IMG/VR virus record: IMGVR_UViG_3300017700_000350
Coordinates: 1-31,187 of that record
From: a virus
Taxonomy: Duplodnaviria > Caudoviricetes
Direction: 5' to 3' (one strand)
DNA length: 31,187 bases
In this document: positions 1 to 31,187 of the stretch, piece by piece
How the letters are laid out: the number at the start of each line of letters is the position of its first letter
Numbering within the stretch: the stretch's first letter is position 1
Translations under genes and position numbers: made by a program
Notes under the pieces: generated by a model
Seen by the model: the letters and a program-made list of their open reading frames with translations, nothing else
The model's database searches: none
What the model was told of the DNA's origin: nothing

Positions 1-110
1 CCGAGATGCAGGGCGGCGGAAACTGGGAGGTCAGCAAATGCTTCTACCCGGTCGCGTGGAAGCCAATCAATTACCAAACCATCCTCCCTCAGACGGAGAA
101 GGGGTCATGA
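1..110 (+). CDS. partial hypothetical protein, paralogue of 430..648 (DUF551-like); 5' end outside the window
   Basis: Frame from base 3 reads EMQGGGNWEVSKCFYPVAWKPINYQTILPQTEKGS*; 16/18 aa identical to the C-terminus of ORF 430..648; stop overlaps the next start (ATGA at 107-110). Confidence 0.75.
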   Translation, partial: EMQGGGNWEVSKCFYPVAWKPINYQTILPQTEKGS

Positions 111-433
111 GTATGGTTCATTCCGGCCAAGAGGCCGTCATACCCACCGAGGGACCGGAGAAAGCAACTCACATCACCACTGTCCGGGCGGCGCTTGTCG
201 CGATGGCAGAGGGAGCGCCCTACGAGTTCAACGATGAAGGCTTCCTTGTCGTCGGCAACCCCGATCACGCGCCAGATCAAGGAACCGACCCCTTCATCGT
301 CGTTGATGTGTACGCGCTTGGAAGTCCGCCCTCCGAGGACGGGTCGTGCGCCCCTTTTGGCATTGTGGACGCCACGGAAGATACTCTCCGAGACGAAGAC
401 TGGTTTCACGACAGCGACATGGGTGCGCGATGA
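107..433 (+). CDS. acidic hypothetical phage protein (108 aa)
   Basis: ATG 107 follows GGAGAAGGGG and has ATGA coupling at both ends; preferred over the track start at 38. Confidence 0.7.
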   Translation: MSMVHSGQEAVIPTEGPEKATHITTVRAALVAMAEGAPYEFNDEGFLVVGNPDHAPDQGTDPFIVVDVYALGSPPSEDGSCAPFGIVDATEDTLRDEDWFHDSDMGAR

Positions 434-648
434 CTGATCCCTACTTTGAAATGGACACCGCTCCGCTCGACGGGACGTGGATCATGGGCGTGGACAAGAC
501 CGGGCGCGTTGCTCGCATACAGTCCCGCGCGGTTCATCCAAAGGTGCCGAGCGTCCGGCACTGGGGCGAAGGCGAGACCGTCATGGAGGGCGGCGGAAAC
601 TGGGAACGGAGCAAGTGCTTCTATCCTGTCGCGTGGTGGCCAGCATGA
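430..648 (+). CDS. DUF551-like small phage protein
   Basis: MTDPYFEMDTAPLDGTWIMG...YPVAWWPA resembles the 'ETAPKDGT...PTHWMP' pattern of DUF551-type phage proteins; ATGA overlaps at both ends. Confidence 0.65.
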   Translation: MTDPYFEMDTAPLDGTWIMGVDKTGRVARIQSRAVHPKVPSVRHWGEGETVMEGGGNWERSKCFYPVAWWPA

Positions 649-911
649 CCAGTTTCTCAATGCCTCACTGGTCTGACCCGGTCGTCTGCGCTGTGGCCGA
701 GGCTATCTATGACGATGCTATTCAGCACACCGCTCTCGCTTACACCCGTTCCGAGGCCGTCAAGTGCTGGCCCGGTTTCGACGCTCTCCGGTTCGTCGCG
801 ATGATGCGGGCCTATACGGAAGCTACAACTGCAAACCCGGTAGGTACGAAGGCCGAAGGCCGTAGTGCACAAAACACCCCTCCCGTGAAGACCGGGGAGG
901 GCGGGACGTGA
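645..911 (+). CDS. hypothetical protein (88 aa)
   Basis: ATGA-coupled start MTSFSMPHW; GTGA overlap with the next ORF; C-terminal tail is encoded by a hairpin repeat element. Confidence 0.65.
   Translation: MTSFSMPHWSDPVVCAVAEAIYDDAIQHTALAYTRSEAVKCWPGFDALRFVAMMRAYTEATTANPVGTKAEGRSAQNTPPVKTGEGGT
838..874 (+). repeat. GTAG + GNA-triloop hairpin element, copy A
   Basis: CGGTAGGT-ACGAAGGCC GAA GGCCGTAG-TGCACAAAA; similar flanks to copy B on the opposite strand. Confidence 0.55.
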
Positions 912-1084
912 GCGCGTTCGAGATCATTATGTGCTGCATCGCCTACGCCATCGTCGGGGCCGTCGTGGTCGAAACCGCCCGCATCTGGTTTGGGATGTGG
1001 TGGCTTGAGGTCAGCGCCTCGACCGTCATTTTCTGGCCTCTGATCGCGCTCGCCGCCCTCATCGGAAAGCATCACGAGTCATGA
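908..1084 (+). CDS. small two-TM membrane protein (58 aa; not in ORF track)
   Basis: GTG start after GGGGAGGG; MSAFEIIMCCIAYAIVGAVVVETARIWFGMWWLEVSASTVIFWPLIALAALIGKHHES*; coupled at both ends. Confidence 0.7.
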   Translation: MSAFEIIMCCIAYAIVGAVVVETARIWFGMWWLEVSASTVIFWPLIALAALIGKHHES

Positions 1085-1455
1085 CCCAACCTCACTACAT
1101 AGACCGGGAAGCCGTGGCTGCGCTGATCGAAAGGCTGCGGGAGAACTTGTCCGACATCGCCCCTAGCCGATTGGTGTGCGTCGAAATCGCCGACGTGCAA
1201 TCCGCGCTCGACACCATCGAAGCCCTCTCTCGGCCTATGGAGGCTGTGGCTTGGCGGGAGAAGTTGGCGGTCGTTGAAGCCATTCAAGCTTTCTATCTCA
1301 TCGACTGGAACCGCCTAGACGCCGAAGAACTGGCCGACGCCATCCTCCAAGCCCTCGCAGTCATCCCCACACATGGTTTGGGTTCATCGGCTACGCCGAT
1401 ACCTACCGAGCTTTCAGATACGGCTGTTGTAGCTGAGAAGGAGCCAGACCAATGA
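1081..1455 (+). CDS. hypothetical protein (124 aa)
   Basis: ATGA-coupled ORF in the small-gene array; helical composition. Confidence 0.7.
   Translation: MTQPHYIDREAVAALIERLRENLSDIAPSRLVCVEIADVQSALDTIEALSRPMEAVAWREKLAVVEAIQAFYLIDWNRLDAEELADAILQALAVIPTHGLGSSATPIPTELSDTAVVAEKEPDQ
1373..1408 (-). repeat. GTAG + GNA-triloop hairpin element, copy B (inverted)
   Basis: Minus strand reads CGGTAGGT-ATCGGC GTA GCCGAT-GAACCCAAACCAT, a perfect 6-bp stem with a GTA triloop. Confidence 0.55.
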
Positions 1456-1562
1456 CAGATCGTGAAGCCATAGAGCTAATGGCGTTCTTCTTTGCTGTGG
1501 CTGCTGCGTGTCAGGTGTGGTTGTGGCTGAACCCTAGAAGCGCCACCACGGACGACGAGTAA
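1452..1562 (+). CDS. small single-TM protein (36 aa; not in ORF track)
   Basis: ATGA-coupled; MTDREAIELMAFFFAVAAACQVWLWLNPRSATTDDE*; converges on and overlaps the o-spanin 3' end. Confidence 0.5.
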   Translation: MTDREAIELMAFFFAVAAACQVWLWLNPRSATTDDE

Positions 1563-1836
1563 GCCTCGCATTCTCAACCCCTACCGCGTCGCAAATCTCA
1601 ATCACGGTGTTAGCCCGGTTGTTCGCCTTGTCCGTATCGCCGTGGCGAGCGTCTGCAACCACGACCCACGGACCGATAGCGTTCTCTTCGGGAGGGGGCG
1701 TTACCGCAACGTCAGCGCGAAGGGACGGGCCGATCAGCTTAGAGCAATCCAGCGCACTTTGGATGGTTGTCCCGCACCCGGCGGCAGTAAGCAATCCAGC
1801 CCCTACGGCCAGCCTCGCCAGCATCTTGCTCTGCAT
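1534..1836 (-). CDS. outer-membrane spanin (Rz1-like lipoprotein)
   Basis: MQSKMLARLAVGAGLLTAAG|C signal peptide with lipobox; GGAG RBS upstream; overlaps the 3' end of the i-spanin; last gene of the lysis cassette. Confidence 0.8.
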   Translation of the reverse strand: MQSKMLARLAVGAGLLTAAGCGTTIQSALDCSKLIGPSLRADVAVTPPPEENAIGPWVVVADARHGDTDKANNRANTVIEICDAVGVENARLTRRPWWRF

Positions 1837-2092
1837 TGTCCGCTCCGTCGATAAAGTCCGCGTTGGACTTGGTTTGTGCATCCGTAGCCGCGTCCCGCTC
1901 GTAACGACCCTCAGTGGCCCGTACAGCGGCAGAACCGGCGTTTGCTTGTGCCGCAGCCTGCCGAGCCTTCGCATGGGCTGTAGCGGCTTCCCTGCGGCTT
2001 TGGCACATGGTCAGGATCGCGCCAGCGAACAGCAGGACGACGATCAGGACGCTTAGAGCGACCAAACGACGGATTTCAGCCGGAATGTTCAT
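1739..2092 (-). CDS. inner-membrane spanin (Rz-like)
   Basis: N-terminal TM helix, Ala-rich helical periplasmic region, C-terminal Cys pair; overlaps the lipoprotein gene. Confidence 0.8.
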   Translation of the reverse strand: MNIPAEIRRLVALSVLIVVLLFAGAILTMCQSRREAATAHAKARQAAAQANAGSAAVRATEGRYERDAATDAQTKSNADFIDGADNAEQDAGEAGRRGWIAYCRRVRDNHPKCAGLL

Positions 2093-2094
2093 GG

Positions 2095-2123
2095 TTGAGA
2101 GACTAGCACATATAGGCTAGAAG
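2095..2123 (+). promoter_or_regulatory. putative sigma70 promoter for the tRNA-like RNA
   Basis: TTGAGA-17 nt-TAGAAG (GCTAGAAG resembles the Caulobacter -10 GCTANAWC); CTAGC-N8-GCTAG inverted repeat at 2103-2120; expected start near the RNA 5' stem. Confidence 0.5.
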
Positions 2124-2127
2124 GGTA

Positions 2128-2218
2128 GTGCGAGCGGCGTGGAAAGCAGACACGCAGAAGCCTACGAAGCTTCGCCTTCGGGCGCTGAGACAGTCGGAGT
2201 AGCGACCGGCCTCGCACT
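2128..2218 (+). ncRNA. tRNA-like cloverleaf RNA with Arg(ACG) anticodon loop and non-canonical D/T loops
   Basis: 7-bp acceptor-like stem GTGCGAG/CTCGCAC; hairpin GCGTG-GAAAGCAGA-CACGC; arm GAAGC-CTACGAA-GCTTC; variable arm GCC-TTCG-GGC; arm GTCGG-AGTAGCGA-CCGGC; no TTC and no encoded CCA. Confidence 0.7.
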
Positions 2219-2258
2219 AAGCGCCACCGCGACTGCGGGAAACGCCTACAAGCCGGAC

Positions 2259-2295
2259 AGGCCCTTCAGCTTCGGTTGGAGGGCCTTCTCGTTTC
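2259..2295 (+). terminator. probable intrinsic terminator downstream of the tRNA-like RNA
   Basis: AGGCCCTTCAGC-TTCG-GTTGGAGGGCCT 12-bp stem followed by pyrimidine-rich TCTCGTTTC; no U-tract on the minus strand. Confidence 0.6.
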
Positions 2296-2298
2296 ATG

Positions 2299-2327
2299 TT
2301 GCGCTAGATGCAATATCTAGCTACAAA
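2299..2327 (+). promoter_or_regulatory. putative promoter with palindromic spacer for a leaderless HNH mRNA
   Basis: TTGCGC-17 nt-TACAAA, with ATG 7 nt downstream and no SD; GCTAGAT-N5-ATCTAGC inverted repeat at 2303-2321. Confidence 0.55.
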
Positions 2328-2333
2328 CAGAGC

Positions 2334-2870
2334 ATGAAAGAGATTTGGAAAACTATTCCATCCGCGACGGACTACGAGTGTTCGTCCGTGGGTAATGTCA
2401 GGCGCGCAAACCCTGATTCGTGCGGCAGGAGGCCTCGCCAGCTAAAGTTAGTGGTGAAGTCGAACGGACGGTTGCAGGTTTCGCTTTGCGTGGACAAGCG
2501 CGTTCTGTCCCGTGAGGTCTCGCACCTTGTAGCCGAGACATTTATAGGGCCGCGACCACAAGGCTTGTTTGTCTGCCACAAGAACGGGAAGGCCCGAGAA
2601 AACACGCCCGAAAACCTGTATTATGGAACGCCTAAACAGAACTCCGAAGACGCCATTAGGCACGGCGTTATAGCGAGAGGAGCGGCTAACGGGAACTCTC
2701 GTCTAACCGAGGATCAAGCGGCTTTTATCCTTACGTTCTGCGGTACAGCGACCGAGGCGGCTGCGATTTGCGGCGTTTCTGTCTCTACTGCTTGCCGGGT
2801 CCGTAAGCGGGAAACGTGGAGCCACATTAAGAGCCGTACAAAGCCGCTTCCGCAGCACGACGGCGGATAA
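2334..2870 (+). CDS. NUMOD4-HNH free-standing homing endonuclease
   Basis: MKEIWKTIP..YECSSVGNVR (NUMOD4); HLVAETFIGPRP...VCHKNG...N..ENL.YGT.KQN (HNH_3 motif); C-terminal HTH-like tail; antisense to the lysis genes. Confidence 0.9.
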   Translation: MKEIWKTIPSATDYECSSVGNVRRANPDSCGRRPRQLKLVVKSNGRLQVSLCVDKRVLSREVSHLVAETFIGPRPQGLFVCHKNGKARENTPENLYYGTPKQNSEDAIRHGVIARGAANGNSRLTEDQAAFILTFCGTATEAAAICGVSVSTACRVRKRETWSHIKSRTKPLPQHDGG

Positions 2871-3396
2871 GGCCGTTCATCACCTTTCCGTCGTTTTTGT
2901 TCCAGCGGATAAATTGGTCCTTAGCGCCAACATAGTTTCCTGCCTTGTGCAGACGGAGAAGGGTGCTGTCATTCAGCGCGGACAGACCGACATTGTAGGC
3001 AAACGACACAAGCGCATCGAATTGGCTTTGAGTGGTCACGGTAGCCATCAGGGCTACGGCCTTCTCAAACCGCGCCAGATCAGCCGCGAACCGCTCATCC
3101 GCTTGCGCTTGCGTCCAGACGACACCCTTGGCGATACCGGGGCCAGTCGATCCCCAACCAATCGTCCACGGCTTGCCGTCCACTGAGCCGGGGTCCGGAT
3201 AGGCGGTCAGCTTGCACGATTCAAAGGAGTGAATGAGCGCAATGCCTTCGGGACTAACGCGCTTGGCTGTTGACGTGAACGCCGATCCCGAACCGACCAG
3301 CGGGGGGGCCAGCGCCGCGTTTATGGCGTCCACGTCCGCCTGTGTCAGCGGAGAGCCCTTGATGGCCCTTACAGCGTCAAATAGAGCCTTGCTCAT
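2827..3396 (-). CDS. endolysin, GH24 phage lysozyme
   Basis: FESCKLTAYPDP...WTIGWGST, QFDALVSFAYNVG and GLIRRRAAEAALY motifs. Confidence 0.95.
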   Translation of the reverse strand: MSKALFDAVRAIKGSPLTQADVDAINAALAPPLVGSGSAFTSTAKRVSPEGIALIHSFESCKLTAYPDPGSVDGKPWTIGWGSTGPGIAKGVVWTQAQADERFAADLARFEKAVALMATVTTQSQFDALVSFAYNVGLSALNDSTLLRLHKAGNYVGAKDQFIRWNKNDGKVMNGLIRRRAAEAALYGS

Positions 3397-3698
3397 GGCG
3401 TTGGGTTTCCTGCGTTGACCTGCGCCACGTCCACGTCACGGCGAGCGCGAGTTGTGTTTATGGCCTCGATTGCCTTGGCTCCAAAGAGGGTAGCCGCACC
3501 GAGGAAGTAGGCCCCAGCAAAAATGGCCCCGTCGTTCCCGTTCTCGACCTTCTCCGCAATGATGATCGTCGCCCGCATCGCAGCATAGGAAGTCACAATG
3601 ATAGCAAAGGGCCTAGCGAGGTCGCCAATGAAGCTCTTGACCATTTCCGATTTGGGAATGCGCGGAACCTCGCGCGGGATGACGGGCGTATCCGTCAT
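3393..3698 (-). CDS. probable holin (2 TM)
   Basis: Two hydrophobic segments and a basic C-terminal region; coupled directly upstream of the endolysin. Confidence 0.6.
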   Translation of the reverse strand: MTDTPVIPREVPRIPKSEMVKSFIGDLARPFAIIVTSYAAMRATIIIAEKVENGNDGAIFAGAYFLGAATLFGAKAIEAINTTRARRDVDVAQVNAGNPTP

Positions 3699-3883
3699 GT
3701 TAGCCCGAGAACGTTCGAGATTTTCGGGAGCAGCAAGGTCAGGACGACACCGAACCCGACAGCCGCCCCCATCTGCCAGCGTTGCAGGGACATCACCGCA
3801 TCCATCTTCCGTTCAAGGTCTTCAACCCTGACCGTCAGCCTCGCCACTCGGTCGGCTACCACGGCTAGCGTCGGGTCGCTCAT
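3695..3883 (-). CDS. small coiled-coil protein with C-terminal TM (XhlA-like / holin-associated)
   Basis: RVARLTVRVEDLERKMD coiled coil followed by a TM helix; in the lysis cassette. Confidence 0.6.
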   Translation of the reverse strand: MSDPTLAVVADRVARLTVRVEDLERKMDAVMSLQRWQMGAAVGFGVVLTLLLPKISNVLGLT

Positions 3884-4374
3884 TGGTGAGCATCCGCAGC
3901 AAAAGGCAGACCCCGGCGACTAGACAGATAAGTGCGAAGCCGATCCAGACCATGACCTACCCCGACACACCCAAGGGCCAGAAGCTGAACAATGAAAAAC
4001 GCATTGACCGCAACAACGTACAAATACAGCCCGTGTTGCGTCAGGGCGCTCAACTTCCACATGGAAATTGCGACGACGTGTAGCATGAGTTGTGCCACTA
4101 GCGCACCCACCATCACGACCTTCCACGGCTCGCGGTTTGCCACCCACGCTCGGTAGATCATGACCGCTAGAAACGCATCCAGCACCGGGGCTGCCAGAAT
4201 GACCTCTGGAAAGCCATACAACGTCACCAGCAGATTATTGATGACGAAGACCACCGATAGCAGCGCGCTGACGCCCATTAGGTCTGCGTACTTCTCCGGC
4301 CTAGACCTGTAGGCTAAAAAGCAGGCAACAAAGACCGCGACCGTAGCCGTCATATAGATCAGCATCAGGCTCAC
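3880..4374 (-). CDS. five-TM membrane protein of unknown function
   Basis: About five hydrophobic helices; overlaps neighbours on both sides. Confidence 0.75.
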   Translation of the reverse strand: MSLMLIYMTATVAVFVACFLAYRSRPEKYADLMGVSALLSVVFVINNLLVTLYGFPEVILAAPVLDAFLAVMIYRAWVANREPWKVVMVGALVAQLMLHVVAISMWKLSALTQHGLYLYVVAVNAFFIVQLLALGCVGVGHGLDRLRTYLSSRRGLPFAADAHQ

Positions 4375-4616
4375 GGCTTGATCGGCCCATTAGGATCATC
4401 GACGGGCGGCTTGTCATTTCCACCAGAGAACGCAACCACGTTGCCACCGTCATTTTCCGTACTGGCGATGTAAGCGGCCTCCGCAGCGCCTAGCGCGTCA
4501 TGCAGCGCGCGGGTGGTTTGAACCACCTTACGGGAGGCTTGCTTGGCCTCTTTCGCAGCGCCCTCTAGCTCCGTGATTGCTGCGCCTATGGCGTCGATAT
4601 GGTCTTGAGCGGTCAT
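4371..4616 (-). CDS. small helical protein with Gly/Pro-rich C-terminal peptide
   Basis: AGGA RBS; amphipathic helices followed by GGNVVAFSGGNDKPPVDDPNGPIKP. Confidence 0.75.
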   Translation of the reverse strand: MTAQDHIDAIGAAITELEGAAKEAKQASRKVVQTTRALHDALGAAEAAYIASTENDGGNVVAFSGGNDKPPVDDPNGPIKP

Positions 4617-4637
4617 GGTTTGTCCTGCCGATTCTGA

Positions 4638-6596
4638 TTAGGTGAATTGCGTCTGCACTACCATAAATTTGATTTGGTTTTGATCCGCCGCAACCGGAGG
4701 GGTGCCGTTGTCATAAGTGTAAATCCGACAGGATGACGTTCCTACCGCGTCGCATCGGACATGACCGCCGACCCCGTTATGGGAGGCAAACAACAGAATG
4801 TCGTTCGCGTTGCCAAATGTGTTTGACAGATTCAGCGTATAGTCGCCCGTTCCGTTATCAGTGATAGACGTTACTCCGTTGCCGCCCTTCGTCATCGCGG
4901 GAGTGCCAGTCCCGTTAAAGACGCCCGACGCGACAATCGTATGAATCGCAGCAGGGATGCTAGCGGTGATTGTAATGTCGCGATCAGTGGTGATAACGCC
5001 CGGCGTACCGTTGCCGATCTTCGTGGCTCCCGTCCGGTTGTCTTTCAGAAGATTGGTCGCACCATCGCGCTTGCAGCCGATCATGGTCAGGTTGCCAGTG
5101 AACGTCGATGCAAGCTCAACCACGTTCGTCACGTTGCTCAAGCCCGTGATGTTTTCGAGGACGTGGCTTCCGCCGCCGTCCAGATAAATCCCGGTCGTGC
5201 AGTTCTCAAAGTGAACCGAGCGGGCATTCAGGCTGTCGTTGACCATGTGGATACCGCGCGTGATCGGCACCGCTGCATCACCCGCAATCGTGGTGTTGGT
5301 CACGCTAAGAACGAACGCACCAGCCACCTTGATCTGAGCAACATAAATGCCCGCAGTCGGAGACGCTCCGGCGCTTGATCCGAACAACTCGCAGTTAGAA
5401 ATCGAGCAAACAGCCGCGCCACCGTAGCCGTTCTGGAAATAGACGCCGTAAGTGCGGAACTTTTGCAGAAGGACATTGTCCATCCCGCCGCCTTCCTGCC
5501 ACGCATCCGACAGAACACCGCCAAGGCTCGCCACGTCGTTACAGTTCAGCGTCAGGTCGCGGAGGCAGTTGTCAAACATGGAGGACGTGCCGTTGACCGC
5601 CGTAACCATGTAGGGCCCGGTGTGGGCGGCGTTGGCCTTTAGGACGCTCCCTCGCTTATTGAACCCGGCGATGGTCACGCGGTCGGCGGCATTAATCGAT
5701 GCCGTCATGTCGTATTCTTTGCGGGCGATCTGGACCGTCTGGCCCGCGCCGCCGTCTCGCGTTTGGCCCGCTTCCGTAATGGCACGGGTGATCTGCTGCT
5801 GATCGGTCCCCGCAAACATCGTGGGCATGAGCGGCCCGCCGCCAATGTATTGCGTCAAGGTTTGGGTTTGGAGGTTTGAACCTGCGGTAAGCTGATTACC
5901 TACCAGCGCGCCGCCTGTCGAAGACGCCAGTTCAACCGTGCCGACAACCGCGAGATTCGTCCGCGCGTCTGCTGCCGTTGAGGCTCCTGTGCCCCCGTCC
6001 GCGACTGGAACGTCAGTCCCGCCCGCGCGGTAAATCAGGTTTCCCTCAATCGCCACATTGCCCGCACTGGACCGAGTGAGGGTCGTGTCGGAGGCGTTGC
6101 CAAGCTCAATCGAGCCGACACCGATAGCGGTTGAGGTAGAGGCGACAAGCCCCGCAATCGGGAGGCCTGTCGCATTGGTCAGCGTCATGGATGCCGGGGT
6201 ACCGCCCGCGCCGTCGAACAGCACAGGAGCGCCCGCCGAACCCACGTTGACAGCTAGAGCCGTTGCCACTCCCGTTCCCAGCCCAGAGATTCCCGAACCG
6301 ACCGGAAGGCCTGTGGCGTTCGTCAGCGTCAAAGAGGACGGCGTTCCGCCCGCACCGTTAAACGTGGTGAAGGCTCCGGCAGAACCCACATTGACCGCTA
6401 AAGCCGTAGCAACGCCCGTTCCCGGAACAAGCGTGGCCAGAGGCCCTAGAGTGCTGGTAACATATGTGGCCAAAACCGACGCGGTGGTGCGGTTCAAAGG
6501 ACCGGGCGAACGATAAGCGGCAATCACGTCCGTTCCGACCATTGGAGCGGATAGAGCGGTTAGTTCGGGATATGTCTTCCGGGGCGGAATGGCCAT
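4638..6596 (-). CDS. tailspike / receptor-binding protein with pectate-lyase-like beta-helix
   Basis: Fibre-type N-terminal repeats; TD..QITRAI...GQTVQI..KEY...I....VTIAG...GSVLK beta-helix cap; C-terminal 'VTSITDNGTGDYTLN' domain. Confidence 0.8.
   Translation of the reverse strand: MAIPPRKTYPELTALSAPMVGTDVIAAYRSPGPLNRTTASVLATYVTSTLGPLATLVPGTGVATALAVNVGSAGAFTTFNGAGGTPSSLTLTNATGLPVGSGISGLGTGVATALAVNVGSAGAPVLFDGAGGTPASMTLTNATGLPIAGLVASTSTAIGVGSIELGNASDTTLTRSSAGNVAIEGNLIYRAGGTDVPVADGGTGASTAADARTNLAVVGTVELASSTGGALVGNQLTAGSNLQTQTLTQYIGGGPLMPTMFAGTDQQQITRAITEAGQTRDGGAGQTVQIARKEYDMTASINAADRVTIAGFNKRGSVLKANAAHTGPYMVTAVNGTSSMFDNCLRDLTLNCNDVASLGGVLSDAWQEGGGMDNVLLQKFRTYGVYFQNGYGGAAVCSISNCELFGSSAGASPTAGIYVAQIKVAGAFVLSVTNTTIAGDAAVPITRGIHMVNDSLNARSVHFENCTTGIYLDGGGSHVLENITGLSNVTNVVELASTFTGNLTMIGCKRDGATNLLKDNRTGATKIGNGTPGVITTDRDITITASIPAAIHTIVASGVFNGTGTPAMTKGGNGVTSITDNGTGDYTLNLSNTFGNANDILLFASHNGVGGHVRCDAVGTSSCRIYTYDNGTPPVAADQNQIKFMVVQTQFT
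6159..6422 (-). repeat. tandem intragenic repeat in the tailspike (2 x ~40 aa, 48-aa period)
   Basis: GTGVATALAVNVGSAGA...F.GAGGTP.S.TLTNATGLP at aa 59-98 and 107-146. Confidence 0.9.
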
Positions 6597-6605
6597 GATT
6601 GTCCC

Positions 6606-7763
6606 TTAGTACTTAATAATAAACAGCACAGCGATGTTGCGGGGCCGCGTTTCGGTCCCGCCCGTCGATGCCGTATTGTATGGAGTAATGGTTTCTGCGC
6701 CGCCCGTTCCGGTCGTGGTCAATCCCGACGCCGTATCATCCGCAGCGGCAGGAGGCGTGACCGAGTGAACGTGTGCCTCAAACTCATCAGACTGCGCGGT
6801 GCCGAACACGCGCGACGGGTCAACGCCCCGTGAGTTGTCCCAGCCACGCATAAACTCGCCGCGCGATTCCGGCAGGTTGAAGGTCGTAGAACCATCGCCA
6901 GAGCCAAACGTAGTACCGATAACCGCAAACAATGCCGCGTAAGTCGTGCGCGAAACCGCTGCCGCGTTACACTCCAACCACCCTGTTGGAGGCGAGTTGG
7001 CCCCGTACATCGTAATGGAGCCGACAGGAACCGCAGCGGCCCAAGTTCCCGCCGCGCTAAGGAACCGTGCCGCAGCCGTATCGCCAGCAGCAGGAGCGGG
7101 AACAAGGCCCTTAGTTCCGCCCGATCCGCTATCACCCACAACCGCGCTCAAAAGCGTAGTTGCTTGGGCGCCGGTCAAGTCCTCAACCACGCCCGTCGCC
7201 GCAGTTACCCGGCCTTTAATCGTCGCCGTAGCAACAGTAGCCAATTTGGCATTCGTAAACGATGCATCCGGGACCGTCACCGCGCCGCTAAAAGTCTGGT
7301 CGCCTGTAAACGTACCCGTTGCCGCAACCGTCAGGGTGTCACCCGAGGCGTTTCCAATGGTCGTGTTACCGTTGACGGTCAGGTTTCCCGTAACCGTCTG
7401 GTTGCCCGCAAACGTCACCCCAAGCGGGAACGTCACGCCGCTGGACGTAGCTGTCAGAACAGCAATACCGCCGCAGACAAGCGCCGACTGATTAGCAGCC
7501 GGAAAATACCAGCCCGTGTCAGTGTCGCCAATCACAGCAATGGACGGCGTACCTAGAGCGCCCGCTGAAACCAAAACGCCTTGAGCAAACGGGATGACCG
7601 CTGACGCCGTAGTTTGGCCATCGGACGCAAGCGATTGCGTCAGGGCGGTTGCCAGATCATCTAGCGTGTCGTTCCAGTCGTCCGACAGAATAGCCGTGTC
7701 GGGCGTTGCCGGGTTCCATGTGTTTGAGGGAGGCGTGTAGCTTCCTGCGCCGTTGCGGCTCAT
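6606..7763 (-). CDS. tail fibre protein with phage tail-collar domain
   Basis: C-terminal VPVGSITMY...PTGWLECN...VSRTTYAALFAVIGTTFGSGDGSTTFNLP..RGEF.RGWD collar signature; MSRNGAGSY N-terminal anchor. Confidence 0.9.
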   Translation of the reverse strand: MSRNGAGSYTPPSNTWNPATPDTAILSDDWNDTLDDLATALTQSLASDGQTTASAVIPFAQGVLVSAGALGTPSIAVIGDTDTGWYFPAANQSALVCGGIAVLTATSSGVTFPLGVTFAGNQTVTGNLTVNGNTTIGNASGDTLTVAATGTFTGDQTFSGAVTVPDASFTNAKLATVATATIKGRVTAATGVVEDLTGAQATTLLSAVVGDSGSGGTKGLVPAPAAGDTAAARFLSAAGTWAAAVPVGSITMYGANSPPTGWLECNAAAVSRTTYAALFAVIGTTFGSGDGSTTFNLPESRGEFMRGWDNSRGVDPSRVFGTAQSDEFEAHVHSVTPPAAADDTASGLTTTGTGGAETITPYNTASTGGTETRPRNIAVLFIIKY

Positions 7764-10040
7764 CTAGTCCTCCTGTCCCGCCGACAAGGCCACGCCCGCA
7801 CGAACGCGGTTAGCCCCACGGGGTCGATTGATAGCGCGGGTAAGCCTGTTGCTGAAGTCTTCCGAACTGCCCATGAGCAAGTCCGCCAACGTTTCGGCGC
7901 TGCGGCGAGCGAAGAAATCATCAATGCCTTGGCCAATCCGACCGGGAACGCCCAGCGGGTTAGACACGGATTTGACCGCGCCAGACGCCATGTTTCCAGC
8001 GCGAAGGGCGTCAATTGCTTCCGCGTTAAACGCTGTTTCAGACCCGGCGCGCTGACGTTGGCCGGTCGCTTGCAGCACTTCGACAAGCCGGGCCATCGGG
8101 TCAGACGGCATTGCTTGTGATGCGTTAGGGCTAAGTGGCGGGAATGCCATGTTAGGGTCAACGGGAGGCGCAGCGGCGTCAATCGCGCCCATGACGGTAC
8201 GGCGCTGTTCAGGATTGCCAAAGGCACGGGCTGCAAAGTTGGCCCCGCCAAACTGGTTATCACCTGTGGCAAGTTGCTGTTGCGCTTCCATCGACTGCCG
8301 AGCCAGATGCTGACGGACAAGCGGCCCTGCCACAGTCGGGTCAACTTCGCCCATCAATTGAAGCGCGCGGGCGGTTTCAGCCGCTTGGCCCTCAAATGGC
8401 ATGGCGGGGAATAGCGCGTCAGTTTGTCCCGCGAGATTTGGCGTAACATCGGATTGACCGGCAATAGCGCCAATCGGGCCACGCCTCAGTGGCTCAATGA
8501 ACGCTTCTCGTCCGGTTGCCACCGTCTGCCGTGCGGCAGAAAATTCCGGTGATGCGTCGCCCGCAAGTTGGCGCGCAAGCCGAGCGGCTTGTTCTCGCTG
8601 CGCCGCAAGCGTGTTGTTGCCCATAGGATTCATCACACTAGGCCGTGCGTTTTCGCCCATTGTGTCGAGTTGCTGAATTACGCGATTGACCGTCGAAAGA
8701 TCGTCAGCGCCGCCCGTCACTAGCGCCGCCAATTCCGGGTTGCCCATCAATTGCTCAGACGCGAGCGAGTAAGACGGGTTTGCTTGCAACGCTGCGAGGT
8801 CAGCCGGGTCAAGGGTTTGGCCGGGCAGTTGATCGTATAGCGGTTGCGCGCTTTCGTTAATGCGGCGGCGCATAATGTCGAGAACGCCCGTTGCGGCCTC
8901 TTGCGCTTGCCCTGCGACCTGTGGACCGCTTGTTTGCGGCGCAATTTGGTTCAGTCGCGCCTCAATAGCGCCTTGCACTTGATTGGGGCGATTGGCAAAC
9001 ATTGGGGCCATGCGCGACGTTTGGCCCTCGACCACGCGCTGCAATCGGCTAAGGCCGGTCCCGCCATTTGACGCTTGTTGAATAGCTTCCGCGTTGGTCA
9101 GGTCGATGCCCATAACCTGCGCGTTACGTCGAATCTCAGCCGCCCGTTGCAGAATCTGCGGGGTTACGCCTTGTGCTGCGTTGCGGAGCGAAATATCCGC
9201 ACCGCCTCGCACCGCACTTGCACCACCAACACCAAGGCCACCTAGCAGACCGCCACCAAACCGCGCCAAACCCTCTGCCGTGGTGTCACGCTGCCCGCCG
9301 CTCAACGCACGGGCAAGCTGGCCAGACGTTTCCGACGCAGCAGCAGGCACAAGCCATGAAGCAACCTTGGCTCCAGCGCCACCCGGCGCAATCAAACTTG
9401 GAAGAAACTCGCCAGCCGTGCGCGCATACTCACCCGCCACGCTTTGAGGCTGGTAATAGTCACGGCCAAGGCTACGACGCAGCTCGTCGTTCAATTGCTC
9501 GCCAGACGGGCCAACGAAGCCAAACCCCGGAATGTATTGGCCCGGCTGACCACCGATCAGTTGGCCAAGCGTCCCTTGCATCCCCGCAATGCCCGTTGCG
9601 CCTTCGACAATGCCGGTCGGGATAGACTTGGCAATGTCTTCAGCGACAGAGAAGGGGCGGACGTAAGTTCCTGCGGCCCCCGGAACGTCTCCTAAACGGA
9701 ACTCTCCTTCGCGAGGGTCTTCAGGAAGGGCGTAAACCCTTCCGTCAGGATGCCTAACCCACATTCCCTTTTTCATGCCCGCTTGGGTCGCACGGTCAGC
9801 CGTAGCAAGGTCAATCGGATTGCTTTCCGACAAACCGGGCAACATTTGCGGATAGATGCCGTTATCGCCAGCGTTTTCCAGCGGAATCCACTCGCCGCCT
9901 TCAAACACAACAGTTTCACCCGCTGCATTAGTAGCGGTCGGCGCAGGCTCTGGCGCGGCGTCCATTGGAACCCAAGCGCCGTTGCGGAGAACAAGCGTCT
10001 CGCCGGTTGCCGGGTTCGTTGCTGTGACCTCTTGCGGCAT
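7764..10040 (-). CDS. internal virion / DNA ejection protein (large)
   Basis: 758 aa, Ala/Gly/Gln-rich with glycine-zipper segments; third of three genes between the head-joining and tail genes. Confidence 0.7.
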   Translation of the reverse strand: MPQEVTATNPATGETLVLRNGAWVPMDAAPEPAPTATNAAGETVVFEGGEWIPLENAGDNGIYPQMLPGLSESNPIDLATADRATQAGMKKGMWVRHPDGRVYALPEDPREGEFRLGDVPGAAGTYVRPFSVAEDIAKSIPTGIVEGATGIAGMQGTLGQLIGGQPGQYIPGFGFVGPSGEQLNDELRRSLGRDYYQPQSVAGEYARTAGEFLPSLIAPGGAGAKVASWLVPAAASETSGQLARALSGGQRDTTAEGLARFGGGLLGGLGVGGASAVRGGADISLRNAAQGVTPQILQRAAEIRRNAQVMGIDLTNAEAIQQASNGGTGLSRLQRVVEGQTSRMAPMFANRPNQVQGAIEARLNQIAPQTSGPQVAGQAQEAATGVLDIMRRRINESAQPLYDQLPGQTLDPADLAALQANPSYSLASEQLMGNPELAALVTGGADDLSTVNRVIQQLDTMGENARPSVMNPMGNNTLAAQREQAARLARQLAGDASPEFSAARQTVATGREAFIEPLRRGPIGAIAGQSDVTPNLAGQTDALFPAMPFEGQAAETARALQLMGEVDPTVAGPLVRQHLARQSMEAQQQLATGDNQFGGANFAARAFGNPEQRRTVMGAIDAAAPPVDPNMAFPPLSPNASQAMPSDPMARLVEVLQATGQRQRAGSETAFNAEAIDALRAGNMASGAVKSVSNPLGVPGRIGQGIDDFFARRSAETLADLLMGSSEDFSNRLTRAINRPRGANRVRAGVALSAGQED

Positions 10041-11590
10041 TAATCGACCTCAAAGCCGGGAGGAGGGGGCGGGACATTTGGGCGGGCTTGACGCGGACGG
10101 TTAGGCGCAGCCGGTCGTGGCGCACGGGCTTGCGGACGCGGCGCGGGGGCAGGCTCCCACCCGTAAGCTTGACGCACCGAAGGCGGAACAACGTCATCAA
10201 AAGCACCAGCGCCAAGGCTACGCTCGATAAAGTCGCGACGGCCCATGATTTGCTCACGGAACAGCGGGCTTTGACGGGCGTAAATGTCCTCACCCAACGC
10301 AGCCAATTGCTGCCGGATTTCCGGGCTGAACGTGCCATCCGACCGCAAGTAGCCGATAAGCCCCGCAATACCTCCTTGAAGGCCCTGCATCCGAAGTTGC
10401 AACGCTACGTCCCCCTCACGCACTACACCGTCGTCAGTGAGCCGTTGAAGGCCGTTAATCATGGCATTGTCGCCAGAGCCGTTTTGCGCCCGAAGGCCAG
10501 CCCGCAATGCTTGAATGTTGCGGTTGAGGCTGGTTGCTTGATCGAGAACGGCTTTAAGGCGTCCTTGCTCTGCGGTGATAGCTTCAAACCGAGCGCGTGG
10601 ATTGTTTGGCAAGTCTTCGGACCCGCCAACTTCCGGGCGAAGTCCGTTAGGGCCACGCACATATCCTTCACGCGGAGCCTGCACGACAGACGCCACGCCA
10701 TTAGGCGAAATCTGGTACGTCGTGCCTTCACGCATTCCGTACTCATCGTCAGGACCGGCAACAACCGTCCGCGACCGCGCATCCTCAGGAACGCCTTGCT
10801 CCCCAAACAGCGGAACAGGCGGCGTTGCGCCAGTCGGGTCCACCAAATACTTCACGCCGTTTTGGTCTGTGACTTCACGTCGCTCCGCAGCGGGAGCGGA
10901 CATACGCTGACGCACCGCGTCAATCTCACCACGGACCCAAGCACCAATGGCCGGATCACCCGTCCGCCTGAATGCGTCCAAACCTTCTTGAATCCGCGCC
11001 GCTTCGCCGGGCGTAATACCAAGCGGGTTAGCCGCTGATTGCGGGGCGATTTGTGGTGCTGCCTGCGGGGCGGTTGAGGGTACCATTTGCGGTGCCGGGC
11101 TAACAGGCGCAGCGGGTTGCGGCATGGGCGGAACGTCAGCCATCGGAGGCATCGGTGCAGGCATTCCAGCCGGGGCGGCAGGGGGCATTGCAGAACCCGC
11201 AACCATAGGAGGCGGGGCCGTCATGGCCTCAACAGGCTGTTGCGTGTTTGGAACTGGCGGAACCATTGGGGGAGGCGCAGCAGCGGGCATAGCGGAAGCG
11301 GGCGGCGAACCACCAGAATCCCGCAATACATTAGCCAAAATCATCCCCAGCCCGTCCGCCTCGCCAGTCGTCCGCGCTGTCCGTTCGTCCCGCACTCGCC
11401 TATCAGCACGGTTGGCACTGAACTGCGTGATGCCTTGACCGAGAAGACGCGCCGCAAGCTCGCCGTAACCACCCGTGATTTGCTGGGGCTGGCGCTGTTG
11501 CTCAAGCATTTGAGCCAGCATGGCGCTACGGCGCATCGCCGGGGTTTCAATCATCTGCGGGGCAGGCATGGGAGCGCGGGCGGCTGGCAT
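10040..11590 (-). CDS. internal virion / DNA ejection protein, Pro-rich
   Basis: Start at 11590 by TGATG coupling; long Pro/Ala/Met-rich segment; C-terminal PPPPPGFEVD; synteny. Confidence 0.7.
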   Translation of the reverse strand: MPAARAPMPAPQMIETPAMRRSAMLAQMLEQQRQPQQITGGYGELAARLLGQGITQFSANRADRRVRDERTARTTGEADGLGMILANVLRDSGGSPPASAMPAAAPPPMVPPVPNTQQPVEAMTAPPPMVAGSAMPPAAPAGMPAPMPPMADVPPMPQPAAPVSPAPQMVPSTAPQAAPQIAPQSAANPLGITPGEAARIQEGLDAFRRTGDPAIGAWVRGEIDAVRQRMSAPAAERREVTDQNGVKYLVDPTGATPPVPLFGEQGVPEDARSRTVVAGPDDEYGMREGTTYQISPNGVASVVQAPREGYVRGPNGLRPEVGGSEDLPNNPRARFEAITAEQGRLKAVLDQATSLNRNIQALRAGLRAQNGSGDNAMINGLQRLTDDGVVREGDVALQLRMQGLQGGIAGLIGYLRSDGTFSPEIRQQLAALGEDIYARQSPLFREQIMGRRDFIERSLGAGAFDDVVPPSVRQAYGWEPAPAPRPQARAPRPAAPNRPRQARPNVPPPPPGFEVD

Positions 11591-12660
11591 CAGAGTTTCC
11601 CGTAATCGACCATGAGGAAGCCCGTCCAATGACGGACAACCGCGTCAATCCCTGCCTTCAGAACGTCTTGCGCCATCACGCCAACGTGGCGTTTGCGGCC
11701 CCAAACATACCGATATTCATAGACCGGCAGGCCATTTGCCATCGTGCCAACGCGCTTAATGTCGCGCTTAAGCCTGCGGTCAGAGGCACCAATCGCCGCC
11801 CCGCCAAGCGAGAACAATCCGCTCATGAGGGCTTGCTGTTGCCCCACGCGAGATTGATAGTTGGAGTTCTGCTGATTGAGGCTCATTTGGTTGGCCCCAA
11901 GCACGTCCGTCTGGCCTACGCCGGTCGGGCTGTACTGGATGCCCTGCGGCATGCCAACCGTTCCCGTGCCTAGCAGGGCTTGAAGCTGCTGAAGCGGTTG
12001 GTTCTGGACGTATGCCCGCTCTTGAAGGCCCTGCGTCCGCGCCTGATTACCGAATGTCCCACCGGCAATAGCCTGCTGAATAGCGCGAGATTGCTCCTCG
12101 CCACCGGCTTGAATGGCGCGGTTTGAGGCTTCTCCGTAAGCGTCGTTTCGGTCTCGTGCAAAATCTTGGCGAAGAGTGCGCGTCGCGTCGCTGTTTGCCC
12201 CAAGGCCCTGAGCGGCCAATCTCGCATCCTGCGAGCGTTCCATCCGATCAAACTGCGGGTCAAGGCGACGTGTCTGGCTCGCATAAACCGAATCCTCAAA
12301 CCGTTGACGGTCGAAGTCCGGGGCGTTGAACCCTTGCAGGCCGGGCAGACCGTCCGTGTTCAGGCCAGTTCCAAGCGCGTCGTTTACGCGGCCAATCTGC
12401 TGTCCAGCCGTGTCCAGCGCGCTACCATAGACCGAAGTTGAACGGTCATAGTTCTGCTGTTCGCCGGGCGACAGCGTGGTTTCTTGACGATAGCCACCGG
12501 GCTGTGTGGGGTCGGCGACATAGCGCGTCGTCCCTTGCGGGCCTGACGTTCCGACCATGTTTAGCCGCTGTTGCTCACGCGCCGTCGCGGTATTAGCCGC
12601 GCCTTGCGCGTTGGCAAGTTGGACCGGGTCAGGTGCTGCGGGAGGTTTCGGCTTGGACAT
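11590..12660 (-). CDS. ejection/pilot protein with C-terminal peptidase S74-like (intramolecular chaperone) domain
   Basis: MSKPKPPAAPDP N-terminus, Gln/Ala-rich body, SDRRLKRDI...GLPVYEYRY...GVMAQDV...VDYGKL. Confidence 0.8.
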   Translation of the reverse strand: MSKPKPPAAPDPVQLANAQGAANTATAREQQRLNMVGTSGPQGTTRYVADPTQPGGYRQETTLSPGEQQNYDRSTSVYGSALDTAGQQIGRVNDALGTGLNTDGLPGLQGFNAPDFDRQRFEDSVYASQTRRLDPQFDRMERSQDARLAAQGLGANSDATRTLRQDFARDRNDAYGEASNRAIQAGGEEQSRAIQQAIAGGTFGNQARTQGLQERAYVQNQPLQQLQALLGTGTVGMPQGIQYSPTGVGQTDVLGANQMSLNQQNSNYQSRVGQQQALMSGLFSLGGAAIGASDRRLKRDIKRVGTMANGLPVYEYRYVWGRKRHVGVMAQDVLKAGIDAVVRHWTGFLMVDYGKL

Positions 12661-13096
12661 TCACGCGGCCTTTATTGAAGCGGTGGGCTTGCCATTCGCT
12701 CTTGAGAAGGCCGGATATGATACAGTCATCATCACCGTATCCACGTCGCACAGTCCCCTCATGTTTGAACCCAAACTTGATTAGGAACTGGCGAGCCTTA
12801 CGCAGCTTCTTAGGCGTCAGGCTGGTGATCCGGTTGCATCCAAGCTGGTCGAATGCGTAGCTGAGTATGCCCGTCACTAGGTTGGGCGTCAACCAGTTCG
12901 CCCGTGTAGAGGCAAAGCTAACCTCAATGTTGCGATATTGAGGCTGATACTGGTTAAAAACCACACCGCCAATGAGGTTGTCGTGCTTATCGACCACTCC
13001 GATAGCCTCGCACGGCCCCCAATCCAATCCATGCCCAATTTGGTCCGCTACCCATTGAGCGACTAGCGGCGAGAATGGGCCAGAGACTAGCCTCAA
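12629..13096 (-). CDS. GNAT-family acetyltransferase in the virion module (P22 gp14-like position)
   Basis: YAFDQLGCNRITS...FLIKFGFKHEGTVRR RimJ/RimL-type motif; TTG start coupled to the upstream stop (TTGA). Confidence 0.8.
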   Translation of the reverse strand: MRLVSGPFSPLVAQWVADQIGHGLDWGPCEAIGVVDKHDNLIGGVVFNQYQPQYRNIEVSFASTRANWLTPNLVTGILSYAFDQLGCNRITSLTPKKLRKARQFLIKFGFKHEGTVRRGYGDDDCIISGLLKSEWQAHRFNKGRVNVQAETSRST

Positions 13097-14781
13097 AGTT
13101 GCCCGCCCGTTTGGTTTTGGTACTTCACGTTGAACGCCACAATCTCGCACGGAGCATTCGTATTACGCGCCGCTTGCGTGGCCACAACGCCGTCAGCGTC
13201 ATACGCCACCACGCCATCGTCATCATAGGCTAGATCGACATAGTTTTCGGGTTCAGGGGCGACGCGCATCCGCACCGCTCCGCAATAGCCTATGCCGGTA
13301 ACGCTAGTCCAACTGTCCCGCGTTTGTGCACTAGGCGACCACATGGCCACGTCCCACAACCCACCGTCCCATTGACCGCCCGTCACCGCAATAGTAGTCG
13401 GAACAGCCGTCGGGATGCGTTCTTTGAAGTCAGTGACAATCTCGACAGCCGGGGCAAGCGCACTAGCAATGCGAAGAACGGGTTGCAGCATTTCAAACTT
13501 TTTCAGGCTCCCGCGAGAACCGAAATAGTTAAATGCCGTCTTTATGTCGCCAACGATGCCGGTTTCATCGTCCGCATAGCCCGTGTCCCACTGATAAACC
13601 GCGTCGGACCCACCAAAGTACATTTGGTCATTAGCTACTGCCCAGCAAAACGCATTTATGCCGGTGAACTTGCACCATGCACCCGTCTGGACGTTTTGAA
13701 CGTATTGCGCCGACCGAGACAGGCTGGCAACAGGCACATTAAAGACCGCCAGCGTCCCTTTCGGGTAAAGCGTTCCCTCCCAGCCAAAGTTGTTGCGGTA
13801 GCGCGTGGTCGCCTGCTGAAAGGCGTTTTGGATGCGCTGAGTCAGAGCGACAAGGTTTTCCTGCGCGCGGTCCAGCTTCAAGGCTTGCGAAAGCGGGACA
13901 ACGCCGTCCGTCGTCAGCAAAATAAGGTCAGAACCGTACTTGATAAGCGACCGACGCGAGAGGGGCAGGCCAAGGTCATACACCCCGACCAATGCCCAAT
14001 TGTTTGCATCCGAAGGATCAAGGCCCTGATAGACCGCCACTTGGCCCTGTGTTGTGACCCAAACTGCCAAATCGTCAGCGCCCGAGCCACCGTCCAGCGT
14101 CCAAGTTGCCTGACACAGAATAGCGCCGCCCTTGTCAAAGATAGGGCCAAGGTCGAGAAGCCGCGCCGTTCCTTGGATCGCAAACGGGTCCAAAAACCAC
14201 GTTCGCAGGCTGTTTTCCTGCACAAAGAACAAGCGGCCTTTGTGATCCATCACATCGACCAGCGTAGTCGGGTCTAGCGTAATGCTTCCTGACGTTCCAG
14301 TAATTGCCGTGTCCGCAAACGCTGTGCCGTTGTAGTAAACCGGCGCAACAGACCCATTGGCGGCAATCAGGAATGTTCCCGCATCGTTGGCGAAGTTAAT
14401 CCATTGCCAGCGCGCATTGCCAGCGCCGGTATAAACCTCAACAGGCGCTTCACCGAGATTGGACACGTCAAAGATAGACCCGCCACAAGCCGCAAAAATA
14501 TCATCCGCAGTCGATGACACATGACCGCGCCAAACCATTAGCGTTTCGGTCGGGAGCGGCAGGCCAGATTGCCACGGCACATAACCCTTACGCAGTTCCA
14601 CATAGCCAGCGCGAGGGATAAAGTTGTCCAGAATGACCGCGTTTTCAGGCGGCATATCAGCCAACGGAGACTGTGCATCCCAACCGCCAACCGGGGCCGG
14701 AATAGCGCGACCGATAGAAACTCGCTGTTGAGAGACAGACCGTAGCGGCTGGCGTCCGTAGCGTTGTGCTGATTGTCTCAT
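13093..14781 (-). CDS. head-to-tail joining / packaged-DNA stabilisation protein (P22 gp10-like nozzle)
   Basis: Beta-propeller-like, ~560 aa, IPAPVGGWDA...LDNFIP...LRKG N-terminus; ATGA-coupled start; synteny after the adaptor. Confidence 0.75.
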   Translation of the reverse strand: MRQSAQRYGRQPLRSVSQQRVSIGRAIPAPVGGWDAQSPLADMPPENAVILDNFIPRAGYVELRKGYVPWQSGLPLPTETLMVWRGHVSSTADDIFAACGGSIFDVSNLGEAPVEVYTGAGNARWQWINFANDAGTFLIAANGSVAPVYYNGTAFADTAITGTSGSITLDPTTLVDVMDHKGRLFFVQENSLRTWFLDPFAIQGTARLLDLGPIFDKGGAILCQATWTLDGGSGADDLAVWVTTQGQVAVYQGLDPSDANNWALVGVYDLGLPLSRRSLIKYGSDLILLTTDGVVPLSQALKLDRAQENLVALTQRIQNAFQQATTRYRNNFGWEGTLYPKGTLAVFNVPVASLSRSAQYVQNVQTGAWCKFTGINAFCWAVANDQMYFGGSDAVYQWDTGYADDETGIVGDIKTAFNYFGSRGSLKKFEMLQPVLRIASALAPAVEIVTDFKERIPTAVPTTIAVTGGQWDGGLWDVAMWSPSAQTRDSWTSVTGIGYCGAVRMRVAPEPENYVDLAYDDDGVVAYDADGVVATQAARNTNAPCEIVAFNVKYQNQTGGQL

Positions 14782-14972
14782 AGCGCCACCCATGCCCCGG
14801 AACGGTTCTGATAGCCTTGCGCGCCGATATAGAACAAACGCCCATCGGGGCTATCCGCAGCGTCAGGAAGGGTTGACCCATAGCTAGGGCCGTACAAGGC
14901 CAGCAGCGCATTGATACGCTTGCGCTGCGTCTCTTGGTTCTTTGTGTCAGCGATGGTCAGAAACAAAGCCAT
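14778..14972 (-). CDS. small virion-module protein (64 aa)
   Basis: Coupled at both ends between the adaptor and nozzle genes. Confidence 0.65.
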   Translation of the reverse strand: MALFLTIADTKNQETQRKRINALLALYGPSYGSTLPDAADSPDGRLFYIGAQGYQNRSGAWVAL

Positions 14973-15673
14973 CAGGGGAAGTTGCCTTCTTGAATGTTAG
15001 TCGCCCAGCCGTAGTAAGTCCCGCCCGCGCTATCAATCACACCGTTCCCGCCATCACGCGCCATGCGTTGGCTACGCTCGCTTTGGTAAGTCCGAAAATC
15101 TTCCGCGTAATCGAGGCCCTTGGACTTCAGGAAGCGCCAGCGAAGGCCAAGCGGGAACAGCTTATCATCCAGATACGTCAGGTCCGTATCAGCGAGGAAT
15201 GACGACTGCGCCGACCCAGCCGCCGATTTGGCCCAATCGGTCGTGATATACTCGTATGCAATTTCCTCACCCGCAGCCGGGACAGGCGTAACCAGAAACT
15301 CCCCGTCACGCTCAACAAATGCCAGAAACACCCGGTTAAGCTGCGGTTGCGCTTGGATAGCCTGCCACTCTTGCGGCGTGATCGGGCCGTAGATATTCCG
15401 CATGGTCGTACGGTTGAAGAACGAGTTGGCAATGAAGTGGTCAAAGTCAGACGGGATTGCGCTAGCCTGAACCGCACTCGCTACCGTGCCGAACAAATGC
15501 TGACGACGCATGATCTGCCAATCATACGAACCAGCAAGCTCGTCGCCTTCCTCATTGGCCAGCGCATAGAGTTGCTGAACCTGAATGTCAGTCGAAGCGA
15601 CGACTTCCGTAGGAACCGGGATTGAAAGCAAGCGACACGCTCGCTGGACAATCTGAAGAAGGTTCATGGCCAT
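14972..15673 (-). CDS. head-tail adaptor (P22 gp4 / tail tubular A-like)
   Basis: MNLLQIVQRAC..L, YDWQ, P.DFD and WRFLKSKGLDYAE motifs; synteny. Confidence 0.75.
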   Translation of the reverse strand: MAMNLLQIVQRACRLLSIPVPTEVVASTDIQVQQLYALANEEGDELAGSYDWQIMRRQHLFGTVASAVQASAIPSDFDHFIANSFFNRTTMRNIYGPITPQEWQAIQAQPQLNRVFLAFVERDGEFLVTPVPAAGEEIAYEYITTDWAKSAAGSAQSSFLADTDLTYLDDKLFPLGLRWRFLKSKGLDYAEDFRTYQSERSQRMARDGGNGVIDSAGGTYYGWATNIQEGNFP

Positions 15674-15676
15674 TGA

Positions 15677-15976
15677 TTAAGCTTTCGCGGGACGCCCGCG
15701 CTTTTTAGGCTGCGGAGGGGTTTCAATAGGTGCGGCAGCCCCTCCCGGCTCCCCGTTATCGTCGTGGTCAAACGCCGCTAGAGGAGCGTCGCGGAACGCT
15801 TCCTCTAGGTAACGCTCATACTCAAAACCATGCGCTTTCTTGTCCGCAGCGGTTGCCACACGCGGGCCAATAACCGACGACGAATCCGCCTGATAACGAA
15901 ACATCAAAACGTCATTTACCTTAAAGAAGGTAGCGCCGGGGCGATACATCACGTCGCGTTCAAGGCCGTTCGTCAT
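15677..15976 (-). CDS. hypothetical protein with KKRGRP tail
   Basis: Coupled ORF; basic AT-hook-like C-terminus common in phage head-module genes. Confidence 0.7.
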   Translation of the reverse strand: MTNGLERDVMYRPGATFFKVNDVLMFRYQADSSSVIGPRVATAADKKAHGFEYERYLEEAFRDAPLAAFDHDDNGEPGGAAAPIETPPQPKKRGRPAKA

Positions 15977-16494
15977 ACCGCCACTCTCTCTTGTTTGGTT
16001 TCCAGCGCCAGCGCCAGCTTATCCTCAAGCTCGCGGATGCGTTGCTCCATCGCCATCATCGGCTTCTCAGCCTCAGTTTGCTCAATGAAGCGTTGCGCCT
16101 TCGCCCGCAAGGCGTGACCGCCCATCGGGACACACTTCGTCAGTTGGCTGTCAGACAGGCCCGCAAGCGCTTCAACAGTGCGAATATGGACGCTGTTAAG
16201 CTCCATCACCTGACTGCGGCCCACACCCGCCCATTCGTCCAGCGGCGTACCGCTTTCCGGGGCAACCATGTTGGCTTTGAACGCGGCGTATTGCTGCGCC
16301 CACCGTTCCCGGTGTTCGTCCTTCACGGCCACATCAACGATATTCTTGTTATCGCCCGGCACGATCAGTTCCACATACTCCACGTCGTTCCAGACCTCAC
16401 GGCCCTCTTTCTCCGACAGGAAGTTATTACGCACGGGCTGGACGTGGAAACGCGGGATTACGCGGTCCCGTCCGTCTGGCGCTCTGTAGTCCAT
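15973..16494 (-). CDS. head-module protein with helix-hairpin-helix-like region
   Basis: GGAGG RBS; GTPLDEWAGV...HIRTVEALAGLSD motif; C-terminal coiled coil. Confidence 0.75.
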   Translation of the reverse strand: MDYRAPDGRDRVIPRFHVQPVRNNFLSEKEGREVWNDVEYVELIVPGDNKNIVDVAVKDEHRERWAQQYAAFKANMVAPESGTPLDEWAGVGRSQVMELNSVHIRTVEALAGLSDSQLTKCVPMGGHALRAKAQRFIEQTEAEKPMMAMEQRIRELEDKLALALETKQERVAV

Positions 16495-17073
16495 CTATGT
16501 CCTCCGATACACAGTGTCATTTCCTATACGGGCCACGCTCTTGTAGCCGGGCAAGGTCGCTTTTGGACCCAAGCCCTTTTCTTCAAGCACGATAATAGGC
16601 GAAAACTTCTCAATTGTCGCTAGTGCGCCTTTGATTGCGTCCGCTTCCGCGCCTTCAATGTCCAGCCAGATCAGATCGCATTGATCTAGGTTCCAGTCAT
16701 CTATGGCCCATACCGGAACCGATCCGCCCGGCAGCGTCTTGTGTGAACCGCAGTTGTCCGTGTCGATGCGAAGGACGCCACAAGTCCCGACCTCAGAACC
16801 AAGAGCGGCATAGTAGGTGGTAACGTTTTCCGCCGTGACGTTGGCTACCAAGCAATCAAGGTTGTCCGTATCAGGCTCAAACGTGATGACCCGATCAAAC
16901 ACCTTGGCCAGCGCAAGGGGATAAACACCCACATTTCCGCCAGCTTGAACGCAGACGCGCTTTTCAGCCACCATCGGCAAGACGACAGGCATAGCCGCCG
17001 CGCACTCGCTAACCACCGCGTTGCGGCAGCGCACGTCAAAATCAGGCCACCAAAGGCCATCTATCTGTTTCAT
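16495..17073 (-). CDS. FkbM-family SAM-dependent methyltransferase
   Basis: VQAGGNVGVY, VITFEP, AALG, IDDWNL..CDLIWLDIEGAE..AIKGA..TI....PIIVLE; start MKQIDG by ATGA coupling. Confidence 0.9.
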   Translation of the reverse strand: MKQIDGLWWPDFDVRCRNAVVSECAAAMPVVLPMVAEKRVCVQAGGNVGVYPLALAKVFDRVITFEPDTDNLDCLVANVTAENVTTYYAALGSEVGTCGVLRIDTDNCGSHKTLPGGSVPVWAIDDWNLDQCDLIWLDIEGAEADAIKGALATIEKFSPIIVLEEKGLGPKATLPGYKSVARIGNDTVYRRT

Positions 17074-17150
17074 CGGCGCGTGTTCACAAAGATGCCGACA
17101 ATGAGAAGCCACAGCAACCAGATAGCCAAAAGCGCGCCTGCCCAAATCAT
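17070..17150 (-). CDS. 26-aa single-TM peptide (not in ORF track)
   Basis: MIWAGALLAIWLLWLLIVGIFVNTRR*; fills the gap exactly, with ATGA overlaps at both ends. Confidence 0.65.
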   Translation of the reverse strand: MIWAGALLAIWLLWLLIVGIFVNTRR

Positions 17151-18577
17151 GCCAATAGCCTTCCCATCGCCGGAATCAGCCCAGTCCCATGCGCTATAAC
17201 TTTCACGCCTCGCTCACGAAGATATAGCGCTTGCTGCTGATATTCCATTGCCTGCCTAATCATCCAGCGGGCACACAGATACCGCTTGTCGGCTAACACG
17301 ACTTCCATTGTCGGTTCACCGTCATTGAGGCTTTGCGAATAGGCGTGATGCTTGCCTTCAGCATACGAACTGTCGAAGCCGTACAGATGGATTTTCTTGT
17401 ACCCCGACAGCCATGCCAGATTGATTGCGCGAAGCCCCACAGTCCCGCCACCGGGGACTAGAACGCAAGGCCGCTGGTTAGGCCCTTCGTCAAACCACGG
17501 CTTGATAATCTCCATGAGTTCGTCACCCGAACCCATCGCGTTATGCCACAGAACAACATCATGCCCTGAAAGCGCGTCAAACACGCACGGATGAACCTGC
17601 GAGGCTAGAAAATAGCGCACACTTTTTGGCGCGTTTTCCACCATTGGCAGGTTTTCTTCCCGCGCATCCAACATGACGTGTGCGTCTGGCGTCACGCCCC
17701 GTTCCATGAGGAACCGCAGTGCGTTGTTTACGGTGATGACCTTTAGACCCCGGCGCTTGTGGTCTTTGATTGCCTTTACGCTGCCCGCAAGCGACGGACC
17801 ACCGCCAACGATGACACAGCCCTTCTCTTGCTCGCCAAAGCCTGAGAACCACGGCACGTCACGCAGAACGTTGGCCCGCACGTTCGCATAGGCAAAGTCA
17901 TGCGTTACGTTCATGCCCTTCAGTTCTGGCATGGCCGTAAACCCGCCAACCTTCCAGACACCCGGAACCCAACCGTCAGTGATAGCTTCAGGCTTAGGCT
18001 CGCCGTGGCATATGACAGCTTTAGCCGTCTCAGGAGGCCATGCAACGGCATTGCGATACGAGACGAACCATTCAGGCGGGAACGTCTCCCATGCGCTGAC
18101 TTGACTAATCCACTCTTGATCGCCGCCGTTGATCTGTCCGGCAGGGAGAAGGCCCTGAAGACTCTCCGTAGGACGGTCGATTACGTCTGATGTAAACCGG
18201 CCAAAAATGTCTCGGTGTTCGCCATGACGCCAGCGCATGACGCTGCTGTTATAGGTCGGCCAATGCCAGTCCTGAATGATGCCGTGCGGCAAACCCTCAA
18301 GACGGCCCGTAACGCATACGTCGAGGTCCATATAGAGAACCTCCGCGCCAAGAGGCCACGGCATATACGGCGCAAACAAGCCGACTTTAGCCCACCAGCC
18401 CGGCAACCATGATTCGTGCGGAATGGCCGTAATGCCTTCCGGCAGGCTGTCCGGGTCGTCCGTTAGGCACCAATGGCGCTGTTCCTCGGCCAGATGGCGG
18501 GCGATGCCGTCATGAAGGCGGGTGACGTACTCAATCGGGTATTTGGTGCCAACGCGGACACTGACGACGTTAATCAC
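17147..18577 (-). CDS. two-domain glycosyltransferase: GT-A (GT8-like) fused to Maf/DUF115-like domain
   Basis: N-half: GTKYP.EYV, GWWAK..LF, YMDLDV (DxD), NSSVM, GGDQEWI, HGEPKP. C-half: IVGGGPSL, TVNNA, PDAHVMLD, GGTVGLRAINLA..SGYKKIHLYGFDSS. GTG start after GGAGG. Confidence 0.8.
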   Translation of the reverse strand: MINVVSVRVGTKYPIEYVTRLHDGIARHLAEEQRHWCLTDDPDSLPEGITAIPHESWLPGWWAKVGLFAPYMPWPLGAEVLYMDLDVCVTGRLEGLPHGIIQDWHWPTYNSSVMRWRHGEHRDIFGRFTSDVIDRPTESLQGLLPAGQINGGDQEWISQVSAWETFPPEWFVSYRNAVAWPPETAKAVICHGEPKPEAITDGWVPGVWKVGGFTAMPELKGMNVTHDFAYANVRANVLRDVPWFSGFGEQEKGCVIVGGGPSLAGSVKAIKDHKRRGLKVITVNNALRFLMERGVTPDAHVMLDAREENLPMVENAPKSVRYFLASQVHPCVFDALSGHDVVLWHNAMGSGDELMEIIKPWFDEGPNQRPCVLVPGGGTVGLRAINLAWLSGYKKIHLYGFDSSYAEGKHHAYSQSLNDGEPTMEVVLADKRYLCARWMIRQAMEYQQQALYLRERGVKVIAHGTGLIPAMGRLLA

Positions 18578-18591
18578 GCATCCTCCAATGC

Positions 18592-18622
18592 AAAAACGGC
18601 CCCCCACAAACGCGAGAGGCCG
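18592..18622 (-). terminator. intrinsic terminator after the capsid/decoration genes
   Basis: CGGCCTCTCGC-GTTT-GTGGGGGGCCG-TTTTT on the minus strand; preceded by a second hairpin, CCTAGCCTC-CACT-GGGGTTAGG. Confidence 0.75.
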
Positions 18623-18670
18623 CTTAAGCTATCACCTAACCCCAGTGGAGGCTAGGATCAGGGACAGGCG

Positions 18671-18958
18671 CTAGAGGGCGGTCTGTTTGGCCCAGAAATA
18701 CTGGCCAGCAGCAACGCCGCCCGTGGTGTTGACCGTGAAGCCAGCCGAACCCGAATCCGAGGACGCGGAACCGGCAGTACCGATCAGGATGGTTGCAGTC
18801 GAAGAAAGGGCCTCCGAAGCACGGGCGTAAACGTGCAGACGCGCATCATTCGCCCGAATGGACGTGTTTGCGGCAAAGGCCGGAGTGGACGACTTGGAGT
18901 CGAGGTCGATCCCCAAGGTCGGAGTGGTCGCAAAGACCGTAGCGGCAGTGGATGCCAT
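18671..18958 (-). CDS. probable capsid decoration/cement protein
   Basis: Directly after the MCP, strong AAGGAG RBS, small, beta-type, Ser/Thr/Ala-rich, ends AGQYFW; before the terminator. Confidence 0.65.
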   Translation of the reverse strand: MASTAATVFATTPTLGIDLDSKSSTPAFAANTSIRANDARLHVYARASEALSSTATILIGTAGSASSDSGSAGFTVNTTGGVAAGQYFWAKQTAL

Positions 18959-18982
18959 TTTAGTAGCTCCTTTCTAGGGGGA

Positions 18983-19954
18983 TCAGGTTTGGAAGAGAAC
19001 GCCTTGGAGGAAGGCGTTGGACAGGGTCATGTTGCCCATCCACACAATGGGCTTCACCATTGCGTCTTGGTTGATGGATCGCACGTCTTCCAGCGGAACC
19101 ATGTTGCGCTCAACGTGCGGACGCCAATGGATATACCCGGTGTTGAGCATATACATGTGGTTGTCCGGGCAAGCGCCGCCGTAACCGCCGTCATACACAA
19201 CGTCGGTCCCTTTGTACTTCAGGGACACATAGCCAGCGTCAGCCTCGTTGTTCTGAGTGATGCGCTGAATGTCCTGAAGCGCCGACTCGTACAGGCCGAA
19301 ATAGTTGTCATCGGCCAGAATCAGGTCGGGCTTGTCGGTGCCACGCGAGCAGTTGCGGTACAGCGTGTTCATAAACCGCACGATGTTAGCCGCCGTAGCA
19401 GCCGAACCGCCGTCCGTGGTCGCGCTGAACTTCTGATTACGCCAGAAGTTCCAAGTGGCACGGTTGATGCCTCCAACGGTTCCCGTGGTCGGGTCGTCAG
19501 CCACAAGCAGTTGCAGGCCACCGATCTGCTTCCCACCGGACGCAGTGCCGTTGGAGTACAGGTCTTCAGCCACACCGTTCTGCATGGTCTTTTCCGCGTT
19601 TTTGATGCGCGAGGACAGCAGGTCAATGATGGCGTCTTTGCCCGAGTTTTGCATTTGCTCAAGGCCGCTGATCGTGACGTTCACCGCGATCTGCTTCCAG
19701 TCGAACTCAGCAGCCGTGAACACGTCGCTAGGCGAAATGTTCAGGACTTCGTAACCCGAGTAACGCTGGTAAGTGACGTTCTCGGCGTATTCTAGTTCCT
19801 GAAGGATAGTGCGGCCACCCGACACCGGCTTGATGGTGCCGCGCTTGTTCATACGCGACAGAATCGCGTTGTTGTTCGTGACGTTATCGGCCAGCTTTCC
19901 CGTGCGCGAACGCAGGGTGGTGGTGGCCAGTTCAGTAAGGTTAGGGGATGCCAT
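18983..19954 (-). CDS. major capsid protein
   Basis: 323 aa after the scaffold; LADNVTNNNAIL...SGGRTI...LYSNGT..GKQIGGL...GGINRATW.FWRNQ pattern; strong codon bias. Confidence 0.9.
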   Translation of the reverse strand: MASPNLTELATTTLRSRTGKLADNVTNNNAILSRMNKRGTIKPVSGGRTILQELEYAENVTYQRYSGYEVLNISPSDVFTAAEFDWKQIAVNVTISGLEQMQNSGKDAIIDLLSSRIKNAEKTMQNGVAEDLYSNGTASGGKQIGGLQLLVADDPTTGTVGGINRATWNFWRNQKFSATTDGGSAATAANIVRFMNTLYRNCSRGTDKPDLILADDNYFGLYESALQDIQRITQNNEADAGYVSLKYKGTDVVYDGGYGGACPDNHMYMLNTGYIHWRPHVERNMVPLEDVRSINQDAMVKPIVWMGNMTLSNAFLQGVLFQT

Positions 19955-19965
19955 TTAACTTTCCT

Positions 19966-20985
19966 TTAGGCGTTTCCTGCAAGCTCGTCCCAAGCTGCAA
20001 GAGCGTCGCCCTCAATGGTGCCATTTGATCGGTGAATCGCGGCTTGACCCGGTGATCCGGTGACGCTGACTGCCGCCCGCCTCGCTTGCGCCGCCTTGCC
20101 TTGCGTATCCACCGCCGGGGCCTGCGTCGTTTGCAGGAACGGGCGAATGTCTGGCCTCATCCAACAAGCCATTTCATACGCTTCCTTCAGGTCCGCAGCC
20201 TTACCGTTATGCAAGAGGACCGCCATGTCATCGCGGACGTTCTCAAAATACAGATTGGCAGGGTCGTTCTGGAAGGCGTCGATCTGGCTCTTAAAAGGCG
20301 CGGTTTGCGCCTCTTGGACTTGGCTTTGCAGGGTTTGGAGTTGCTGCTTCAGGAAGGCAATCTCTGGATGGCTGTCCGGTGCGGGCTGGGCCTGTTGAGG
20401 CTGTCCCTGCGGCTGGGCCGTATTCAAACTCACGCCATACGAACGGGCCAGAAACTCTAGCCCCTGCCGTGGATCGCGCTCTAGCAAATCTTGAGCCGCA
20501 AGCAGCGTCTTGATTGCCGAAGCCTCATCCATCCCTTGAGCCGCCCATACAGCGCGACGCGGGGCAATGAGTTGTTCCAACGGTTCGTACCGCTTCACTT
20601 CCTCCGACTTGCGCCGCAGTCCGTGGTCGATCTCTTGCTCCCGCTTTGCAACGGCCTGTTGCACTTCAGGAGGTAGAGCGTCAAACCCGGCCTTAGCCGC
20701 AACTGACCATGAAGCCGGGGCGCGGATGGCGAGCTTTACAGCAGGGTCCGCGACTGCTTCCGAGGGCTGGTCGGGCGTATCTTGCACCGTTTCAGCCGGT
20801 TTTGCAATAAACTTGCCGTCTGGCCCGCGCTCGCGTTCGTCTGCGGACTTTTCGTCAGCTTCTAGGGCTGGTTGAGCCTCAGCAATGATAGCTTCAGGCG
20901 CTACCACCACTTCCTTTGCCGGTTCCGGCGCATCATCCGCAAGCGTCTCATAAGCAGCCCGAATGTCGTCTTCCATATCGCTCAT
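19966..20985 (-). CDS. capsid scaffolding protein
   Basis: Acidic disordered N-terminus with RGPDGKF, APASW...LPPEVQ..V.KRE motif, helical body; directly upstream of the MCP. Confidence 0.8.
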   Translation of the reverse strand: MSDMEDDIRAAYETLADDAPEPAKEVVVAPEAIIAEAQPALEADEKSADERERGPDGKFIAKPAETVQDTPDQPSEAVADPAVKLAIRAPASWSVAAKAGFDALPPEVQQAVAKREQEIDHGLRRKSEEVKRYEPLEQLIAPRRAVWAAQGMDEASAIKTLLAAQDLLERDPRQGLEFLARSYGVSLNTAQPQGQPQQAQPAPDSHPEIAFLKQQLQTLQSQVQEAQTAPFKSQIDAFQNDPANLYFENVRDDMAVLLHNGKAADLKEAYEMACWMRPDIRPFLQTTQAPAVDTQGKAAQARRAAVSVTGSPGQAAIHRSNGTIEGDALAAWDELAGNA

Positions 20986-21311
20986 AACCTAGCCTCCAAC
21001 TGGTCGTATGTGTTTGAAATATCCTGCTTAAGCTCGCGCTCGCACATTTCCTTTGGCGCAGGGGCAGTCAGCTTCTCATTGCCGACAATCTCGCATCCCG
21101 CATCCTTCACGCCCCGGTAATAGGCGGAACGGCTGTCGTACATTTGCCCGTCCGCATGGTTCAGGATCGGGTCCATACCGTCCGATCGGATTGCGGGCAT
21201 AGGCAGACTAGACCGTGCCTTGCGAAACTGCTCTAGGCACTCACGCGGCCATTCCGAGACTTCGTGCATATCCCCACACGCCCGGCAGATGCGATAGGTC
21301 GCCCGACTCAT
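20982..21311 (-). CDS. small CxxC-containing head-module protein
   Basis: CRACGDMH; DGQMYDSRSAY...GCEIVGNE; coupled between portal and scaffold. Confidence 0.7.
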   Translation of the reverse strand: MSRATYRICRACGDMHEVSEWPRECLEQFRKARSSLPMPAIRSDGMDPILNHADGQMYDSRSAYYRGVKDAGCEIVGNEKLTAPAPKEMCERELKQDISNTYDQLEARL

Positions 21312-21568
21312 ACGGCAAACGTTCCCATAGCCGACCAGTTATCAAACCCTTGGCTTTCCGCAAACGCTTGCATGGCCTCGGTCAAGTTTGTGTAACTCGC
21401 GCTCAACCGGCTATTAATCCAAAGCAGTTGAGCCTCATTGAAGGTGGCGCCAGCCGGAACGGTGATTTCCGCCTCAATCATTAGCCTTACATCGCCGTTG
21501 TAGCTATTCGCGGTCGGCGTCAGGCTGATTTCCCGCGCGCTGGCTTGTCTCAATCCCTGCTGCGTCAT
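21308..21568 (-). CDS. hypothetical protein after the portal
   Basis: Coupled to the portal stop; start is ATG 21568 or GTG 21571. Confidence 0.7.
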   Translation of the reverse strand: MTQQGLRQASAREISLTPTANSYNGDVRLMIEAEITVPAGATFNEAQLLWINSRLSASYTNLTEAMQAFAESQGFDNWSAMGTFAV

Positions 21569-23646
21569 CACGCAATCCCTTGCGGGGTTGGGTCACGGGA
21601 GAGGGCCGCAGCCTTCACCGATAGCTCTTGGCCTTTGAGTTGCAGTTCAGCCATGCCAAGCTGGCCTTCCATTTGGGTACGCTGTTGCTCGATCTGCGCC
21701 TGCATTTGAGCCGTCTGCGACTTCAGTTGCTCAACCTGTATCGCGCTTTGATCGGGCGGTTCAGGCGGGGGAGGCCCCGGAGGCGCAGCAGGCGGTTGCG
21801 CCTCAGCTTGCTCAAACACCTTATCAATCACGCCTTCCATCGACCGGCTGACGTTAAACGTGCGCGCACCTTGCTTCAGGATTTCCGCAAACAGCGGAGC
21901 CGTATAGGGGGCTGTAGGCACGATGCCAGCCGCAGCAGACATCAGCCCGACCACCGCGCCCGTGAACTCGGTAAACGCCAGTTTAGCTGCGTTCTCATCA
22001 GGCTCGACCGTGCTGTCTGTCTCAACGTCAATGCGGAACGAACGCAGCGCGTCGTTCTTCAGCAGGGCTTGCACGTCGTCCCACGTCGGCTCTTTCATAA
22101 GCGCCAGCATTTCAGGAGGCGGGGCCATGCCGGGCGGGATAGGCATTCCCGCTTGTTCCGCTTGCTGGATCCGCGGCATGATCTGCTCAATCTGCGCCTT
22201 CTCAGCCGCCGTTAGCAGTTTAACATTCGTCATGGCCTTCAGCGTATCAATGCTGAAATGCTCCGCGATAATCTCAGCTTTCAGCCTGATTGCGTCACGG
22301 CAGAACCGCTGCAAATCCCGTTGACGGTCACGAACCCGCAACGAACCCCATTGGCCTTTGATCCGTTGCGCCGTAGCAGTCTCACTCGGGTTGCTCTCAC
22401 CCCGGATAATGTCAGACAGGCCCGTGATTTGGTAAATGTCGTTTAGGACTTGCGAGCGCGCCTCATAGCAGCCCTTCAGCACCTGAATGACCATATCCAC
22501 CGGCACCCACTCAATCAGGCCACGGACGCCACCCTTTTCTTTCCAAAGGTCAAACGTATCAATCGGGATGAGTTTGTTCTCATTGCCCGGCGAGAACACC
22601 AACTGAAGCTCTCGGTTGGCTTCACCGGCATACACACCCACCATCCGCAGTGCATCTTGCAGCTTGCCAATGCGGGCCGTCAGTTCGTCCAGTTCGTCGG
22701 CCTGATCCTGATACTGCACATAGTCCGCAACCGGAATCGTGCTGTCGTTGCCCGTCGTGGCGTTCAGAGGCGGCGGGCATGGGAAAAAGTTGTTAAGCCC
22801 AAGCGGGTCTTCCCGCTGGTCGAGAACCCCGTTGGTATAGCCCTTGCACACCCAATAGGCGGTCTTTGACGGCTTGTCCCAAATCTCGTAAACCTCGCCA
22901 GTCTGGTTGGCTTGCTTTTGAGCATCCGTCGCCGTGTCAGAGCCGGTCGAGGTCGTGGTGATCGGGACGTTCTTCGCCATTTCAGCGCCGAAGCGTTCCG
23001 TCAGTTCAGCTTTCGTCATATAGACGCGCCGCGCCACCCACCGAACTTCCGCCCATTCACGGGCCGGGTTCGTCAGCCAGTCTTTCCACGCAACGTGGTC
23101 GCACTGGACTTCCTCATAGACGACGGTTTCGCCAACCTCTCCGACTTCGTTGCGGTCAGCGTCTTCCTCACCCTCGCCTAGCTCCGGGTCATCCTCAGCG
23201 TTGAGCTTTTCCATGTGCGGGATGTAGCGCACCCACACCTGACCACGGCCCGGCAGCAGATAGTCCAGAACGCACAGCTTCACCCGGCCATCAAAGTCGT
23301 ACTGGTCAAGGCTGAACCCTAGCGCGCGTTCCAGAACGTCCGATGCGACCTTGCCCACCGGGTCTTCATCCCGATAGCGCCGGTCAACCATTGGCTTAGG
23401 CTGCTTGGCGTAGATAGCGGGCTGAAGGGTCGAGACGTTAGACCACAGCACGGCAAAACGCCGCTTGGCATAACCAGCAGACGGACGCCCGCCGCCCCTG
23501 TCGCGGTTCTCATTCTTGTAGCGGCGCACAATGGCGTCGCCAGACTTCCAGAACGGTTGAAGCTCGCGCTCAGACAAGCCGATTTCGTCAATCCACTTGG
23601 AGACAAGGGCAATACCAGCCAGATTATCGGGTTCGTCGGGAAGCAT
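21568..23646 (-). CDS. portal protein (P22-like)
   Basis: ~690 aa after terL; ITGLSDIIRG...ETATAQRIK, FRIDVETDST, Gln-rich coiled C-terminus; GAGGGG RBS before MLPDE. Confidence 0.9.
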   Translation of the reverse strand: MLPDEPDNLAGIALVSKWIDEIGLSERELQPFWKSGDAIVRRYKNENRDRGGGRPSAGYAKRRFAVLWSNVSTLQPAIYAKQPKPMVDRRYRDEDPVGKVASDVLERALGFSLDQYDFDGRVKLCVLDYLLPGRGQVWVRYIPHMEKLNAEDDPELGEGEEDADRNEVGEVGETVVYEEVQCDHVAWKDWLTNPAREWAEVRWVARRVYMTKAELTERFGAEMAKNVPITTTSTGSDTATDAQKQANQTGEVYEIWDKPSKTAYWVCKGYTNGVLDQREDPLGLNNFFPCPPPLNATTGNDSTIPVADYVQYQDQADELDELTARIGKLQDALRMVGVYAGEANRELQLVFSPGNENKLIPIDTFDLWKEKGGVRGLIEWVPVDMVIQVLKGCYEARSQVLNDIYQITGLSDIIRGESNPSETATAQRIKGQWGSLRVRDRQRDLQRFCRDAIRLKAEIIAEHFSIDTLKAMTNVKLLTAAEKAQIEQIMPRIQQAEQAGMPIPPGMAPPPEMLALMKEPTWDDVQALLKNDALRSFRIDVETDSTVEPDENAAKLAFTEFTGAVVGLMSAAAGIVPTAPYTAPLFAEILKQGARTFNVSRSMEGVIDKVFEQAEAQPPAAPPGPPPPEPPDQSAIQVEQLKSQTAQMQAQIEQQRTQMEGQLGMAELQLKGQELSVKAAALSRDPTPQGIA

Positions 23647-23669
23647 GGCCCCTCGCAAGCGTTCGCGGG

Positions 23670-23698
23670 AATGTATCGTGCGCGGGACCGCTTGTCGA
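23670..23698 (-). promoter_or_regulatory. possible promoter upstream of the portal gene
   Basis: TCGACA-17 nt-TACATT in the 60-bp terL-portal gap; TCCCGCG occurs twice nearby. Confidence 0.4.
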
Positions 23699-23706
23699 TA
23701 GAACGA

Positions 23707-25026
23707 TCATGCGCGCTCATAGCCTGACTGTCGGGGCTGGTTATCCAGCAAGTCATTCCACGTCATATCACGAACGCCGCGCAAGGGCTTCTCAGCCTCT
23801 TTGACTTCCGGCTTGATCTCCCGATAGGCCATCGCAAGGTATCGGAAGGCGTCCGCAGCGTGGCTAGTCCAATCGTGCTTAGGCGCATCACGGAACACGC
23901 GGGCCTTCTCATCATAGTCCGCTCGATACTGGCGCAGGCACTCAAGCCCGGCCTTGCACTTGTCCCGGTCAAACCAGATGCGTGGGAACAGGACACGGGC
24001 AGCGTTCACCCCGTCTAGTACCTTGTGCGACGGAACCAGCTTGGGCTTGAGCTTCAGGCCCGCCATTGTCTCAATCCGCGTTCGTCCGGTGCCTAGTTCG
24101 CGCACCCTCGCATCATGCGGAACCCAATCGGCTTCATAGCGATACGGCTTGGCCTGTAAGACCTTGGCGTAATGCTCAATGCTCTCGCCGCTGGCCTCAT
24201 AGAAGTCGATCACCCGTATCTCTGGGCCATGTGCCTGCCAGAACCAGATTGCCGTGCTGTCTCCAATGCCAAGGTCCCACGTCGTATAGACGGGCAGCGC
24301 GGGATCATGCGGAACATCCGTGATACGCCCGGCTCTCTCAGCCTCAGCCATATCCTTACCGTAGTAAGCGCCGATGATTGCCGCCTCAAAGCTGCACTCA
24401 AACTCTTGCTCATACTGCTCTGGCGTCATTTCCCTAGCAGCGGCGATCAGTTCGCTTTGCGGCAAGATGCCTGTCTCAGACGCAGGCAGGAAGAACGGGA
24501 ACCAATCAGGGTCACCCTTGGCCCGCTCAAACAGGTCGAAGAAGGCATTGCGGCCTTTAGGCGTGCCGATGAACGTTGCTGTTCCCTGACGGTCTGCCAG
24601 CATGGGGCGGATGATTGAGCCGAAGATGCCGGGATACATATCCGCGTACTCGTCCAGCGTGGCGTCATCCAGATAGCCACCACGAAGGGCATCCGGGTTG
24701 TCAGCCCCATAAATCTTGATGCGCTTGCCGCCGATCAGTTCGACGTACAGTTCCGACTCATTCGGAGGCTTGGCCCAGATCGGCTGGCTGTACCGTTTCA
24801 GATATTCCCATGCCACGTCCTTAGCCTGCTTCAGATACGGCGCGAGATAGGCCGCACGATAGTTTGGCTTATCGGAGACCACCGCATTGCGTATCATGTC
24901 ATTGATGCAAGCCACCGTCTTCCCACAGCGCCTGTGAGCCACGCCGATAGCAAAGCGTTGCGTTCGGTTGTGGAACGGCAGGAACACCCGGCGAGGGGCG
25001 TAGGGGATTACTCTGGTTTCAGCCAT
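23707..25026 (-). CDS. terL: terminase large subunit
   Basis: AHRRCGKT Walker A, LRG..LD.ATLDE Walker B, FIGTPKGRN coupling motif, WDLG..D and HDWTSHAADAFRY nuclease motifs. Confidence 0.97.
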   Translation of the reverse strand: MAETRVIPYAPRRVFLPFHNRTQRFAIGVAHRRCGKTVACINDMIRNAVVSDKPNYRAAYLAPYLKQAKDVAWEYLKRYSQPIWAKPPNESELYVELIGGKRIKIYGADNPDALRGGYLDDATLDEYADMYPGIFGSIIRPMLADRQGTATFIGTPKGRNAFFDLFERAKGDPDWFPFFLPASETGILPQSELIAAAREMTPEQYEQEFECSFEAAIIGAYYGKDMAEAERAGRITDVPHDPALPVYTTWDLGIGDSTAIWFWQAHGPEIRVIDFYEASGESIEHYAKVLQAKPYRYEADWVPHDARVRELGTGRTRIETMAGLKLKPKLVPSHKVLDGVNAARVLFPRIWFDRDKCKAGLECLRQYRADYDEKARVFRDAPKHDWTSHAADAFRYLAMAYREIKPEVKEAEKPLRGVRDMTWNDLLDNQPRQSGYERA

Positions 25027-25430
25027 GTGACCGCGATAGCGCCGCCGTCAGGTCCAGATACTTCCTGTTGCAGCTTGTCGCCGTACTTCTTGGGCAGCAG
25101 TTTGGACGCAACCCACTTGCGAGCGTCAATCCGTAGCCTGTCACGGGCAACGTCAATCGCGCTAGGGTCGGCACACGACACACCATCAGCGATGGTTACG
25201 ATTTCATCAGCGTGCGTCTCGGCCTGAACTTCTCTTGCTCTCGCGTATTGTTCCCGAAACTCAGGCTTTTCGCTAACCCACCGCAAGATTGTGCCGATGG
25301 ACGGCATCCAATCATCACGATCAGAAGCACAAATAGCCCGCAACGATTCCCCGTTAGCGAGCCTTGTGCAGATTTCGTCCGCCAGTTCCGGCGTGTAGTC
25401 AGAAGGTCGGCCTAGACCGGCCATCTGCAT
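25008..25430 (-). CDS. terS: terminase small subunit
   Basis: GRPSDYTPELADEIC.RLANGESLR.IC...PS..TILRW...FREQYARARE...RIDARKW..SKL.PKKYGDK (Sf6-like). Confidence 0.93.
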   Translation of the reverse strand: MQMAGLGRPSDYTPELADEICTRLANGESLRAICASDRDDWMPSIGTILRWVSEKPEFREQYARAREVQAETHADEIVTIADGVSCADPSAIDVARDRLRIDARKWVASKLLPKKYGDKLQQEVSGPDGGAIAVTWLKPE

Positions 25431-25508
25431 CTCCGTGGTTTGCGTCTAGGCTTAAGCCGTAGCGGGGCCTTAGAGCGGGGATGATGATGCCCTAGAGGGC
25501 TTGGCGGG

Positions 25509-25796
25509 TCAAGGGTTGGCGGGTTCGCTCAGGATTGCGTCGATCATGGCGGCCCAATCCTGCGCGGCACGGTTTTTGTTCATCGTCCCCGATGCGGTCG
25601 CCAACGCCCACGCGGTTTCGTTGTCTGGCTCCCTTATAGCTTGAAGGGCAGCGCGGGCGTCGTTGATTGCGGCCTCTTGGTTGTTGGATGGCTTGTCGAT
25701 CCCTAGCCGCGCCATCCGGGCCGTCGCCGCCTCCCACGGCTCCGCTGTTTTGCGCGCGTAAAGCGCCCTTGCAGCCTTCTCCAGCATCGTAGTCAT
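25509..25796 (-). CDS. hypothetical phage protein
   Basis: MLEKAARAL...ARAALQAIREP...WAAMIDAIL pattern typical of small alphaproteobacterial phage proteins. Confidence 0.7.
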   Translation of the reverse strand: MTTMLEKAARALYARKTAEPWEAATARMARLGIDKPSNNQEAAINDARAALQAIREPDNETAWALATASGTMNKNRAAQDWAAMIDAILSEPANP

Positions 25797-25799
25797 GGC

Positions 25800-25973
25800 T
25801 TAAGCCTTTCTATCTCTCATCAAGACAAGCAGTCTTTGAACGACCAACGGAACAGGATCAGTACCAGCAGCAAACCGCCTTATTGATCTATCCGAATAGC
25901 CAATGAAGCGCCCGAACTGCGTCTGGTTGTAGCCGACGCGGACGAGGTGAGCGCGGAAGGCTTCGGGGGTCAT
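25800..25973 (-). CDS. small XRE-like HTH regulator (57 aa; not in ORF track)
   Basis: MTPEAFRAHLVRVGYNQTQFGRFIGYSDRSIRRFAAGTDPVPLVVQRLL; ATGA-coupled to the upstream ORF. Confidence 0.75.
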   Translation of the reverse strand: MTPEAFRAHLVRVGYNQTQFGRFIGYSDRSIRRFAAGTDPVPLVVQRLLVLMRDRKA

Positions 25974-26287
25974 GCGGCGAGAAACCGCTTGGGAACGGCC
26001 CGCCCGCCGTCAAACTCTGTCGGAAGCCCGGTCATCGTATTGCGCGGGCAATAGGCGTACTGGCGATCCATCTCGCCGTCGCAGTCGCTGCCCCGGCTGT
26101 AGCAAACGCCGAAGTCGAAGGCCCCGCCGCTAGCTCGGATATGGGAGGCGCACTGAACGGCCTCTGTGCGTGTTTCCCAATAGTAGCACTCCACGATCTC
26201 GTCGCCGTCCATTTCCTCGACAACCCACTCGTAGGTCGCGCGGACCTTCTCGGGATCGATTTCGACTGAAAGGTGAGGGCTGGCCAT
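25970..26287 (-). CDS. acidic hypothetical protein (105 aa), candidate anti-defence protein
   Basis: GGAGA RBS before MASPH; first gene after its own promoter; acidic and aromatic-rich. Confidence 0.7.
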   Translation of the reverse strand: MASPHLSVEIDPEKVRATYEWVVEEMDGDEIVECYYWETRTEAVQCASHIRASGGAFDFGVCYSRGSDCDGEMDRQYAYCPRNTMTGLPTEFDGGRAVPKRFLAA

Positions 26288-26327
26288 CTGTCTTCTCCAT
26301 CCGGGCAACACGCCCTTGAATGAGGAC

Positions 26328-26356
26328 AATATGGCCTAGACGTTATAGGCCGTCAA
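26328..26356 (-). promoter_or_regulatory. sigma70-like promoter with palindromic operator
   Basis: TTGACG-17 nt-CATATT; GGCCTA-N7-TAGGCC inverted repeat (26333-26351) spans the spacer. Confidence 0.75.
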
Positions 26357-26541
26357 GTCCTATTTCGCATCGCCGCCCACTGTTTCGCGAAGGCATTTGG
26401 CACAGCGTCGAACCGATCAAGATGCTGGACAACAGGCATCCCTTGGGAGTTTCTGAAGGCCAGCCATCGGTCGCGGGCTTCGCGGCTTTTCTCGCAGGAA
26501 TAGGAGCGGACAGCGTATAGGCCGTCGTGCGGGTCATTCAT
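26353..26541 (-). CDS. hypothetical protein (frame uncertain; alternative 26343..26537)
   Basis: MNDPHDGLYAVR... overlaps the ninB end; two candidate frames. Confidence 0.4.
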   Translation of the reverse strand: MNDPHDGLYAVRSYSCEKSREARDRWLAFRNSQGMPVVQHLDRFDAVPNAFAKQWAAMRNRT

Positions 26542-26929
26542 CGGGCTTGTCGCTCCATTCGATATTGTTCTCGTTCCCCCACGCATAAACCACAGACAGG
26601 AGGCCGCTAAACTCTTCCTTGCTTAGTGCCGATGTGGATTTGCCGACACTGACGAACCGTTTGCCGTCGAGGCTGGGTAGCAGCCTGATTTCTGCGTCCA
26701 AGGCGTCCAGAAACAACAGCTTCCAATCCCTGACCGGGAGTTTGACGCCATGATAATCTTTCTGTCTGGCAATGTCGCCAATGGCTGCGTGTAGCGCGTC
26801 ATTTTGGGGGATGCTCCGAGATGGGCCGTGGAAGACTACCTTTGAGCCTGTAGCCACGCCCTGACACCACCGAGAGGCTTTGTCCCTGTCGGCCTGCGTT
26901 CGGAGCGTGACTACAGCTCTATCAGACAT
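26534..26929 (-). CDS. ninB: NinB/Orf-family recombination protein
   Basis: RSIPQNDALHAAIGDIARQ, WK.LF..AL, STSALSKEEFS.L motifs. Confidence 0.88.
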   Translation of the reverse strand: MSDRAVVTLRTQADRDKASRWCQGVATGSKVVFHGPSRSIPQNDALHAAIGDIARQKDYHGVKLPVRDWKLLFLDALDAEIRLLPSLDGKRFVSVGKSTSALSKEEFSGLLSVVYAWGNENNIEWSDKPDE

Positions 26930-27306
26930 CAAAACGGCAGGGGGTCGTCGCGGCCATCAGTCGGCAACGAAGCGCGTCCAGCGGGGCCACTATAGCCTTC
27001 GTCGGCGTCGCTGGCCTTCTTGCCGCCTTGCAGCGTGACTTGATCGACCCGGATACCGAGATAGGTCTTCCCGTCATGTTCACGGCGCGACAGATCGCCC
27101 GACACCGTAACCGGCGTTCCTTTGAGCAGGAAGGGAGCGAGCGAATCACCGCGCTTGCCCCAAATCGAGCACTCAAAGAAGATGGCCGTTTTCTCGCGGC
27201 CTTGGCGGTCATCGACGGCAACCGAGAAGCCACAGACGTTATCCTGCCCGGCTTGGCAAACCTCTGCGTCTTTGGTGACGCGGCCTGCAATCGTGATCTG
27301 TTTCAT
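26929..27306 (-). CDS. ssb: single-stranded DNA-binding protein
   Basis: ITIAGRVTKDAE, FSVAV, CSIWGKR, LLKGTPVTVSG OB-fold; C-terminal DDPLPF. Confidence 0.95.
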   Translation of the reverse strand: MKQITIAGRVTKDAEVCQAGQDNVCGFSVAVDDRQGREKTAIFFECSIWGKRGDSLAPFLLKGTPVTVSGDLSRREHDGKTYLGIRVDQVTLQGGKKASDADEGYSGPAGRASLPTDGRDDPLPF

Positions 27307-27308
27307 TC

Positions 27309-27545
27309 TTAGCCCTCCACGCTTTGCAGATACAAGTCCACAAGCGTCTGTTCTTCCTGTCGCTTGGCCTTGTCTTGCTTAATCAGCTTCAGCACCTTGC
27401 GCATGATTTTGGTGTCGTAGCCCGCACCCTTGGCCTCCGCAAAGACCTCTTTCATATCAGCGGACACGGCGGATTTGTCATCGTCCAGACGCTCAAGGCG
27501 CTCCATGAACGATTGCAGCATTCCCGAGTTTATCGCGTCAGTCAT
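27309..27545 (-). CDS. gapR: GapR/DUF2312-family DNA-binding protein
   Basis: LQSFMERLERL..DK..VS.DMKEVFAEAKG.GYDTKIMRKVL.L......R.E...L.DLY. Confidence 0.9.
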   Translation of the reverse strand: MTDAINSGMLQSFMERLERLDDDKSAVSADMKEVFAEAKGAGYDTKIMRKVLKLIKQDKAKRQEEQTLVDLYLQSVEG

Positions 27546-28295
27546 TTAGGCGGCTCCAAGTTCTTTCTTGCGGGCATCGACAGCCTCGCGGATTTGAACC
27601 CGCCAGCCACGCGGCAGGGTTTTGATTACGTCGTCATGGTCGCGGCACCACGTCTTCCAGACTTCCATTGTCGGGATAATATCGACAGCGGAAAGCCAGC
27701 CGTCGAACGTCTCGCCCAGCCCCTCTGCCTTGGCCTTGGCAGCGGACATTCCGGCCTCGCCGTTACAGCCGTACCAGTCCTCGCCTTCTGGGCTTACGCC
27801 GCCGTTGCCTTTCAGCCGTTCGGCAAAGTCAGCCTTGACCTCTTGAACGTATTTCGAGTCGTCAAACAGGCCCATGTGTACGTCAGCCGCGACACCGAGG
27901 AACTTAAAGGCGTTCATGATTGCGTCCGTGAACGCCTTTTTGAAAGCCTCGTCATCGTTCTCCCACCGCTCAGGCCGGTTGTATTGCTCGTTGGCCTTGA
28001 TGTAGGTCACGACCTTATCGCCGCCGACGCCCCACACGACGTTAGCCGTTGCGCCGCACCAGCCCGAAACCGTGCAGTAAACCAGCACCTCACCGTTATT
28101 GCCCGGCACGATCTGGAATGAAGGCTCATTGATCCCCCATCCTTCGCCGCATGGCCCGAACTCTTCGGTAAGCCGCTTGATGACCCACATGGGCTTAACG
28201 GCGGTTCCAGAGAACCCACCAGCGCGCTTGAAGCCCTTAGTGTGGGCCGGGTCTGTTTTGGACAGCGCGTCCCAAATCCGCATTGTCTCACTCAC
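27546..28295 (-). CDS. Rad52/Sak-like single-strand annealing protein
   Basis: W.IKRLTEEFGPCG.GWG and DEAFKKAFTDAI..AFKFLGVAADV motifs; next to SSB; GTG start coupled by GTGA. Confidence 0.8.
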   Translation of the reverse strand: MSETMRIWDALSKTDPAHTKGFKRAGGFSGTAVKPMWVIKRLTEEFGPCGEGWGINEPSFQIVPGNNGEVLVYCTVSGWCGATANVVWGVGGDKVVTYIKANEQYNRPERWENDDEAFKKAFTDAIMNAFKFLGVAADVHMGLFDDSKYVQEVKADFAERLKGNGGVSPEGEDWYGCNGEAGMSAAKAKAEGLGETFDGWLSAVDIIPTMEVWKTWCRDHDDVIKTLPRGWRVQIREAVDARKKELGAA

Positions 28296-28507
28296 TTGGC
28301 TTCCTCCATTGCCGCGCGTTGCGCTTCTTCGTACTGATTGAGGGCCTTCTGACACTCTTTAGCATAGCGTTCAGCATCAGGGCCGGGGCGGGTTAGAAAT
28401 GTCTCCCGTGTCATCACCACGCTAAACCGGGATGCGGGGTAGTAGTGGCCTCCGTGGTCTTTCCAAAGCTGGCCTTCGCGGAAGATGATGAGTGGACGGT
28501 CAGTCAT
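28292..28507 (-). CDS. hypothetical early protein
   Basis: MTDRPLIIF start overlapping the upstream stop; in a coupled array. Confidence 0.65.
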   Translation of the reverse strand: MTDRPLIIFREGQLWKDHGGHYYPASRFSVVMTRETFLTRPGPDAERYAKECQKALNQYEEAQRAAMEEAK

Positions 28508-28697
28508 CTTTAGCCGCCTCAACGTCAGTCTTGGCCAGCGACAGAAACGCTATCGCCGTGTCCCACGTTTGGTTTTCAGGAGCCGTCCGACCCTTGGCTG
28601 AGTTCAGGCAGTCAATCGCCATCTGAAAGCCAAGAGCCATTCCTTCGTTGACCGCGCCCTCAAGATGCTTTTTCAGAATCTCATCAAGGCTGCGCAT
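28500..28697 (-). CDS. hypothetical early protein
   Basis: Overlapping small ORF in the array. Confidence 0.65.
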   Translation of the reverse strand: MRSLDEILKKHLEGAVNEGMALGFQMAIDCLNSAKGRTAPENQTWDTAIAFLSLAKTDVEAAKDD

Positions 28698-28887
28698 CGT
28701 TCTTCCCCTTCGCTAGTGCTGCTTTGCTTAGTCTTGATGTGGCGGACCAGAGGCGGGCGATCTGGTCAGGCGTTAGATCGGTAAGCCGCTCGACACGGCC
28801 TATCTCACAGGTCAATCCGGAGATAACTTGCTCGAATGTCAGGGTCTGATTGCGGAGGCCGCGCATGGAATCAATAACGTCAGTCAT
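28684..28887 (-). CDS. hypothetical early protein
   Basis: ATGA-coupled small ORF. Confidence 0.65.
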   Translation of the reverse strand: MTDVIDSMRGLRNQTLTFEQVISGLTCEIGRVERLTDLTPDQIARLWSATSRLSKAALAKGKNDAQP

Positions 28888-29162
28888 TGGCCGGTCGCCT
28901 TGGCGATTGCGGCGCGGGCTGCGTCCTGTGCGTCAAGGTGAGCAGAGGTTGGCACACACGCGGCGTCTTGTTCGTCGTAGTGCAACAAGATGATAAGGGC
29001 GCTCAGCAGATCAGGAGCGGCGGCGATCAGGCGGGCGTCATCACATTCTGGGTCAATCCACATTCCCTCGTATGGGATTGTCTCGATGACCCGCTTTCCG
29101 TTTGAGCCGATCAGTTCGTCGCCAGACCAAAGCCACGGCGAAGGCGTATGTGCGGCGCTCAT
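28884..29162 (-). CDS. conserved phage hypothetical protein (HTPGPW/ARLIAAAPDLL type)
   Basis: HTPSPW...DARLIAAAPDLL.AL...ARAAIAKATG. Confidence 0.8.
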   Translation of the reverse strand: MSAAHTPSPWLWSGDELIGSNGKRVIETIPYEGMWIDPECDDARLIAAAPDLLSALIILLHYDEQDAACVPTSAHLDAQDAARAAIAKATGQ

Positions 29163-29467
29163 TTCCCCGCTCCTGTGATGTTGGTTTCACGAAGCAACTC
29201 TTCGATCTGGTCTGGCCAAACCCACCAAACCGGGTATGTGCCGTCATCTGTGGCGCGCATGAAGTCGCCGCCGTTTCGCATCCGATTTCCGGCCTGATCG
29301 AAACATAGGGCGGTGAAATGTGGCCCCCGCCAGCCTGCGTCGTCGCCATGCTCTGTGTTTTTGTAGTGTGGGTGCGAGGTCAAGGCGCGCATTGCCCGAT
29401 TGACCCAATCTTGCTGACAACTAAACGACTGACCCGCGACAGGAACGAACGGCGATTCATCGGCCAT
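29159..29467 (-). CDS. hypothetical early protein
   Basis: GGAGG RBS and TGATG coupling. Confidence 0.7.
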   Translation of the reverse strand: MADESPFVPVAGQSFSCQQDWVNRAMRALTSHPHYKNTEHGDDAGWRGPHFTALCFDQAGNRMRNGGDFMRATDDGTYPVWWVWPDQIEELLRETNITGAGK

Positions 29468-29694
29468 CAGCCAATCCTCCGGAAGCTACCGGAAACCTCA
29501 ACGGGCCGGTAATCGTAGTCAGCGACTGACAGGCGAAGGCCCAGCAGCTTCTTACGGCATTGCTCCGCGCTCTTGAGGTTGTCGAGACGCGTATCCCAGC
29601 AATAGGCCGTGCGGAGATTGCGGAGGGCCGACTTGTAGCAGCGCAGCAGCATAGCGCGCTCAAACGGACTGGAATGGGGCTGGTCGATGTTCAT
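29467..29694 (-). CDS. hypothetical early protein
   Basis: GGAGGGAG RBS and ATGA coupling. Confidence 0.65.
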   Translation of the reverse strand: MNIDQPHSSPFERAMLLRCYKSALRNLRTAYCWDTRLDNLKSAEQCRKKLLGLRLSVADYDYRPVEVSGSFRRIG

Positions 29695-29840
29695 TTGACT
29701 CCCTCCGCTGCAAGGCGTTCGTCACAAAGTTGCACGGTTTCCCGCGAGCGCATCCGAACATCAAACGGCAAGTTTTTGTTCATGACGCGGGCCATCGCCT
29801 CGGCGCGGATTTGCTGAACTTGTTTGTATGTAGCGGTCAT
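29691..29840 (-). CDS. first leftward early gene (49 aa; not in ORF track)
   Basis: AAGGGAGAG RBS; MTATYKQVQQIRAEAMARVMNKNLPFDVRMRSRETVQLCDERLAAEGVK*; ATGA overlap downstream. Confidence 0.7.
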   Translation of the reverse strand: MTATYKQVQQIRAEAMARVMNKNLPFDVRMRSRETVQLCDERLAAEGVK

Positions 29841-29861
29841 GTGTCTCTCCCTTGTTGGACA

Positions 29862-29947
29862 CATATAGCCACAGCAGCAGCCAGACCGTCAAGCGATTAT
29901 TTCGCGTCATTTTCGCTATTGTCACGCCGTCCGTTGTCGGGTAGCGT
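29862..29947. promoter_or_regulatory. divergent promoter region
   Basis: Leftward TTGACG (29892-29887)...GCTATATG with a 19-nt spacer to TATATG; rightward TTGTCA-17 nt-TAGCGT ending 7 nt before ATG 29955. Confidence 0.65.
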
Positions 29948-29954
29948 TCTGGCC

Positions 29955-30131
29955 ATGACTGAAAAAGCTTACCTTAACCACCTGTCGCCTGTTGAGCGGG
30001 CTGCGCTGGCGCATCATTTGCAAGCGGCCAGCGACCACCGCGAAGAGGCCAAGGTTCACGCCAAATGGGCGAAACAAATCATCGACCGCGCTCGCGCTCG
30101 CATGAAAGCTAAGGGAGAGAATGATGCTTAA
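29955..30131 (+). CDS. first rightward gene (58 aa), probably leaderless
   Basis: MTEKAYLNHLSPVER...; ATG lies at the expected transcription start and lacks an SD. Confidence 0.65.
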   Translation: MTEKAYLNHLSPVERAALAHHLQAASDHREEAKVHAKWAKQIIDRARARMKAKGENDA

Positions 30132-30405
30132 CGCAATCCGCCGCCTTATCCAGCGTTATGGGTTCTTTAAGAGGGCCGAAGACCCACAAATCGCCCTCGG
30201 TTTGCTCTGCGACAATTTCCCTAACCACCCCTTCTACACCGAGGAAAAGCGCAAGAACGAACGCCTCGCTCAAATCGCCCGTGAACGTGACACGCTGAAA
30301 AACGAGCTGGCAAAGGCCATCCGGCAGAAAACCAAGCGTTCGGGCATCTACGCTGAAATCAAGGCGCTGAAGACCGAGGAAATGCGGCTGGAGAGCGGAA
30401 AATGA
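30124..30405 (+). CDS. hypothetical basic coiled-coil protein
   Basis: AAGGGAGAG RBS; ATG 30121 or 30124. Confidence 0.7.
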   Translation: MLNAIRRLIQRYGFFKRAEDPQIALGLLCDNFPNHPFYTEEKRKNERLAQIARERDTLKNELAKAIRQKTKRSGIYAEIKALKTEEMRLESGK

Positions 30406-30605
30406 AGTGGCTGATTTTCTCGATCCTCAAGCCAGTGTTTGCCTTGGGTGTCTGGTATGGGTCTGATGACCGCCTAGCCTCCCACTTCGGCATTCCGGCC
30501 CTTGGCGACGTGCCGTGGATTCTGACGCTTGCCGTGATGTTTTTTATCAGTCTGGCAAGCGAACAGTACAGCATTGTCCGTGTGATGGAATGGCCGAAGC
30601 CATGA
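30402..30605 (+). CDS. small two-TM membrane protein
   Basis: Two hydrophobic segments; ATGA coupling at both ends. Confidence 0.65.
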   Translation: MKWLIFSILKPVFALGVWYGSDDRLASHFGIPALGDVPWILTLAVMFFISLASEQYSIVRVMEWPKP

Positions 30606-30754
30606 CCCCTCCCCCTACCGCATCACGCTGGATGGCTGTGAACGCTTGGCGGAAGCTGGAATGCGGCTGGTCGCTGAAGGGCTGTGCGGATTACTACCGC
30701 GTCTCGCCTTCCGGGCTTGATCTAGCGATCTGGAAGATGAGGGCCGCACAATGA
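30602..30754 (+). CDS. small possible HTH protein (50 aa)
   Basis: GWSLKGCADYYRVSPSGL resembles a helix-turn-helix; ATGA coupling at both ends. Confidence 0.55.
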   Translation: MTPPPTASRWMAVNAWRKLECGWSLKGCADYYRVSPSGLDLAIWKMRAAQ

Positions 30755-31092
30755 TCGAACTGCCTTTCCCTGCCAAAGACCTGTGGCCAAACTCGCGGCC
30801 TCACTTCATGGCCAAAGCTAGGGCCGTCAAAAAGGCTCGGGCTTGGGCATATACAGCGACACTGGCAGCCAAGGTTCCAAAGCCTGAAGGCCGGATGAAT
30901 ATCCGTCTGCTGGTCCATCCTCGCACGGCAAACAGGCCAGACGCCGATAACGTCATCGCAGCTTGCAAGGCGCTTCTGGACGGCATGGCAGAGGCGCTTG
31001 GCGTGGATGATAGCACCTTCAACGCCCCTACAGTCGTCTTTTGTATGCCTGCCAAGGGTGGGAGGCTGTTTATTGAGTTGTCGCCGGAATGA
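30751..31092 (+). CDS. rusA: RusA-like Holliday junction resolvase
   Basis: LPFP...PN.R and RPDADN.....K..LDG...ALG.DD catalytic pattern. Confidence 0.8.
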   Translation: MIELPFPAKDLWPNSRPHFMAKARAVKKARAWAYTATLAAKVPKPEGRMNIRLLVHPRTANRPDADNVIAACKALLDGMAEALGVDDSTFNAPTVVFCMPAKGGRLFIELSPE

Positions 31093-31187
31093 ACCGCGAA
31101 CCGGTCGAAATCCACCCGCGCAAGTCCTTCACCAAAAAGCAGCGGTTGGAGATATTCACAAGGGCCGAGGGGCGGTGTCAGTGTGGA
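31089..31187 (+). CDS. partial protein, probable HNH endonuclease N-terminus
   Basis: MNREPVEIHPRKSFTKKQRLEIFTRAEGRCQCG; truncated by the window edge. Confidence 0.55.
   Translation, partial: MNREPVEIHPRKSFTKKQRLEIFTRAEGRCQCG

Follow-up and report, generated by a model that had tools for sequence, protein, structure and literature searches.

The 31,187-base virus record analysed here (the window) carries its terminase, portal, capsid and tail genes on the minus strand. Among named phages, its capsid is nearest to those of Bradyrhizobium phage ppBjS10J-1 (58.6%) and Myxococcus phages Mx9 and Mx8 (~50%). On the opposite strand, in the midst of the lysis genes, lies a short element that can be drawn as a tRNA cloverleaf, with an anticodon-like loop of the tRNA-Arg(ACG) type. 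The original prediction regarded this loop as the point of the element. The question raised by the locus is whether the RNA is an arginine-tRNA mimic or an RNA of another kind.

The RNA and an HNH endonuclease gene together occupy 734 bases (2093-2826) between the endolysin and i-spanin-like genes (Table 1). The spanin names are putative, since the PHROG search was blank for these genes and Pfam gave nothing above cut-off. In the two closest endolysin relatives (L370, 80%; L371, 66%), the endolysin and i-spanin-like genes are adjacent, with neither the RNA nor the HNH gene between them. Among 50 records with a similar capsid or endolysin (19 of them at least 90% complete), one contained the element (G115, where the copy is locus L077). 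This only close relative of the window phage with the element has it at a different site and with a different interior. The 50 records gave a second candidate pattern match (G116), judged on its matched letters, with two mismatches. Missing from close relatives and found in one of 50 similar records, the element is accessory. The HNH gene was rejected as the carrier of the RNA: none of 14 loci with HNH relatives contained the RNA, which makes the gene a neighbour and not a fixed partner. The HNH gene looks leaderless, as the −35/−10 spacing makes the A of its ATG the predicted +1. Upstream, the reading frame stays open through the RNA as far as a GTG at 2139. The last 44 bases of the gene overlap the endolysin gene, and its product has a weak HTH match at the C-terminus. 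Elsewhere in the window (16495-18607), methyltransferase-like and glycosyltransferase-like genes lie amid the virion genes.

Table 1. Features of the element and its surroundings in the window, and loci of the conserved interior class.
Feature	Position	Strand	Basis or remark
Overlapping i-spanin-like (1739-2092) and o-spanin-like (lipobox, ends 1534) genes, downstream of endolysin	1534..2092	-	Translations; synteny with L370, L371
Promoter-like site TTGAGA-17-TAGAAG	2095..2123	+	Predicted, from sequence
Closing (acceptor-like) stem, 5' strand	2126..2134	+	Covariation; 7 bp (2128-2134 with 2211-2217), 9 bp with the two extra pairs 2126-2127/2218-2219
CG linker (2135-2136) and D-like hairpin (2137-2155)	2135..2155	+	5 bp, 9-nt loop GAAAGCAGA
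Variable interior (cargo), 37 nt	2156..2192	+	Unique to window copy
Anticodon-like arm GAAGC-CUACGAA-GCUUC, 5 bp/7 nt	2157-2173	+	Loop 2162-2168
UUCG hairpin, within interior	2174-2183	+	
T-like hairpin, 5 bp, 8-nt loop, stacked on closing stem	2193..2210	+	Family loop NNUAGCGN; window loop AGUAGCGA
Closing stem, 3' strand	2211..2219	+	7-bp part 2211-2217; U at discriminator position 2218
Terminator-like UUCG-capped 12-bp hairpin (2259-2286), weak U tail	2259..2296	+	Predicted, z −2.9
Second promoter-like site TTGCGC-17-TACAAA and NUMOD4-HNH-HTH endonuclease gene (2334-2870)	2299..2870	+	Predicted +1 at ATG 2334
Endolysin (phage lysozyme)	2827..3396	-	
Members of the 11-member interior class	L001:1192-1398, L019, L033, L058, L060, L066, L101, L108, L119, L123, L157		

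All parts of the predicted cloverleaf and the terminator-like hairpin were recovered in place on the plus strand. Nine unpaired bases ahead of the T-like arm (2184-2192) were absent from the earlier description. No CCA is encoded after the closing stem, and a small bulged hairpin (2221-2247) lies between the RNA and the terminator-like site. The promoter-like element held up in part: both boxes are present with a 17-base spacing, but a strict promoter scan of the window gave no site there, since the −10 box lacks its last T. Canonical spacing sets the +1 near 2130, whereas the mode among the homologues described below is the first stem base, here 2128. With its −10 box two bases nearer than in the family mode, the start of the window RNA is uncertain. 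Both promoter-like sites of the window contain a CTAGC...GCTAG-type inverted repeat between −35 and −10 (2103-2120 and 2303-2321); these repeats are possibly operators.

The predicted fold of the window RNA was modestly better than that of shuffled sequences (z −1.9; 9 of 200 shuffles equally good). In the minimum-energy structure, an alternative pairing displaces the T-like arm, whose pairs have a probability of 7-12%, and the fold shared by the homologues lies 1.5 kcal/mol higher. The pairs of the anticodon-like arm have a probability of 88-93%. With the fold of the window copy alone unremarkable and the T-like arm outside the minimum-energy structure, it is the homologues and not the folding energy that establish the tRNA-shaped structure. 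As had been anticipated for tRNA finders, ARAGORN and Rfam passed over the element in the window: there was no match at gathering score, and four chance matches had E values of 1.7-9.5. A blastn search of 2126-2165 against E. coli genomes gave no match.

Homologues were recovered from both ends of the element. A blastn search of the gap against 50,697 phage records matched mainly 2134-2157, in Pseudomonas and Ochrobactrum phages. Scanning IMG/VR for the exact 19-base D-like hairpin yielded at least 121 loci (an estimated ~390 stretches). Downstream of 110 of the 120 distinct matches there was a 5-bp hairpin with a UAGCG-type loop, although this part was outside the search pattern, and right after it came the complement of the bases preceding the CG linker. 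A scan with the T-like side yielded at least 122 loci (~720 estimated), and in loci found via the T-like arm alone the same D loop, GAAAGCAGA, recurred with compensated stems. For either loop, only the scan that started from the other one gives an unbiased measure of conservation. Further copies were found by scanning GTDB, in contigs titled mostly Alphaproteobacteria but also Planctomycetota, Acidobacteriota and others; small contigs of metagenome-assembled genomes among them are possibly misbinned phage. A single detector applied to 369 loci gave 209 matches, representing 172 unique elements from phage, prophage and genome contigs (D scan 106/121, T scan 63/122, GTDB 34/120, named phages 5/5, and the window). 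It gave no match in 637,475 shuffled bases and none among 860 sequences whose downstream DNA was shuffled. Cultured phages carrying the element include Persinger, PotUPM1, Orimi01, D14H and POI1126.

The frame of this family consists of a covarying 7-bp closing stem, the CG linker, the D-like hairpin with loop GAAAGCAGA and the T-like hairpin with loop NNUAGCGN. The linker is present in 161 and the D-like loop in 157 of the 172 copies, both counts being partly set by the search pattern. In the T-like loop, G5 and C6 are invariant among 145 representatives, and the last T-stem pair is G-C in 144 of them. Covariation among homologues, proposed beforehand as a check, was borne out: in the 40 shortest representatives, double-sided changes occurred in 15 of 19 pairs, with 171 such cells against 47.9 in shuffles (0/500 shuffles as high) and 19-36 when the alignment was slid. 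In the closing stem, 8 of 9 pairs had double-sided changes among these 40 homologues. Beyond 7 bp, Watson-Crick pairing amounts to 75% at pair 8 and 56% at pair 9, and the stem is often 8-9 bp or longer. Percent-paired figures are inflated in general, since the detector demanded the stems. A CCA at the 74-76 position occurs in 4 of the 145 representatives.

Rfam searches of 20 homologue loci returned only neighbouring tRNAs and one Proteo-phage-1 RNA, and nothing on the element. Neither a description of the family nor four of its motif strings were found in the literature; fragments may sit in the alignments of PMC10690425 (8,495 viral candidates) or PMC5737381. The family is real, widespread, absent from Rfam and apparently uncatalogued, and its homologues support the view that the window encodes a stand-alone, non-translating, tRNA-shaped RNA. 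At one locus (L026:1198-1593), the element shares a leader devoid of genes with the Proteo-phage-1 RNA and, just upstream, a lone T-psi-C-like hairpin, which suggests a cluster of small RNAs.

Upstream of the frame, TAnnnT motifs clustered exactly 12 bases ahead of the 7-bp stem's first base, in 16 of 144 copies, with no more than 5 at any other offset. Sigma-70-type −35/−10 pairs lay just upstream of 18 of 142 copies, compared with 0 of 142 at a control offset seventy bases further up (P 4e-6); they are also present at the frames nearest to that of the window (L551, L553, L547). The +1 of these promoters falls most often on the first base of the closing stem. RNase P cuts pre-tRNA at the position matching this +1. 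Closing stems of at most 7 bp were found in 7 of 12 promoter-led copies but in 15 of the other 95 (P 0.003), as expected if a leader to pair with exists only in excised copies. The commonest pair just outside the 7 bp is U-A (48/145). At 5 of 60 loci scanned (L006, L028, L034, L051, L059), the element lies inside or beside same-strand tRNA arrays. The geometry and the 5'-end statistics are compatible with RNase P maturation, and we infer from the sequences that two routes, a promoter or RNase P, may lead to one and the same 5' end.

Downstream of 107 copies, 27 had a ribosome-binding site with a gene, 13 a terminator-like site (one copy had both) and 68 neither. The 27 same-strand genes with a ribosome-binding site within 70 nt compare with 5 in the antisense control. 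Within the 150 nt downstream, 14 of 103 homologues had a terminator-like site, whereas a control offset gave 4 of 103. No fixed protein neighbour emerged among the 82 scanned of 138 crudely called adjacent ORFs, which gave integrase, helicases, SSB, methylases, terminases, exonucleases, endolysin and others.

The family was compared with known tRNA-like RNAs. With tRNA-Arg(ACG) and class II tRNAs (RF00005) it shares a stacked 7+5 bp arm, a two-base linker and the G-C last T-stem pair. An acceptor stem of 7 bp that stacks on a T stem of 5 bp is thus present, though often longer in unprocessed sequence, while the likeness of the anticodon loop and variable-arm-like hairpin to those of these tRNAs is confined to the window copy. 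The family differs from tRNA (RF00005) in its 5-bp D stem, the absence of GG, the 8-nt T loop without UUC and the rarely encoded CCA. Neither a 7-nt UUCRANN T loop nor a D-loop GG was found, NNUAGCGN and GAAAGCAGA being present instead, and there was no conserved 5-bp/7-nt anticodon arm (tRNA-type arm in 1/172). ARAGORN and Rfam found no tmRNA, i.e. no tRNA-like domain with a tag reading frame.

YrlA Y RNAs also combine a tRNA-like domain of D, T and acceptor parts with another module in place of the anticodon arm, and some occur in phages (PMC4201824). They are described there as having an acceptor stem closed by a loop, the invariant bases of tRNA, a GNCGAAN0-1G motif near the 5' end and a Ro60 gene within 4 kb. 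In the present family, by contrast, the stem is open and the loops do not resemble those of tRNA, and the order is stem, D, interior, T, stem instead of the permuted T, acceptor, D of YrlA. No Ro60 (TROVE) gene was found within 4 kb on the same strand, and 45 of 49 carrier records had no Ro60 match. In the other four (G016, G025, G026, G044), TROVE lay at least 9 kb away by contig coordinates, compared with 0 of 50 controls. A link to Ro60 was rejected as not significant (P 0.056), two of the four carriers being related. A close variant of the YrlA motif was found in 17 of 145 interiors against 10.9 ± 3.0 in shuffles, and is not a shared feature.

The T4 species 1 and 2 RNAs (rnaC and rnaD; NC_000866.4; L582:309-447 and 454-572) resemble the family in their size of 120-140 nt and their place in a tRNA cluster; in rnaC, moreover, a long structured interior is followed by a T arm at the 3' end, and GUAGCG occurs twice. 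The T loop of rnaC is the canonical UUCGAAU, the loop GAAAGCAGA is in neither RNA, and GUAGCG does not form a hairpin loop in the predicted fold of rnaC; the frame and loops are not shared. GUAGCG is also the core of the family's T-like loop. Its complement, CGCUAC, is contained in the 5' hairpin loop of rnaD; a pairing of rnaC with rnaD is possible from these letters, but it was noticed post hoc and may be due to chance. Reverse transcriptases of the retron/UG27 type were no regular companions of the element (PF00078 in 2 of 49 carrier records); UG27 arrays share the idea of a constant frame with a variable middle and are described as coming with a reverse transcriptase (10.64898/2026.09.22.753630).

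The interiors of the 172 copies range from 37 to 270 nt (median 93.5) and fall into 145 unrelated classes, the 37 nt of the window being the shortest. The frames closest to that of the window carry interiors unrelated to it; L551 is identical to the window over 28 bases from the first stem base onwards and continues with an unrelated 63-nt interior. Among 14 pairs with related flanks, 7 have unrelated interiors. Both flanks are related only in L054/L068; with one related flank, as in the six other pairs, exchange of the interior is indistinguishable from movement of the whole element. Upstream, contigs from runs X1 and X14 are 99% identical to L026; they then carry a longer interior, with 141 other letters in place of 72, and rejoin L026 in the T-like arm and closing stem. 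In RNA-labelled runs, the L026 relative occurs as assembled contigs, which carry no information on ends, strand or level and hence were not counted as transcription.

One interior class (11 members, 117-156 nt; Table 1) is conserved. It has a hairpin plus a pseudoknot in which the loop pairs downstream, with pairs compensated across phages, as well as a fixed ACCUGA junction, a conserved 3' hairpin and a multi-helix fold. A search of L001, one of its members, against Rfam gave no match; the class is possibly an aptamer or ribozyme. Genuine T-psi-C arms were found inside 5 of 145 interiors. Canonical tRNA T arms without an acceptor stem of their own were seen in the interiors of L064, L091, L092, L114, L120 and L395, in L114 together with a D arm. 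GNRA-capped hairpins numbered 50 in sense, 14 in antisense and 29.3 in shuffled interiors, a bias towards the sense strand as that of the RNA. Overall, interior folding barely beats shuffles (median z −0.39; 27% below −1), and no k-mer was enriched across interiors beyond chance. CUGAGA was rejected as a recurring payload motif (7/145 against 3.8 shuffled, not significant), and the complement of the T-like loop was not enriched (1/145).

A conserved frame with an exchangeable middle is more interesting than the anticodon story. An engineered precedent exists in the tRNA scaffold, in which acceptor, D and T arms protect an RNA that replaces the anticodon arm (PMC3753655). Its arms surround foreign RNA in the same manner, with similar insert sizes; it is artificial and has canonical tRNA loops, whereas the present family is natural, has non-canonical loops and does not encode CCA. 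The family likely works in the manner of this engineered scaffold. We hypothesize that the frame is a natural tRNA scaffold for an exchangeable structured payload, rather than an arginine-tRNA decoy, and give this reading, built on sequence comparison, an even chance. The observations that count for it are the covarying frame, the two nearly invariant loops unlike those of tRNA, interiors unrelated even between close relatives, one interior class under selection, the accessory nature of the element and its many gene contexts.

Such a scaffold would give its payload defined ends and nuclease resistance. The two loops would dock, perhaps through a GC/GC kiss, into an L shape with the 7+5 bp arm of tRNA. 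No compensatory change supporting the kiss was found, and recognition of the frame as an elbow is conjectural, since the loops lack the GG and UUCRA of tRNA. The mature RNA would begin with the first nucleotide of the 7-bp stem; a promoter would set this end in some copies, and RNase P would generate it in those within tRNA arrays or operons. Interiors would be swapped by recombination in the conserved ends. The payloads, probably aimed at host RNA-binding proteins, would titrate or distract a host factor, e.g. a tRNA-targeting defence nuclease or modifying enzyme. In the window, a unit of promoter, RNA and terminator would have been inserted antisense into the lysis cassette like a moron, the payload of this copy being, as it happens, a stem-loop of the Arg(ACG) type together with a UUCG hairpin. 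Further observations speak against the scaffold: the closing stems are often longer than a strict 7 bp, the weak folding and lack of a shared k-mer in the interiors are what drifting filler would show, and the quarter or so of copies just before a ribosome-binding site and gene (27/107) also fit a role in cis. A more far-reaching form of the idea is a shared RNA display platform with a non-tRNA elbow and a recombined library of payloads (anticodon-arm mimics, T and D arms, pseudoknot aptamers), each neutralising a different host defence or RNA-binding protein, with the window copy as the decoy for TadA or an anticodon nuclease; this version we put forward tentatively, as possible but rather doubtful.

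The same interiors can be read the other way round, with the frame itself as the active part: a look-alike of acceptor arm and elbow that would occupy a single conserved host factor (an RNase, a toxin acting on tRNA 3' ends, or a sensor that detects uncharged or damaged tRNA), the interior being tolerated filler. That about 17 loop bases hardly vary among contigs of Pseudomonadota, Planctomycetota, Acidobacteriota and others is consistent with this, as are the weak folding z-scores and the lack of shared k-mers. The minimum of 37 nt and median of 93.5 nt among the 172 interiors, conservation with covariation in the 11-copy class, and loops unlike the loop sequences of host tRNAs argue against a frame decoy, which we consider unlikely.

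A further reading takes the element as a mark acting in cis for processing or stabilisation, around which RNase P and a 3' nuclease would cut to punctuate long phage transcripts. The excess of downstream genes over the antisense control and the several copies in tRNA arrays point in this direction. The remaining 80 of the 107 copies have no such gene, however, and a conserved pseudoknot interior is not needed for a cut mark. Behind the copies in the window, L002 and L281 there is a terminator or a convergent gene, leaving no message to punctuate, and those in the window and L281 have a promoter-like site of their own. We judge a cis mark to be quite unlikely.

For the anticodon-like loop, the original prediction was correct in the particular: CUACGAA is identical to the loops of four E. 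coli tRNA-Arg(ACG) genes in the region fetched for comparison. As the point of the element it fails, since CUACGAA occurs in 1 of 172 interiors, that of the window. The loop is kept neither in size nor in sequence among the homologues, an outcome that the prediction had itself named as speaking against it and that holds here at the level of the family. A 5-bp/7-nt arm at the anticodon position was found in 5 of 172 copies, with a tRNA-type loop only in the window. Scans for a YU-NNN-RA loop at this position matched 7 viral (IMG/VR) and 28 JGI metagenome stretches, among which only L569, the window's own record, had all 5/5 stem pairs. L558 and L559 have 4/5 pairs yet fold as a tetraloop hairpin, and L560 has CUACGAA with 1/5 pairs and no T-like arm. 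A scan for the stem of the window's own arm gave one chance match (L369), which is not an element. From these sequence comparisons, the Arg(ACG) loop cannot be the function of the family.

What can be asked is whether an anticodon mimic decoying TadA, colicin D or anticodon nucleases is the payload of the window copy alone. Here the exact E. coli loop stands in the tRNA position, in the shortest copy and on a well-paired arm. TadA is reported to edit YUACGAA stem-loops also in mRNAs of gammaproteobacteria (PMC12255301); the loop of the window copy matches this motif and could be edited whatever the function of the RNA, which makes such editing plausible as far as sequence goes. Three of 145 copies have a 7-nt first hairpin; the probability that a real anticodon loop would turn up among these by chance is roughly 1%, an estimate biased by the window having been picked for that very match. 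The loop is a single case with no second in the IMG/VR and JGI metagenome scans, the nearest frames differ, and the related phage G115 has another interior at another site. Even for this payload, the decoy is therefore improbable.

Short phage RNAs that are matured by host RNase P include the C4 RNAs of P1 and P7, the CI RNA of P4 and the phi80-induced M3 RNA; they are described as having no T-loop equivalent (PMC5499578), whereas the present family has a T-like arm. No local antisense signal was found for the family. C4 and CI act by antisense pairing. That the element is such a regulator, with an interior pairing to a nearby phage or host mRNA, is very improbable despite the RNase P-matured precedents and the many copies in early or immunity regions, as complementarity to the flanks within 1.5 kb is at background (at 75 loci the longest match averages 8.65, and 8.63 with foreign interiors), the best match of the window able to pair with minus-strand mRNAs is 9 nt, and no C4-type Rfam match was found at 20 loci. 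By these comparisons, which are all drawn from sequence, the family appears to lie outside the tRNA, tmRNA, YrlA, C4/CI and reverse transcriptase-template classes.

The two nearly invariant loops of the family may point to an undescribed loop-loop fold, and a frame that tolerates inserts of 37-270 nt could serve as an RNA expression scaffold. Its presence in cultured phages makes the family testable now. Attack on tRNA is common among anti-phage systems, P2 OLD being an example, and the countermeasure described in that connection is a replacement tRNA (PMC12445682). A family of several hundred tRNA-shaped, non-translating phage RNAs, divided by their variable middle and missed by ARAGORN and Rfam, would offer new ground in which to seek RNA-based counter-defence.

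Follow-up and report, generated by a model that had tools for sequence, protein, structure and literature searches.

The closest described system to the locus analysed here is the acrIF1-aca1 operon of the Pseudomonas phage JBD30, in which a small cargo gene comes first and the gene of the HTH protein Aca1 (PDB 7C0G, 7FA3, 7VJM) comes last. According to the structural work on Aca1, its half-site is GGCAC, with a 3-bp spacer; R47 and R44 read the two guanines, V45 and Y48 read the adenine pair, R59 reads the last pair, and R22, Q32 and S42 make backbone contacts (PMC8633003). Aca1 was also reported to bind a hairpin in the 5' UTR (bioRxiv 10.64898/2026.07.27.740549). Elsewhere, only 15% of 2599 Aca-like homologues are given as lying beside known Acrs, and high acr transcription is described as disturbing downstream late genes (PMC9410906). 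Another point of comparison is P22 gp17 (PF17420, phrog_1510), a small counter-defence protein reported to be needed to counteract the exclusion by the Fels-2 prophage (PMC9409062).

The window, that is, the whole stretch of DNA that was analysed, is an entire virus record of 31,187 bases (completeness of the virus, 85%). On its minus strand, small genes of early type (GapR-like PF10073, SSB, NinB) come first, followed by the cassette studied here and then by terS, terL and the genes for portal, head, tail and lysis. As in JBD30, the cassette has its small cargo gene first and its HTH gene last, and structural genes lie downstream of the operon. We read it, with moderate confidence, as an operon of the acr-aca1 type, whose first gene can be exchanged, whose last gene is conserved and Aca1-like, and whose cargo is a candidate counter-defence protein. 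In support of the acr-aca-like reading, which the initial annotation of the sequence had already put forward, Aca1 was the top PDB match of the regulator family, the cargo was swapped in the closest relative, and a gene of the gp17 family occupied the same slot in another locus.

Since a GapR-like gene is present, and given the host range of GapR, the host of this virus is probably an alphaproteobacterium, unlike that of the Pseudomonas phage JBD30. The GapR-like DNA-binding protein gene (27309-27545, minus strand; PF10073, E 3.5e-27) lies between a recombination gene and the SSB gene. Note that the virion genes also include those of an MptE-like/glycosyltransferase protein (17147-18607, minus), an FkbM-type methyltransferase (16495-17145, minus) and a GNAT acetyltransferase (12629-13150, minus), which suggests modification of the virion or of the host surface.

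The cassette, its promoter and its leader

The features of the cassette and its surroundings are given below in the order in which they are read. L015, a metagenome contig, is the closest relative of the locus, and L005 is a further locus with a related HTH gene.

26586-26353, minus: upstream 77-aa ORF, whose TGA stop lies inside the -35 hexamer
26348..26360, no strand: predicted operator A, GGAC-TTGAC-GGCC, surrounding the -35 box, with the 13-bp geometry of the Aca1 site (PMC8633003)
26351..26356, minus: -35 hexamer TTGACG, the same in L015, holding the stop of the 77-aa ORF
26333..26351, no strand: palindrome GGCCTA-N7-TAGGCC of the initial annotation, reinterpreted as the two inner half-sites of A and B together with their flanks
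26328..26333, minus: -10 hexamer CATATT, 17 nt from the -35 hexamer, the same in L015
26324..26336, no strand: predicted operator B, GGCC-ATATT-GTCC, surrounding the -10 box (GGTC-ATATT-GTCC in L015)
26303..26315, minus: leader element GGGC-GTGTT-GCCC, identical in the window, L015 and L005
26294..26298, minus: ribosome-binding site GGAGA, assigned from sequence, 6 nt before the ATG of the cargo, kept in L015 and L005
25970..26287, minus: cargo gene for the 105-aa acidic P0001, a candidate counter-defence protein from a widespread phage family that carries no annotation and overlaps phrog_15581
25800..25973, minus: 57-aa Aca1-like HTH protein P0002, predicted autorepressor (HTH profile, Aca1 alignment)
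25509..25796, minus: 95-aa ORF, 3 nt past the HTH stop, with no family match, probably co-transcribed
25484..25512, minus: second promoter-like site TTGACC-17-CATCAT, ahead of terS, a consensus match only
23707..25430, minus: terminase genes, small subunit 25430-25008 and large subunit 25026-23707 (PF20901, E 4e-42; phrog_2, E 7e-37)

The promoter that had been described as near-consensus, TTGACG-17-CATATT, is present as described, though it is a modest match taken alone (9 of 12 positions of the sigma-70 consensus). Because six sites of this quality were found between 22000 and 31187, against 2.8 +/- 1.6 expected, the match by itself is not significant. The two genes behind it were also correctly drawn: the 105-aa ORF is acidic (19 D/E, 10 K/R, pI 4.53), and the ORF of the 57-aa HTH protein (25973-25800) is coupled to it by an ATGA overlap. 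The cassette thus has the small gene followed by a small HTH gene in one operon that characterizes acr-aca systems.

The leader element was unchanged across the three unrelated cargoes of the window, L015 and L005. It may be a third operator-like site or a short RNA hairpin in the 5' UTR, and we treat it as a candidate for either. Its inverted repeat ends 15 nt before the cargo ATG, compared with a distance of about 20 nt in the RNA motif of Aca1 (bioRxiv 10.64898/2026.07.27.740549), and it shares the geometry of the operators, unlike that of JBD30. The leaders folded no better than their shuffles (z-scores -0.15, -0.51 and 0.76), and since the element is invariant in 3/3 leaders there is no covariation in it, so the DNA site and the RNA hairpin are indistinguishable from these data. 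A scan of viral sequences for the leader motif gave two matches, L005 again and one chance match, and all 12 matches in the genomes scanned were due to chance.

The regulator and its predicted operators

As a single sequence, P0002 gave weak HTH matches (Pfam HTH_31, E 0.063; phrog_14076, E 1e-4), and as a PDB query it did not retrieve Aca1 at E 10. A profile of 10 sequences of its family, compared with 177,635 PDB sequences, had Aca1 in all of its top three rows (E 2.7e-5 to 3.9e-5), followed by Aca3; the same profile also matched HigA2, P22 c2 and MqsA-type HTHs, with HigA2 and P22 c2 ranking behind Aca3. The hhalign comparison of this profile with JBD30 Aca1 reached a probability of 96.5% over 51 columns (P0002 residues 3-53 to Aca1 residues 18-73), and the alignment extends over the HTH and the C-terminal dimerisation helix. 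The HTH protein, which had been described as XRE-like, therefore has Aca1 as the best PDB match of its family profile.

P0002 is 30% identical to Aca1, from which it differs in being without the N-terminal extension and the 5-residue loop. It retains R22, Q32, S42, R44 and R47 of Aca1 (R44 and R47 being R29 and R32 of P0002), and has S30, R33 and D39 in place of V45, Y48 and R59. Because residues with which Aca1 reads its bases are partly kept and partly changed in P0002, a 13-bp site with the same GG..CC ends and altered inner bases was to be looked for. The GGCAC half-site was absent from the cassette promoter, and the likely operators are 13-bp GGNC-N5-GNCC sites (GGCA-N5-TGCC for Aca1), predicted over the -35 and -10 boxes with a third in the leader. 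The pair over the two boxes is 24 bp apart, compared with 25 bp for the pair in JBD30. P0002 is predicted to work like Aca1, yet we do not assign it to the Aca1 family.

There were 21 GGNC-N5-GNCC sites in the window, of which three cluster at the cassette and form the window's only pairs 20-28 bp apart. Two pairs with this spacing occurred in 0/300 simulated windows, a figure to be read with the pattern having been chosen after the fact; the operator motif alone showed no enrichment in the window (6 vs 4.1). Across the HTH group, a GG-N9-CC repeat with at least 4/5 symmetric pairs was present in 10 of 13 cassette promoter windows, compared with 3.6-15.9% of random windows. These 13 represent 12 loci and about seven lineages (five positive), with start codons picked by eye; L007, L044 and L040-L042 were left out of the count, as they have no clear first cargo gene, and the L005 window was shifted by one base. 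The three misses were L008, whose copy is degenerate, and L006 and L010, in which the helix has no equivalent of R44. Inverted repeats on the core promoter, kept together with the regulator, are another trait of acr-aca operons, and one that these 10 promoter windows present.

The initial annotation had taken GGCCTA-N7-TAGGCC as the operator. As a sequence feature the palindrome is real: it occurs once in the window (26333-26351) and in 0/100 shuffles, although the pattern was picked after seeing it, spans the promoter spacer plus one base of each hexamer, and sits within a longer inverted repeat (21-nt, 71%, 26318-26366). As an operator, it was probably mis-parsed. L015 breaks it at one base, and L005 is without it, having GGAC-AAAAA-GTCC (GGAC-N5-GTCC) in its promoter spacer instead. 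Moreover, a palindrome of the same shape, GCCTA-N8-TAGG, lies between the two proven Aca1 sites of JBD30, and we consequently disfavour the palindrome itself as the binding site.

Homology and conservation make it very likely that the HTH protein represses its own promoter. Outside the viral loci, a scan of genomes for the HTH gave no match, and its profile found three places in two of 401 sampled genomes of one class, where no cassette-type promoter was seen.

The cargo slot and the cargo family

The strongest support for the proposed reading comes from L015, a sister phage. The HTH protein of L015 is 91% identical to P0002, the upstream gene is homologous, and in the stretch from the -35 box to the ATG only 3 bases differ from the window. 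The interval from the start codon to the ATGA overlap is taken up in L015 by a 94-aa ORF unrelated to P0001: blastn matched the flanks and not the cargo, and the local alignment of the two cargo proteins scored 24, with a mean of 23 for shuffles. The gene ahead of the regulator is thus not an invariant core gene, being replaced by an unrelated one in the closest relative. In L005 the HTH protein is 40% identical to P0002, the leader is near-identical, and the cargo is a member of the P22 gp17 family (PF17420, E 1.9e-27; phrog_1510), labelled 'superinfection exclusion' in both Pfam and PHROGs. Note that gp17 is unrelated in sequence to P0001; its family, behind the same leader, informs on the contents of the slot and not on the function of P0001. 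Variable cargo ahead of a conserved regulator, a further acr-aca trait, is therefore seen in L015 and L005.

More distant relatives of the HTH gene (in L001, L002, L006, L008-L011, L043 and L045) also terminate runs of small unannotated genes. Scanning 12 cargo ORFs of this HTH group against PHROGs gave one match, the gp17 family, and no known anti-CRISPR, and PADLOC returned nothing for P0001 or eight other cargoes. In searches of Pfam, PHROGs and the PDB the cargo here matched no known Acr, unlike acrIF1 of JBD30.

P0001 had been called an orphan, a status ruled out by its 123 matches among 50%-identity representatives. We aligned 120 sequences, comprising 116 of these matches, P0001 and three closer relatives, after dropping four long repeat proteins, two long forms and one fragment. 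Conserved positions are Y19-E20-W21, E24, R75, A78-Y79, F92, G95 and P99. Net charge is negative in 119/120 members, with a median pI of 4.49 and a moderate median net charge of -9.5. Genes of the family are present in named phages of Xanthomonas, Pseudomonas and Aeromonas, where they lie among small hypothetical genes, and in MJing1; every product is annotated as a hypothetical protein, which is also the only name given in the protein collection searched. Thirty-seven of the 120 members matched phrog_15581, whose function is not assigned (best E 8.6e-13); P0001 itself gave no match to it at E 0.001, and no mention of phrog_15581 was found in the literature searched.

Neither Pfam, PHROGs, PDB sequences nor PADLOC provided a function for the cargo. 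NCBIfam gave none either, and also missed the AcrIF1 and Aca1 controls. The structure model of P0001, a confident one (pLDDT 94.4, pTM 0.81), has two strands, then a helix, then two more strands and a tail. Foldseek against the PDB had a best E of 0.44 and placed AcrIF9 12th (E 1.3, TM 0.21, not significant); VIA-align reached at best Z 4.8 among 48,161 chains, viral structure models matched only uncharacterised proteins, and scores in the ESM Atlas stayed under 0.9. The modelled protein is without a match to solved folds, and this absence of a match does not make the fold new.

Ocr, ArdA and AcrIIA4 are acidic inhibitors that mimic DNA. Like them, the members of the cargo family are small and acidic, and no match in sequence or fold was found. 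DNA mimicry by P0001, an idea of the initial annotation that composition would suggest, seems to us unlikely.

The cargo family and the HTH gene are often found apart. None of the 13 other viral loci with a cargo-family gene had this HTH nearby within the fetched flanks, and there was none in the whole record G003. The cargo profile gave no match when 401 genomes sampled from one class were searched. A strong sigma-70-like promoter lay immediately ahead of the cargo-family gene at 6/18 loci, compared with 9/201 other ORFs (p 4e-4); with the window removed and lineages merged, the count was 3/12 (p 0.02), one merged lineage being positive on 1/4 loci.

Several single loci of the cargo family deserve mention. 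In L004 (3830-4330), a complete 44-kb phage record without the Aca1-like HTH, the gene comes first after an S24-peptidase repressor region. In L049 (1-3279; Xanthomonas phage Rb1) it lies four genes after a 'defense against restriction A N-terminal protein' (darA-like). In L016 (3324-3491) and L021 (2728-2922), small basic ORFs flank the cargo-family genes and look by eye like ribbon-helix-helix regulators; they are possibly an Aca14-like alternative regulator. The ORF of L016 had no match in PHROGs.

Proposed mechanism and alternative readings

We infer the transcription of the operon and its timing as follows. On entry of the DNA, host polymerase would fire the host-type promoter, giving a burst of cargo protein, and the cargo and the coupled HTH protein would be made together. 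HTH dimers would then bind the GGNC-N5-GNCC sites at the -35 and -10 boxes, ending the burst, and might also bind the third site, that of the leader, either as DNA or as RNA. The acidic protein would most likely act by binding and blocking some component of a defence system of the host or of a prophage, CRISPR-Cas being one option only. Judged from its context, P0001 probably has counter-defence activity, and the clean swap of cargo in L015 gives guilt-by-association grounds for seeing its family as inhibitors.

Another way to read the same autorepressed early operon is that the acidic protein is a general factor for host takeover or fitness, for example one binding a host transcription or replication protein, and no inhibitor of immunity. 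The cargo family often supplies the first gene after a strong promoter, or lies in a group of small early genes, with no Aca-like partner present, its conserved core is aromatic and Arg-containing (Y19, W21, R75, Y79, F92, P99), and known acr genes are reported as absent beside most Aca-like genes (PMC9410906), all of which would fit such a role. In L005, however, the slot is occupied by a gene of a counter-exclusion family, and the clean replacement by unrelated genes is a pattern of arms-race cargo; both speak against it, and we regard this alternative as unlikely, though a real competitor.

The cassette could also be a moron expressed from a prophage, its low, repressor-set expression in the lysogen giving exclusion of, or defence against, other phages. 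It has its own sigma-70-type promoter, the cargo family of L005 bears the 'superinfection exclusion' label, and in MJing1 family members lie between the repressor and the integrase. Nevertheless, gp17 is described as overcoming exclusion and not as causing it (PMC9409062), PADLOC was blank for P0001 and the eight other cargoes, a family member also lies at the genome end of the Pseudomonas phage 16Q among small hypothetical genes, and the idea presupposes a temperate lifestyle, not established for this record. We find it improbable.

The proposal of the initial annotation that the HTH protein shields the terminase genes, with the cargo being incidental, was weighed against the downstream genes. 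The cassette does lie upstream of terminase, with terS downstream, but the 95-aa ORF and the second promoter-like site intervene. Between the cassette and 22000 the minus strand showed no terminator-like site, so read-through is possible, and interference of high acr transcription with downstream late genes has been reported (PMC9410906). Of 14 phage loci with this HTH, six have a terminase gene a short way downstream (the window, L001, L002, L009, L011 and L044; three by eye). On the other hand, the 2.6 kb that follow the HTH gene of L015 contain no terminase-like ORF (by eye), terS has its own promoter-like site, and the operator-like sites are in the cassette promoter, with none before terS. 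Since terminase follows in 6/14 loci but not in the closest one, shielding of terminase would be at most a side benefit, and a special role in timing or protecting the packaging genes, unsupported by these results, is very improbable. Repression may be beneficial in limiting read-through without there being any terminase-specific role. In L015 the 95-aa ORF has a short blastn match two genes further downstream. The second promoter-like site has a spacer palindrome of its own, GCCC-TCTA-GGGC, whose geometry is unlike that of the cassette sites and which is possibly a control site for late genes.

Reading the pair as a type II toxin-antitoxin module, in which the acidic protein would be the toxin, is hardly credible, despite the toxin-first, HTH-second order with translational coupling and the weak similarity of the HTH to HigA2 and MqsA, as HTH proteins 91% identical are paired with two unrelated partners, so that fixed cognate pairing fails, the cargo family is without the HTH in those 13/13 other loci and G003, and the cargo matched no toxin family.

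The acr-aca1-type layout is already known; within it, this cargo family and the operator variant appear to be new elements, and neither was found described in the literature searched (not by regulator sequence). A conserved phage family without a function (about 120 clusters at 50% identity) becomes a candidate defence inhibitor, and the HTH regulator can serve as bait for anti-defence genes beyond the Pseudomonas/Moraxella/Burkholderia range of Aca1. The locus is also a natural test of how changes in the recognition helix of Aca1 shift the operator. More tentatively, P0001 might found a widespread counter-defence family with an unsolved fold, and its Aca1-like regulator might represent a branch belonging to alphaproteobacterial phages that reads the altered operator GGNC-N5-GNCC at both promoter boxes and a further time in the leader RNA, marking further unknown inhibitors, some of them beyond CRISPR.

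About a dozen further unannotated cargo genes accompany this HTH group. In the Bradyrhizobium phage ppBeUSDA76-2 (OP596614.1; L043, 1400-1684), a 94-aa ORF missing from the deposited annotation lies behind a GGGC-N5-GCCC site and shows ATGA coupling to the gene of the HTH homologue. In L011 (2938-4192), a cassette with two operator-bearing promoters is inserted between terS and a terL-like gene, and the related L001, L002, L008 and L009 shuffle the same small genes, one of which encodes a 313-aa hexapeptide-repeat protein.
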